Origin: an uncultured delta proteobacterium
GTDB lineage: Bacteria; Myxococcota_A; Polyangia; Palsa-1104
NCBI GenBank assembly: GCA_963785725.1
Contig: CAWAWS010000024.1
Coordinates: 96,001-160,000, forward strand
Length of the DNA: 64,000 bases
Reading direction: 5' to 3'
Shown: positions 1 through 64,000 of the stretch, piece by piece
Numbering within the stretch: the stretch's first letter is position 1
Layout: each line of letters begins with the position of its first letter
Translations under genes and position numbers: made by a program
The notes under the pieces: model-generated
Database searches by the model: none
What the model was told of the DNA's origin: nothing
Seen by the model: only the letters and a program-made list of their open reading frames with translations

Positions 1-1
1 C

Positions 2-223
2 GACGTCCGCCGCGAGAACGAGGACGCCGTCAAGCAGACCATCGCCGCCGGTTTCGGCCTGCACTTCTGGAAGATCTTCATCGACGGCGCCTTCGAGTCG
101 TTCCTGCCGTTGGCGGCGCGCGTCGTCTCCACGCCCATTCCGGCCACGGCGCCGGAAAACGAAACCGGGCGTTACTCGGCCACCGTTTACTCGGCCGAGC
201 TCTCCGCGCAAATCCGCTTCTGA
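2..223 (+). CDS. C-terminal fragment of an outer-membrane beta-barrel protein (possibly FadL/OmpP1-like)
   Basis: Open frame from position 2 to TGA 221-223 with amphipathic strands (AGFGLHFWKIFIDGAF) and a terminal Phe (SAELSAQIRF). Not in the ORF track. Confidence 0.55.
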   Translation, partial: DVRRENEDAVKQTIAAGFGLHFWKIFIDGAFESFLPLAARVVSTPIPATAPENETGRYSATVYSAELSAQIRF

Positions 224-327
224 CGCGCTGTCACGACGCAATTTCCCGTCGAGAAACCGGCCTCGTTCAAGGTCGAGGTGTACTCAAAGTAGTATATCGG
301 CGGTAGCGAAAACTCGTTTAGTTGACC

Positions 328-357
328 TTGACTTTGAATTCAAAAAAACGATACGAT
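328..357 (+). promoter_or_regulatory. sigma70-like promoter with a palindrome in the spacer
   Basis: TTGACT (328-333)-N18-TACGAT (352-357) in an AT-rich intergenic stretch. Perfect palindrome TTTGAATTCAAA at 333-344. Confidence 0.5.
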
Positions 358-402
358 GCGGGCGACGCGGCGTAATTTTATGTGCCGCATTCGAGGGCCT
401 GA

Positions 403-1293
403 GTGATGAAACGAAGCTGGGCCGGAACTCTCGTGCGGACTTCACTGCCGCTGCTCTTGGCGGGGACGCTTGGCTGTGACGCGCTCTCCGTCAAGACATT
501 CTCGGGCGCGGTCATGCAGTTCACGCTCGAGAACGCGCCCGCCACCGCGGCCGGCACGCACCTCGAGCTGTGGGCGCGCAACGCGAACAACGACATCATT
601 CGCCTCGCGCCCTATTACGAAGAGAACAAGTACCTGAGCCAGCCGGGCTTCATCATCAAGCCCGCCATCACGCTCGACGACCCCTGCATGACCGACGGCA
701 AGGGTCATCTGCTGACCGACCCGAGCGCCTATCCGACGACGATCAAGCAGGCCGGCGTGACGCAGACGCCGCAGCAGCAGGCGCAGCAGATCATCAATCG
801 CATCGAGCAGCTCAATCCGCCGGGGGCGACGCCGCTCTTGGCCGTGCTGCCGTTCACGAGCGTCGTCGTGTCGTTCGTGCACGATGGGATGCCGACGACC
901 ACGCCGACGCCGGACGAGCGGCAGAAGGGTTGTACCGACGCGGCCACCGCCGACCCCAACTTCTATATCCCGCAGCCGAGCCAGGTCACGGCGCCGATTC
1001 ACGGGTCGATTTACGGCTTCATCGGCTTTCAGACGCTCAATCCGCCGGCCAACTACGACGGCTTCCGCTTCGACGTCCCGGTCAACTTGGAGGGCTTGCA
1101 GGCGCTCTTCATGACGCTCGAGACGGTCGACATCGCCGACGTCAAGGTGCCCGGCTCGCTCTACGTCGTTTCGCAGCTGGTGCCGGGCGGACGCGACATC
1201 TTGCAGTTCGCGCTCACGTCGGTGGCCACGAGCGGCCCGTCGGGCGCCGTGGCCGTGGAAAACACGCTCGATCAAGACCCGGTGGAGTTCTGA
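403..1293 (+). CDS. Lipoprotein, unknown function
   Basis: 296 aa with lipobox LLAGTLG-C and high-GC3 codon usage. Confidence 0.75.
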   Translation: MMKRSWAGTLVRTSLPLLLAGTLGCDALSVKTFSGAVMQFTLENAPATAAGTHLELWARNANNDIIRLAPYYEENKYLSQPGFIIKPAITLDDPCMTDGKGHLLTDPSAYPTTIKQAGVTQTPQQQAQQIINRIEQLNPPGATPLLAVLPFTSVVVSFVHDGMPTTTPTPDERQKGCTDAATADPNFYIPQPSQVTAPIHGSIYGFIGFQTLNPPANYDGFRFDVPVNLEGLQALFMTLETVDIADVKVPGSLYVVSQLVPGGRDILQFALTSVATSGPSGAVAVENTLDQDPVEF

Positions 1294-1322
1294 TGCGCAC
1301 GGACGGATCGCAGGAGGATTCC

Positions 1323-2354
1323 ATGAACCGGTGGTTGTCTCTCGTCGCGGGTGCGGCCGTCGCGGCCGTGATGGTCAGCGGGTGTAACAACCCGACGTGC
1401 GGGCCGGGCACGAAGCAAGTGCAGGTCAGCGGCGGCGCGCTCAAGTGCGAGCCGGTCGACTTCCAGGCGTCGGGCATCGTCTGCGACGCCGACGCCGGCG
1501 CCTCGATCGTCGGCGACAAGTGCGTCTCCACCCTCACCTGCGGCCAGGGCACGACGCTCGTCAACGGCGTCTGCATCGGCACGGGCGGCGGCACCTTGTC
1601 GGCTCCACCGTGCGCCAAGCCGGCCACCGGCAAGATCTGCGTCAACGGCTTGGTGCGCGACTTCTTGACCGGCGCCACCTTCACGGGCGCCATCCACGTG
1701 GCGCTTTACGACCCGCTCGCCTTCATCATGGGCAGCGCCCCGATTGCCCAGACCGACGTGGCCGCGGGCGCGGGTGGCTACATCTTTCAAGACGTGACGC
1801 CGCCCGGCCTCGGCCTCATCGCCGTCGTCGCCGGTGACAGCGACATCGCGAGCGGGAACAAGGGCGCTACCTTCGTCAGCGCCGCCTCGGGCGCGCAAGG
1901 CATCGCCATGGGCGGCATCTATCTCGTCGACATCTACGCGCTACAACGCTCGACGGTCAACGGCTGGGGCACGTCCGCGCCCGGCGGCACCGACTGGTAC
2001 ACGAGCGGCGGCTACATCTCGAAGTTCTACAGCGACCCGAAGCCCGACCCGACGATGCTCAGCGCCACCGAGACCAACCCGGTCGCCGGTGTGGCCGTCT
2101 CATTGCCGTCGGGAAGCAACAATCCCGTGGACACGTCGACGGTCTACTTCAGCACCGACTTGAGCACGGTCGACCCGTCGCTGAAGGTGACGAGCGCCAT
2201 CGGCGCCGGCATCTCGCCGCCGCCCACCGGCAACATCGCGACGTTCAGCGGCTCGGGCGGCGTCGACGGCAGCGGCAATGCGATCACGTGGGAAACGCAG
2301 CAGGGCGGATCGGCCGCTCACATCATCTTCATCTCTCGCTTTCACCCGAACTAA
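1323..2354 (+). CDS. Lipoprotein with a Cys-rich N-terminal region
   Basis: GGAGGA RBS, then MNRWLSLVAGAAVAAVMVSG-C. Repeated CGPGT/CGQGT motifs. True start lies inside ORF 570..2354. Confidence 0.75.
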   Translation: MNRWLSLVAGAAVAAVMVSGCNNPTCGPGTKQVQVSGGALKCEPVDFQASGIVCDADAGASIVGDKCVSTLTCGQGTTLVNGVCIGTGGGTLSAPPCAKPATGKICVNGLVRDFLTGATFTGAIHVALYDPLAFIMGSAPIAQTDVAAGAGGYIFQDVTPPGLGLIAVVAGDSDIASGNKGATFVSAASGAQGIAMGGIYLVDIYALQRSTVNGWGTSAPGGTDWYTSGGYISKFYSDPKPDPTMLSATETNPVAGVAVSLPSGSNNPVDTSTVYFSTDLSTVDPSLKVTSAIGAGISPPPTGNIATFSGSGGVDGSGNAITWETQQGGSAAHIIFISRFHPN

Positions 2355-2398
2355 GGCGGCTAGGCCGATGGCAACCATGAATGGGGGCTCATTCGACC

Positions 2399-4259
<1,861 letters not shown>

Positions 4260-4262
4260 CGG

Positions 4263-6596
4263 ATGAACCGGATGATCAAGTCTACGTTCATCACTTCACT
4301 GGCCGGCGCCGCCGCCTTCGTCGTTCTTGGGGCGTCGACGGTCGCCCACGCGCAAGACGTCGCGCTGCCCGACTCGGCGCCGCCGCCGGCCGCGGCCGCC
4401 AACGGCAAAGCCGGCGAAGAGGGCGAGCCCGAGATCGCGCTCGACGTCGATCGCGAGATCGACTTGGCCAACGTCGTCACCTCGGCGGCCAAAGGCGTCA
4501 CGACGGTTCAAGAGGCGCCGGCGATCATCACGATCATCACGGCCGACGAGATCAAGGCGCGCGGCCATCGCACGATCATGGACGCCTTGTCGACGGTCCC
4601 CGGCTGGCTCGAAGTCCACGGCCTCGGCAATCAGGTCGATCTGCCGATGGTCCGCGGCGTCAGCCAGGCCGCGCTCTTCATGCGTGATGGCATGTCGCTC
4701 TTCGATCCGTGGGGCAACATTCCGTGGGCGAACCGCACGCAGCCGGTCGAGAACATCAAACGTATCGAAGTCGTGACCGGCCCCGGCGGCGTGCTCTGGG
4801 GCGCCAACTCGTTCCTCGGCATCGTCAACATGATCTCGAAGGACGCCGAGGACGTGAACGGCGTCGAGCTCTCGGCCGGCTACGGCGACGGCAGCGGCAA
4901 CAAGCAGGACTTCAAGACCTACGGCCTCTTCGGCAAGACGTTCCTGAGCGGCAAGCTGAAGATCTTCCAGCACATCTCGTACGAGAGCGACATCGGCGAA
5001 GTCTACACGGTGCCGCAGTTCATCGTCGCCGCGCCGGCGCCGCAGCCGGGCGGTCTCGCCTACTTCGGCAACACGCGCACCATCGATCCGCCGCGCAGCT
5101 GGATGGTCATCGTCGACGGCAAGTACACGTTCGGACCGCTCAGCCTCTACTACATGGTGCCGTTCGGCGATCAGCACTCGAACCTGACGTTCGCCAACTC
5201 GATCCAGCCCGGTAACCAGAACCTGTGGAACGTCTACGACCGCTACGGAATGCTCGAGTACAAAGATCGCTTCCTCAAGGATCGGCTCGGCATCACGGTC
5301 AAAGGCTACGGCACCGAGTTCGTGCGCGACTTCGGCATACAGCTCTATCCGCCGTCGAAGTTCTTCCCCAACTTGACCAACCCGGCCGGACAGCCGACCG
5401 GGCTCGGCGGCCTCAACATCTCGATCGATCAGACCATCTTCCGCGCCGGCACCACCGCCGACATCGACGTGGTCTTGCCGCTCAACCTCCGCATCCTCGT
5501 CGGCGGCGAGTTCTTCTACGAAGGCATCCGCGGCTCGACCGAGAAGTTCAACGCGCCCATCGACTCGACGCAGACGCCGGTCGTCTGCCCGGTCGGCGGC
5601 TCGGGCGGCACGCAGCCGCTCTCGACCTGCCCGCGCGAGTTCGCCGCCGACACCGGCCGTTTCGTCGGCGCCGGTTACGTCGACGCGCAGTGGCGTCCGT
5701 TCCAGAAGCTGACGCTCGACGGCGGCGTTCGTATCCAAAAGGGCTTCGGCGATCTCCCCTACAACCTCGTGCCGCTCGGCTCGGCCGCCATCGTCTACAA
5801 CTTCTTGCCCGACTACCACTTGAAGCTCAACTACTCGACCGGCTTCCGCGCACCGGTCTTCCAGAACACGTCGATCCCCGCCGGCGGCATCGACTACGGC
5901 TCGAACCCGCACCTGCAGACCGAGTCGTCGCAGGCGTTCCAAGGCGAGCTCAACGCGCGAGTGCTGCGCAACGTCCACAAGGTCCGCGAGCTCGAGCTGC
6001 GCGCCGACTACTCGTACACCGTCTTGTCGAACCTCATTCAGATCGAAAAGGGCGCCTATGCCAACTTCGGCAAGCGCGCCATCCACTCGGCCGAGGGTTA
6101 CGCCAAGCTCTACCTGAACGGCGACCACTACCTGCAGGCGTCGTACACGTACCTGTACGCCATCACCACCGACGCCGGCGTCATTCGCTCGACGCCCAAC
6201 AACTGGTTCGTCATCGGTGGCTCCTTCAACATCATCAAGAGCCTGTTCGACGTCAACGCCACCTTGGCCATCTACGGCGCCTACGAAGATCCCAACCGCT
6301 ACCCGAGCGCGCCGGCCGGCAGCGTCGGCGGCACGAACACCGGCGTCGTCAGCACGACGGCCGCGCCGCTGTCGTCGCTGACGTTCGATCGTCTGACGCC
6401 GGTCGCCGACCTGCAGCTCGGCTTCCGCTTGCGCTTCATGGCCGATCGGCTGCAGTTCAGCGGTCAGTTCTACAACGTCCTCAACCAGCGCTATTGGTAC
6501 CCGGACACGTTCAACGACCTGACGCCGACGGTCGAAATGACGCCCAATCCGGCTCCCGGCTTCAACTTCTTCGCCCGCGCCAACTACCGCTTCTAA
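4263..6596 (+). CDS. TonB-dependent receptor
   Basis: Signal peptide, plug motifs (EAPAIITIITADEI; IKRIEVVTGPGGVLWGANSFLGIVNMI) and C-terminal ARANYRF. Confidence 0.9.
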   Translation: MNRMIKSTFITSLAGAAAFVVLGASTVAHAQDVALPDSAPPPAAAANGKAGEEGEPEIALDVDREIDLANVVTSAAKGVTTVQEAPAIITIITADEIKARGHRTIMDALSTVPGWLEVHGLGNQVDLPMVRGVSQAALFMRDGMSLFDPWGNIPWANRTQPVENIKRIEVVTGPGGVLWGANSFLGIVNMISKDAEDVNGVELSAGYGDGSGNKQDFKTYGLFGKTFLSGKLKIFQHISYESDIGEVYTVPQFIVAAPAPQPGGLAYFGNTRTIDPPRSWMVIVDGKYTFGPLSLYYMVPFGDQHSNLTFANSIQPGNQNLWNVYDRYGMLEYKDRFLKDRLGITVKGYGTEFVRDFGIQLYPPSKFFPNLTNPAGQPTGLGGLNISIDQTIFRAGTTADIDVVLPLNLRILVGGEFFYEGIRGSTEKFNAPIDSTQTPVVCPVGGSGGTQPLSTCPREFAADTGRFVGAGYVDAQWRPFQKLTLDGGVRIQKGFGDLPYNLVPLGSAAIVYNFLPDYHLKLNYSTGFRAPVFQNTSIPAGGIDYGSNPHLQTESSQAFQGELNARVLRNVHKVRELELRADYSYTVLSNLIQIEKGAYANFGKRAIHSAEGYAKLYLNGDHYLQASYTYLYAITTDAGVIRSTPNNWFVIGGSFNIIKSLFDVNATLAIYGAYEDPNRYPSAPAGSVGGTNTGVVSTTAAPLSSLTFDRLTPVADLQLGFRLRFMADRLQFSGQFYNVLNQRYWYPDTFNDLTPTVEMTPNPAPGFNFFARANYRF

Positions 6597-6633
6597 CCCG
6601 CTTCCGCGGCGCCAGTCGTAGTAAGACTTCCGC

Positions 6634-7428
6634 ATGCAAGACTATCGCGCGCTGGCCGCCTTCGCCCCGCGGCTGCGCGGCATCTTCTGCGACGTCGACG
6701 ACACGCTCACCCATGACGGCGCGCTCGTGCCCGCTGCCTTCGACGCCATCGCGCGCGCCACGGCGGCCGGGCTGCGCGTCGTCGCCGTCACCGGCCGCCC
6801 CGCCGGTTGGGCCGAGGTCTTCGCCTGCACCTGGCCCATCGCCGGCGCCATCGCCGAGAACGGCGGCTTCGCCGTGCGTCGCAGCGGCCGCTCGGTCGAG
6901 CGCACGACGTGGGAAAGCGCCGACCTGTGTGCCGGCCATCACGCGCAGCTGCAGACGATCGCCGCCGCGCTCCTCCGCGACGTGCCCGGTGCGCGCGTCG
7001 CCGACAATCAATGGCTGCGCCGCTGCGACCTGGCCATGGACATCGGCGAGACTCAGCAGCTGCCACCGGCCGTCGTCGACGACATCTGCCGCCGCATTCG
7101 TGCCGCCGGCGCCCGCTGCATCACGTCATCGGTGCACGCGCACGCCTACTTCGGCGACTACGACAAGGCGCGCATGTGCGAGCGGGTCGCCCACGACTGG
7201 TGGCACGAAGACTTGGCGGCGACGCGCGGCGACTACCTCTTCGTCGGCGACTCGCCCAACGACCAGCCCTGCTTCGCCTACTTCCCGCTCGCCGCCGGCG
7301 TCGCCAACGTGCGCCGCTACCTCGATCGCTTGGCGCCGCCGCCGAGCTACGTCGCCGACCACGAAGGCGGCCACGGCTTCGCCGAGATCGTCTCCGTCAT
7401 CCTCGATCAGCGCGACCGCGCTACTTGA
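6634..7428 (+). CDS. HAD-superfamily hydrolase, subfamily IIB
   Basis: Motifs DVDDTLT, VTGR, AENG and GDSPND. Confidence 0.9.
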   Translation: MQDYRALAAFAPRLRGIFCDVDDTLTHDGALVPAAFDAIARATAAGLRVVAVTGRPAGWAEVFACTWPIAGAIAENGGFAVRRSGRSVERTTWESADLCAGHHAQLQTIAAALLRDVPGARVADNQWLRRCDLAMDIGETQQLPPAVVDDICRRIRAAGARCITSSVHAHAYFGDYDKARMCERVAHDWWHEDLAATRGDYLFVGDSPNDQPCFAYFPLAAGVANVRRYLDRLAPPPSYVADHEGGHGFAEIVSVILDQRDRAT

Positions 7429-7837
7429 CGGGCTTCGGCGACTTGGCGGCGTTGGCCGCGGCGAGCGCGGCCGTGCGCTTCTGAATCGCCAGCGCGATCG
7501 CTTCCTTCAGCGACGCCGAGTCGATCGGCTTCGAGACCCAGGCGTCGACCAGCTTCCACTGCTCCACCTTCTCGTCGACGAGCGAGTCGGCATAGCCGGT
7601 CAAGAGCACGCGCACCGCTTGCGGCTGCTGCGCAAAGGCCAGCTCCAGCAGCTCCAGGCCCGAGCGCCGCGGCATGCGCCGGTCGGTGACGATGACGTCG
7701 AGCGGCCCGCGCGCGAACAGCGTCAGCGCCTCTTCCACCGACTGCGCGCGCAGCACCTCGTACTCACGCCGAAAGACGCGATCGAGGAAGTCGAGCATGT
7801 CGGGCTCGTCATCGACGATGAGGAGGCGTCTGCCCAT
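7421..7837 (-). CDS. Single-domain response regulator
   Basis: LLIVDDEP, IVTDRRMPRRSGLEL, LLTG and KP receiver motifs. Start reassigned to ATG 7837. Confidence 0.85.
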   Translation of the reverse strand: MGRRLLIVDDEPDMLDFLDRVFRREYEVLRAQSVEEALTLFARGPLDVIVTDRRMPRRSGLELLELAFAQQPQAVRVLLTGYADSLVDEKVEQWKLVDAWVSKPIDSASLKEAIALAIQKRTAALAAANAAKSPKPVK

Positions 7838-7893
7838 TACGGAAACGTACCGTAAGCCGCACTTCTTACATGTGCAAGTACAGACCGCGTTCA

Positions 7894-7921
7894 TTGACTT
7901 CCTCTGACAATCCGCTACGAT
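7894..7921 (+). promoter_or_regulatory. sigma70-like promoter candidate
   Basis: TTGACT-N16-TACGAT in the divergent intergenic region, followed by AGGAG near 7945. Confidence 0.4.
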
Positions 7922-7957
7922 GGATTGCCCCGCGAATCTGGGGTAGGAGCCACGACT

Positions 7958-8943
<986 letters not shown>

Positions 8944-8945
8944 GC

Positions 8946-11430
8946 ATGCCGCAGCACGACGGCGGACGGACGCTGGGCAGCTACCAGCTCCTGTCGCAGC
9001 TCGCCGTCGGCGGCATGGCCGAGATCTACGTCGCCAAGACCGCGCGGCGTCGGCGGCTTCGAGAAGCTGCTCGCGCTCAAGGTGATCCATCCCGAACTTC
9101 TCGGCCGACCCCGAGTTCATCCAGATGCTCGTCGACGAGGCGAAGCTCGCGGTGCAGCTGCAGCACGCCAACATCGTGCAGACCTTCGACCTCGGCCGCG
9201 TCGACGAGCAGTACTACATCGCGATGGAGCTGATCGACGGCGTCGATCTCTACAAGCTCCTGCGCCGCGCCTCCGAGCGCGACATCGACTTCCCGTTCGA
9301 GGTGGCCGCGTTCATCGCGCCGAGGTCTGCGCCGGCCTCGATTACGCGCACAGCAAGCGCGACGCGCGCGGCCGGCCGCTGCAGATCGTGCATCGCGACA
9401 TCTCGCCGCAGAACATGCTCGTCAGCTTCGACGGCGGCGTGAAGATCGTCGACTTCGGCATCGCCAAGGCCGCGCATGCGCTCGCAGCAGACGGCGGCCG
9501 GCGTCATCAAGGGCAAGTACTATTACATGTCGCCCGAGCAGGCGTGGGGCGATCCGATCGACGCGCGCACCGACATCTTCTCGGCCGGCATCTTGCTCTA
9601 CGAAATGATCGTCGGTCAGATGCTCTATCTCGAAGAGGAGATCGACAAGCTGCTGGAAGTGGTACGCCGCGCGGCGATCGCGCCGCCGTCGACGAAGCGC
9701 ATGGGCGTGCCGCGCGAGCTCGAGGCCATCGTCATGCGCGCGCTGCGCAAGCGGGCCGACGATCGCTGGCCGTCCGCGACCGAGCTGGCGCAAGTGCTGG
9801 GCGAGTTCGTGCATGGCTTCGCGCCCGACTTCAGCCGCGCGCGCCTGGCGACGTTCGTGCGCGAGGTCATGGGCGACGAGGAGACGGCGCAGCACCGCGA
9901 TCCGCGCACGGCGACGGCGCCGGCCGCGCGCGCCGGCGACGCACAGAAGGTCCGCGACGAGAATTCGCTCCTCTTCAAGCTGCACGATCCTCAAGCCCGA
10001 AGCCGAGAAGGCGCCGCCGCCGCGCCGCGCCGACGTGGCCACGAACGTGCGGCCGCGCCCGGACTTCGGCGAGAACGAAGCGACCATCGTCGACGCCGGC
10101 CATGGCGTGACCGGCGATATCGGCGACAACGACGCGACGCGACCGGTCGGCCCGGCCATCAAGCGCGGCACGGCCGAGATGCCGTCGGGCAAGTTCGATC
10201 TCGGTCCCGACGATCCGGCGCACGACCAAGACGCGCGCGAGTCGCGGACGGCGCCGCTGCGCAAGGCGATGCCCGACGAGGAAGACATCGTCACCAGCGC
10301 GCGCCGCCTGCCCAAGCCGTCGCTGGCGCTGCCGGTGCTGCAGCCGGCCGTCGACGTCGATGTCGAAGTGGACGACGACCATCCGCCCTCGCAGCCGCTG
10401 CCGGGCGTGCGGCCGGCCCGCGGACAAGAGGCGCCCAAGCGGCGGCCGCCGCAGCCCTTCGGCCGCTTCGGCGACGACGAGGCGACCAGCGATCTGGGGC
10501 CGAAGTCGCGCACTTCAGCCGCGTCGGCGACGGGCGCGCGGCCGCCTTCGGGCACGCGGCCGGTCTCCAGCAGCAGCTTCGACGAGCCCGACGCGCCGAC
10601 GGTGTCCGCGCGCTCGCGGCCGGTGCAGCCGCTGCCGCAGTCCTCGTCCGATGCCGCGACGCTGACGCTGCCGCCGTCGCAGCATCCGCTCGGCAACCAG
10701 TCGAACGCGTCGTCGGGCTCGCGCGCGGCGTTAAAGGCCAGCTTCGACGAGCCGACCCACATTCCGCCGGCGATCCCGCCGCCGATCGACTCCGGTCGCT
10801 GGGAGCCGCGGCTGTCCGACTCGCAGCATCCGCCGATGGCGCAGCCCTATTCGCCGCTGCAACAGACGGGCGAGCAGCCGAACCTGCGCCACGAAGGGCG
10901 CGGCATGCGCATCCTGCTCATCGTCATCGCCGTGGCGCTGGCGCTGGCGCTGGCCGCGCTCGCCGCCGTCATGCTCGGCGCCGTCGACGCGCGCGCCACC
11001 TTGAGCATCGTGTCGCTGCCCGCCGGCGCCGAAGTGCGCGTCGACGGCAACGCCGCGTCCAGCCTGACGCCGCTGCAGCTCGTCGACATCGATCCGCGGC
11101 AGACGCATCACGTGCGCGTCTCGAAGGCGGGCTGGGACGCCTGGGAATCGGACGTGAAGTTCGCGCCGCACGAGCGCGAAGTGCGCGTACAGGCGGTGCT
11201 GGTGCCGGCCGTGGGCACGCTGTCCATCAGCGTCCACGCCGCCGGGCGCCGAGGCCATCGTCAACGGCCGCGTCGGCGGCACGACGCCGACGACCGTCGC
11301 CGACCTGCCGCCCAACGACGACGTCGTCATCGAGCTGCGCCTACGCGGCTACAAAGTCGCCCACGCGACACTGTCTTGGGCCGGTAAACGAACGCTCAAC
11401 GTGTCGATCCCGCTTGAAAAGGCCAAGTAG
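8946..11430 (+). CDS. Membrane Ser/Thr protein kinase with a Pro-rich linker, TM helix and two PEGA domains; about 6 indels
   Basis: [75 protein letters not shown] at 11428-11430. Confidence 0.85.
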
Positions 11431-11451
11431 CGCGGAGTACGCTGACGGGCC

Positions 11452-11916
11452 ATGGCACTTGTCGCGCAGAGTGAAAGACCGCAGGGCGAGATCACCACGC
11501 TGCTCGGCCGCGGATCGGAGTTCGAAGGCAAGCTCACCTTCGAAGGCACCGTCCGTATCGACGGTAAATTATCGGGCGAAATCTTCTCCGAAGACGTCCT
11601 CGTCATCGGCGAAGGCGCCCAAGTCAACGCCGAGATCGACGTCGGTGTCATCATCGTCGAAGGCAACGTGACCGGGAACATCAAGGCCAAGCGCGCCGTC
11701 GAATTGCACGCGCCGGCGCGGGTCAAAGGCAACATCGAGACGCCGTCGCTGTACATCGACAAAGGCGTCGTCTTCGAGGGCTTCAGCAAGATGGAGAACA
11801 TCGGCGCGGCCACGCCGCCGCGCACGCTGCAGGGCCTGGCCGCGGCGGCGCAGTCGTCGAGCGCGTCGACGCCGGCCGTCACGCCGACGTCATCGTCCAC
11901 GCCGCCCAAGAAGTAA
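11452..11916 (+). CDS. Bactofilin (polymer-forming cytoskeletal protein)
   Basis: TLLGRGSEFEGKLTFEGTVRIDG...V(T)GNI beta-helix repeats. Confidence 0.92.
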   Translation: MALVAQSERPQGEITTLLGRGSEFEGKLTFEGTVRIDGKLSGEIFSEDVLVIGEGAQVNAEIDVGVIIVEGNVTGNIKAKRAVELHAPARVKGNIETPSLYIDKGVVFEGFSKMENIGAATPPRTLQGLAAAAQSSSASTPAVTPTSSSTPPKK

Positions 11917-11979
11917 CCCGCACCTACATACTGTGTCTCACTGGCGGCTCATACCCGCCCACGTTACGTATCCTCCGTG

Positions 11980-12010
11980 TTGACACTGTGCAGCGAGGGT
12001 GTTAAGAGCG
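11980..12010 (+). promoter_or_regulatory. Promoter candidate for atpF'FHAGDC
   Basis: TTGACA-N17-TAAGAG with an extended TG; the same layout precedes atpZ (52738). Confidence 0.5.
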
Positions 12011-12044
12011 TCGCGCCTTTGCCCGCTGCTTCCTTGGAGAATAG

Positions 12045-12521
12045 ATGCTTCTTGCCACCTTGCTGACGCGCGCGCCAGAAGAGGCTCCGCCGCTCATCGA
12101 CGTCGATGGGACGCTGCTCGTTCAGTTCGCGCTCTTCTTGATTCTGCTGGTGATTCTGTCGCGTGTGCTCTTCCGGCCCTATTGGAAGCTGCGCGACGCC
12201 CGCCACGCCGGCATCGAAGGCGCGCGCGAAGACGCGCACAAGATGGAAGAGCGCGCCCGTCACATCGTCGCCGATTATGACGCCAAGCTGACGGCGGCGC
12301 GCCTGCGCGGCGGCGAAGAGCGGCAGCGGCTGCGCTCCGAAGGCGCCGTCTACGAGCGCCAGGTCGTCGGCGCCGCGCGCGACGAGGCGCAGAAGACGCT
12401 CACCAGCGCCCGCGGCCGCATCGACAGCGACGCCAAGACGGCGCGCACGCAGCTCGAGCAGCAGTCGGTCTCGCTGGCGCGCGAAATCGTGAAGAAGATC
12501 CTCGGTCGGGAGGTCGCCTGA
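12045..12521 (+). CDS. atpF2: ATP synthase F0 subunit b'
   Basis: IDVDGTLLVQFALF TM followed by a charged coiled coil; first gene of the F1 operon. Confidence 0.88.
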   Translation: MLLATLLTRAPEEAPPLIDVDGTLLVQFALFLILLVILSRVLFRPYWKLRDARHAGIEGAREDAHKMEERARHIVADYDAKLTAARLRGGEERQRLRSEGAVYERQVVGAARDEAQKTLTSARGRIDSDAKTARTQLEQQSVSLAREIVKKILGREVA

Positions 12522-13274
12522 TGCTGCGTCGCACGCTGTTGGCGATCGGCTTCTTGGGCGCGCTGGCCGGCGTCGCGGGTAGCAGCGTCGCCGTCGCGCA
12601 AGAAGGCGCGCCCGCGCCCCATCGCCGCCAGACCAACGAGCGCTCGCCCGAAGGCGGCGCCGGCATGCCCGGTGTCGACGTCGACGAGTCGGAGTCTTCG
12701 GGCCACATCACCAACTGGTGGAGCTTCGATTACGGCGCCGGCGCCAAGGACCCGACGCACAAGGGCTGGCCGCCTCCGTTCGGCATCGCGCTCCTCAACT
12801 TCGCCATCTTCCTCGGCGTCATGAGCAAGCTCGCCTGGAAGCCGCTGCAAAAGATGATCGCCGAGCGCAGCCACGGCATCGCCCGCTCGCTCGATTCGGC
12901 CACCGAGCTGCACAAGAAGGCCGAAGAGCAGCTCAAGACCTTCGAGGCGAAAGTGGCCGGCATCAACGGCGAGGTCGACGCCTTGTTGGCCAGCATTCGC
13001 AAGGAAGCCGAGCAGGAGAAGGCGCGCATCATCGCCGCCGCCGAAGCCGACGCCAAGCGCCTGAAGGAAGACGCCGAGCGCCAGATCGCCGCCGAAATCG
13101 AGAGCGCGCGTCGTGAACTGCGCCGCGGCGTCATCGAAGCCGCCGTCGCTGCCGCCGATGCCGCCGTCAAGAAGAACATCGCCGCCGACGATCAGCGCAA
13201 GATGGCCGAGCGCTACGTCGGGGACGTCGAAGCGCAGGCATGCAACGAAGACCTCGACCGGGAGCCCGTCCTAA
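12521..13274 (+). CDS. atpF: ATP synthase F0 subunit b with a signal-peptide-like leader; +1 indel near 13241 causes apparent read-through
   Basis: LLNFAIFLGVM TM then coiled coil. Removing one base gives ...AQAATKTSTGSPS-TAA (13272-13274), overlapping the atpH ATG. Confidence 0.85.
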
Positions 13275-13804
13275 TGCTCGCTCGCCGCTACGCCAAGGCG
13301 CTGCTCGAGATCGGCATCGCCCAGCAGAGCTTCGACGCCTTCGGCAAGGAGATCGAGCGCGCCGCCGAGACGTTCAAGCGCTCGCCGGAGCTGCGCACGA
13401 CGCTGGAGAACCCGATCTTCGCCGTCGAGAAGCGCCGCATGGTGCTCGACGACGTGTCGCGCCGCATCGCGCTCTCCAAGATCGTGCGCAACTTCGTGAT
13501 GCTGCTGCTCGACAAGGGTCGCATCCAGCTGCTGCCGGAGATCGCGCGCGTCTATCGCACGCTCGTCGACGAGCACGCCGGTCGCGTGCGCGCGCTGGTG
13601 ACGTCGGCGCGGCCGCTCGATCCGATGTTGGAGACGCGCCTGAAGACGGCGCTGGAGAAGCAGTCGGGCAAGACCGTAATTCTCGAGAAGCGCGAAGATC
13701 CGAGCATCGTCGGCGGTTTGGTCACGCAGCTCGGCGACACCCTTTACGACGGCAGCGTACGCACGCAGCTTCAGCAGATGCGCGAGCAGCTGCTCAGCGA
13801 ATAA
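13274..13804 (+). CDS. atpH: ATP synthase F1 subunit delta
   Basis: ARRYAKAL and DPSIVGGLVTQLGDTLYDGSVRTQL. GGAG RBS at 13261 and TAATG overlap. Confidence 0.92.
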   Translation: MLARRYAKALLEIGIAQQSFDAFGKEIERAAETFKRSPELRTTLENPIFAVEKRRMVLDDVSRRIALSKIVRNFVMLLLDKGRIQLLPEIARVYRTLVDEHAGRVRALVTSARPLDPMLETRLKTALEKQSGKTVILEKREDPSIVGGLVTQLGDTLYDGSVRTQLQQMREQLLSE

Positions 13805-13824
13805 CCAGGGGACCCAGGTAAAAG

Positions 13825-15363
13825 ATGGACATCAAAGCCGAAGAGATCTCCCAGATCATCCGCAAGCAGATCGAGGAGTACGATCAGAAGGTCTCGGTCG
13901 TCGAGACCGGAACCGTCCTCACCGTCGGCGACGGTATCGCCCGCGTTTACGGCCTCGCCGGCGCCATGGCCGGCGAGCTCCTCGAGTTCCCGCACGACGT
14001 GCGCGGCATCGTCCTCAACTTGGAAGAGGACAACGTCGGCGTCGCGCTCCTCGGCGAGTACGAGAAGATTCGCGAGAACGATCAGGTCAAGCGCACCGGC
14101 CAGATCGCCTCGGTTCCCGTCGGCGACGAGCTCGTCGGCCGCGTCGTCAACGCGCTCGGCCAGCCCATCGACGGCAAGGGCCCGATCCTGACCAAGGAGC
14201 TGCGCAAGGTCGAGATCAAGGCGCCCGGCATCGTCGCCCGTAAGTCGGTGCACGAGCCGATGCAGACCGGCATCAAGGCGATCGACGCCATGATCCCGAT
14301 CGGCCGCGGTCAGCGCGAGCTCATCATCGGCGACCGTCAGACGGGCAAGACCGCCGTCGCGCTCGACACGATCATCAACCAAAAGGGCCAGGGCGTCACG
14401 TGCATCTACGTCGCCATCGGCCAGAAGCAGTCGACCGTCGCCTCGGTCGTCGACAAGCTGCGCTCGTTCGGCGCGATGGATTACACCATCGTCGTCGCGG
14501 CGACCGCGTCGGAGCCGGCGCCGCTGCAGTTCTTCGCGCCGTTCACCGGCGTCACGATGGGCGAGTATTGGCGCGACAACGGCGGCCACGCGCTCATCGT
14601 CTACGACGATCTGTCGAAGCACGCCGTCGCCTATCGCCAGCTGTCGCTGCTCCTGCGCCGTCCGCCGGGTCGCGAAGCTTACCCGGGCGACGTCTTCTAC
14701 TTCCACTCGCGCCTGCTCGAGCGCGCGGCCAAGATGTCGGACGAGCGCGGCGCCGGCTCGCTCACGGCGCTGCCGATCATCGAGACGCAGGCCGGCGACG
14801 TCTCGGCGTACATCCCGACCAACGTCATCTCGATCACCGACGGTCAGATCTTACCTCGAGACCGACCTGTTCTACTCGGGCGTTCGTCCGGCGGTGAACG
14901 TCGGTCTCTCGGTCTCCCGCGTCGGTGGCTCGGCGCAGGTCAACGCGATGAAGAAGGTCGCCGGCACGCTTGCGCCTCGACGCTGGCGCAGTATCGCGAG
15001 CTCGCGGCCTTCTCGCAGTTCGCCAGCGACATGGACAAGGCGACGCAGAACCAGCTGGCTCGCGGCGCGCGCATGGTCGAGCTGCTCAAGCAGGGTCAGT
15101 ATCAGCCGCTGCCGGTCGAGCGTCAGGTGCTCGTGCTCTTCGCCGGCTCGAACGGCTACCTCGACACGCTGCCGGTCGAAGCGGTCGGTCGTTGGGAGCG
15201 CGAGCTGTGGCCGTGGCTCGAGTCGCGCCGCCCCGACGTCCTCTCGACGATCCGCGCGAAGGCCGCCGATTCCAAGGCGTTCAACGATCTCGTCGAGCTG
15301 ATGAAGTCGGCGCTGGGCGAGTTCAACAAAGAGTTCGTCGTCGACAAGGCCGCGAAAGCCTAA
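13825..15363 (+). CDS. atpA: ATP synthase F1 subunit alpha (three +1 insertions near 14852, 14969 and 14982 that restore the frame)
   Basis: GDRQTGKT Walker A and [13 protein letters not shown]. The segment [14 protein letters not shown] is in another frame. Confidence 0.97.
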
Positions 15364-18433
<3,070 letters not shown>

Positions 18434-18503
18434 GACTGCCAACATAATGTTGCGATTCTCTTGGCGCCGCGCAATCATTCCGTCGGTGCGAGCCCTATTC
18501 GCC

Positions 18504-18860
18504 ATGCTGCTGGTGACGGCCGGGTGCGCCGGCGTCGACTATCCCAAGCCGCGACGGCTGCCGCCCGGCATCAGCTTCGCCGGCACCTGGGAATCGACGT
18601 GGGGCAAGATGGTGTTGCGACAGAGCGGCCACGAAATCCACGGCACCTTCACGGGCTATCGCGAGGGCGGGCTGTCGGGAACGCTCGACGGCGACCTGTG
18701 GCATTTCATTTGGGACCAGCGGCGGCCGCATTCGCACGGGCGCGGGTTCATGCAGATTACGCCCGACGGCCAGCATATCGAGGGGCGTTGGGGCTACGAG
18801 AAGAGCGACAACGACGGCGGGCGGTGGGCGGCCGACAAGGAGAATTCCGACACGTTCTGA
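18504..18860 (+). CDS. Small lipoprotein, unknown function
   Basis: LVTAG-C lipobox; Trp/Gly-rich beta domain (FAGTWESTWG...EGRWG). Start uncertain. Confidence 0.65.
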   Translation: MLLVTAGCAGVDYPKPRRLPPGISFAGTWESTWGKMVLRQSGHEIHGTFTGYREGGLSGTLDGDLWHFIWDQRRPHSHGRGFMQITPDGQHIEGRWGYEKSDNDGGRWAADKENSDTF

Positions 18861-18878
18861 GGGGATGACGGCGACTGG

Positions 18879-18977
18879 CTGACCGCAGGAGCCGACCGCG
18901 CCACCAGCCGACCGCAGTAGCCGAACCGCGTCAACCGACCGCATCAACCGACCGCAGCAGCCGACCGCACCGACCGA
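18879..18977 (+). repeat. Degenerate tandem array of CCGACCGC (about 8 units, ~13-bp period)
   Basis: ctgaccgcaggag ccgaccgcgccaccag ccgaccgcagtag ccgaaccgcgtcaa ccgaccgcatcaa ccgaccgcagcag ccgaccgca ccgaccg. Confidence 0.8.
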
Positions 18978-19062
18978 CGATCGATTCCGGAGGATGGTGG
19001 GTTCCGAAGGGCGGCCCCCAGCCGCCCTCCCTTAGTCATCGGCAATCTGCGCCAGAAGTTGC
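18974..19062 (+). repeat. Intergenic structured repeat family B, copy 1
   Basis: First 34 nt are identical to the reverse complement of 21800-21833. Core hairpin AGGGCGGC-CCCCA-GCCGCCCT; ends AAGTTGC. Confidence 0.85.
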
Positions 19063-19070
19063 TACCGGCG

Positions 19071-20012
19071 CTACGAAAACAGCTCCGACACCGACGAGCC
19101 GTCGTGAATATGCGTAATCGCCGTCGCCAATAACGGCGCCATCGACAGCACTTCCAACTTCGAGCAGTGCTTGTCCGCCGGAATCGGAATCGTATTCGTC
19201 ACCAGCAGCCGCGAAATCCGCGACGCCGCCAGCCGCTCCGCCGCGCGCCCCGACATGACCGGATGCACGACCGCCGCCGACACGCTGCGCGCGCCGCGAT
19301 CGAGCAAGAACTCGGTGGCGCCGAACAGCGTGCCGCCGGTGGCGATCTCGTCGTCGACGAGCAGGCAGTCCTTGCCGACGATGTCGCCGATGACGTGCGC
19401 CGGCCGCGCCTTCTCGTCGTCGCCGGCGCGCCGCTTGTCGATGAACGCCAACGGCAAATCGAGCCGCTTGGCGAACCGCCCGGCGTCCTTGGCCTCGCCC
19501 ACGTCGGCCGCGACGACGACCGTATTCGACAGGTCGCTATTCTTCAGCCGCTCGCACAACACCGGCACGCCCGACAGCTGATCGGCCGGCATCGAGAAGA
19601 AGCCCTGAATCTGCGGCGAATGCAGATCGACCGTCAGCACGCGATCGGCGCCCGCGGTCGCCAAGAGGTCCGCCATCAGCCGCGCCGTGATCGAAATGCG
19701 CGGCTCGTCCTTCTTGTCGCTGCGCGCGTAAGGGAAATAGGGCAGCACCGCGGTCACCCGCTTCGCCGACGCATGCTTGAGCGCGTCGAGCAGGATCAGC
19801 GTCTCGACGATGTTCTCGTGCAGCGGCGGACACGCGGTCTGCACCACGAATACGTCCTGCTCGCGCACGTTCTCGTCGATCTTGACCTTCAGATTCTCGT
19901 TCGAGAAGCGCGTCGTGTGCGCTCGACCGAGCACGATGCCGAGCTCGTCGCAGATCTCCCGCGCCAACCCGGGATGCGACGAGCCGGCGAACACTTTGAG
20001 ACCGTCGGCCAC
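19071..20012 (-). CDS. prs: Ribose-phosphate pyrophosphokinase
   Basis: PYFPYARSDKK, DLHSPQIQGFF and LVDDEIATGGTL. Confidence 0.95.
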   Translation of the reverse strand: MADGLKVFAGSSHPGLAREICDELGIVLGRAHTTRFSNENLKVKIDENVREQDVFVVQTACPPLHENIVETLILLDALKHASAKRVTAVLPYFPYARSDKKDEPRISITARLMADLLATAGADRVLTVDLHSPQIQGFFSMPADQLSGVPVLCERLKNSDLSNTVVVAADVGEAKDAGRFAKRLDLPLAFIDKRRAGDDEKARPAHVIGDIVGKDCLLVDDEIATGGTLFGATEFLLDRGARSVSAAVVHPVMSGRAAERLAASRISRLLVTNTIPIPADKHCSKLEVLSMAPLLATAITHIHDGSSVSELFS

Positions 20013-20034
20013 CTTGGCGTGCTACCATGACTAT

Positions 20035-20340
20035 GTGAACGACGTCTATGCCCTCGTCCGGTCGTTACGCGCGGCCAGCTGGCCGCGCAACCGGCATTTC
20101 GAGGCTCACGCGACCGAGCTCGGCCAAGAGGCGCGCCGTCTGCACCGCTTCTTGCGCGGCCTCGAGCGCGACGTCGCTACGGCCGATCGCGTCCTCGTCC
20201 GCGCGCACGCCGACCGCTTCGTCGTAAAGCTCGAATTTGACACGCTAAAGCTCGAACGCGTCGTGACGCTGACGCCGGAAGAGCACGCGATCTTGTCGGA
20301 AATTCCCGCGCTCACCGAGCGCCTCCAGCCCGCGCAGTAA
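20035..20340 (+). CDS. Hypothetical protein
   Basis: Divergent from prs, ~101 aa with an RNRHF motif. GTG start inferred. Confidence 0.55.
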   Translation: MNDVYALVRSLRAASWPRNRHFEAHATELGQEARRLHRFLRGLERDVATADRVLVRAHADRFVVKLEFDTLKLERVVTLTPEEHAILSEIPALTERLQPAQ

Positions 20341-20633
20341 TTCCCGCATCACTGTAATCACAAGCGCCGCTCGGCGCCTCTCCGCCCGCAATAGTCGGCT
20401 GACGACAGCTGCGCTCCGGCGCGCTCGCCCGCGATTCGCGCGTGCTCGCTTGCGCTCGCGCCGCGAACGGCGGCAGTCGATGGGCGAGCTTGCGACGGAT
20501 CGGCTTCGGCGCGAAAGCCGCGCCGGCAACGCTCGAAATGCTGGCCGAATTGGTGACGTCGACGTGAAGTCACGCCTGGAGCTGCGCAGATGCTGTGGAG
20601 GAAGACTGCGAATTACGCAGTCATCGTGACAAA

Positions 20634-20837
20634 TTAGCGCGCGGCAGCAGCTTCCGCGTGCGCGTAGAACAGCGTGATGGTCAAGCAGTGAAACTCGCGG
20701 TCCGAGCTCTGCGTGACGATCTTGTCGGTCACTTGCACGCCCGGGTTGGCGCGAATCCAGCGGGTGACGTTCTCACCGAGCTCTTCCCGCTCCCTCGCCT
20801 TCGTTGCCGAAAACACCTTGACGCCCGTGAACGCCAT
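20634..20837 (-). CDS. Small protein (67 aa), unknown function
   Basis: AAGGAG RBS; MAFTGVKVFSATKAREREELGENVTRWI...QSSDREFHCLTITLFY. Resembles a small family I recall from myxobacteria. Confidence 0.75.
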   Translation of the reverse strand: MAFTGVKVFSATKAREREELGENVTRWIRANPGVQVTDKIVTQSSDREFHCLTITLFYAHAEAAAAR

Positions 20838-21099
20838 CTTCGTTTCTCCTTGATCCCCGCTCAGTGGAAAACGCCCGCTTTACTGCACTGCAATTCTGAA
20901 CCTACTCCGGACAAGTTATGTTTGCAATATAAAATTGAACCTAGAGCGGAATAGCGAAGCGGATGTAGAAACTGCCGAGACGGACTTAGAAGCTGCCACC
21001 AATCCACTCTCGGGGCGCGAAGATGGCTTCACGAATCCTTGACTTGCAGCACGTGGCCATGTAACGGTCCGCCCAGCCTATGCCGTCGGAGGAACGGGA

Positions 21100-21570
21100 A
21101 TGAGAGCCCTGCTACTGTGCGCGTTGATGGGGGTGGTCGTGGGTGGCGCGCTGTTCGCGTGTAATCCCAACTCGATCGGTCGCCCCTGCGTCAACCCGGG
21201 CGGACAAGCCGTCGTGGGAACACAGATCAGCTCGCCGGCGCTGGAATGCCCGTCGCGGCTGTGCCTAATCGAGCCGCCCAACGCCGCCACCGGTAACGTC
21301 TCCGGCAGCGACGGCGGCGCCTTCCGCGCGACCTGCACCGCGACCTGCGACAACAGCGGCGACTGCGAAGCCGAGACGAAGGCGAGCTGCCCGTCGGGCT
21401 TCGTCTGCGCCGTCGCCACCCAAGAAGGTAACTACTGCTGCCGCAAGATCTGCATCTGCCGCACGGACTTGGTCGAGGGGACGAACGTGAACCCCGACGG
21501 CGGCGTCATCACGCCGTTCTCGTGCGACCCGAAGCAGAACACCAACATCACCTGCCCGAACGTCAAGTAA
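21100..21570 (+). CDS. Cys-rich lipoprotein, CglC-like (adventurous gliding)
   Basis: LFA-C lipobox; IGRPC...ISSPALECPSRLCL...CTATC pattern resembles CglC. GGAGG RBS. Confidence 0.55.
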   Translation: MRALLLCALMGVVVGGALFACNPNSIGRPCVNPGGQAVVGTQISSPALECPSRLCLIEPPNAATGNVSGSDGGAFRATCTATCDNSGDCEAETKASCPSGFVCAVATQEGNYCCRKICICRTDLVEGTNVNPDGGVITPFSCDPKQNTNITCPNVK

Positions 21571-21580
21571 TCCTGCGCTC

Positions 21581-21613
21581 GACGTCGCCGGTCACGCCGG
21601 CGGCGTCGGGTTT
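21581..21613 (+). terminator. Hairpin after the CglC-like gene, possible intrinsic terminator
   Basis: GACGTCGCCGG-TCACG-CCGGCGGCGTC followed by a short T run. Confidence 0.35.
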
Positions 21614-21745
21614 CGCATCGCCATCCCAGTTTTCGCTCGCTCCCGGCTTGATCGGCTGACAGCCGCACGACTTGCTCTCGAGCTGGTCAATTAGCTAGTG
21701 CTGTCGATACCTTGCGTCCGTTCGGCGGAAGTGCTGCGTTGCGAA

Positions 21746-21833
21746 GCAACTTTTCGGCGCGGCGCGCGATGACTTAGGGCGGGCGGCGGGGGCCGCCCGT
21801 CGGAACCCACCATCCTCCGGAATCGATCGTCGG
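21746..21833 (-). repeat. Intergenic structured repeat family B, copy 2
   Basis: Reverse complement matches 18974-19062; hairpin CGGGCGGC-CCCC-GCCGCCCG. Confidence 0.85.
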
Positions 21834-21863
21834 ACGCAGCCCTACCCGACGCTCGCCGCGACC

Positions 21864-22208
21864 TCAATCCGTCGTGAACGCATCTTCGAAGTGTTCGATG
21901 GTGTCGCCCTCGATCGCGAGGACGTCGAACCGACACGGCACGTCGCCGCGCTTGGCCTGCAGCAACCAGAGCTCGGCGGCGCGAATGAGGCGGCGGCGTT
22001 TGACGCTGACGACGGTCTCGGCGGGCGAGCCATGTCGATCGTCCTGGCGCGCGCGCACCTCGACGAACACGACGGTGCCGCCGTCATCGCAGACGAGATC
22101 GATCTCGCCGCCGCGACAACACCAGTTGCGGTCGAGGATTCGGTGACCCTTGCGCTGAAGGAACTGAGCCGCGCGCGCTTCGGCGTGTGCGCCTAGCGCG
22201 CGCGACAC
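21864..22208 (-). CDS. yraN: YraN family (UPF0102) endonuclease-like protein
   Basis: RNW...GEIDLV...VFVEVRAR and RFDV. Confidence 0.9.
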   Translation of the reverse strand: MSRALGAHAEARAAQFLQRKGHRILDRNWCCRGGEIDLVCDDGGTVVFVEVRARQDDRHGSPAETVVSVKRRRLIRAAELWLLQAKRGDVPCRFDVLAIEGDTIEHFEDAFTTD

Positions 22209-22212
22209 GAGA

Positions 22213-22629
22213 CTACTGCGACGGCGGGGCTTCGTCGGGCTTGACGGCCGGAGCGATGAGCGCGTGCGAGATGCCCGCCTTGGCCTTGATGCGGGCCGCC
22301 TTGCCGGCGAGGTCGCGCAAGTAGTACAGGCGCGCGCGACGAACGCTGCCGCGGGCGATGACGTCCAGCTTCTCGATGCGCGGCGTGTGCGTCGGGAAGA
22401 CGCGCTCGACGCCGACGCCGTAGCTGACCTTGCGGACGGTGAACGAGGCGCGCATGCCGGCGCCCGTCTTCTTGATGACCACGCCTTCGAAGGCCTGGGC
22501 GCGCTCCTTCTCGCCTTCCTTGATGAGCACGGAGACCTTCACCGTGTCGCCCACCTTGAAGTCGGGGAGATTGGTCTTGCGAAACTGGCGCTTCTCAATT
22601 GCTTCGAGAATGGGGGTGACGTCGCTCAT
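22213..22629 (-). CDS. rplS: 50S ribosomal protein L19
   Basis: [31 protein letters not shown] and [10 protein letters not shown]. Confidence 0.97.
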
Positions 22630-22666
22630 TTTTCTGGTCCTTCTGTTTCCGGGATCGAAAGGTGCG

Positions 22667-23293
22667 TTAGTCTTCACGATCCCCATAGACGCGGTCAAGG
22701 AGAATCGCACACGCGGAACGGACGCTCAGGTGATTGTAAGCGCCTGCGCCGCGAATCGGTGGGAGGCGAAAGTCGCACGTTGCCAGCAGCTCGTCTGTGA
22801 GGCCCCATCCCGTTCCGAGGACCATCAACGCCGGCTCGTGCGCGGCCAGCTGGCGCAACGCGGAGAAGCCGATCGGCGCCCCGCCGCCGCGATCCATCGC
22901 CGCCGTGGCCACGACTTTGGGGCGCCGGCCGTGCGTCGCCGTCATGGCCGCGACGGCCGCGTCGAGATCGGGCACGACTTGCAGCAGATCGATCGCTTGG
23001 CGGCGGAAATCGTTCTTCTCGGCCCCTTCGGCGCCCGTCCAATGGGCCGCGATCCGCTGGGCCAGCTCGCGCTGCGCGGCGACGGGATGCACGATGAAGA
23101 AGCGCTCGACGCCGAACGTCCGCGACGAGCGCGCGATGTCGTGCAGATCGAGGTTCGTCAGCGCCGTCGCCACGACTTTATGATGCTTGTCATAGACGGG
23201 ATGGTGGACGAGCGCGACCGAGAGGCGCAACGGGATGGGCCGGTCGTTTTCGCCGGCGCCGCCTTCACCGGTCGCTGCTGAAGCGTCGCTCAT
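22667..23293 (-). CDS. SPOUT-class RNA methyltransferase (TrmD-associated family)
   Basis: [31 protein letters not shown] and YNHLSVRSA. Confidence 0.88.
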
Positions 23294-24048
23294 GGCGCTT
23301 TACCGTCGAGGAGCTGGCGATCTTCGGGGCTGAGCACGAGCGTCGCGAAGAGATCGGGACGGCGCTCGCGCGTGCGCAACAGCGACTGCAAGCGGCGCCA
23401 GCGACGGATCCGCTCGTGATTGCCCGAGATGAGCGCCTCGGGCACCGCTTGCTCGCGGTAGACCGCCGGGCGCGTGTACTGCGGATATTCGAGCAGGCCC
23501 GCTTCGAACGATTCGTCGACCGCCGAGTGCGAGTTGCCGAGCACGCCGGGCAGGCGCCGCGCGACGGCGTCGACGACGACCATCGCCGCCAGCTCGCCGC
23601 CGGTCAGCACGTAGTCGCCGATCGACAGCTCCTCGTCGCAAAAGCCGCGCACCCGCTCGTCCATGCCTTCGTAGCGACCGCAAACCAAGAGCACATGCGT
23701 CTGTTGCGCGAGGCGCACGACGGTCGGCTGCGTCAGCGGCGCGCCCGTCGGTGCCAACAAGATCTTGTGGGCGCGACCGCGCGCGTTCTCCGCCGATTCG
23801 ATGGCGCTCACGAGCGGATCGGGCCGCATGACCATCCCCGCGCCGCCGCCATAAGGCGTGTCGTCGACGGAGTGGTGCTTGTCGGTGGTGAACGTGCGCG
23901 GATCGACGAAGTGCACGGCGACGACGCCGTTGGCGACCGCTTTGCCGACGAGGCCGGCGCCGAGCACCGACGCGAACATGTCGGGAAAGAGCGTCACGAC
24001 GTCGAACACGATCGCCGGCGCCGACGGAATCTCCGGCGACGCGGTCAT
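23290..24048 (-). CDS. trmD: tRNA (guanine-N1)-methyltransferase
   Basis: [31 protein letters not shown] and [10 protein letters not shown]. Confidence 0.97.
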
Positions 24049-24554
24049 GACTCGACTTCGTCGAGATCTACGAGACCGGGCGGCGGATCGCAGGTCACCG
24101 TGCGCGTCGCCAGATCGACATGGGTGACCATGGCGTCGACGAGCGGGAGCATGAACTCCTTGCCGTTGGCGCGTTTGACCTCGAGGATCTCGTGCGCGCC
24201 CGAGTCGAAGCTGCCCGAGACCTCTCCGAGGAGCTCGCCGGCGACGTCGACGACGCGACAGCCGATCAAGTCGGAGACGAGCAGCTCGTCGTCGCCGACT
24301 TCGATGCTGTCGCGATCGACACGCACGGGCGTTCCGCGCAACGCTTCGGCGGCGTTGCGGTCGGTGACCCCTTCGATCGTGACGAGCCAGTCGTCTTTGT
24401 CGCGCTGCGCGTGCACGACGCGGCAGCTGCGCTCGCCCAACTCGATGGTGGCGAGCGACGACAGATCCGTGGACGTGCGAATACGAAGCGCGCCCTTGAT
24501 GCCGTGGGCGCGCGCGACGTAACCGACGTCGACTTTGCTACTCGAGGATTTCAA
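24045..24554 (-). CDS. rimM: Ribosome maturation factor RimM
   Basis: [22 protein letters not shown] and DLIGCRV. TTG start inferred. Confidence 0.9.
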
Positions 24555-24792
24555 GGACGGCGCGCGTTCGCAGCTTCGAAGCCGCCGCCGACAGGATGGT
24601 GCGCAGCGCGCGGGCCGTGCGGCCCTGCTTGCCGATGACCTTACCGAGATCTTCCTCGGCAACGGTGAGCTCGAAGACGGCAGCGCCGTCCTCTTCCATC
24701 TCCTCGACGATGACCTCGTCGGCGCGGTCGACCAACGACTGCGCCAGGAACTTCACGAGGTCTTGCAGCGGCGGATGCTCAGCGGGAGGCAC
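24538..24792 (-). CDS. khpA: KH-domain RNA-binding protein
   Basis: DLGKVIGKQGRTARALR; lies between rpsP and rimM. Confidence 0.92.
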   Translation of the reverse strand: MPPAEHPPLQDLVKFLAQSLVDRADEVIVEEMEEDGAAVFELTVAEEDLGKVIGKQGRTARALRTILSAAASKLRTRAVLEILE

Positions 24793-24796
24793 GAAA

Positions 24797-25060
24797 TCAG
24801 GCCTTGGCGGGGCTGGCCTGAGCCTTCTCGACCTGCTGCAGCAGCTCGCTGACCGTATCCGACGGCTGGGCGCCGACGGACAGCCAGTGCTTGACGCGCT
24901 CCATGTCGAAGCGAATCTCGACCGGATCGCGATTGGGATCGTAGATACCTACGTGCTCGATGAACTTTCCGTCGCGGGGCGAACGCGAGTCGGTAACGAC
25001 CACGCGATAGAACGGGTTCTTCTTGGCGCCCACGCGCGACAGACGCAACTTCACGGACAT
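24797..25060 (-). CDS. rpsP: 30S ribosomal protein S16
   Basis: [29 protein letters not shown]. Confidence 0.97.
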
Positions 25061-25086
25061 TGCAGCTTGCCTCCGAAAGGTGTCGA

Positions 25087-25115
25087 AAAGTAGTCGGCGC
25101 TTGGGAAGCTGTCAA
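25087..25115 (-). promoter_or_regulatory. sigma70 promoter of the rpsP operon
   Basis: Minus strand TTGACA-N17-TACTTT, followed by the GGAGG RBS of rpsP. Confidence 0.6.
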
Positions 25116-25139
25116 GTCGAGAGTACAGTTACACCTCTT

Positions 25140-26666
25140 ATGATGTGGCTTCCCTTGTTGGTCACCATCGTGGCCACGGCCGAGGTCAAAGGTACACCAG
25201 AGCCGTGCGGCTGTAACTCCGATCCTCTCGGCGACGTGGCGCGCGTGGCGACGCTGGCGACGGGCGGGCTGTGGCTCGATGCCGGCTCGCTCCTGTACGA
25301 TCCGGAGGCGATGTCGGTCGATCGGCGACCTCAAGCCGACGCCACCGCCGCGCAGCTGGCCAAGATCTACCGAACGGTCGAGGTCGGGCTGGGCGCGGGG
25401 GATCTACCGCGCGGCGCGGCGCACGTCGGGCCACCGCGGCAGGCGTGCAATGTGACCGGCGTTCCGACGGCGGCGCCGCATGTGCGTGTCGTCGACGGCG
25501 TGCGCATCGGCGTCTTCGGCGTCGTCGAGCCGGCGCGGCTCGCGGGCGCGGCCGGCGTGTCGGCGACGCCGGCGGCGGTCGCGGCCAAAGCGGCGATCGC
25601 GACATTGCGCAAAGAGCACGCGCAGGTCGTCGTCGCCTTGTGCGGCATGAGCCGCACCGAGACGCGCGCGCTCGTCAAAGCCGTGCCCGGCATCGACTTC
25701 GCGATCGTCGGCGCCGAGGTCGGCGACGGCATGAGCGAGCCGGAGCCGGCGAGCGGCGGCTTCATCGTCGCGCCCGCCGATCTGGCGCGGTATGCGGCGA
25801 AGCTGACGCTCGAAGTGCACGGCGCCGGCAAGCTGCAGGCGTTCGCGGGCGAGCCGGGGCGCAAGCGGCAGCTCGATCGCACCGACAAGCGCGTGGTCGA
25901 TCTGAAGACGCAGCTGGCGGCGTTCGCCAAAGACGCGACGGCGGACAAGACGTTCGTCGCCGCGCGGCAAGCGGAGCTCGATGGGCTGGTCGCCGAGCGA
26001 ACGAAGCTGGCGAGCCAGAAGCTGACGCCACCGACGGGAAGCTGGTTCACCTACGAGCTTACGCCGATCAATCACAAGATCGCCCGCGACCCGGCGATCG
26101 CGGCGCAGCTGAAGACGCTGGCGCACGACATCGGGCAGGCGAATCTGGCGGCGGCCAAGGGACAGGCGGCGCCGCCGGCCGAGGCGGGACAGCCGAGCTA
26201 CGTCGGCGATCGCGAGTGCGCGCGCTGCCATAAGAGCCAAGTGGACTTCTGGAAACATACGGTGCATGCGCAGGCGTGGAAGACGCTGGTCGACGTCGAC
26301 AAGCAGTACAACTACGACTGCATCGGCTGCCACGTGACCGGCTGGCAGAAGCCGGGCGGCGTCAATCTGGCGACGGTCGAGGCGCGCAATCTGACCAACG
26401 TGCAGTGCGAGACGTGCCACGGGCCGGGATCGAAGCACGTCGACGAATCGGGCATGGAGTCGCCGCACACGATGACGCGGCGGCCGGCCGATCGCTTTTG
26501 CGCCGACAATTGTCATACCCGCGAGCACTCGGACACGTTCACGCTCGTGCCCTACCTGCGCGACATTCTCGGCAAGGGTCACGGCGCGGCGGCGCGCGCG
26601 AAATTGGGCGCGGGACCGACGGGCCACGAGATTCGGCAGAAGGCGCTGGAAGCGGCGGCGCACTAA
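25140..26666 (+). CDS. UshA/5'-nucleotidase-like N-terminus fused to a multiheme c-type cytochrome
   Basis: EPCGC motif, LDAG and RIGVFGV; heme motifs CARCH, CIGCH, CETCH and CADNCH. Confidence 0.8.
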   Translation: MMWLPLLVTIVATAEVKGTPEPCGCNSDPLGDVARVATLATGGLWLDAGSLLYDPEAMSVDRRPQADATAAQLAKIYRTVEVGLGAGDLPRGAAHVGPPRQACNVTGVPTAAPHVRVVDGVRIGVFGVVEPARLAGAAGVSATPAAVAAKAAIATLRKEHAQVVVALCGMSRTETRALVKAVPGIDFAIVGAEVGDGMSEPEPASGGFIVAPADLARYAAKLTLEVHGAGKLQAFAGEPGRKRQLDRTDKRVVDLKTQLAAFAKDATADKTFVAARQAELDGLVAERTKLASQKLTPPTGSWFTYELTPINHKIARDPAIAAQLKTLAHDIGQANLAAAKGQAAPPAEAGQPSYVGDRECARCHKSQVDFWKHTVHAQAWKTLVDVDKQYNYDCIGCHVTGWQKPGGVNLATVEARNLTNVQCETCHGPGSKHVDESGMESPHTMTRRPADRFCADNCHTREHSDTFTLVPYLRDILGKGHGAAARAKLGAGPTGHEIRQKALEAAAH

Positions 26667-26672
26667 GGTTTC

Positions 26673-27104
26673 ATGCGTCGGCTGGCAGCGGGAATGATCG
26701 TGACGCTGGCGCTCGTTGTCACGGGATGCGCGACGACCAAGCCGGCGCCGGCGACCTCGACGATTCGCGAGCTGCCGAGCGGCGAAAGAGGGCCGCGCGA
26801 AGGCGTGATCGCCGTCTTCGAGGGCAAAGCCTCGTGGTATGGCAAAGAGCAGAACGGCCACGCGACGGCGTCGGGCGAGCGCTTCAACATGAACGCGCTG
26901 ACGGCCGCGCACCGCACGCTGCACATGAACTCGCGCGTGCGGGTGACGAACTTGCGCAACGGGCGCAGCGTGGTCGTGCGCATCAACGATCGCGGGCCCT
27001 ATTCGCACGGACGCATCATCGACGTGAGCTTCGCCGCAGCCAAGCAGCTGCAAATGATCGAAGCTGGCATCGTTCCCGTGCGGCTCGAGGTGCTCGCGCC
27101 GTGA
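26673..27104 (+). CDS. rlpA: RlpA-family septal lytic transglycosylase lipoprotein
   Basis: GKASWYG, TASGE, TAAHRTL, RINDRGP and IIDVS; lipobox VTG-C. Confidence 0.92.
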   Translation: MRRLAAGMIVTLALVVTGCATTKPAPATSTIRELPSGERGPREGVIAVFEGKASWYGKEQNGHATASGERFNMNALTAAHRTLHMNSRVRVTNLRNGRSVVVRINDRGPYSHGRIIDVSFAAAKQLQMIEAGIVPVRLEVLAP

Positions 27105-27149
27105 ATAGTGTGCCATTGTGCGCCGATTGCCGAAGCGAGTGAACCCGAC

Positions 27150-28087
<938 letters not shown>

Positions 28088-28091
<4 letters not shown>

Positions 28092-29005
28092 GCGCGCCGG
28101 AAAAAGCAGCCGCGGCGAAGGCGATCGACAAAACGGCGGCGAAAGAGGGCGTCATCCTCGATCGCGGCTATCAGCCGTATCGCGGGCGCTATTTGCCGCA
28201 GTCGGGGCATTGGGCGGTGATCGCGCGGCAGATGCTGAAGACGACGGCGCGGCAGCCGTGGGTCATCGTCATGCTGGTGCTGGCGGCGCTGCCGACGGTG
28301 GTGTGCGGCGTCGTGCTCTATATCGCGACGAAAATGGCGGGCGTCGAGGGCGCCAAGGACGTCATGCAGCCCGATCGCATCGTCATGATGCCGTGGGGAA
28401 CGACGACGCTGGCGTTCTTCCTGGCGCTGTTCGCGGGCAGCGGGCAAGTGGCCGATGACGCGCGCGCCGGCGCCTTTCAGTTCTATTTTTCGCGGCCGGT
28501 GTCGCGCGATCAGTATCTCCTCGGCAAGCTGGTGCCGGTCATCGGCTTGACGGCGGTGGCGTCGCTCATGCCGTCGCTGTTGTTGGCGCTGCTGCGGCTG
28601 GCGCTGTTGCCGACGGGCGCCGAGGTCGTGCACCACCTGCCGATCGTCGGCGCGACGCTGCTCGTCGGGCTCATCGAGGCGCTGGCGCTGGCGGTGCCGG
28701 CGGTGGCGGCGTCGTCGCTGTCGAAGCGGCGCGGCTACGTGCAAGGCCTGTTCGCGACGCTGTATCTGCTGCCGTGGCTGGTCGGACGCATCTTCGTCGG
28801 CGTGACGCGCTCGGCGTGGCCGACGCTGCCGAGCGTGCCGGCGCACCTCGAGAACATCGCCCACGCGCTCTATCGGATTCCCTGGGCCAGCGACGAGCCG
28901 GCGCTGCCGGTGTGGGTCTCGCTGGCGTTCTTGGGCGCGCTCATCGGCGGCTCGTTCTGGCTTTTGCGCCGGCGGTTGGCGTCGGTGGAAGTGGTGGCCT
29001 CGTGA
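28088..29005 (+). CDS. ABC-2 type permease
   Basis: Multiple TM helices; YFSRPVSRDQYLLGK. Confidence 0.85.
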
Positions 29006-29097
29006 GTGAGCGTGAGCGAGCGAACGTGAGCGTCCGGCCCGTCGGGCCAGCGGATCGACCGGTTCGTTCACGGCGCACCGGCGAGGTGCAGCCGTGA
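29002..29097 (+). repeat. GTGA-junction element family A, copy 1 (31-aa mini-ORF)
   Basis: GTG overlaps the permease TGA; reads (M)SERERANVSVRPVGPADRPVRSRRTGEVQP. Its TGA overlaps the GTG start at 29094. Confidence 0.85.
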
Positions 29098-30026
29098 GCG
29101 AGCGGATCGCGATCGAGTGCGAGCACGCCGCGAAGTGGTACGGCCAGATCATCGCCGTCAACGACGTCAGCTTGCGCGTCGGACCGGGCGTCACCGGCTT
29201 ATTGGGACCGAACGGCGCCGGCAAATCGACGCTGCTCAAGATGATGGTCGGGCAGCTGCGGCCGTCCAAAGGCAGCGTCAAAGTGCTGGGCCAGCCGATC
29301 TGGGGCAATCCGGCGCTGCTACGCCAGATCGGCTACTGCCCCGAGCATGAAGGCACCTACGAAGACTTGACGGCGCTCGAGATGGTGACGGCGCTGACCG
29401 AGCTGCACGGCTTTACGCACGCCGACGCCAAAGCGCGCGCCGAGAAGCTCTTGCGTACGGTCGATCTCGGCGACGCCATGCACCGGCGGCTCGGCGAGTT
29501 CTCCAAAGGCATGCGGCAGCGCGCCAAGCTGGCGCAGGCGTTGGCGCACGATCCCGAGGTCATCTTCCTCGACGAGCCGCTGACGGGCTGCGATCCGCTG
29601 GCGCGCGTGCGGATCCTGGCGGTCATCTCGGAGCTGGCGGCGCAAGGTCGCTGCGTCATCGTGTCCTCGCACGTGCTGCACGAGATCGAGACGATGACGT
29701 CGCAGATCTTGCTCATCCACAAAGGGCAGCTGCGCGCCGAAGGTGACGTGCATCAGATTCGCGCGCTCATCGACGCCCATCCGCATCAGGTGCGCGTCGA
29801 GTGCGATCGGCCGCGCGCGCTCGGTCGCGTGCTCATCGAGGCGCCGCACGTCGTCTCCGTCAGCGTCGAGGGCGACGCGCTGGTCGTCGACACGCGCAAG
29901 CCGGACGAGCTCTATCCGGCGATTCCAGCGGCGGCGAAGGAGGCCGGCGTTTATATCCGCGCGCTCACGTCGCCCGACGACAACATGGCCGCGGTGTTCA
30001 AGTACCTGACGGAGACGGCGTCGTGA
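29094..30026 (+). CDS. ABC transporter ATP-binding protein
   Basis: GPNGAGKST, FSKGM and IFLDEP. Confidence 0.92.
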   Translation: MSERIAIECEHAAKWYGQIIAVNDVSLRVGPGVTGLLGPNGAGKSTLLKMMVGQLRPSKGSVKVLGQPIWGNPALLRQIGYCPEHEGTYEDLTALEMVTALTELHGFTHADAKARAEKLLRTVDLGDAMHRRLGEFSKGMRQRAKLAQALAHDPEVIFLDEPLTGCDPLARVRILAVISELAAQGRCVIVSSHVLHEIETMTSQILLIHKGQLRAEGDVHQIRALIDAHPHQVRVECDRPRALGRVLIEAPHVVSVSVEGDALVVDTRKPDELYPAIPAAAKEAGVYIRALTSPDDNMAAVFKYLTETAS

Positions 30027-30781
30027 TCACGATGGCAACGGGGACGCGCATCCACGCGCGGCTGAGCTGGACGCGTCTCAAGCGCGGGCGCATCGCGTGG
30101 GCGGCGGCGGCCATGTTCGCGCTGCCGCTGGCCTACGTCGTCGGGCTCGTCATCGCCGGCCATTGGGGTCGCGGCGTCTTCGACGAGGTAAACGAGCTCT
30201 ACTTCCGCTTCTTGGTGCCGTTCGTGCCGACGCTGCTGTTGTCGGCGGCGGTGGCCGAGGAGGTCGAGAACAAGACGTTCACGTTCGTCTTCGCGCGTCC
30301 GGCGCCGCGCGGCGCGCTGGTGCTCGGCAAGTGGCTGGCGGCGACGCTGCCGGCGATGGCCGTCGTCGCGCCGTCGCTGCTCGTCAGCTGGGCGGTCTCG
30401 AACGCGCGCTTTCCCGACGACTTCGCCAACGAGTGGCCGCATCTGTTGCGCGTCGAAGCGGCGGCGCTCATCGGGCTCGGCTTCTATGGCGCGCTGGCGG
30501 TGACCATTGGCTCGATCTTCTCGCGCCATCCGCTCATCGCCGTGCTCGGCTACTTGCTGGTCATCGAGGAGGCGCTGGGCTCGGCGCCGATCGTGCTCGA
30601 CCTCATGGCGGGCAGCTGGCACTTGCGCAACCTGGCGCAGCTGCCGTTGCCGGCGACGCAGTTCATGATGGTCGGCGTGCCCGCGTGGCTGTCGGCGCTC
30701 CTGCTGCTCGCGCTGACGCCGATCCTGCTCGTCCTGTGCATCTGGGGCGTGACGGGCGCCGAATATCGTACCGATCGGTGA
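30023..30781 (+). CDS. ABC-2 type permease
   Basis: EEVENKTFTFVFARPAPR...LGKW and TM helices; GTGA overlap with the upstream gene. Confidence 0.85.
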   Translation: MITMATGTRIHARLSWTRLKRGRIAWAAAAMFALPLAYVVGLVIAGHWGRGVFDEVNELYFRFLVPFVPTLLLSAAVAEEVENKTFTFVFARPAPRGALVLGKWLAATLPAMAVVAPSLLVSWAVSNARFPDDFANEWPHLLRVEAAALIGLGFYGALAVTIGSIFSRHPLIAVLGYLLVIEEALGSAPIVLDLMAGSWHLRNLAQLPLPATQFMMVGVPAWLSALLLLALTPILLVLCIWGVTGAEYRTDR

Positions 30782-30899
30782 CGCCGCTGACTCCGCCTTC
30801 AGCCGCCGTACCTCCATCAATGTAGAAATCGATTTCCAGCGTCATCACGCGACGACGCGGATCACGTGGCGCTTCGGCGACTCATGGCACCATGCGCCG

Positions 30900-31388
30900 A
30901 TGATCAGACCCGCAATCGTCCTCGCCCTTTTATCGTTCGCTTCGATCGCGCAGGCGCAGCAAGCGCAGGCGGCCCTGCAGGCGCAACAGGCGCAACAGAC
31001 GCAGCAAGCGGCGGCCATGCAGCAGGCCGAGCACGCGCATCGCCTCGCCGAGCAAGAGCAGCTGCCGCTGCGCCTGGCGATCGACCCGACGCGCCTCGTC
31101 ACCGTCGGGCTGTGGCCGGGGCCGGATGTGCCGTGCAAGCTGCCCAAGCGCGACAAGCCGTACGTCTGCCATCGCCTACTCGTCGGCCCGGCGGTGATCT
31201 ACTCGCAGCTCTACAGTGAGCTGATCGTCGCGCGCGGCGACGCGGCGTTGGCCAGAGGCGAGCGCTCGTGGTGGGTGCGCGGCGCGCCGCCGGTCCCGCT
31301 CGGTCTCGCCGCCGGCGAAGTGCTCTACCAAGTCGGCGACGACGGCCGTCCCGGCGAAGGCGACCTGATCGCCACCGTTTACCGCTAG
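30900..31388 (+). CDS. Secreted hypothetical protein with a Gln/Ala-rich N-terminus
   Basis: Signal peptide (AQA|Q) and AQQ repeats. Confidence 0.6.
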   Translation: MIRPAIVLALLSFASIAQAQQAQAALQAQQAQQTQQAAAMQQAEHAHRLAEQEQLPLRLAIDPTRLVTVGLWPGPDVPCKLPKRDKPYVCHRLLVGPAVIYSQLYSELIVARGDAALARGERSWWVRGAPPVPLGLAAGEVLYQVGDDGRPGEGDLIATVYR

Positions 31389-31395
31389 ATCGTCG

Positions 31396-31836
31396 CTACT
31401 TCACGAAGGCGTGCCAGAAGCGCGTCATCCACGACACCCAAATGATCGGCTCCGGCGCGTCGAACGGGATGCGCTCGTGAAACGCCGCCAACGGCGCCAG
31501 CTGCGCGCGGCTGGCGAAGAGGCCGAGGCACGTCGGGCAGCGCTCGACGACGGGCCCGCTGTCGAGATAGGGCCGCAAGACCAGCTCCGAGCCGTCGCGC
31601 GGGCAGCTGCCGCCGGCGCGCCCTTCGGGGCCGTTGCCCGGCGCGGGCTCGACGCGGCGAGCCACCCGCGTCGGCTCCTCGCCGAACCAGTCGAGCCAAA
31701 CGCCACGACAGGCGCCGCAGGCGAACACGACGCTCTCGCCGCCGGATGGGCCGTCGTCCTCGTCGCGGGCGCGCCACTCGGCCAACGGGCCGGTGCAGGC
31801 GGGGCAGGACAAGAACGCGCCGCGCGAGTCACTCAC
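31396..31836 (-). CDS. Zinc-ribbon (zf-TFIIB-like) domain protein
   Basis: CPAC, CGACRGVWLD, CPRD and CPTCLGLF. Confidence 0.7.
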   Translation of the reverse strand: MSDSRGAFLSCPACTGPLAEWRARDEDDGPSGGESVVFACGACRGVWLDWFGEEPTRVARRVEPAPGNGPEGRAGGSCPRDGSELVLRPYLDSGPVVERCPTCLGLFASRAQLAPLAAFHERIPFDAPEPIIWVSWMTRFWHAFVK

Positions 31837-31956
31837 GCGACCAGTGTACCGCCTCTCGCATCGGCGTGCCCGCGGTGACGACCGTGACGTCGACGGCCGC
31901 CGTCAGAGCGGCTGGTACGGCTCCTGCTTTAGTAGCCGGACAGGAGGACAAAACCG

Positions 31957-32109
31957 ATGCTCTGGACGCTTGCCGTGATCCTCGTCGTGCTGTGGGCCCT
32001 GGGCCTAGTGACCTCTTACACGATGGGCGGGTTCATCCACATCTTGTTGGTGCTGGCGGTCGTGGCGGTTGTCATCAGCCTCATCCGCGGGCGTGAACCG
32101 CTCGTGTAG
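31957..32109 (+). CDS. Small membrane protein, lmo0937/DUF5670 family (50 aa)
   Basis: AGGAGG RBS; MLWTLAVILVVLWALGLVTSYTMGGFIHILLVLAVVAVVISLIRGREPLV. Absent from the ORF track. Confidence 0.85.
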   Translation: MLWTLAVILVVLWALGLVTSYTMGGFIHILLVLAVVAVVISLIRGREPLV

Positions 32110-33516
32110 CTACGCGCTCAACACCGGCAGTCGCGTCGACGCGCGCTTCATCCGCGTCGGCGCGACCGTGCCCGTCACCGTCGCCGCCAAGTCGTAGTCG
32201 GCGTAGCCGGTGACGCGCGCGCGCACGAGATCGCCCGTGCGCGGCGCCTTGACGTCGTCGCCGAGCGCGAGGAACACCGAGCCGTCGATCTCGGGCGCCT
32301 GCCCTTCGTGACGTCCGACCATGAGGTATTCGGACTCTTCGCTCGGCCCTTCGACGAGGACTTCGATCTCCTGGCCGATCTGCGCCTTCATCTTCGTGCG
32401 CGAGATCTTGCGTTGGATGCGCATGATCTCGCGGCGCCGTTTCTCCATGTCCTTGCCGCTGACGAGGCCCAATTCGTCGGCGAGCTTGGCCGCGTGCGTG
32501 CCGTCTTCGTTCGAGTAGGTGAAGACGCCGACGCGGTCGAACTCGGCCTCTTTGACGAAGTCGGCCAAGCGCGCGAACGCCTCGTCGGTCTCGCCGGGAT
32601 GGCCGACGATGAACGTCGTGCGCAAGGTGACGCCGGGGATGCGCTCGCGAATCTTCTTCACGAGCGCACGCGTCGTCTTGCCCACGTGACCGCGCCGCAT
32701 CTTTTTCAGGACGTCGTCGTCGATGTGCTGCAGCGGCATGTCGATGTACTTGGCGACGCGCGGCTCTTCGGCGACCGCATCGAGCAGCGCATCCGTCGTC
32801 GCCGTCGGATAGGCGTAGTGCAAGCGCAGCCAACGCAAGCCGTCGACCTTCGCCAGCCGCCGCACCAGCGACGCCAGCTGCAGCTCGCCGTCGAGATCTT
32901 TGCCGTAGGTCGTCAGATCTTGCGCCACGAGGTTGATCTCGAAGGCGCCGCGCGCAACCAAGTCGCGCACTTCGCGCTCGATCGACGCGGCGTCGCGCGA
33001 GCGCTGACCGCCGCGCAGCTTCGGGATGATGCAGAACGAGCAGGGCCGATCGCAGCCTTCGGCGATCTTGACGTAAGCCGTATACGCCGGCATCGACAAC
33101 AGGCGCGGCGTCACGTCGTCGTAGAGGTACGCCGGATCGAGCGAGACGCCGTCGCGCGCGACCTTGCCTTTGATGGCGCCGACGATCTTGTCGACGTCGC
33201 CCGAGCCGAGAAAGTGGTCGACCTCGGGCATGTCGCGCGCCAGATCGCCGGCATAGCGCTGGGTCAAGCAGCCGGTGACGACGAGGTTCTTGCACGCGCC
33301 CTCGGTTTTGAAGCGCGCCATCTCGAGGATCGTGTCGACCGATTCCTCTTTCGCCTCGCCGATGAAGCCGCAGGTGTTGACGACGATGTGATCGGCCTCT
33401 TCAGGCGTCGTCGTGATGGTGTAGCCGGCGCGATCGGTCAACCCGAGCATGACTTCGGTGTCGACGCGATTTTTCGGGCAGCCGAGAGAGACGAAGTAGA
33501 CCGCTTGCTTCTTCAT
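32110..33516 (-). CDS. rimO: Ribosomal protein S12 methylthiotransferase
   Basis: SLGCPKNRVD, NTCGFI, radical-SAM CDRPCSFC and APEIDG. Confidence 0.95.
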   Translation of the reverse strand: MKKQAVYFVSLGCPKNRVDTEVMLGLTDRAGYTITTTPEEADHIVVNTCGFIGEAKEESVDTILEMARFKTEGACKNLVVTGCLTQRYAGDLARDMPEVDHFLGSGDVDKIVGAIKGKVARDGVSLDPAYLYDDVTPRLLSMPAYTAYVKIAEGCDRPCSFCIIPKLRGGQRSRDAASIEREVRDLVARGAFEINLVAQDLTTYGKDLDGELQLASLVRRLAKVDGLRWLRLHYAYPTATTDALLDAVAEEPRVAKYIDMPLQHIDDDVLKKMRRGHVGKTTRALVKKIRERIPGVTLRTTFIVGHPGETDEAFARLADFVKEAEFDRVGVFTYSNEDGTHAAKLADELGLVSGKDMEKRRREIMRIQRKISRTKMKAQIGQEIEVLVEGPSEESEYLMVGRHEGQAPEIDGSVFLALGDDVKAPRTGDLVRARVTGYADYDLAATVTGTVAPTRMKRASTRLPVLSA

Positions 33517-33535
33517 GAAAACGGCAAAAGCTGAC

Positions 33536-34840
33536 CTAGTGCGGGCCGCCTGTCAAGGACTGCACGGCCTCGACCGACACCGGCGCGACGTCGGGCACCG
33601 GCGTGCGGTCGTGCTCGCCGGCGAAATCGCCGAGGCCGCGGCGACGGCGGCGCGCGCTCAAGGCGACGAGCAAGAAGCCGCCGACGACGCCGGTTCCGGC
33701 GCACAAATAGAGCGCCATCGACAGGCCGTGCGCGTCGATGAGCACGCCGGCGATGGGCGCGAACGCGCCGAACGCCAGGCGGCGCGCCATCGATTCGACG
33801 CTGAGCACGGTCGCGCGCTGGCCCGAGTCGGCGATCTCGCGATTGAGCAGCTCCTTCGTAAACGGCGAATACAGACCGTTGACGAGCGCTTGCACGGCCA
33901 AGAGCGTGACGCACCAAATGGAGTCGAAGCGGCCCAAGATGGCGTAGCTGATGGCCAGCGCCAGCGGCAAGCTCCAGACGATCCACTTCTCGCCGATGAG
34001 GCGGCGGAAGCCGTCGATGCGCTGCGCGCCGGCGGCGCCGACGAACGACATCGCCGCCATCGTGATGCCGATGCCGACCGTCGACAGGCCGGCCACGTGC
34101 AAGTAGGGCTGCTGCCAATAGAGCGACATGCGCAAGAGTGTGAAGATGAGGACGCTGAAGCCGACGGCGAAACGCAGCGGCGCCTGCGTGACGACGGCGC
34201 GGGCGGCGTGCGCCATGCCGTGCAGGAAGTCGCTGTCGTCGTCGCGCGTAAAAGGCGGCTCGCGCATCATCATGGCGACGAGCGCGGCGGCGGCGCAGAC
34301 GCACGCGGTCGCGGCGTAGGTCGCCGCCGGCGCGTGCCGGCCGACGAAGCCGCCGGCGGCGAGCGCCAAGGCGGTGCCGATGAGCTTGGCGGCGGTGGCC
34401 GAGCCTTCGCGGCGGCGATATTCGTGCTCGCGGCCGTTGGCGCGCAAGAGATCGTACAGGTAGGCCGAGTCGGCGCCGGAGGTCAGCGTCATGCCCAGCG
34501 CGAGTAAGCCTTCGCCGAGCGCGAACGTCCAAAAGTCGCGGCCGTTGTAGTCGACGACGCAGCCGATGGCCATGAGCAGCGAGCCGAGCATCATGGCGCG
34601 ACAGCGGCCGAAGCGATCGGCGAGCGCGCCCGTCGGCACCTCGAACACGATGGCGGTCAACGCGTAGACGCTGTTGAGGAGCGCGATGTGCGTGAAATCG
34701 AGCGTGCGGCTGGCGAAGAAGCTCACCATCACCGGCTGAAACAGATACGACGTCGACAACAGCCGATAGACCTGGAACAGCTTCAGGTCGCGCGAGAGCC
34801 GCGCGTCGTCGCGCCGGCGATTGGGCACCGACGGGCTCAC
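33536..34840 (-). CDS. MFS transporter
   Basis: FEVPTGALADRFGR, SGADSAYLYD and about 12 TMs. Probable GTG start at 34840 or 34828; the ORF extends in frame to 35083 through repeat A copy 2. Confidence 0.9.
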   Translation of the reverse strand: MSPSVPNRRRDDARLSRDLKLFQVYRLLSTSYLFQPVMVSFFASRTLDFTHIALLNSVYALTAIVFEVPTGALADRFGRCRAMMLGSLLMAIGCVVDYNGRDFWTFALGEGLLALGMTLTSGADSAYLYDLLRANGREHEYRRREGSATAAKLIGTALALAAGGFVGRHAPAATYAATACVCAAAALVAMMMREPPFTRDDDSDFLHGMAHAARAVVTQAPLRFAVGFSVLIFTLLRMSLYWQQPYLHVAGLSTVGIGITMAAMSFVGAAGAQRIDGFRRLIGEKWIVWSLPLALAISYAILGRFDSIWCVTLLAVQALVNGLYSPFTKELLNREIADSGQRATVLSVESMARRLAFGAFAPIAGVLIDAHGLSMALYLCAGTGVVGGFLLVALSARRRRRGLGDFAGEHDRTPVPDVAPVSVEAVQSLTGGPH

Positions 34841-35083
34841 GGCCGCACTCGTGCCGCGGCCGGAGCATTCTGCTCCGGGACGGCACTCGTCTCGATCGAA
34901 GGGGGCAAGCCCCCCTCGTCGAGCTGAGCTCGACGAGCCTCCCCACGGCCGGACTCCCGGCCGACGGCCGCTTTGCGGCCTCTCGCGTAATCGAAACGCC
35001 TGGGTGGAAGCGCGCGCCGCGGCTGGCCCGCGGATTCGATCCGCCGGCCGGACGCTCACGTTCGCTCGCTCACGCTCGCTCAC
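34837..35083 (-). repeat. GTGA-junction element family A, copy 2 (expanded, contains a hairpin cassette)
   Basis: Starts GTGAGCGAGCGTGAGCGAGCGAACGTGAGCGTCCGGCC and ends GTGCGGCC|GTGAGC at the MFS start. Confidence 0.75.
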
Positions 35084-35172
35084 GGCCGCACCAGATGCGT
35101 CCGCGAGCCCGCCGCTCGTTCCGCTGGCCCTACGGGCCGGACGCTCACGTTCGCTCGCTCACGCTCGCTCAC
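35080..35172 (-). repeat. GTGA-junction element family A, copy 3 (30-aa mini-ORF)
   Basis: GTG overlaps the kinase TGA (35169-35171); reads (M)SERERANVSVRPVGPAERAAGSRTHLVRP. Its TGA overlaps the GTG of copy 2. Confidence 0.85.
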
Positions 35173-36206
35173 TGAAAGACCAACACCTTGTCTTCGCCGA
35201 ACTGCGCGATGAGGCCGTCGACGTAGCGCAACGCGACGTCACGACGCGCGATCACCGATTGCATCTCGGGCTCGGTCAACACGCCGGGCTCGGGCGAGAG
35301 CGCTTGGCGCAGGCCGACCAAATCGAGACGGCGTAGCGCCGCCACCATCTTCTTCGAGAACTTTTGGCAGCGGAACAGATAGGTGCGGCAGCGCAGGTGA
35401 CCTTCGGGCTCGATTTGGAAGCCGAAGGTGTTGTCCATCCAGAAGAGGACGCGGCCGTCTTTGGACGTCATCAAGTTACCGCCCGAGAAGCGATCGCTGT
35501 TGTTGGTCAGCATGTCGAACAGCAATAGCGACGACAGCTGGCTCATCAAGTTGACCTTGTCGGCGGGCAGCTCTTCTCCGACGGTCATCCAGCGCCACCA
35601 AGCGAGCACGTTGTCGAGCGTGTCGAGGTGCGAGTCGACGATGACGGGAATCCAGTAGCTGAGCTCGCCGCGCGTGAAGCCTTCGTCGTCGAAGGTCGTC
35701 TCGGCTTCGATGCGGCGCGCGAGAAACAGCGCGTCGGGCGGCAGCTTGCCGACGAGATCGTCGTGATGGAACGTGCGCATCGTCGCCGGCGGCACGACGT
35801 TGAAGCCGAGCCAGCGATTGAGTCGATAGGCCGCCACTTCTTTGCGCGGCACCGTCTGCGGATTGATCTGCTCGGGCTTGAAGGCGGCGCGCGATCCGTC
35901 GGCGAAGTCGAGGCGAAAGCTGATCGACGAGCCGCCCTTATTGAGCTTGGCCTGCTTGATCTCCGAGATGCGCATGCGATCGATCAGCATCTCGTCGTTC
36001 ATGCCGAGGAACGTGCCGGTGATCTCGGTCGTGACGTCGACGGGCGACGGCTCGAACCGCTCGGAGTCGAGCGGAACCAGCATCGTCGAATGTAACGCCC
36101 CGCCCGGCCTGACCGCGTGGCGCAACCGTTGCGCGCCGGTAAACACACCGGCGCCGGCTCCCCCCACGGCGAGGCACTCGAGCAGCACGAAAGCCCAGAG
36201 CCGCAC
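35169..36206 (-). CDS. Atypical kinase, FAM20/four-jointed/PI3-PI4K-like fold, with a hydrophobic N-terminus
   Basis: AAFKP, EVAAYRLNRWLGFNVVPP, FDMLTNNSDR and MDNTFGF. Confidence 0.65.
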   Translation of the reverse strand: MRLWAFVLLECLAVGGAGAGVFTGAQRLRHAVRPGGALHSTMLVPLDSERFEPSPVDVTTEITGTFLGMNDEMLIDRMRISEIKQAKLNKGGSSISFRLDFADGSRAAFKPEQINPQTVPRKEVAAYRLNRWLGFNVVPPATMRTFHHDDLVGKLPPDALFLARRIEAETTFDDEGFTRGELSYWIPVIVDSHLDTLDNVLAWWRWMTVGEELPADKVNLMSQLSSLLLFDMLTNNSDRFSGGNLMTSKDGRVLFWMDNTFGFQIEPEGHLRCRTYLFRCQKFSKKMVAALRRLDLVGLRQALSPEPGVLTEPEMQSVIARRDVALRYVDGLIAQFGEDKVLVFQ

Positions 36207-36358
36207 AACTCAAGAGGCTATCACCCGCATTTGGCGATCTCAAATTTCACACCCACATTTCTTACATTTCTTTACAGGTCAGACTTTGTTGACGGTTTTC
36301 GCAGACATCTGCGCCGTGGTGCGAGCCGCGGGTCGTCGTTGTGATACGCTCACGGGCC

Positions 36359-36556
36359 ATGGCGCCTCTCGCCGTCTGCTCGATGTGCCGTAAGCCCATC
36401 AACCTCGGATCGAAGTATTGGCGCTGCTCGGTGTCGACCTGCAACTCGGGGCGCATCAAGCTGATGTTCTGCTCGGTGAGCTGCTGGGACGCGCACTTGC
36501 CGACGGCGCGACACCGCAACGCGTCGGCGATCGAGGAAGTGGCGAAGCCGCAGTAG
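36359..36556 (+). CDS. Small Cys/His zinc-finger protein (65 aa)
   Basis: CSMC...CSVSTC...FCSVSCWDAH...RH. Confidence 0.75.
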   Translation: MAPLAVCSMCRKPINLGSKYWRCSVSTCNSGRIKLMFCSVSCWDAHLPTARHRNASAIEEVAKPQ

Positions 36557-36591
36557 GCGGGCCGCCCGCGCCGCCGGAGGGTTGCGGCCGG

Positions 36592-36698
36592 CGACGATCG
36601 ATTCTCGCGGTCGCGCGCGGATCAAGTGGGACGGCGGGTCCCCAAGGGCGGCCCCCAGCCGCCCTCCCTCGTTATCGCCAACCTCGCCGGAAAGTTGC
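36592..36698 (+). repeat. Intergenic structured repeat family B, copy 3 (diverged, with an internal insertion)
   Basis: CGACGATCGATTC...AAGGGCGGCCCCCAGCCGCCCTCCCT...AAGTTGC, as in copy 1. Confidence 0.8.
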
Positions 36699-36727
36699 GT
36701 GCGGAGAATGCAGCCGCGAGCGCTCGC

Positions 36728-37624
36728 CTAATCCAGCTCGGTCAGCGTCCGCGCCACGACCGCCGCGATCGTCCGCTGCGTCTTGGCCCGCACCCGCTGC
36801 CCATCGACCGACAGCGACAGGCGATCGCGCACGTCCCAGCCGCGCACGCGCACCTCGGCCAGCTCGCCACGCGCCACGTGCGCCGCGGCTGCGATCGCCG
36901 GGCCGAAGATGAGCTGCCCCGTTTCGCGCGCCAAATCGAGCCCGACGACGAGCGTCTGCGACTGATGCCCGAGCCGGCGCCGACTGTGCGACAGCGGGCA
37001 GCCGTCGTCGGCGGGCACGAACTGGCCGTTGACGTTGTAGATCGGTGTGACGAACGGAATCTCCTGCAGCTTGCGCTGATCGACCGGCCCCGGACCGAGT
37101 GAGCGCACGAGCTCGGGCGGACCGTAAAGCGCCTTGCGCACGTGGCCGACCGAGAGGTTGACCCAGGCGCCCGGCAGCTGCTCGTCACCGACGATCAATG
37201 CCAGATCGAAGAAGTTCTCGACGGCATACGCGCGCACGAGCGCCGGCGGCAGCTCGAGGCCGCGCAAGCGCGCACCGGTCAGCGCGGCGGCGATGCGCGG
37301 CAGGAAGATCACGTTCAAATAGGACGGCGCCGCCAGCGCCAGCTCCTCTTCCGCGCCCGGCTGCGGCCTGAGCTGCGTCAAGCGCGCGGCGACCTCTTCC
37401 AGCTGCGGAATGATGCGCTGGCCGTCGTCGCTGACGAGCACGCCGCGCGTCGAGCGCGCCAAGAGCTGCACGCCGAGCTGCCGCTCCAGCCGATGCACCG
37501 CCTTCGAGACCTGCGACGGCGTCACCTTCAACGCCCGCGCCGCGCCGGTGATGGCGCCGCAGCGATGAACCGTCAAGAAGGTGATGAGATCGCCGAAGCG
37601 GAGATCGCCCATCCCCTCCTTCAC
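36728..37624 (-). CDS. LysR-family transcriptional regulator
   Basis: HTH AITGAARALKVTPSQVSKAVHRLERQLGVQLLARSTR. Confidence 0.9.
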   Translation of the reverse strand: MKEGMGDLRFGDLITFLTVHRCGAITGAARALKVTPSQVSKAVHRLERQLGVQLLARSTRGVLVSDDGQRIIPQLEEVAARLTQLRPQPGAEEELALAAPSYLNVIFLPRIAAALTGARLRGLELPPALVRAYAVENFFDLALIVGDEQLPGAWVNLSVGHVRKALYGPPELVRSLGPGPVDQRKLQEIPFVTPIYNVNGQFVPADDGCPLSHSRRRLGHQSQTLVVGLDLARETGQLIFGPAIAAAAHVARGELAEVRVRGWDVRDRLSLSVDGQRVRAKTQRTIAAVVARTLTELD

Positions 37625-38707
37625 CGCTTGCCCTCGACACGATCGATCGCCGTCTGCAGGTCGGCTTCGCTGTGGACGCCGCGCAGCACCGTCGCCACTT
37701 TGCCTTCGCCGTCGAGCAACACCGTATGCGGGATGGTCTGGACTTGATACGCGACCGAGATCGAGCCGTCGTCGAGCGCCACCGGCATGTGCAGGCCGAG
37801 CTCGCGCGCGGCTTTGGCGGCGGCGTCGCGATCGCCCTCGGTGTTCACGGCGTACAAACGCGTCGCGTGGCCGGGCTGTTTCAGGCGCTCGGCGATGCGC
37901 TCGACGCCCGGCAATTCACCGCGACAAGGCCCGCACCACGAGGCCCAAAAGACGAGCGCGACGGGATGGCCGTGCTCGGCCGCGAGGTGCAGCGTGCCGC
38001 CGTCGAGCAGCGGCGCCGAGAAGTCGGGGGCGAGCGCGCCCGGTTTGGTCGTGACGTGAGCCACGCTGCTCCAGTTGCGCTGAAGCTGCCAAGCGTTCAG
38101 CGCGCCGAGCACAACCAGCGCGGCGACGAGCGCGCGGCCGGCCCAGCGGCTCACGGAGGGCGATGGCGCGCTAGCGGTTGCGCTCGACGAGGCTGCCGCT
38201 GACGGCGGTCGGCGCGCGGCATCGACGGCCAGCGCCCACACGACGACGGCCCACGCGACCGCGATGCCGGTGACGATCTGCCGCACCAGCTGCGACGGCG
38301 CGTGGCCGACCGCGCTGTAGGCCAGCGAGCCGGCCACTTGCACGCTCAGATACGGCACCCACGCGTAGGCCGCGAGATCGGCCGAGCGACCATGACCGCG
38401 CGCGCCCTTGGGCACGAACAGCGACATCATCGATCCCCGCCAGCAACACGCCGAGCACGTCGGGGAGCAGCTGCTGGAACGTGCCCATCAAGCCGAAGAG
38501 GCCGGCGTCGAGGCCCGCTTCGACGCCGAGCACGAACGCGCGGGCGATGAGCGGCAGCCAGCCGGCGACGAGCCAGCCGCACATGAGGAGCGCGATGTCG
38601 CCGGCCCGCGCTTCGCCGTCGGCCAGCCGCGCCAAAGTCGCCCGCGGCGCGACGAGCACGCCGCCGACGCGCGCGGCAAACCCGAGCCGCGCCACCCCGC
38701 CGCTCAT
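37621..38707 (-). CDS. Membrane protein (Yip1-like N-terminus) fused to a TlpA-family thioredoxin; +1 indel near 38431
   Basis: GVLVAPRATL N-terminus and TMs, then APDFSAPLLDG and FWASWCGPC. ATG overlaps the upstream TGA. Confidence 0.7.
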
Positions 38708-39846
38708 GCGTTGCGCTGCGACAACATCTGCTTGGCCGCCGTCCCCAGCGCCGAGGGAATGCCCTTGGAACGCGACAGCGCCTTCAGATCTTTGACGCTC
38801 AGGTGCGGCAAGAAGCGCATCGAGATCGGCAGCGGACATTTCGGATTATTGACCAACGCTACTTTGATGCCGTAGAGGCGCACCCATTGTCGCGCGTTGG
38901 CGATGAATCGGATGATGTCGTCGTCGAGCCCGCGATTGCCGGCATAACGCAAGGCTTCCATGTCGTTGACGCCGGGCGAGCGAATGGCCGCCATCGCAAC
39001 TTGTTTATTCTTGTCGCGAATGAGCACGGCGCGCGCGAACGAGTTGCCGAGCGTCGCCAGCCGAATCTTGCCCGCCGGCGACAGCTCGGAGATCTTGAGC
39101 GTCTTCTCTTCATCGGGGCTTTCGGCCGCGAGCTCGGCGGCGGCGGCGTCGGCTTCGGCTTGCGCCAAGGCCTCCGCTTCGTCGACGGCGACCAGCTGCA
39201 GGCCCGCCGACGCGTCGACGGCGACGGTCGCCGCGGCCGCGAACTTCGCGTCCTCTTCCGGCGAAATCGTAGGCGCGCCGCCCGACTGCTCGATCGCCTT
39301 GGCCGCTTCGTCGAACGCCGCGATGCCCTCGACGCGCACGTTGTTGCGCACGGCCAGCTCGAGCGCGCGCTGCGCCGTCGACATGCGCGTCTTCGGGTTG
39401 AGATAGAGCGCCGCGATGATCGCCGGATGGCGCAAGAGGCGCTCCTCGTTCTTGGCGATCATCTCCAGGCCCGTGTCGTCAACCAGCGTCGCCAGGTGGC
39501 GGAACGTCTCGTCGTCGGCGGCGCGGTTGAGCAAGAGACGCTCGAGCAGCGCCGGCTTTTGAAACACCCGGCGCGCGAAAAAATCCAAGACGCGCGGGTC
39601 GAGCGGCTCGCCGAGCGCGCCGCCCAAGATCTTCTCCGGCAGCTCCACCGCGGTCTTGAACGCCGCCGACCTCACCGCTTCGTCTTCCGCGAACGACAGC
39701 TGATAGAGCGCGACCGCCAAGTCGCCGGGCGGCATGGGCGCGAGGCCGCGCGCGGCCATCAAACGCAGCGGCGCCGGCGCTTTGGGCCCGACGGCGCGCT
39801 CGACGCCGGGCGGCAGCTGCGTCAGCGGCGTCAGCTCTAACGCCAC
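38704..39846 (-). CDS. Helical-repeat hypothetical protein
   Basis: 380 aa with good codon usage; KIRLATLGN...LIRDKNKQVAMAAIRSP...ALVNNPKCP. Confidence 0.75.
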   Translation of the reverse strand: MALELTPLTQLPPGVERAVGPKAPAPLRLMAARGLAPMPPGDLAVALYQLSFAEDEAVRSAAFKTAVELPEKILGGALGEPLDPRVLDFFARRVFQKPALLERLLLNRAADDETFRHLATLVDDTGLEMIAKNEERLLRHPAIIAALYLNPKTRMSTAQRALELAVRNNVRVEGIAAFDEAAKAIEQSGGAPTISPEEDAKFAAAATVAVDASAGLQLVAVDEAEALAQAEADAAAAELAAESPDEEKTLKISELSPAGKIRLATLGNSFARAVLIRDKNKQVAMAAIRSPGVNDMEALRYAGNRGLDDDIIRFIANARQWVRLYGIKVALVNNPKCPLPISMRFLPHLSVKDLKALSRSKGIPSALGTAAKQMLSQRNA

Positions 39847-39850
39847 GTCG

Positions 39851-40627
39851 TCACCGATTGCGCTCCCACAAGATCCCGAGGCCGTTCAAGGTCAACATCT
39901 CGTCGGTGTGCTGGATGGTCTTGGAGTCGCTGGCGATGAGCGGCGCCAAGCCGCCGGTGGCGACGACGGTGCACGGAAAGTCGACGGCGGCGCGCATGCG
40001 CGTGACGATCTCGTCGGTGAGGCCGACGTAGCCGTAGAAGAGGCCAGCCTGCATCGAGTTGACGGTGTTCTTGCCGATGACCGAAGGCGGCCGCATGAAC
40101 TCGACTTTGGGCAGCTTGGCGGCGGCTTGATAGAGCGCGTCGGCCGACGTCGTGATGCCGGTCGCGATGGCGCCGCCGGCGTATTCGCCCTTCGGCGTCA
40201 CCAGATCGAACGTCGTGGCCGTGCCGAAGTCGACGACGATGCAGCCCGACTTGAAGCGCTCGAACGCCGCGATGGAGTTGACGATGCGATCGGCGCCGAC
40301 CTCTTTCGGGTTGTCGATCAAGATCGGCATGCCCGTCTTGATGCCGGGTCCGACGATGAACGGCTTCGTATGTAAATATTGTTCGAAGAAGCCCGTGAGC
40401 GCGAACAGCGCCGAGGGCACCACCGTCGAGACGATGCCGCCGTCGAGCTTCCACGGCAAGCCGGCCAACTGCGCCAGCTCGTGCAGCGTCGCCGCGTATT
40501 CGTCGGCGGTGCGGCGCGCGCGCGTCTCCAGCCGCCAATGCGCGCGCAAGGCGCCGGCGCGTCCGCCTTCCGCGGAGAACACGCCGACCACGGTGTTGGT
40601 GTTGCCCACGTCGACCACGAGGAGCAT
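39851..40627 (-). CDS. coaX: Type III pantothenate kinase
   Basis: VDVGNTNT, GADR, VDFGTATTFD and VATGG. Confidence 0.95.
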   Translation of the reverse strand: MLLVVDVGNTNTVVGVFSAEGGRAGALRAHWRLETRARRTADEYAATLHELAQLAGLPWKLDGGIVSTVVPSALFALTGFFEQYLHTKPFIVGPGIKTGMPILIDNPKEVGADRIVNSIAAFERFKSGCIVVDFGTATTFDLVTPKGEYAGGAIATGITTSADALYQAAAKLPKVEFMRPPSVIGKNTVNSMQAGLFYGYVGLTDEIVTRMRAAVDFPCTVVATGGLAPLIASDSKTIQHTDEMLTLNGLGILWERNR

Positions 40628-40731
40628 GCGGCGGTAAGCGTAACATGGCGGCGCGGCACAATCAGCGGGCGGCGCGCCGACGTCTTTTGCGCCCGTTAGT
40701 TTTGCGCGGTCGCTTGCGTTATCATGGACGA

Positions 40732-41286
40732 GTGGTCGAACCGGCAGTCTCGTGGGCGACGTCGTTCCTGTCGCTGCGCCAGTTCGTCGACGAGACCTAC
40801 GGCGCCGGCTCGTTTCGGCGGCTGCGCGAGGCGCTGAAGCAGCAGCACGACATCGAGCTCCCGCAGCCGATCGTGCTCGGCACCTGGCTGCCGACGCTGC
40901 ATCTCGTGACCGCGCAGGCGACGGCGCACGAGCTCTTCGGCCCGCCCGATTTTCACGCGCGCCTCGGCTGGGCCGCCGCCGCCTACGAGCTGACGTGGCT
41001 GCAGCGGCTGGCGATGCGCTTTACGTCGCCGCAGTTCTTCCTCGAGCGCGGCGCGCAACATTGGCGCGGCCGGCACAGCTCGGGCACGTGGACGTATGAC
41101 TCGCGGCCGCACTGGATTCGCGGCACGCTGCGCGACTTCGCCGTCGTCGACGCCGGCTTTTGCGCCATGATGCGCGCCTGGCTCACGCACGCCTGCGTCA
41201 TGACCGGCGCCGGCAAGGCCTACGTCGTCGAGCGCGAGTGCCGCGCCAAAGGCGCCGACGCCTGCATCTTCGAAGGCAGCTGGTGA
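40732..41286 (+). CDS. V4R-like domain hypothetical protein
   Basis: C-terminal ERECRAKGADACIF. Start uncertain. Confidence 0.55.
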   Translation: MVEPAVSWATSFLSLRQFVDETYGAGSFRRLREALKQQHDIELPQPIVLGTWLPTLHLVTAQATAHELFGPPDFHARLGWAAAAYELTWLQRLAMRFTSPQFFLERGAQHWRGRHSSGTWTYDSRPHWIRGTLRDFAVVDAGFCAMMRAWLTHACVMTGAGKAYVVERECRAKGADACIFEGSW

Positions 41287-41322
41287 CACGAGGCCCCGGC
41301 TCGCGTTAAAATTCCGCCGCCC

Positions 41323-42918
41323 ATGGCGCTCGCCGGCCACGCCAGTCCCAGTCGCAAGACGCTGCTCTATCCGCTGCTGTTTCTCGGCGGGATCGCGCTG
41401 GCCGTGTTCCTCGGTCTCTATCTGATCGATTGGTATATTTTAAAGCCACACGAGAATCCGATTCGCATTCTCTTCGATTTCGACGTCGATACGCTGCAGA
41501 ACGCGCTCGGCAACATGGCGCAGGTCGTCGCCGCCATTCTCGGCATCGTCATCACCGTCGTCTCGATCGTCGTGCAGTTGGCGGCGACGCGCTATACGCC
41601 GCGCATCGCCGATATGTTCTTTCGCGATCGCACGAACCTCGGCGTGCTCGGCTTCTTCGTCGTCGCCTGCATCAACGCCGTGTGGGTCTCGGTCTCGGTC
41701 ACCAAGGACTTTTTGCCGCGCGTCTCGATCATCTTTACGATGCTATTGGTGACGTCATCGCTATTGATGATGGTCCCCTATTTCGCTTACGTGTTCGCCT
41801 TCCTCGATCCCGATCGCGTCGTCGGTCGCATCCAGGAACAGGCGGTGCAAAGCGCGATCGGCCAAGGTTCGCGCGTCGCCGTCGCCGGCGACATCAACGA
41901 GCGGCAGCACAAAGCGCTCACCGGCGTCGAGCAGCTGTCCGATATCGCCATCAATGCCACGTCGCAAAAGGACAAGGCGATCGCGTCGGGCTCGGTCGAT
42001 GCCATCAAAGACTTGGCGACGACCTATCTAAGACAAAAGAAGCGCGTGCCCGAGGATTGGTTTCATATCGGTCCCGCCATTCGCCAGAACCCCGACTTCG
42101 TCTCATTGGCGGTGGAATCGATCGAGGATATCGACAAGAAAAAGATTTGGCTCGAATACAAGATACTGCGGCAATACCAAGCGATATACAGCGAGTCCTT
42201 GGGGCAAATGCCGGACTTGAATTATCTCATCGCCATCAATACCCGTTACATCGGCGAAGCGGCGCTCGCTGCCAGCGACGGTGAAGCGCTGTCGTTGGCG
42301 GTGAAGTTCTTCAATACCTATTTGCGCGCCACCTTGAATGCGCAGAATGTTCGTACCGCTTACAATATCTTGAATCAATATCGCCAGCTGGCCGAGCGCG
42401 CGCTGGAGATGAAGCAGACGGCGCTGGTCTCCGATATCGCGTTCTTCTTCAAATACTATGCGCAGATTGCCCATAACTTCGATTTGGGCTTCGTGACCGA
42501 GACGGTCGCTTACGACTTGGCGACGCTGTGCGAGCGCGCCTTCGATACGCACGCGCCGTCGCACGATACGGTGTTGCGCCTGCTGCTCGAGGTCGATAAA
42601 GAGCCGGAGAGCCAAGCGCAGGAGAAGTCGTTGCGCGGCGTGCGGAAAGCGCAAGCCAAGCTGGCGAGCTTTTATTTGGTGGCCAAGGACAAGCGCGGCG
42701 AAGCGTATGCGCGGCAGATTTACGAGGACATGCAGGACGAGCAGCCGGAGCGATTGCGCTCCATTTGCGACGAACTGTTACGAGTCGAATCGAAAGACTT
42801 CTGGGAAGTCATCGACCGCGGAACCAATTTCGATTATGTCGATGACACCCGTAAGGCGCAGCTCAAAGTGTTCTTTTCGTGGTTCCCGAGCCTCAATAAG
42901 GAGACGGTACATGCATAA
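41323..42918 (+). CDS. DUF2254-like membrane protein
   Basis: VSIVVQLAATRYTPRI motif, four TMs and a helical C-terminus. Confidence 0.75.
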   Translation: MALAGHASPSRKTLLYPLLFLGGIALAVFLGLYLIDWYILKPHENPIRILFDFDVDTLQNALGNMAQVVAAILGIVITVVSIVVQLAATRYTPRIADMFFRDRTNLGVLGFFVVACINAVWVSVSVTKDFLPRVSIIFTMLLVTSSLLMMVPYFAYVFAFLDPDRVVGRIQEQAVQSAIGQGSRVAVAGDINERQHKALTGVEQLSDIAINATSQKDKAIASGSVDAIKDLATTYLRQKKRVPEDWFHIGPAIRQNPDFVSLAVESIEDIDKKKIWLEYKILRQYQAIYSESLGQMPDLNYLIAINTRYIGEAALAASDGEALSLAVKFFNTYLRATLNAQNVRTAYNILNQYRQLAERALEMKQTALVSDIAFFFKYYAQIAHNFDLGFVTETVAYDLATLCERAFDTHAPSHDTVLRLLLEVDKEPESQAQEKSLRGVRKAQAKLASFYLVAKDKRGEAYARQIYEDMQDEQPERLRSICDELLRVESKDFWEVIDRGTNFDYVDDTRKAQLKVFFSWFPSLNKETVHA

Positions 42919-43594
42919 GATGATGCTTTCGATCTTGCTCGCCGGAGCAGTCGCTGGCGCGGTCGGGTGTGGTGGCGGCGGGGCCAAGTATCACGTCAAT
43001 GACAATGCCTTGGCGGGCGCGAGCGTGCAGGAAAAGCAGGGCGTCTTGGCGGCGCAACAAGAGAAGGAAGTGGCCAAGACCGAGCAGTCGAAGGCGGAGG
43101 CCGACTTGCGCGGCGTCGAGACCGAGCTCGACCTGGCGGAGAATGAATACAAGACGACGAAGCTGCAGCTCGACAGCGCCAAGCTGAGCCAAAAGGCGGT
43201 CGAGCAATCGGGCGACGTCACGAAGAAGCAGCAAGTCGCCAACGATACGCGGGTGGCGCAGTTGGGCGTGAAGTCGGCCGATTCGAAGGTCGACTGGCTC
43301 TCGAAGAAGCGCAAGTGGATCAAAGCGCAGCGCGACGCCGCCGACGCGCACTATGCGGCGGCCGACTCGCGGCTGGAGCTGGAGAAGGCGAAGCTGGCGC
43401 AGCAAAAAGGCATCAAGCCGTCGGATGATTTCAATCTCATGAACTTCGAGACCGACAATATGAAGAAGCAGCAGACGTATTCGGAAGCGCGCATGGACGC
43501 CGACAAGATGCAGGCCGACGTCGACCGGATGCAGCGCGATTACGAAGCACAAAAGAACCAGTTCGACACCGCCAAGTCCGCTTCCAGCCACTAA
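42911..43594 (+). CDS. Coiled-coil lipoprotein
   Basis: AVG-C lipobox; K/Q/E/A-rich heptads. Confidence 0.75.
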   Translation: MHKMMLSILLAGAVAGAVGCGGGGAKYHVNDNALAGASVQEKQGVLAAQQEKEVAKTEQSKAEADLRGVETELDLAENEYKTTKLQLDSAKLSQKAVEQSGDVTKKQQVANDTRVAQLGVKSADSKVDWLSKKRKWIKAQRDAADAHYAAADSRLELEKAKLAQQKGIKPSDDFNLMNFETDNMKKQQTYSEARMDADKMQADVDRMQRDYEAQKNQFDTAKSASSH

Positions 43595-43660
43595 GCTCCG
43601 CGCCTGCAATCCGCAGCGACGCCGCGGCGTCTTTCGTCACGCTTCTCGTCGCAAAATCGA

Positions 43661-43690
43661 TTGACGCAAGGTGCGACAAAACGGTACGCT
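43661..43690 (+). promoter_or_regulatory. sigma70-like promoter candidate
   Basis: TTGACG-N18-TACGCT upstream of the HD-GYP gene. Confidence 0.35.
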
Positions 43691-43755
43691 CGGGTTGCAT
43701 CAAACACTCGTCATCGTTAGTAGCCCTGTAACAAGGGAAATCACGCGAGAGGGGA

Positions 43756-45294
<1,539 letters not shown>

Positions 45295-45311
45295 CCGGCT
45301 AAGATGGTCGT

Positions 45312-45650
45312 ATGATTTCGCGGCGACAGTTTGCGCGGACGGCGGGAGCGGCGATTGCCGGCGCGGCGCTGTTGCCGCGCCCGGCCGTGGCGGACGACGC
45401 GCCGCGGACGACGACCGCGGCCGCGACCCATCCGGCCAAGAAGCTGGCCGCCGCGTCGCAAGCCGAAGCCGACGCCCGCGTGCAGCTGGTGCTGGCGCGC
45501 TACGGCTCGCGGCTCAAAGCCGACGCGCGCGCCGAGCTGACGCGCATGGCCCGCTCGCAACAGGAGCTGCTCGACGAGCTGCGCGCCTTCCCGCTCGATT
45601 ACGCCGACGAGCCGGCGCTGCAGTTTCGCGCGCCGCGGACGCATCGCTGA
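45312..45650 (+). CDS. Small Tat-signal protein, possibly a GatC/AtzG-like amidase partner
   Basis: SRRQFA twin-arginine signal; C-terminal LRAFPLDYADEPALQF. Confidence 0.6.
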   Translation: MISRRQFARTAGAAIAGAALLPRPAVADDAPRTTTAAATHPAKKLAAASQAEADARVQLVLARYGSRLKADARAELTRMARSQQELLDELRAFPLDYADEPALQFRAPRTHR

Positions 45651-47062
45651 TGGACGTCGGCCTCGACGTGCTCTTCGCCGGCGTGCACGAGCTGGCGGAG
45701 AAGCTGCGCACGCAAGCGCTGTCGCCGGTCGATCTGGCGACGGCCTATCTCGATCGCGCCGAGCAGCTCAACGACGAGAGCCACGCCTGGGTGACGATCA
45801 CGCGCGACCTGGCGCTGGCGCAGGCCCATCGCGCCGCCGACGAGATCGCCGCCGGCAACTGGCGCGGCCCGCTGCACGGCATTCCTTACGCCGCCAAAGA
45901 CCTGCTCGCCGTGCGCTGGTATCCGACGACGTGGGGCGCCGCGCCGCTGGCCAAGCAGAAATTCGCCGAGGACGCGGCCGTCATCCAACGGCTGACCGAA
46001 GCCGGCGCCGTCCTGCTCGGCAAAGCGGCGATGGTCGAGCTCGCCGGCGGCCTCGGCTATCGCTTCCCGACCGCTTCGGCCACCGGCGCCACGCGTAATC
46101 CTTGGGACAGTAAGCGCTGGAGCTGCGGCTCGTCGTCGGGCTCGGGCGCCATCGTCGCCTCCGGCCAAGCCGCCTTCGCCATCGGCAGCGAGACCTGGGG
46201 CTCGATCTTGTGCCCCGCCGCGCATTGCGGCGTCACCGGCTTGCGCCCGACGTACGGCCGCGTCAGCCGTCGCGGCGCCATGCCGCTATCGTACACGCTC
46301 GACAAGATCGGCCCGCTCGCCCGCTCCGCCGACGACTGCGCACTCATCCTGCATGCGCTCGCCGGCCACGACCCGCAGGACGAGAGCTCGCTGCCGCAAG
46401 CCGACGCCGCCTTCGCCTGGCCGCTGCCGCCCGACCAAGCGCGCAAGTCGCTGCGCATCGGCTGGGTCGCGCAGCAGTCCAAAGGCGCCGTCGCCGCCAT
46501 CGACGCCGCCTGCCGCGCCGCCGTCGAGGTCCTGCGCAAGAGCGGCTGCTCCGTCGAGCCCGTGACGCTGCCGGACGGGCCGTGGACGGCGGCGACGGTC
46601 GTCATCCTGCAAGCCGAAGCCGCGTCGTCGCTGCGCCCGCTCATCGCCTCGGGTCAAGTGGCCGAGCTCGCCGATCCGCTCGGTCGCATCGGCGGCTACC
46701 TCTACGAGACCGTCCCCGCCGCCGATTTCACGACGGCCCAGCGCGTTCGACTCGTGGCGCAGAAGAAGATGAGCGCGCTCTTCCAACGCTTCGACGTCTT
46801 GGCCGGCCCGGCGCGCGGCGAGACCGCCTTCGCCATCGACGCCAACCTCGAAGAGGCCGACGATCTGCCCGATCCGCTGGGCTGTCTCGGCAACTTGTGC
46901 GGGCTGCCGGCCATCAGCGTGCCTTGCGGCTTCGACAAGGGCTTGCCCATCGGCGTGCAGTTCGTCGGCAAAGCGCTCGACGAGCACGCCGTCGTCTTCG
47001 CCGGCAAGCAGCTGCAAGCGGCCAGCGACTGGCACAAGAAGCGCCCGCCCGAAGCCGGCTGA
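45650..47062 (+). CDS. Amidase-signature family enzyme
   Basis: PLHGIPYAAKD, GSSSGSG and GSETWGSILCPA; TGATG overlap with the upstream gene. Confidence 0.92.
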   Translation: MDVGLDVLFAGVHELAEKLRTQALSPVDLATAYLDRAEQLNDESHAWVTITRDLALAQAHRAADEIAAGNWRGPLHGIPYAAKDLLAVRWYPTTWGAAPLAKQKFAEDAAVIQRLTEAGAVLLGKAAMVELAGGLGYRFPTASATGATRNPWDSKRWSCGSSSGSGAIVASGQAAFAIGSETWGSILCPAAHCGVTGLRPTYGRVSRRGAMPLSYTLDKIGPLARSADDCALILHALAGHDPQDESSLPQADAAFAWPLPPDQARKSLRIGWVAQQSKGAVAAIDAACRAAVEVLRKSGCSVEPVTLPDGPWTAATVVILQAEAASSLRPLIASGQVAELADPLGRIGGYLYETVPAADFTTAQRVRLVAQKKMSALFQRFDVLAGPARGETAFAIDANLEEADDLPDPLGCLGNLCGLPAISVPCGFDKGLPIGVQFVGKALDEHAVVFAGKQLQAASDWHKKRPPEAG

Positions 47063-47160
47063 AACCGGCGTTTTCCGTCGAGAAAATCGCCACTTTTCGG
47101 GCGCGAAATTTGCGGCTCGTGAGCGTTCTGTAGCCGCGGAAATGTGCTAGAACGCTGCGC

Positions 47161-49838
<2,678 letters not shown>

Positions 49839-49842
<4 letters not shown>

Positions 49843-51136
49843 GCGAATCCAAGTCGAGACCGAAGTCGCACGCGCTGTTCGAGGCCGGCAAGCGCGTCAT
49901 TCCGGGCGGCGTCAACTCGCCCGTGCGCGCCTTCCGCGGCGTCGGCGGCGATCCGGTGTTCTTCGCGCGCGGCAAAGGCGCCTACGTCTGGGACGTCGAC
50001 GGCAACGAGTACGTCGATTACGTCGGCAGCTGGGGTCCGCTCATCGCCGGCCACGCGCATCCGGAGATCCTGGAGGCGATCGCCGAGGTCGCCGCCAGCG
50101 GCACCAGCTTCGGCGCGCCGACCGAGCGCGAGGTGCAGTTCGCCGCCGAGCTCATCTCGGCCGTGCCGTCGATGGAGATGGTGCGCCTCTGCTCGTCGGG
50201 CACCGAGGCGACGATGGCGGCGCTTGCGCGTCGCGCGCGGCTTCACCAGGCGCGACAAGATCGTCAAGATCGACGGCGGCTATCACGGCGCCAGCGACTG
50301 CCTGCTCGTCGCCGCCGGCTCGGGCGCGGCCACGCTCGGCATCCCCGGCTCGGCCGGCGTCACCGCCGGCACCGCCGCCGACACGCTCACCGTCGACTGG
50401 AACGACGAAGCGGCCATGCGCGCGCTCTTCGACGCCAATCCCGGCCAGATCGCCGCCGTCATCGTCGAGCCGGTGTGCGGCAACATGGGCTGCGTGCCGC
50501 CCAAAGCCGGCTACTTGCAGGCGCTGCGCAAGCTGACGCGCGAGCACGGCACCGTGCTCATCTTCGACGAAGTCATGACCGGCTTTCGCGTGGCGTACGG
50601 CGGCGCGCAGGCGTTCTACGGCGTCGAGCCCGACCTGACGACGCTGGGCAAGATCGTCGGCGGCGGCTTGCCGGTCGGCGCTTACGGCGGCAAGCGCGAC
50701 ATCATGTCCGTCATCGCGCCGCTCGGCCCCGTCTACCAAGCCGGCACGCTGTCGGGCAACCCGCTCGCCGTCGCCGCCGGCATGAAGATGCTGGAGATCA
50801 TGCGTCGCCCCGGCGCCTATGAAGCCATCGGCAAGACGACGCAGACGCTCGTCGAAGGCTTGGGCGCGCTCAGCCAAAGAATTCGGCATCCCGACGCACA
50901 CCAACGCCGTCGGCTCGATGTTCACCAGCTTCTTCACCAGCGAGCCGGTCTTCGACTACGCCAGCGCCAAGAAGTCGGACACGGCGCGCTTCGGCCGCTT
51001 CTTCCACACTATGCTCGACCACGGCGTGTACTTGGCGCCGTCGCAGTTCGAGGCCGCCTTCGTCTCGACCGCGCACGACGCCCGCGCCATCGAGCGCACG
51101 CTCGAGGCGGCCCGGCACGCGTTCGCCGCGCTGTAA
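49839..51136 (+). CDS. hemL: Glutamate-1-semialdehyde 2,1-aminomutase; +1 indels near 50223 and 50872
   Basis: [33 protein letters not shown] and APSQFE. Confidence 0.95.
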
Positions 51137-51142
51137 AAACGC

Positions 51143-52741
51143 ATGACCCCGCCGCGCCCGCCCAGCTTGGCGCTGCTCGTCGCCGTCGTCGCTGTTGGCG
51201 TCGCGGCGGCGTGGGCGCCGGCGTTGCGCGGCGACTTCGTGTGGGACGATCAGCACGACATCGTGCACTCCGACCGGCTGCATCACGCCCGCGCGATCGT
51301 CGACGTCTTCCGCCATCACGCCATGTGGTCGGCCGATCAGCCGGAGACGACGGTCGCGACCTATCGTCCGCTGGCGCTGGCGACGTTGGCGATCGACTAC
51401 CAGCTGTGGCAGCTGCGTCCGGCCGGCTATCACGCGACCTCGATCCTCTTGCACATGCTGGCGACGCTGGCGCTGCTCTTGGCCTTGCGCCGCCTGCTGC
51501 GCGACGACGTGGCCGCGGCCGCGTTGGCGCTCCTGTTCGCGCTGCACCCGGCGAACGCCGAAGCCGTCGCCTGGATCAACGGACGCTCCGAAGTGCTGGC
51601 GCTCCTCTTCGGCGCGCTCGCGTTGTGGGCGGCGGCCGCGCGTCGTCCGCTGTGGCTCGCGCCGTTTCTGCTGTTGGCGATGTTGGCGAAGGAGACGGGC
51701 GCGCTCTTCGTGCCACTGGCCGTCGCCGTCGCCTGGATGGAGCCACGCGAGACCGCCGGCGAGCGGCTGCGACCGACGTGGCCACCGGTCGTCGCCTGCT
51801 TCGCCGCGCTCGTCGCCTACGTGGCGCTGCGCGCCGGCGCGCTCGGCCGGAGCGCGCTGCCGACGGGCGCGCTCGCCGACGCCGCGCGCGCCCTGCCCGC
51901 CTTGTGGATGCGCGCCACGCAGGCGGCGGTCGTGCCGCTCGACCGCGCGCCGGTGACGCTGTCGAGCTGGCTACACGCGCTCGGCCCCAAAGAGCACGCC
52001 GCCTACGCCTTGGCGTCGCTGGCCGTCTTCGGCATCTTGGCGGTGCTCGTCGCTCGTCGGCGCCTGTTGGCCGCGCTCGGGCTCGTCTGGTGGCTGGGCG
52101 CGCTCGTGCCGACGACGGCCATCGTCATCCTCGATTACCCGTGGCCGGGCTTGGCGCGCTGGCTCTACATCGGCCTGCCCGGCCTCATCCTGTGCCTCTA
52201 TTTGGCGGCCGCCAAGCGGCTGAGCCCGCGCGGCCAGCTCGCGCTCTTCACAATCGTCGCCGCGTCGTGGCTCATCGCCGCCGAGCGCGCCATCCCCACC
52301 TGGCGCTCCGACACGCAGCTCTACGCCACCATGGTCGAAGAGTCGCCCGACGACGCCTGGGCCTGGCGCGCGCTCGGCATCAACCAGCTCGGCCTGCGCC
52401 ACTACGCCGAAGCCGCCCCGCTCTTCCACAAAGCGTCCGAGATCGACCACACGGAAGAGGTGCACGCGGCCTTCGCGCTCGAAGCGTTCACCTGGACCTA
52501 CCTCGACCGCTGTGACGAGGCGGTGGCGCAATATCGCGCCCATCCGCCCACACCGGCCGTCGATCCCGACCTGTTCGCCGAAGGCGCCGCCGCTTGTTAC
52601 GTTCGCGCCGGCCGCATCGAGCGCGCACGCCAGCTCTATCGCGCCTGTGCCGCCGGTCGCCCGACCTGTCAGACCGAGCTCGACACCTTGCCCGCGCCGA
52701 CGGCCGCCCAAGCCCCCGGACCGTCGCAGCAAAGCCGTTGA
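51143..52741 (+). CDS. GT-C fold TMTC-like glycosyltransferase with a C-terminal TPR-like region
   Basis: [30 protein letters not shown] and RWLY. Confidence 0.75.
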
Positions 52742-52768
52742 CCGCCGCGACACGCCGTGTTAATAGCG
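52738..52768 (+). promoter_or_regulatory. Promoter candidate for atpZIBE
   Basis: TTGACC-N17-TAATAG with an extended TG; same layout as 11980. Confidence 0.5.
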
Positions 52769-52836
52769 CCCACGTCAATGGCTGAGCTTTTCAGCGATTC
52801 GACGAGGTACGGAGGACGGGTCGCATCGACAAGCGG

Positions 52837-53040
52837 ATGATTCAGGCCACCGCCCGGTACAGCTACATCGGGATATTCTTCGGCCTAGCCGTAGGCATCT
52901 GCGTGTTCGCTGGACGCTGGGCCGATCATCGCTGGAAGACCACCCCGTGGCTCACCGTCGCCGGCCTGCTGTTGGGAGTGGTCACCGGCTTTCGTGAGCT
53001 TTATACGGTTAGCAAGCGCGCCATGAAGGACGAAAAGTAA
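52837..53040 (+). CDS. atpZ: AtpZ/AtpI-family (gene 1) protein
   Basis: GRWADHRWKTTPW...GLLLGVVTGF. Start uncertain. Confidence 0.8.
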   Translation: MIQATARYSYIGIFFGLAVGICVFAGRWADHRWKTTPWLTVAGLLLGVVTGFRELYTVSKRAMKDEK

Positions 53041-53418
53041 GTGGAGCTGAAGCACCTCATCGCCTTCGAGAAGTGGACCTGCCTTCTGGCGGTGATCGTG
53101 CTCGCGTCCGGAATCGTCTTCCTCGATCGCCACGCGGCGCTGTCGTTGTCGCTCGGTGCCGGCCTGATGGCGGCGAACTCGTGGTCGATCCGCACGATCG
53201 CCGAGCGCTACGGGTTGGCCTTGCGTGCGCGGCCCGGCTTCGCGATGCTGCTGTTCAATTTGAAGATGGGCGCCATCGTCGCGCTCTGCTGGATTCTGAT
53301 CAACTACGTGCACGTCGATCCGAAGTGGTTCGCCATCGGCATCTCAGTGTTGCCGGCGGCGATTCTCATCGTCGGGATCGAGCACGGCCTTCGTCGCGAG
53401 GACTCCACGAATGGGTGA
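53041..53418 (+). CDS. atpI: ATP synthase protein I
   Basis: Four TMs, directly upstream of atpB. Confidence 0.75.
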   Translation: MELKHLIAFEKWTCLLAVIVLASGIVFLDRHAALSLSLGAGLMAANSWSIRTIAERYGLALRARPGFAMLLFNLKMGAIVALCWILINYVHVDPKWFAIGISVLPAAILIVGIEHGLRREDSTNG

Positions 53419-54211
53419 AGAAACAACCTGGTTCGACCTGCTCCCGGGCATGCGGAACCTGGAGCTGTTTGCCAAGCAGTACCTCGCGCGCACCCAAATG
53501 GGCGTGCAGGGCTTCCCGTCGGCGTTCTCGCTGACCCACGTCATGGGCGCGCTGCTCGTCCTCGCGTTCTGCACGGTGGGCGCCATCGCCTTCGCCGGCG
53601 CCGTCTCCAAAGGCGGCCGCGACGCGATCGTCCCGCCCGCGAAGTTCACGCTGCGCAATATGTTCGAGATGTTCACCGACGCCATCGTCGGCATGGCCTC
53701 GACCATCATGGGCGACAAGAACGCGCGCCGCTTCTTGCCGCTCATCGGCACCTTCGCCTTCTTCATCTTCTTCTCGAACTGCATGGCGCTCATCCCCGGC
53801 TTCGCACCACCGACAGCGAGCGTGAAGACGAACCTGGCGCTGGCGCTCATCGTGTTCGTGATGACGCACGTCTACGGCATCAAGGACAACGGCCTCGCCT
53901 ACTTCAAGCATTTCTTGGGGCCCGTTTGGTACTTGGCGCCGCTCATGCTGCTCATCGAGATCGTCAGCCACATCGCGCGTCCGGTCTCGTTGACGATGCG
54001 CCTCGTCGGCAACATCGCCGCCGACCACAAGGTCGTGGCCGCCTTCTTCGCGCTGGTGCCGCTGTTGGTGCCGGTGCCGTTTCTGATCCTCGGTGTGCTC
54101 GTCTGCATCATCCAGACGATGGTCTTTTGCATCCTCGCGATGGTCTACATCCAAGGCGCCGTGGCTCACGAGCACGCCGACGATGAGCACGCCCACGCGG
54201 ATCACCACTAA
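53411..54211 (+). CDS. atpB: ATP synthase F0 subunit a
   Basis: IEIVSHIARPVSLTMRLVGN and IQTMVF; His-rich tail. Confidence 0.95.
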   Translation: MGEETTWFDLLPGMRNLELFAKQYLARTQMGVQGFPSAFSLTHVMGALLVLAFCTVGAIAFAGAVSKGGRDAIVPPAKFTLRNMFEMFTDAIVGMASTIMGDKNARRFLPLIGTFAFFIFFSNCMALIPGFAPPTASVKTNLALALIVFVMTHVYGIKDNGLAYFKHFLGPVWYLAPLMLLIEIVSHIARPVSLTMRLVGNIAADHKVVAAFFALVPLLVPVPFLILGVLVCIIQTMVFCILAMVYIQGAVAHEHADDEHAHADHH

Positions 54212-54238
54212 AAAGTTTCCCTTTTGGAGGACACGAGA

Positions 54239-54577
<339 letters not shown>

Positions 54578-54601
54578 TCGACAGCTTCAGGCAGTAAACG
54601 G

Positions 54602-54640
54602 ACGGGCGCGCTCAGCGATGGGCGCGCCCGTTTCGTTTTT
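54602..54640 (+). terminator. Intrinsic terminator after atpE
   Basis: ACGGGCGCGC-loop-GCGCGCCCGT followed by TTCGTTTTT. Confidence 0.75.
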
Positions 54641-54663
54641 GCGGCGTTTGCGGCGAGCGGCGA

Positions 54664-55713
54664 CTACTTGGCGGCGGCGGACGACGCGGGCGCGAGCGTC
54701 CGCAGGAAGAACTGGGTCAGCTCGGCGTTGAGCTTGGCGTGATAGGCGGGACGATCGAAGCCCGGCGGATCATCGGCGACGGGGCCGACGCCCGGCCCGA
54801 GCCCGGCGGGAAACGGCGACAGGAACGCATAGTGCCCCGCGTTGTTGACGACGACATACTCCGCCTTCGGCAGCAGCTGATGCACGCGCTCGGCATGAAA
54901 CGGCTGGCGCAGTACCATGTCCTTCTCGGCGCGATAGATGCGCACGGGCGCCGTCAGCTCCGCCATCGCGTCGTTGCCGAAGAGCGCGCCCACCGGCGCC
55001 ATCGCGACGACGGCGCGGATGCGCTTGTCCTGCACGTGAATCGGCGCCGGCTTCGTCGCCTCGTCCGCCGCTTGACCGTGCGACAGGCTGCAGAACTCGG
55101 GATCCTCGCTCGCGTGGGCCGCGCAGTGCTTGCCGAGCTGCGTCATGTCGCCGACGGCGCCGGCGGCCGCGAGCACGCTGTAGCCGCCGGCCGAGAAGCC
55201 GGCCGCGCCGACGCGCGCGACGTCGACATGCGGGCCCAACACTTTGTCGGCGATGACCGCGTCGAGCGCGGCCGTCAACGCGCGCGGGCGACCTTGCCAC
55301 ATGCGCGCCGTGCCTTCGCCCGAGTGATCGAAGTGGTTGTTGCCGGCGTGCAGCGGCGCGATGACGATGAAGCCGCGCCGCGCCAGCCACTCGGCCGAGT
55401 CATGGTGGCTGAGCGTCGTGCCGCCCGAGCCGTGCGACCACACGATCACCGGCAGCTTGCCGTCGGCGGGCGGCGCATCTTGCGCGGCCGACAGCGTGTA
55501 CAGGTCGCGCCGAATCGACGACTCGCCGCCGGGCGTCGGGTAATAGACCGTCAGCTGCGTCGCCGCGCCCGTCGACGGATCTTTGTACGTCAGATCGCGC
55601 AGCCCGCAATGGAACACGGCCGGCGCCGGCGTCGCGGGGGCATCGGCCGCGCGAGCGCAGAGCGGCGCCAGCAACAACGCGAGCGCGAACGAGGTCCTAC
55701 GCAGCTTCCTCAT
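54664..55713 (-). CDS. Secreted alpha/beta hydrolase
   Basis: Signal peptide; SHGSGG, GFSAGG and AGHYAFL. Confidence 0.85.
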   Translation of the reverse strand: MRKLRRTSFALALLLAPLCARAADAPATPAPAVFHCGLRDLTYKDPSTGAATQLTVYYPTPGGESSIRRDLYTLSAAQDAPPADGKLPVIVWSHGSGGTTLSHHDSAEWLARRGFIVIAPLHAGNNHFDHSGEGTARMWQGRPRALTAALDAVIADKVLGPHVDVARVGAAGFSAGGYSVLAAAGAVGDMTQLGKHCAAHASEDPEFCSLSHGQAADEATKPAPIHVQDKRIRAVVAMAPVGALFGNDAMAELTAPVRIYRAEKDMVLRQPFHAERVHQLLPKAEYVVVNNAGHYAFLSPFPAGLGPGVGPVADDPPGFDRPAYHAKLNAELTQFFLRTLAPASSAAAK

Positions 55714-56093
55714 GGACGTGACGTCGCTCCCAGCATGTCGTTGAGCAGCACGGCCGGCGGACGGCCGCCCGCGGTGCTGCCGAGCAGCCGCGCGTCGCGC
55801 GACAAATAGGCGATGAGCGGCGTCGGCGCGCGCACCGGCAGCTTGGCCAGCACCTCGGCCAGCCGCGGCTCGGCCATGTCGACGTCGACGGCGATCGTGA
55901 CGAAGTGCTCGCGCGTGTACTCTTCGATCTCGACTTTCGCCAGCGTACGCTCGACGAGCAGCCGCGTCCCCGGACACTTGGGACGACCGAAGACGAGCAT
56001 GAGCTTCTTGTGCGCGGCGTCGGCGTCGGCCAACGCGGCGTCGAGCCCCGTGTGCCAATCGAGGCCGCTCGTGAACCAGGGATGTTGAGCCAT
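55710..56093 (-). CDS. Thioredoxin-fold protein (single Cys, CPGT)
   Basis: W...LDAALADA...KKLMLVFGRPKCPGT and a cis-Pro-like TP. Confidence 0.65.
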   Translation of the reverse strand: MAQHPWFTSGLDWHTGLDAALADADAAHKKLMLVFGRPKCPGTRLLVERTLAKVEIEEYTREHFVTIAVDVDMAEPRLAEVLAKLPVRAPTPLIAYLSRDARLLGSTAGGRPPAVLLNDMLGATSRP

Positions 56094-56095
56094 CT

Positions 56096-56695
56096 TCAGC
56101 CTCCGGAGACGCGCGCGTACGACTGATCTCGGTCGACGCGAATGTCATCATAGATCGACTGCAGAAGAACGATCTTTTCCGTCAGCAGGCGATGATTGTC
56201 GCGCGCGATCCGCTCCGACAGCGGCAGCCGATTCTGCCGGCGCTCCAGCTCTTGCCATGCCGCCGCCGAGTAGTCGAACAGGAACTTGCCGGCGACGTCC
56301 TTACCGCCACGCACGTCGTCGAGCGCCTGGGCGCGCACGAGCTGCAGCGTCGGATCGGGCGCGCGGCGGAAGAAGCCGACCGCTTGCGCCGCCGTCGCCG
56401 TCGCAAAAGGCGTCTCGGGATGGAACACGGCCGCGACGAACGCCGAGTGCGCCGTCCGCAGCGGCACGCAGGCGCGATCGAACGCCTCGGCATCGAGCGT
56501 CAGGCGCGGAAAGATCAAGAGACCGACCGCCAGCCGCGCATCGGCCGCGAGCGCGTCGATGGCGGCGCGGGCGTCGTCGAGCGAGCCGAGCACGCGCCGC
56601 TGCACCTGCCCGTCGGCCGCCAGCGACGGCGCCGCGAACGGGCAAACGCCGTGCTGCACGACCACTTCGTCGATCCAGCGGCGATTGACGCGCAA
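56096..56695 (-). CDS. DUF1415-like protein
   Basis: WIDEVVVQHGVCPFA, FHP and RRAPDPTLQLVR. Start uncertain. Confidence 0.7.
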   Translation of the reverse strand: MRVNRRWIDEVVVQHGVCPFAAPSLAADGQVQRRVLGSLDDARAAIDALAADARLAVGLLIFPRLTLDAEAFDRACVPLRTAHSAFVAAVFHPETPFATATAAQAVGFFRRAPDPTLQLVRAQALDDVRGGKDVAGKFLFDYSAAAWQELERRQNRLPLSERIARDNHRLLTEKIVLLQSIYDDIRVDRDQSYARVSGG

Positions 56696-56711
56696 GACCT
56701 CGCGTTCGAAC

Positions 56712-57182
56712 TCAGAACTTATTGGTCACCGACAAGAAGGTCATCTTGTCGTTGGTCTCGCGCAGGCGGCCCGACAAGGTGCGCACGAAGTTCCACAAGA
56801 GCTCGTAGGCCAGGTCGCGATCGACGAACAGCAGATCTTCCAGATCTTCTTTGCGGATGACGAACAGGCGGCACTTCTCGTGGACGATGGCGTGCGCCGA
56901 GCGCGGGAAGTCGTCGATGAGCGCCATCTCGCCGAAGTAGGCACCCGTTTTCAGGACGGCCAGCGCCTCTTCGCCCATCCCCGGCACCATGCGCGAGATG
57001 CGCACGGCCCCGTCGATGATGAGGTAGAACTTGTCGCCCTTGTCGCCCTCTTGGAAAATAGTCGTGGCGCCGATGTGCTCTTCTTCCGAGCCGATGTCGG
57101 CGATGCGGCGCAAATAGGCCGCAGGCAGGCCGGCAAAGAATTTGATCGTGCCCAGCAGCTCCACCGCTTCGACGGGCGTCAT
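56712..57182 (-). CDS. Stand-alone cyclic-nucleotide-binding domain protein
   Basis: IFQEGDKGD, FGEMALID and PRSA. Confidence 0.9.
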   Translation of the reverse strand: MTPVEAVELLGTIKFFAGLPAAYLRRIADIGSEEEHIGATTIFQEGDKGDKFYLIIDGAVRISRMVPGMGEEALAVLKTGAYFGEMALIDDFPRSAHAIVHEKCRLFVIRKEDLEDLLFVDRDLAYELLWNFVRTLSGRLRETNDKMTFLSVTNKF

Positions 57183-57228
57183 CGGCGGCTATCGTAAACC
57201 TGACCCGCTAAATCGCAAAACAGATGCG

Positions 57229-58191
57229 TCATTCGCTGAGGAATCGGGCGGCGTCGAGGGCGGCCATGCAGCCGGTGCCGGCGGCGGAGACCGCCTGGCG
57301 ATAGACGTGGTCGGCGACGTCGCCGGCGGCGAACACGCCCGCAATCTTCGTCGCCGTCTGCGCCGTTTTGATGCCGGGCAGGACCAGATAGCCGTTGTCG
57401 TCGAGGTCGAGCTGGCCGCGGAAGAGGTCGGTGTTGGGCTGATGGCCGATGGCGACGAACACGCCGTGCGCCGGGACGCTGGTGATCTCGCCGGTCTTCA
57501 AGTTGCGGATGCGCACGCTGGTGACGCCGCGTTTGTTGCGCTCGCCCTCGATCTCCTCGATGGCGCTGTCGGTGAGCCAGGCGATCTTGGGATCTTTGCG
57601 GGCGCGCTCGAGCATGATCGCCGACGCGCGAAACTCCGAGCGTCGATGCACGATCGTGACCTTGGCGGCGTGCTTCGTCAGATGCGTCGCCTCCTCCATC
57701 GCCGTGTCGCCGCCGCCGACGACGAGCACCTCTTGGTTGCGGAAGAAGAAGCCGTCGCAGGTGGCGCACGCCGAGACGCCGTAGCCTTTGAGCCGCTCTT
57801 CCGACGGCAAATTGAGCCAGCGCGCCTGCGCGCCGGTGGCGATGATCAGCGCGTCGGCCTTGACCTCGACCTCCTCGATGCCGGCGACGTGCAGCGTAAA
57901 CGGGCGCGCCGACAGATCGACCTTCTCGACGTCGCCCTGCGCGAAGCGCGTGCCGAAGCGCTCGGCCTGCGCGCGAAAGCTCTGCATCAGCTCGGGACCG
58001 AGAATGCCCTTGGGAAACCCTGGATAATTCTCGACTTCGGTGGTGTTGACGAGCTGGCCGCCGGGCGGTCCACCGCGCACCAGGCCTTCGATGACGAGCG
58101 GCACAATGGCGGCGCGCGCGGCGTAAATGGCGGCGGTGAGCCCAGCCGGACCGGAACCGAGGATGACGAGTCGTTCCTGCAGCGTCTTCAT
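57229..58191 (-). CDS. trxB: Thioredoxin-disulfide reductase
   Basis: GSGPAG, CATCDG, GGGDTA, HRR and FAAGD. Confidence 0.96.
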   Translation of the reverse strand: MKTLQERLVILGSGPAGLTAAIYAARAAIVPLVIEGLVRGGPPGGQLVNTTEVENYPGFPKGILGPELMQSFRAQAERFGTRFAQGDVEKVDLSARPFTLHVAGIEEVEVKADALIIATGAQARWLNLPSEERLKGYGVSACATCDGFFFRNQEVLVVGGGDTAMEEATHLTKHAAKVTIVHRRSEFRASAIMLERARKDPKIAWLTDSAIEEIEGERNKRGVTSVRIRNLKTGEITSVPAHGVFVAIGHQPNTDLFRGQLDLDDNGYLVLPGIKTAQTATKIAGVFAAGDVADHVYRQAVSAAGTGCMAALDAARFLSE

Positions 58192-58253
58192 GACCGTGCA
58201 GATATAACACCGGCGCCGCGGTCGCGCTCGACCGGGCGCCGCGGTCGACGCGT

Positions 58254-58802
58254 CTATTTGCCGTCGAGATGCTTCATCAGATCCGACATGTCGTTGGCGT
58301 GCTCTTCCTCTTTGGCGAGGATCTCTTCGAGCATGCGTCGGGTCGTCGGGTCGCCGTCACCGAAGAAGCGGATCATCTCCGAGTAGCTCTCGATGGCGAT
58401 GCGCTCGGCGACCAAGTTCTCGCGGATCATGTCGAGCAGGTTCTTGCCCTCGACATACTCCGAGTGGCTGCGCGTCAGCATGCCTTCGGGGTTCAAGTTG
58501 GGCTCGCCGCCGAGCTGCGTGATGCGCTCGGAGATCTGGTCGGCGTGGCCCTGCTCTTCACCGGCGTGCTCGAGGAACTCGGCCTTGACGCCTTCGGAGT
58601 GGATGCCCTCGGCGGCGTAATAGTGGCGCTTGTAGCGCAAGACGCACACGATCTCCGTCGCCAGCGCCTCGTTGAGCAGCTTGATGGCGGTCTCGCGATC
58701 GACCTTGTAGCCGTCGGTGATCGCGCCTTTTTCGATGTGCGCCCGCGCCCGCTTGCGCAGCTCTTTGATGTCGGAAATGAACGGCGACGTTCCTTGGGCC
58801 AT
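58254..58802 (-). CDS. Ferritin-like/bacterioferritin-family protein
   Basis: LNEALATE, EEQGHAD, LVAERIAI and EEEHA. Confidence 0.88.
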   Translation of the reverse strand: MAQGTSPFISDIKELRKRARAHIEKGAITDGYKVDRETAIKLLNEALATEIVCVLRYKRHYYAAEGIHSEGVKAEFLEHAGEEQGHADQISERITQLGGEPNLNPEGMLTRSHSEYVEGKNLLDMIRENLVAERIAIESYSEMIRFFGDGDPTTRRMLEEILAKEEEHANDMSDLMKHLDGK

Positions 58803-58940
58803 GTGTGAATCCTCCACGGCAGAGGCTCTAGTCACCGCCTACGCCCACGCAAGCGGGCGGCGTGCAGAAAACGCGCTGCTGCTGTCTAGGTCGAGAGAAT
58901 GATTGGCGGTGAAGGCGGAAGGACGAGGCGCGGCGCGGCC

Positions 58941-61253
58941 TCAGGAAATCGGGTGGTTGTTGCTGCACAAGCCGTTGATGCAGGTGAAGCCGTCGGACAC
59001 GCCGCAGCAGTCGCTGTCGACGGTGCACTTCTCGAACTCCTGCGAGCAGCTGGGCTGCTGGTCGGTGCAGATGAGCCCGGTTCCACCGTCGCCGCCGCTG
59101 ACCGGCGGACGGCAATAGCCGCCGCAGCACTCGTCGCCCGATTCGCACGAGGTGCCGTCGGCGTGGCAGGGATCGACGGTCCAGAAGCCGCGCGCGTTGC
59201 CGGCGATGAGCTCCTGGCCCGGCAAGTAGAACGCCGGATGCGACGGATCGGTGCCCGCCGGCGCGTTCAGATCGATCGCCGCCACCCACAGCTTCTTCGG
59301 CGTGTACTGCGTCTTGTCGAGCCAATGATAGAGGCGCGGATCGCTGCTCTTGGCGTCGATGGTGGCGATGTTGGCGTAGAGGCGCCGGCTGGTGAAGACG
59401 ACCCAGGCGTAGCCGCCGGACACGACCGGGTTGACCGTCGGCTCGTAGTTGAGCGTGGCGTCGGCGGCGCCGGTGTGCGCGCCGAACGACGGCAAGTAGC
59501 CGGCGCCGTTGAGCTGCGCGAGCGCGACGGGCGCGGCGCTGGCCGTCGTCGACCACATGAGCTCGCCGGTGCCGCCTTGCCACGTGTAGCCGAAGTGCGT
59601 CGACGTGATCTCGTGCTCGAACACGACCGCGTCGCTCGTCGGCAGGAACGACGACCACGAGTCGACGCCCTTGGCCGGCTCGTCGAGCAGGCGGAAGTTC
59701 GAGAACGTCGTCGTGGCCGCGTCGTAGTCGAGGACGGCCATCGACTTGCCGTCACTCGTCGTCGTGCCGCTCGTCGTCGACGACTGATAGTTGAACGAGA
59801 GATGCTTGCCGTCGGGCGAGAACACCGGCAGCGCCGCTTTGAACGAGTCCCAGGGCAAGGTCGGCTGCGTCGCCATGAGCACGCCCGCCGCCGTCCAGGC
59901 TTCGCTCTTCGAGTCGCCGTTGATCATGGCGCCCGAGTCGGACATGAACCAGCTGCCGTCGGGCGCGAGCGCCGGGAACGCGTGGCCGGTGCCGGCGACG
60001 GGAACCTGCGCGTTGCTGTTGGTGAGCTGGAACAGGCTGGAGACGTCGTAGTTGTCGCCGTGCTGGGTCAAGAGCGTCGAGCCGTTGGCCGAGACCGAGT
60101 GGCAGACGCGGCAGCCGGTCATGTTGGCGCTGTAAGTGCCGGCGACGACGCTGGGCGCCGTGTCGCCGGGCTTGATGGCGAGCGTCGCGGCGCCGAACTG
60201 CGGTCCCGTGCGCACGGGCTTGGCCGCCGTGCAGTTGGCGATGGTATCGGTGGTGGCGCAGCTCGGCTCGCCCGAGTTGCCGACGTTGGCCGGATTCGTC
60301 GGATCGGCGACGAGCGCGGTGCCGTACGAGTTGTAATAGACGGTGCCCTTGAGCGTGCCGGGCGCGATGTGCCACGTCATCGTGTAGGGCCCGATCGCCG
60401 TGGGCGTGCCCGATTTCGTGTCCTCGAACGTCAGGCTCACCGAGACGTCGTCGCCCTGCCCGTTGTTCGAATACGACAGCGTGTGCCAGACATCGTCGGG
60501 AATCGGGATGTTGATGAACGGCGTCGCGTTGGCCGCGAACGTCCCCGTGTAATCGAAGTTGGCCTCGTGCAGCTTGATGAGCACGGCGTCGAAGGTGTGA
60601 TTGGCCGACGGATCCCAGGCGATGAGCGGCGCCAAGAGGCCGCGCGGCCACACCGTGCCGTCGTACGGATAGAGGATGTGCACGGCCGTATCGGGCGCGG
60701 TCGGCGTCCCGGTCAGCACGCCGGTCTGCGTCGGGCTGGCGCCGCCCGCCGGACCGCCGCCACCGACGCCGCCGTAACCGCCCGCACCGGCATCGACCGT
60801 CGGCGGATAGGCCGGGTCGCCGTTCTGCGTCTGCGCGATCACCACCGTCACCGACGTCGACGCGGTCTCGCCTTGATAGGTGGCCGTGATCGTCGCCTTG
60901 CCGCCGAGGGTGCCGGCCGGGCTGAAGGCGCCGGTGCCGACGATGATCTGCCCGATCTCGCCGCGATCGATCGTCCAGGCCGGATCGACGCCGATGCCAT
61001 TGACCGTCGCGGTGAAGTTGACGCCGGGCGTCGTGGCGCCGGGTGCGATCGTGATGACCTGGTTCAGCGGCGACAGCACCAGCGGGCCGCTCATGTCCGT
61101 GCTCACCGGCGGGCCGGCGTCCTGCACGGGCGTGACCGCCATGTCGGCGCCGACGACCGGACCGGCATCGACGAGACCGTGCTCGGCCGCGTGATGGCAG
61201 CCGACGACCGACAAGACCAAAGCCGTGCTAAGGCGCGCGAAAGTAAAACGCAT
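58941..61253 (-). CDS. Large lipoprotein with a TolB-like beta-propeller and a Cys-rich C-terminus
   Basis: VVG-C lipobox; PALAPDG, PVFSPDGK and VFTSRR; terminal CC repeats. Confidence 0.75.
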   Translation of the reverse strand: MRFTFARLSTALVLSVVGCHHAAEHGLVDAGPVVGADMAVTPVQDAGPPVSTDMSGPLVLSPLNQVITIAPGATTPGVNFTATVNGIGVDPAWTIDRGEIGQIIVGTGAFSPAGTLGGKATITATYQGETASTSVTVVIAQTQNGDPAYPPTVDAGAGGYGGVGGGGPAGGASPTQTGVLTGTPTAPDTAVHILYPYDGTVWPRGLLAPLIAWDPSANHTFDAVLIKLHEANFDYTGTFAANATPFINIPIPDDVWHTLSYSNNGQGDDVSVSLTFEDTKSGTPTAIGPYTMTWHIAPGTLKGTVYYNSYGTALVADPTNPANVGNSGEPSCATTDTIANCTAAKPVRTGPQFGAATLAIKPGDTAPSVVAGTYSANMTGCRVCHSVSANGSTLLTQHGDNYDVSSLFQLTNSNAQVPVAGTGHAFPALAPDGSWFMSDSGAMINGDSKSEAWTAAGVLMATQPTLPWDSFKAALPVFSPDGKHLSFNYQSSTTSGTTTSDGKSMAVLDYDAATTTFSNFRLLDEPAKGVDSWSSFLPTSDAVVFEHEITSTHFGYTWQGGTGELMWSTTASAAPVALAQLNGAGYLPSFGAHTGAADATLNYEPTVNPVVSGGYAWVVFTSRRLYANIATIDAKSSDPRLYHWLDKTQYTPKKLWVAAIDLNAPAGTDPSHPAFYLPGQELIAGNARGFWTVDPCHADGTSCESGDECCGGYCRPPVSGGDGGTGLICTDQQPSCSQEFEKCTVDSDCCGVSDGFTCINGLCSNNHPIS

Positions 61254-61391
61254 GTGAGCGATTTTATGTGCACACTGCTGTTAGCGTCAACCAGGAGTTG
61301 ACACCCACATCCGCTAGCGCACGCGCCGACGACGCGACTGCAAGGTCGCAAATACATCAACTGTTTCGAGGATTAGGCGAGAGGCGCGAGC

Positions 61392-62711
61392 TTAGGGCAG
61401 CTGTTCGCGCGTGAAGTTGCGGACGCCGTCGGCGCGCACCTGCAGGTCGTCTTCGATGCGAATGCCGCCGAACGGCGCCAACGCGTCGACGAGGTTCCAA
61501 TCGACGAGGCCGGGTCGCGCCGCGTTGACGCCCGCGCGCAACGGATCGAGCAGCATCGGCGTGAAGTAGATGCCGGGCTCGATGGTGAACACTTGGTCGA
61601 CGGAGATCTTCGACGTGTTGCGGAGCCACGGGTTCTCGGCTTTGGGCTTGACCTCCGCGCAGCCGACGTCGTGGCAGGTGAGGCCGAGCGAATGGCCGAG
61701 GCCGTGCGGGAAGAAGGCGCGCGTCAGGCCGGCGGCGAGCGCTTCGTCGGGGCTCGCTTTGGCGACGCCTATTTCGCACAAGATGGCGGCGATCTGGCGG
61801 TGCGCGTCGTCGTGCAATTGCTCGTACGGCTTGCCGACAGCGACGGCGGCGCACAACCGCTGCTGCATGGCTTCGGTCTGCGCGACGAGGCCGGCGAACG
61901 CGCTCGCGCCCGCGCCGTCGCCTTTGACATAGGTGCGCGTGATGTCGCTGCAGTAGCCGTTGCAGGCGGCGCCGGCGTCGAGCAGCAGCGACTCGGCCGA
62001 GCGCGCCCGCGGCTGCTTGCGATAGGAGACGTGATGCAGCGTGGCCGCGTTCTCGCCGAGCGCGACGATGTTCTTGTACGGCGTCTCCGGATCGTCCTGC
62101 GCCGTCGCCTGCAAATACAGGAGGTGCAGGTCGAGCTCGGAGCGATCGCCCGCCAAGAACGCCTGATGCAGCGCGCGATGACCGAGCGCGGCCACGCGGT
62201 TGGCTTCGTCGATCGAGGCCAGCTCGTAAGGCGTCTTGTGCACGCGCGTTTGATCGAACGCCTTCATGAGCCCGGCCGGATTGGACTCGCGGATGCCCCA
62301 TTGATCGGCGCGCGCCGTCTCTTCGCCGACGAACGCGAGCCGACCCGACGGATGCAGATGCGCGCGCGCGTCGGCCACGTCCTCGATGACGACGATGTCG
62401 AGCTGCGCCAGCCAGAAGTCGTTGTCCGGCACCGGCGGCTTTTCCCAGAAGTTCGGCGGCTGACACCAAATCAGCTTCGGCCGCTGTCCCGGTCGAATCA
62501 GCAGCGCGCAATCGGGCTGGGCCAGCGGCAACCAATGCTGAAACTCGGGTGTCGCGCGTAGCGGCCAATATTGATCGTCGAACATCGTCCGCGACTTGGC
62601 GACGCCGGAGTGAATGGCGACGGCGTCGTAACCGTGCTCGCCGAGCGCCTTCGCGTAGCGACGCTCGAGCTCGGCCAGGTGCGCGCGATGCAGCTTCTGC
62701 CAGTCGTGCAT
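61392..62711 (-). CDS. pepQ: Xaa-Pro dipeptidase
   Basis: LLDAGA, SDITRT, PHGLGHSLGL..HDV, TIEPGIYF and GGIRIED. Confidence 0.9.
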   Translation of the reverse strand: MHDWQKLHRAHLAELERRYAKALGEHGYDAVAIHSGVAKSRTMFDDQYWPLRATPEFQHWLPLAQPDCALLIRPGQRPKLIWCQPPNFWEKPPVPDNDFWLAQLDIVVIEDVADARAHLHPSGRLAFVGEETARADQWGIRESNPAGLMKAFDQTRVHKTPYELASIDEANRVAALGHRALHQAFLAGDRSELDLHLLYLQATAQDDPETPYKNIVALGENAATLHHVSYRKQPRARSAESLLLDAGAACNGYCSDITRTYVKGDGAGASAFAGLVAQTEAMQQRLCAAVAVGKPYEQLHDDAHRQIAAILCEIGVAKASPDEALAAGLTRAFFPHGLGHSLGLTCHDVGCAEVKPKAENPWLRNTSKISVDQVFTIEPGIYFTPMLLDPLRAGVNAARPGLVDWNLVDALAPFGGIRIEDDLQVRADGVRNFTREQLP

Positions 62712-62760
62712 GGGGAGCGAGGCTAGCACGAACTTTGGCGGCCGATTACGCGGCCGATTT

Positions 62761-63837
62761 ATGGTAAGACGGGCCGTGGCCGGCGACGCATATGTGTTGA
62801 TCATGGCGGGTGGTGGCGGGACGCGACTGTGGCCGGCGAGCCGAAAGCGGCGGCCGAAACAGTTCCTGCCCATGCTCGAAGGGGGCGGTACGCTGCTCGG
62901 CGAGACGGTGGCGCGCGTGCAAGGCCTGGTGCCGGCCGAGCGTATCCTCATCGTCACCGCGGCCGACCAAATCGACGAGTGTCTGCGCGCCGCGCCGTCG
63001 GTGCCGCGCGACAACGTCGTGGTCGAGCCGCAGGCGCGCAACACGGCGGCGTGCATCGGCTTGGGCGCGCTCGAGGTCTTGCGCCGCGATCCGGCGGGCG
63101 TGCTGGCGGTGTTGCCGTCCGACCAATGGGTGCGCGACGCCGCCGGCTATCGCGACACGCTCGAGCGCGCCATCGACGTCGCGCGCAGCGGCGCCATCGT
63201 CACCATCGGCATCGTGCCCGACGCGCCCGAGACCGGCTTTGGCTACTTGGAGCTGGGCGCGGAGACCGAGCGCGGCGTCCGGGTCGTCGACAAGTTCGTC
63301 GAGAAGCCGAACAGGGCGACGGCCGAGCAGTATGTCGCCGGCAAACGTCACCTGTGGAACTCGGGCATGTTCGTCTTTGCGGCCAAGCGGCTGCTCGAAG
63401 CCGTGCGCGCGCACATGCCGCAGCTGGCCGACATCCTCCACCAAATCGCCGAAGCGCCCGAGCGCACCGAGGAGCTCTATCCGCGCGCGCCGGCGCAGTC
63501 GATCGACTACGGCGTCATGGAGAAGCTGCCACGCGGCGACGTGTTCGTCGTGCCCGGCGACTTCGGCTGGAACGACGTCGGCAGCTGGTCGGCGCTCGGC
63601 AGCTTGCGCGCCGCCGACGGCGACGGCAACACGAGCGCGGCCGACAGCGTGACGATCGACGCGCGCGGCAACGTCCTGTACGCCGAGGGCAAGCAGCTCA
63701 TCGCCGCCGTCGGAGTCGAGAATCTCGTGATCGTCGCCACCGGGGACGCCATCTTGGTGATGCCGAAGTCGCGCGCCCAAGACGTGAAAGAGGTCGTCAA
63801 GCGCCTAGAAACGACGCATCGCAAGGAGCTGTTATGA
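62761..63837 (+). CDS. manC: Mannose-1-phosphate guanylyltransferase
   Basis: IMAGGGGTRLWPASR, PKQF, RNTA, FVEKP, SIDYGVMEK and WNDVGSW. Confidence 0.92.
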   Translation: MVRRAVAGDAYVLIMAGGGGTRLWPASRKRRPKQFLPMLEGGGTLLGETVARVQGLVPAERILIVTAADQIDECLRAAPSVPRDNVVVEPQARNTAACIGLGALEVLRRDPAGVLAVLPSDQWVRDAAGYRDTLERAIDVARSGAIVTIGIVPDAPETGFGYLELGAETERGVRVVDKFVEKPNRATAEQYVAGKRHLWNSGMFVFAAKRLLEAVRAHMPQLADILHQIAEAPERTEELYPRAPAQSIDYGVMEKLPRGDVFVVPGDFGWNDVGSWSALGSLRAADGDGNTSAADSVTIDARGNVLYAEGKQLIAAVGVENLVIVATGDAILVMPKSRAQDVKEVVKRLETTHRKELL

Positions 63838-64000
63838 ACCCGCGCGTCTTCCGTGAGTACGACATTCGAGGCAACGCCGATCGCGACCTCGACGACGGCT
63901 TCGTCAACCTGCTCGGCAAGGCCATCGGCAGCCACTTGAAGCGCTCGGGCGCCCGCCGCATCACGCTCGGCCGCGACTGCCGCGTGCACTCGCCCAGGCT
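63834..64000 (+). CDS. manB: Phosphomannomutase/phosphoglucomutase, N-terminal fragment
   Basis: MNPRVFREYDIRG...LGRDCRVHSP; runs off the window end. Confidence 0.85.
   Translation, partial: MNPRVFREYDIRGNADRDLDDGFVNLLGKAIGSHLKRSGARRITLGRDCRVHSPR

Follow-up and report, generated by a model that had tools for sequence, protein, structure and literature searches.

A MIRU-like repeat family at RTGA start codons of a Polyangia genome, with a predicted translational relay

Introduction

MIRUs, which reportedly go back to Supply et al. 1997, are the closest described systems to the repeat family reported here. According to sections of three papers (PMC12548453, PMC3184786, PMC4213456), they are units of 40–100 bp that occur in 40–50 copies per genome, are inserted at start codons, carry an internal ORF coupled by a −4 overlap, form tandem arrays and show filled and empty sites; the reported units of 77 and 53 bp are 3n−1 in length too. 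Parts of two of these papers (PMC12548453; PMC3184786) already set out the relay principle for mycobacterial MIRUs, and in the portions of the MIRU literature covered here we found no explanation of how MIRUs move or find start codons. REP/RAYT and CGTC palindromic repeats are multi-copy and, in the relevant section of PMC3733652, are thought to be mobile as single strands through an HUH tyrosine transposase acting in trans. IS900 (IS110 family) is autonomous, 1.45 kb long and without a flanking repeat in the part of PMC8141618 that describes it, and by our own reading of that part its target motif, once reverse-complemented, reads as an SD plus ATG.

Here we analyse repeat copies in a 64,000-nt stretch of DNA (the window; positions 96,001 to 160,000 of contig CAWAWS010000024.1) from an uncultured member of the Polyangia, together with the family to which they belong. 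The family is very probably a non-coding, non-autonomous insertion element of MIRU type; the likeness is one of design, the named MIRU families being known by description.

Results

A preliminary description had recognised three copies in the window, and their coordinates, peptides and lengths were confirmed (92 nt and 31 codons for copy 1, 89 nt and 30 codons for copy 3), as was the overlap of each first GTG with an upstream TGA. The copies and their surroundings are as follows.

28088..29005, + strand: locus 1 host gene upstream of copy 1, an ABC-2 type permease
29002..29097, + strand: copy 1, a unit of 92 nt followed by its closing GTGA, predicted 31-codon relay mini-ORF
29002..29025, + strand: left GA-zipper hairpin of copy 1, fold ((..((..((....))..))..))
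29010-29017, + strand: GCGNNAGC mini-hairpin, the tip of the copy 1 left zipper
29036..29048, + strand: middle hairpin of copy 1, stem 5 bp, loop 3 nt
29066..29099, + strand: 3' hairpin of copy 1, covering the SD-like word and downstream GTG start by pairing
29083..29088, + strand: SD-like GAGGTG, element-borne, 5 nt upstream of the ATPase start
29094..30026, + strand: locus 1 host gene downstream of copy 1, an ABC transporter ATPase
33536..34840, − strand: locus 2 host gene downstream of copy 2, an MFS transporter
34837..35083, − strand: copy 2, 243 nt (3n), in tandem with copy 3, without a stop codon and sharing the frame of the MFS gene
about 34888-34977, − strand: second, unrelated palindromic repeat of ~90 nt nested in copy 2
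35080..35172, − strand: copy 3, 89-nt unit, predicted 30-codon relay mini-ORF with its stop on the copy 2 GTGA
35169..36206, − strand: locus 2 host gene upstream of copy 3, 345 aa, similarity to TIGR03843 (SCO1664 family) weak and below cut-off

The mini-ORF of copy 1 starts over the permease stop and stops over the ATPase start, and the SD-like word seen earlier is present in it. Copy 2 runs in frame into the MFS gene and is in tandem with copy 3, as described, but it is a composite rather than a simple copy: the palindromic repeat nested in it has 13 BLAST matches in the genome, itself included. Copies 3 and 2 together measure 332 nt (3n−1), and the MFS gene of congeners starts at the position equivalent to 34840. 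The middles that had been called diverged do vary in sequence, but they form the 5' arm of a hairpin closing over the downstream SD and start. The middle hairpin was also seen correctly, and three of its five pairs have changed on both sides. No tRNA was found within the window.

Genome-wide, an nhmmer profile (E ≤ 0.01) found 45 matches at 37 loci and 0 matches in the reversed genome, and a covariance model found 42 matches; the assembly is 88% complete. A 25-nt core from which the terminal RTGA was left out matched the genome 24 times, and 22 of these matches have RTGA at the same preceding offset, which is more than chance. Single units measure 44–98 nt, typically 86–92 nt. Six of the 37 loci are tandem, and one metagenome contig has a single copy at the site where the window has two. 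Identity among dispersed copies averages 70% and reaches 85% at most, which indicates that there was no recent burst. The family is present in 8 of 14 genomes of the same taxonomic family and in 0 of 26 from the rest of the order, and ranges from 1 to 42 copies within the genus. In its three-hairpin form it was found only in the host's own family, with none in Mycobacterium, and a search of Rfam gave no family match at the gathering score.

Copies start at RTGA, always in the sense direction; the GTGA junction noted earlier holds for the window copies, but the family rule is RTGA. At 26 of the 36 anchored loci of this genome the stop of the upstream gene lies at the element's TGA, compared with 1,944 of 101,452 RTGA words genome-wide for called-gene stops, and two further loci have an overlap of the TAATG/TGATG type. 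A same-strand coding frame lies downstream of 35 of the 36, although 12,539 RTGA words are non-coding. What is targeted is thus a start codon of RTGA form, and about three quarters of the loci have an upstream overlap; the proposed targeting of stop/start overlaps thus describes most loci but not all. Host genes include trpA, pheT, mrdA, nuoJ, panC, hisF and pyrR, and have no function in common.

Measuring each unit up to its first stop yields 3n−1 by construction, a circular test that was replaced by the frame of the downstream gene. This gene is in the 3n−1 frame at 23 of 29 single loci in this genome, bearing out the proposed rule, and at 33 of 37 in relatives. The relay frame holds at 33 of 35 loci here (broken at two) and at 33 of 38 in relatives (broken at five, two of which end in TTGA or CTGA). 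An SD-like word is present in 44 of 50 copies, compared with 328 of 746 ordinary overlaps; upstream of the left RTG such words occur in 24 of 50, without enrichment over the same 328/746.

The left 24 nt of the element form a GA-zipper DNA mini-hairpin in which base 1, the purine of the start codon, pairs with base 24, and GCGNNAGC forms its tip at 50 of 73 loci. Across these 73 loci the left purine and base 24 were AT at 17, GC at 39, AC at 7, GT at 1 and other combinations at 9, and the terminal purine at either end covaries with bases inside the element. The mini-hairpin is known as DNA from phage origins and promoters (GCGNNAGC / GCGNAGC), and that of GCGAAAGC has a melting temperature of 76.5 °C as DNA, against 39 °C as RNA, according to a section of PMC13037366 that makes no mention of it as a chromosomal repeat end, the place it takes here as the zipper tip. 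In the 3' hairpin the arms pair with their own partners at −20.2 kcal/mol against −16.2 kcal/mol when swapped, and 0 of 10,000 permutations reached the value of the own arms. Hairpin pairs have changed on both sides at 13 of 27 positions (reached in 0 of 500 shuffles), and the start codon has an unpaired probability of 0.19 in the element compared with 0.44 at ordinary overlaps (250 of 746 sampled).

Both window sites lack the full element in all four congeners, which bears out the expectation of empty junctions in orthologous operons; locus 2 has short 3n−1 spacers in all four. Conversely, of 31 loci that could be mapped from relatives, 27 lack the element in this genome, 11 of them being direct overlaps, and at the other four both genomes are filled, with two more sites shared between relatives. 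Metagenome contigs at the copy 1 site include one without copy 1 and another with it. Empty sites hold no sequence resembling the element interior. Orthologs of about 80% identity, compared by eye, did not distinguish the end on which the host's purine lies. Part of the patchy occupancy may reflect loss of old insertions. These sites bear directly on a domesticated regulatory module, in which cassettes would be kept to tune or tighten the translational coupling of certain operons. Such a module would account for a 3' hairpin that covaries copy by copy and tolerates G–U pairs (7 of 35 at one pair), like a selected RNA structure, and for the few sites filled in two genomes, the junction before trpA among them. 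It sits poorly with the empty congeneric sites at both window loci and at most mappable loci, with the spread of copy number within the genus and with the functional diversity of the host genes. The tuning module raised in the preliminary description gets little support, because junction occupancy differs freely among congeners, and we consider it improbable.

The flanks were compared for traces of insertion. Left and right terminal purines are the same in 26 copies and different in 24 (n = 50) and hence independent, so that no clean target duplication of 4 nt can be made out. The 4 nt preceding the two RTGA ends match 81 times, compared with 64.8 for swapped pairs (p 0.002, a value that, like the other p-values here, overstates independence because the copies share ancestry), and the match extends over 9 nt at one locus; with only this small excess over 4 nt, a long target duplication was rejected.

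Candidate enzymes were sought by family. The host genome has 0 matches to Y1 and 0 to IS110 transposases in its 88% complete assembly and two to GIY-YIG, which we take to be a UvrC-like protein and a small stand-alone nuclease. No element copy stands beside Y1 genes at 20 loci (of 24 Y1 matches in relatives), and none beside 20 IS110 loci (of 40 matches in relatives and other carriers), the single exception being a truncated actinobacterial copy that adjoins an IS110 end. The best flank score at the Y1/IS110 loci of relatives was 15.2 bits, and the ends of one relative's IS110 are unrelated to the element. An autonomous partner was not found among the Y1, IS110 and GIY-YIG families, which the search covered, and plasmids gave weak matches only (E 0.2 or worse). 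The zipper also occurs in 43 viral stretches, in only 2 of them in a relay context; ORFs beside viral zippers (50 of 102 scanned) included no transposase or Rep and gave five terminase matches.

That no transposase was found, here or at the relatives' Y1/IS110 loci, would suit an origin without transposition, in which host enzymes alone would act through junction duplication, slippage, and ectopic recombination or gene conversion between RBS-like sequences. The same holds for the tandem loci, the match before the RTGA ends and the bridged junctions beyond the family, which are more frequent at RTGA (114/327) than at YTGA (81/550). However, local duplication cannot account for 37 unlinked loci that share one 55-nt left half, the empty sites contain nothing like the element interior and the excess match is small, and we regard such an origin as quite improbable. 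A functional 'SERERAN' peptide, such as a ribosome-stalling or regulatory leader, is very improbable indeed: its N-terminal residues appear conserved and the frame stays open in only 75% of 3'-half shuffles, so that openness is somewhat constrained, but the variable bases are those of the hairpin loop, one first codon position has three common states, actinobacterial 3-nt and 4-nt loops read SERSER and SERQRAN as frames of one structure in the same genera, and a 2-nt subtype difference alters every later residue.

Related repeats are widespread in Actinomycetota, as 'MSERSER...ERSEV' repeats and as 65-nt 'MSEACERI' repeats of a mycobacterial genus; we found no description of either in the literature. 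They have the same left zipper, identical over 24 nt in the SERQRAN subtype, and the same 3' hairpin over SD and start, and an RTGA-to-RTGA relay is present in 55 of 58 and 24 of 30, respectively. Unlike the present family (86–92 nt), they typically measure 65–80 nt, lack the middle hairpin and have a second zipper inside the loop of the 3' hairpin. Units of 50–53 nt from a mycobacterial genus have only GAGCG-N-AGCGA (an 11-nt tip) and the overall design in common with the family and score a weak 12.8–17.8 bits against the actinobacterial model; one matches a repeat primer of M. intracellulare in PMC10117815. A PE search of 60 genomes turned up no PE-rich genome and hence no senX3-regX3 MIRU.

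Discussion

The non-autonomous, non-polar insertion element that had been proposed accords with the additional copies, their single orientation, the frame rule and the empty orthologous sites. Against it stand the transposase search, which linked no Y1 or IS110 enzyme to the element, the lack of a recent burst and of a plain 4-nt duplication, the sites filled in two genomes, the loci with a broken relay and the zippers of viral stretches. The family resembles MIRUs in unit length and copy number, in a mini-ORF relay that runs in the same direction with −4-type overlap at 33 of 35 loci, in its filled and empty sites and in variable tandem copy number. It differs in phylum and sequence and in having three hairpins with a 24-nt zipper that includes the start-codon purine. 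MIRUs have a tetranucleotide direct repeat at both ends; here RTGA stands at both ends, with independent purines and a weak extra match over the preceding 4 nt. Co-transcription on a polycistronic mRNA is a further MIRU trait, and the contigs of the one RNA run considered here scarcely cover this organism. It shares with REP/RAYT repeats that it is short, palindromic, multi-copy and non-coding, but it has no terminal GTAG/CGTC tag, a strict start-codon position and one orientation; membership was rejected because its ends are RTGA with GTAG in the middle loop, and none of the Y1 genes examined is flanked by the repeat. IS900 offers a precedent for start-signal targeting at the DNA level, but no IS110 with these ends was found, and derivation from IS110/IS900 was rejected as the ends are not shared with any IS110 examined. 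A classical MITE was rejected as well, there being no end-to-end terminal inverted repeats and each end pairing with an internal segment.

In the mechanism that we propose, the MIRU-type element would insert at RTGA start codons, mostly ones overlapping the stop of the preceding gene. The host start codon would then come to lie to the left of the element and open a throw-away frame of 25–33 codons, and the element would supply an SD-like word and a terminal second RTGA, with the frame stopping on the RTGA at which the host gene then starts. We consider it quite probable that ribosomes translate the mini-ORF, open the 3' hairpin by which SD and start are otherwise masked, and then terminate and reinitiate, a relay that would leave the insertion nearly neutral and the downstream gene still coupled. 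Frame-breaking indels are probably purged, with copies decaying stepwise by three to stubs of 11–26 nt. The 'SERERAN' mini-ORF of the preliminary description would accordingly stand as a relay frame, whereas its peptide sequence is incidental, a by-product of the conserved hairpin. The element would travel as a single DNA strand on which the GCGNNAGC zipper is the recognition handle and base pairing preserves the terminal RTGA words, and tandem copies would form locally by slippage between two RTGA ends. The mobilising enzyme would act in trans and can tentatively be pictured as HUH/Y1-like; an IS110-like enzyme, host replication or recombination proteins and an enzyme of another kind are each unlikely. 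We infer both the translation of the mini-ORF and the mobility of the element from sequence.

Together with its actinobacterial relatives, the family provides hundreds of divergent copies of defined structure in non-pathogens, and the covariation of the purines turns start-codon finding into testable predictions on target pairing and on the enzyme. It shows a way in which selfish DNA can lodge in core operons (trpA, pheT, mrdA and nuoJ) while avoiding polarity. For annotation it is a warning against false 'MSERER/MSERSER' extensions at N-termini, and builders of synthetic operons could draw on it for natural coupling cassettes.

A wider and rather doubtful reading makes MIRUs one branch of an undescribed cross-phylum 'zipper-relay' superfamily that recognises start sites through base pairing. 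Segments inside the element would pair with the target RTGA(GC) and with the element's own end and so guide a single-strand transposase or host enzyme, and the captured gene would become dependent on the relay, its new SD and start hidden in a hairpin. If this were true, decayed copies would explain part of the anonymous 3n−1 spacers in high-GC operons.

Three copies of a repeat in the window

Re-examination of the window sequence confirmed the coordinates of the three repeat copies in the preliminary description. The features are as follows.

29002–29097 (+): copy 1 (locus 1), flanked by ABC-2 permease and ABC ATPase genes; 92-nt unit, 31 codons to a TGA overlapping the next GTG
35080–35172 (−): copy 3 (locus 2), in tandem with copy 2, the pair flanked by a 345-aa gene and an MFS transporter; 89-nt unit, 30 codons to a TGA overlapping the next GTG
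34837–35083 (−): copy 2 (locus 2); 243-nt unit, frame continuous with the MFS gene
34888–34977 (−): segment of about 90 nt from a second palindromic repeat, inside copy 2
18971–19019 and 21788–21836 (inverted pair): third repeat family, with a weaker copy near 36629
32110–33516 (+): 468-aa protein

Translation bore out the readings claimed for copies 1 and 3, including their TGA/GTG overlaps, and for copy 2 into the MFS frame. The genome containing the window (G000; 8.9 Mb, 68% GC, 88% complete), which its gene content suggests is myxobacterial, gave 13 BLAST matches to the second repeat and 23, some in tandem, to the third; the second also had about ten in the congener G004. Unexpectedly, Pfam and NCBIfam gave no family for the 468-aa protein, which we take to resemble a RimO/MiaB-type radical SAM enzyme.

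Copy number and spread in the host family

The anticipated additional copies were present genome-wide. A 25-nt core excluding the terminal RTGA matched G000 24 times, with RTGA preceding 22 matches at a constant offset, and an iterated nhmmer profile gave 45 matches (E ≤ 0.01) merging into 37 loci, six of them tandem, and 0 on the reversed genome. A covariance model detected 42 copies in G000, counts of 27, 16, 8 and 1 among its congeners (the four genomes G001–G004) and 1–2 in each of four other genera of the host family, but none in 26 genomes from other families of the order; the exact left-end pattern had 0 matches among 300 other genomes of the phylum. Downstream hosts include trpA, pheT, mrdA, nuoJ, panC, hisF and pyrR (37 of 42 downstream frames scanned). 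Similarity among 20 dispersed G000 copies averaged 70% (maximum 85%), which argues for old activity with gains and losses rather than a recent burst.

Position and reading frame

The proposed targeting of GTGA overlaps held in part. Based on gene calls from a simple in-house caller, 26 of 36 anchored G000 loci coincided with the stop of a called gene, with a further two on TAATG or TGATG overlaps; the remainder were mostly start codons without upstream overlap, and the junction is RTGA rather than GTGA alone. Genome-wide, 1,944 of 101,452 RTGA words are called gene stops. Random insertion at RTGA with later purging does not account for this distribution, since G000 has 12,539 RTGA words in non-coding DNA versus 746 called overlaps.

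The proposed 3n−1 length rule was upheld when the downstream gene's frame was assigned by a hexamer model without reference to the element's stop. Of the 29 G000 single-copy loci followed by coding DNA, 23 were in the 3n−1 frame, three in frame and three in 3n+1, the last being degenerate copies whose anchors the script placed 14 nt further upstream; these relay in two steps. The corresponding 37 single loci of relatives comprised 33, three and one; all 41 loci of relatives came from an RTGA-initial search pattern, so that their anchoring, but not their frame, is by construction. Related genomes and copies are non-independent, and p-values are therefore overstated. A simulated relay, in which a mini-ORF opens on the left RTGA and stops over the right RTGA that starts the next gene, arrived at the downstream gene at 33/35 G000 loci and 33/38 loci of relatives. 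One failed relay (G000:C2:250855, −) is a triple array that has lost a junction TGA and runs into a stop; at another (G000:C5:238979, −) the downstream gene seems frameshifted shortly past its start, possibly an assembly error.

Among co-directional G000 gene pairs ≤130 nt apart without direct overlap, stop-free 3n−1 mini-ORF bridges occurred in 114 of 327 RTGA-ending versus 81 of 550 YTGA-ending pairs. Recognised copies make up only 17 of these bridges; many others could reflect decay of the element or starts that have shifted.

Filled and empty sites

Empty orthologous junctions, sought as a sign of insertion, were found at locus 1 as a plain overlap in G001, G002 and G003; G004 carries a 17-nt stub in which both ends of the element are joined. 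The four congeners all have spacers at locus 2 (26, 11, 26 and 17 nt), every one 3n−1 and lacking the element's interior. Through both flanks, 31 of the 41 loci of relatives mapped onto G000, where four are filled, 11 are direct overlaps, two short bridges, nine separated stop/start pairs and five unlinked or unresolved. Two further element sites are common to two relatives. One metagenome contig (run X1) skips 29006–29107 and another (X4) covers copy 1; in a third (X2), locus 2 holds one copy, with changes of −87 and −24 nt, which would bring the spacing to 221 nt, again 3n−1, provided there is no hidden indel. Position, orientation, frame and polymorphism of the element, like its covarying hairpins, are established at sequence level; from dispersed copies and empty sites we infer its mobility.

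Hairpin anatomy

The leftmost 24 nt fold into a hairpin (the zipper) of three 2-bp stems with tandem GA/GA mismatches between them and a GNNA loop. At its tip, 50/73 loci have GCGNNAGC, a mini-hairpin whose stability as DNA greatly exceeds that as RNA according to an excerpt of PMC13037366. The start-codon purine (base 1) covaries with base 24 (AT 17, GC 39, AC 7, GT 1, other 9; 73 of 78 loci); of the four best-filled genomes, three contain both states, as do the two middle-hairpin subtypes on visual inspection.

A second hairpin occupies the 3′ third; an SD-like word and the downstream start make up its right arm. Across 50 intact single copies, each copy's own arms gave −20.2 versus −16.2 kcal/mol for swapped arms (0/10,000 permutations), beating the swapped mean in 41 and being best of all in 14. 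The start codon's unpaired probability was 0.19 in copies versus 0.44 at ordinary overlaps (250 of 746 sampled). In a MAFFT alignment of 35 copies, with rows picked as intact and the tested structure derived from the same sequences, 91.3% of cells were paired and 13/27 pairs had both-side changes, a result that none of the 500 shuffles or slid controls reached. Template switching, as well as selection, could perfect this hairpin.

An SD-like word preceded the right start in 44/50 copies versus 328/746 overlaps, and GC directly followed the right RTGA in 33/50 versus 187/746. Left and right terminal purines vary independently, and the 4 nt ahead of both RTGA ends agree slightly above chance.

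Proposed mechanism and mobilisation

By analogy with established translational coupling, for which models summarised in part of PMC12548453 include RNA unfolding and reinitiation, ribosomes would initiate at the old RTG, enter the mini-ORF, melt the 3′ hairpin, terminate on the new RTGA and reinitiate at the downstream gene. In-frame copies would arrive at the same outcome as N-terminal extensions. The peptide is incidental, as loop and subtype indels freely alter it.

A search limited to the Y1, IS110 and GIY-YIG families found no mobilising enzyme. The DNA-stable zipper and the pairing of both RTGA ends favour transposition by a single-strand route with guide-like pairing, a route known from IS200/IS605 elements. 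Y1-like multi-copy genes of about 190 aa (L344–L362) occur in G001 (13 matches), G003, G004 and G005; tblastn found none in G000, and those examined are never flanked by the element. In one stretch (L367:1882-1967, genome G344), a 32-nt truncated actinobacterial copy adjoins the 3′ end of an opposite-strand IS110 transposase, and a long antisense frame like that described for IS900 runs across the IS. In this single case the element's SD and start may serve as an IS110 target; an excerpt of PMC8141618 provides IS900 as precedent for SD plus ATG targeting.

Relation to MIRU and a wider family

The element's design is that of mycobacterial interspersed repetitive units (MIRU) as summarised in the portions consulted of PMC12548453 and PMC3184786, and it probably works like them, a claim of functional likeness rather than of membership in the named MIRU families. 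The MIRU-type design is already known; the host-family element, an actinobacterial family and the zipper anatomy appear to be new, a literature search covering few subscription journals having returned no description of these three.

The 21–22-nt left motif occurs in at least 121 stretches of GTDB genomes. Among the 80 loci examined from these listed matches, 69 came from records named Actinomycetota and 69 start with RTGA, with relay into downstream coding DNA at 55/58. A Nocardia carries 28 exact matches, a Micromonospora 10 and an uncultured actinobacterium 30, and actinobacterial copies show the same two-ended pairing (50 of 67 intact copies aligned). In a genus inferred to be Mycobacterium, the actinobacterial model detected a 65-nt family in 16/61 genomes (relay at 24/30 loci examined), and the tip motif occurred in 122/151. 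Three of its genomes carry 44–55 tip motifs in 50–53-nt units, often RTGA-bounded. A published repeat primer for M. intracellulare matches these units (PMC10117815, seen in excerpt); the units share tip and design with the host element but nothing else, and model scores were weak.

The same zipper occurs in 43 viral stretches, two of which relay. These (L299–L341; 21-nt zipper) are in many cases low-GC and non-coding, and 5 of 50 scanned neighbouring ORFs were terminase subunits. In Gemmatimonadota, Acidobacteriota and Phycisphaerae, palindromic repeats (L084, L090, L112, L130, L146) have the zipper following CTGA in place of RTGA, with no relay. Its presence in viruses and other phyla counts against simple homology; the zipper is a reused module, so the wider family may reflect either horizontal origin or convergence. 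The lone archaeal left-motif match, a single copy in Halosimplex (L142, genome G343), opens on ATGA and closes on RTGA after 83 nt.
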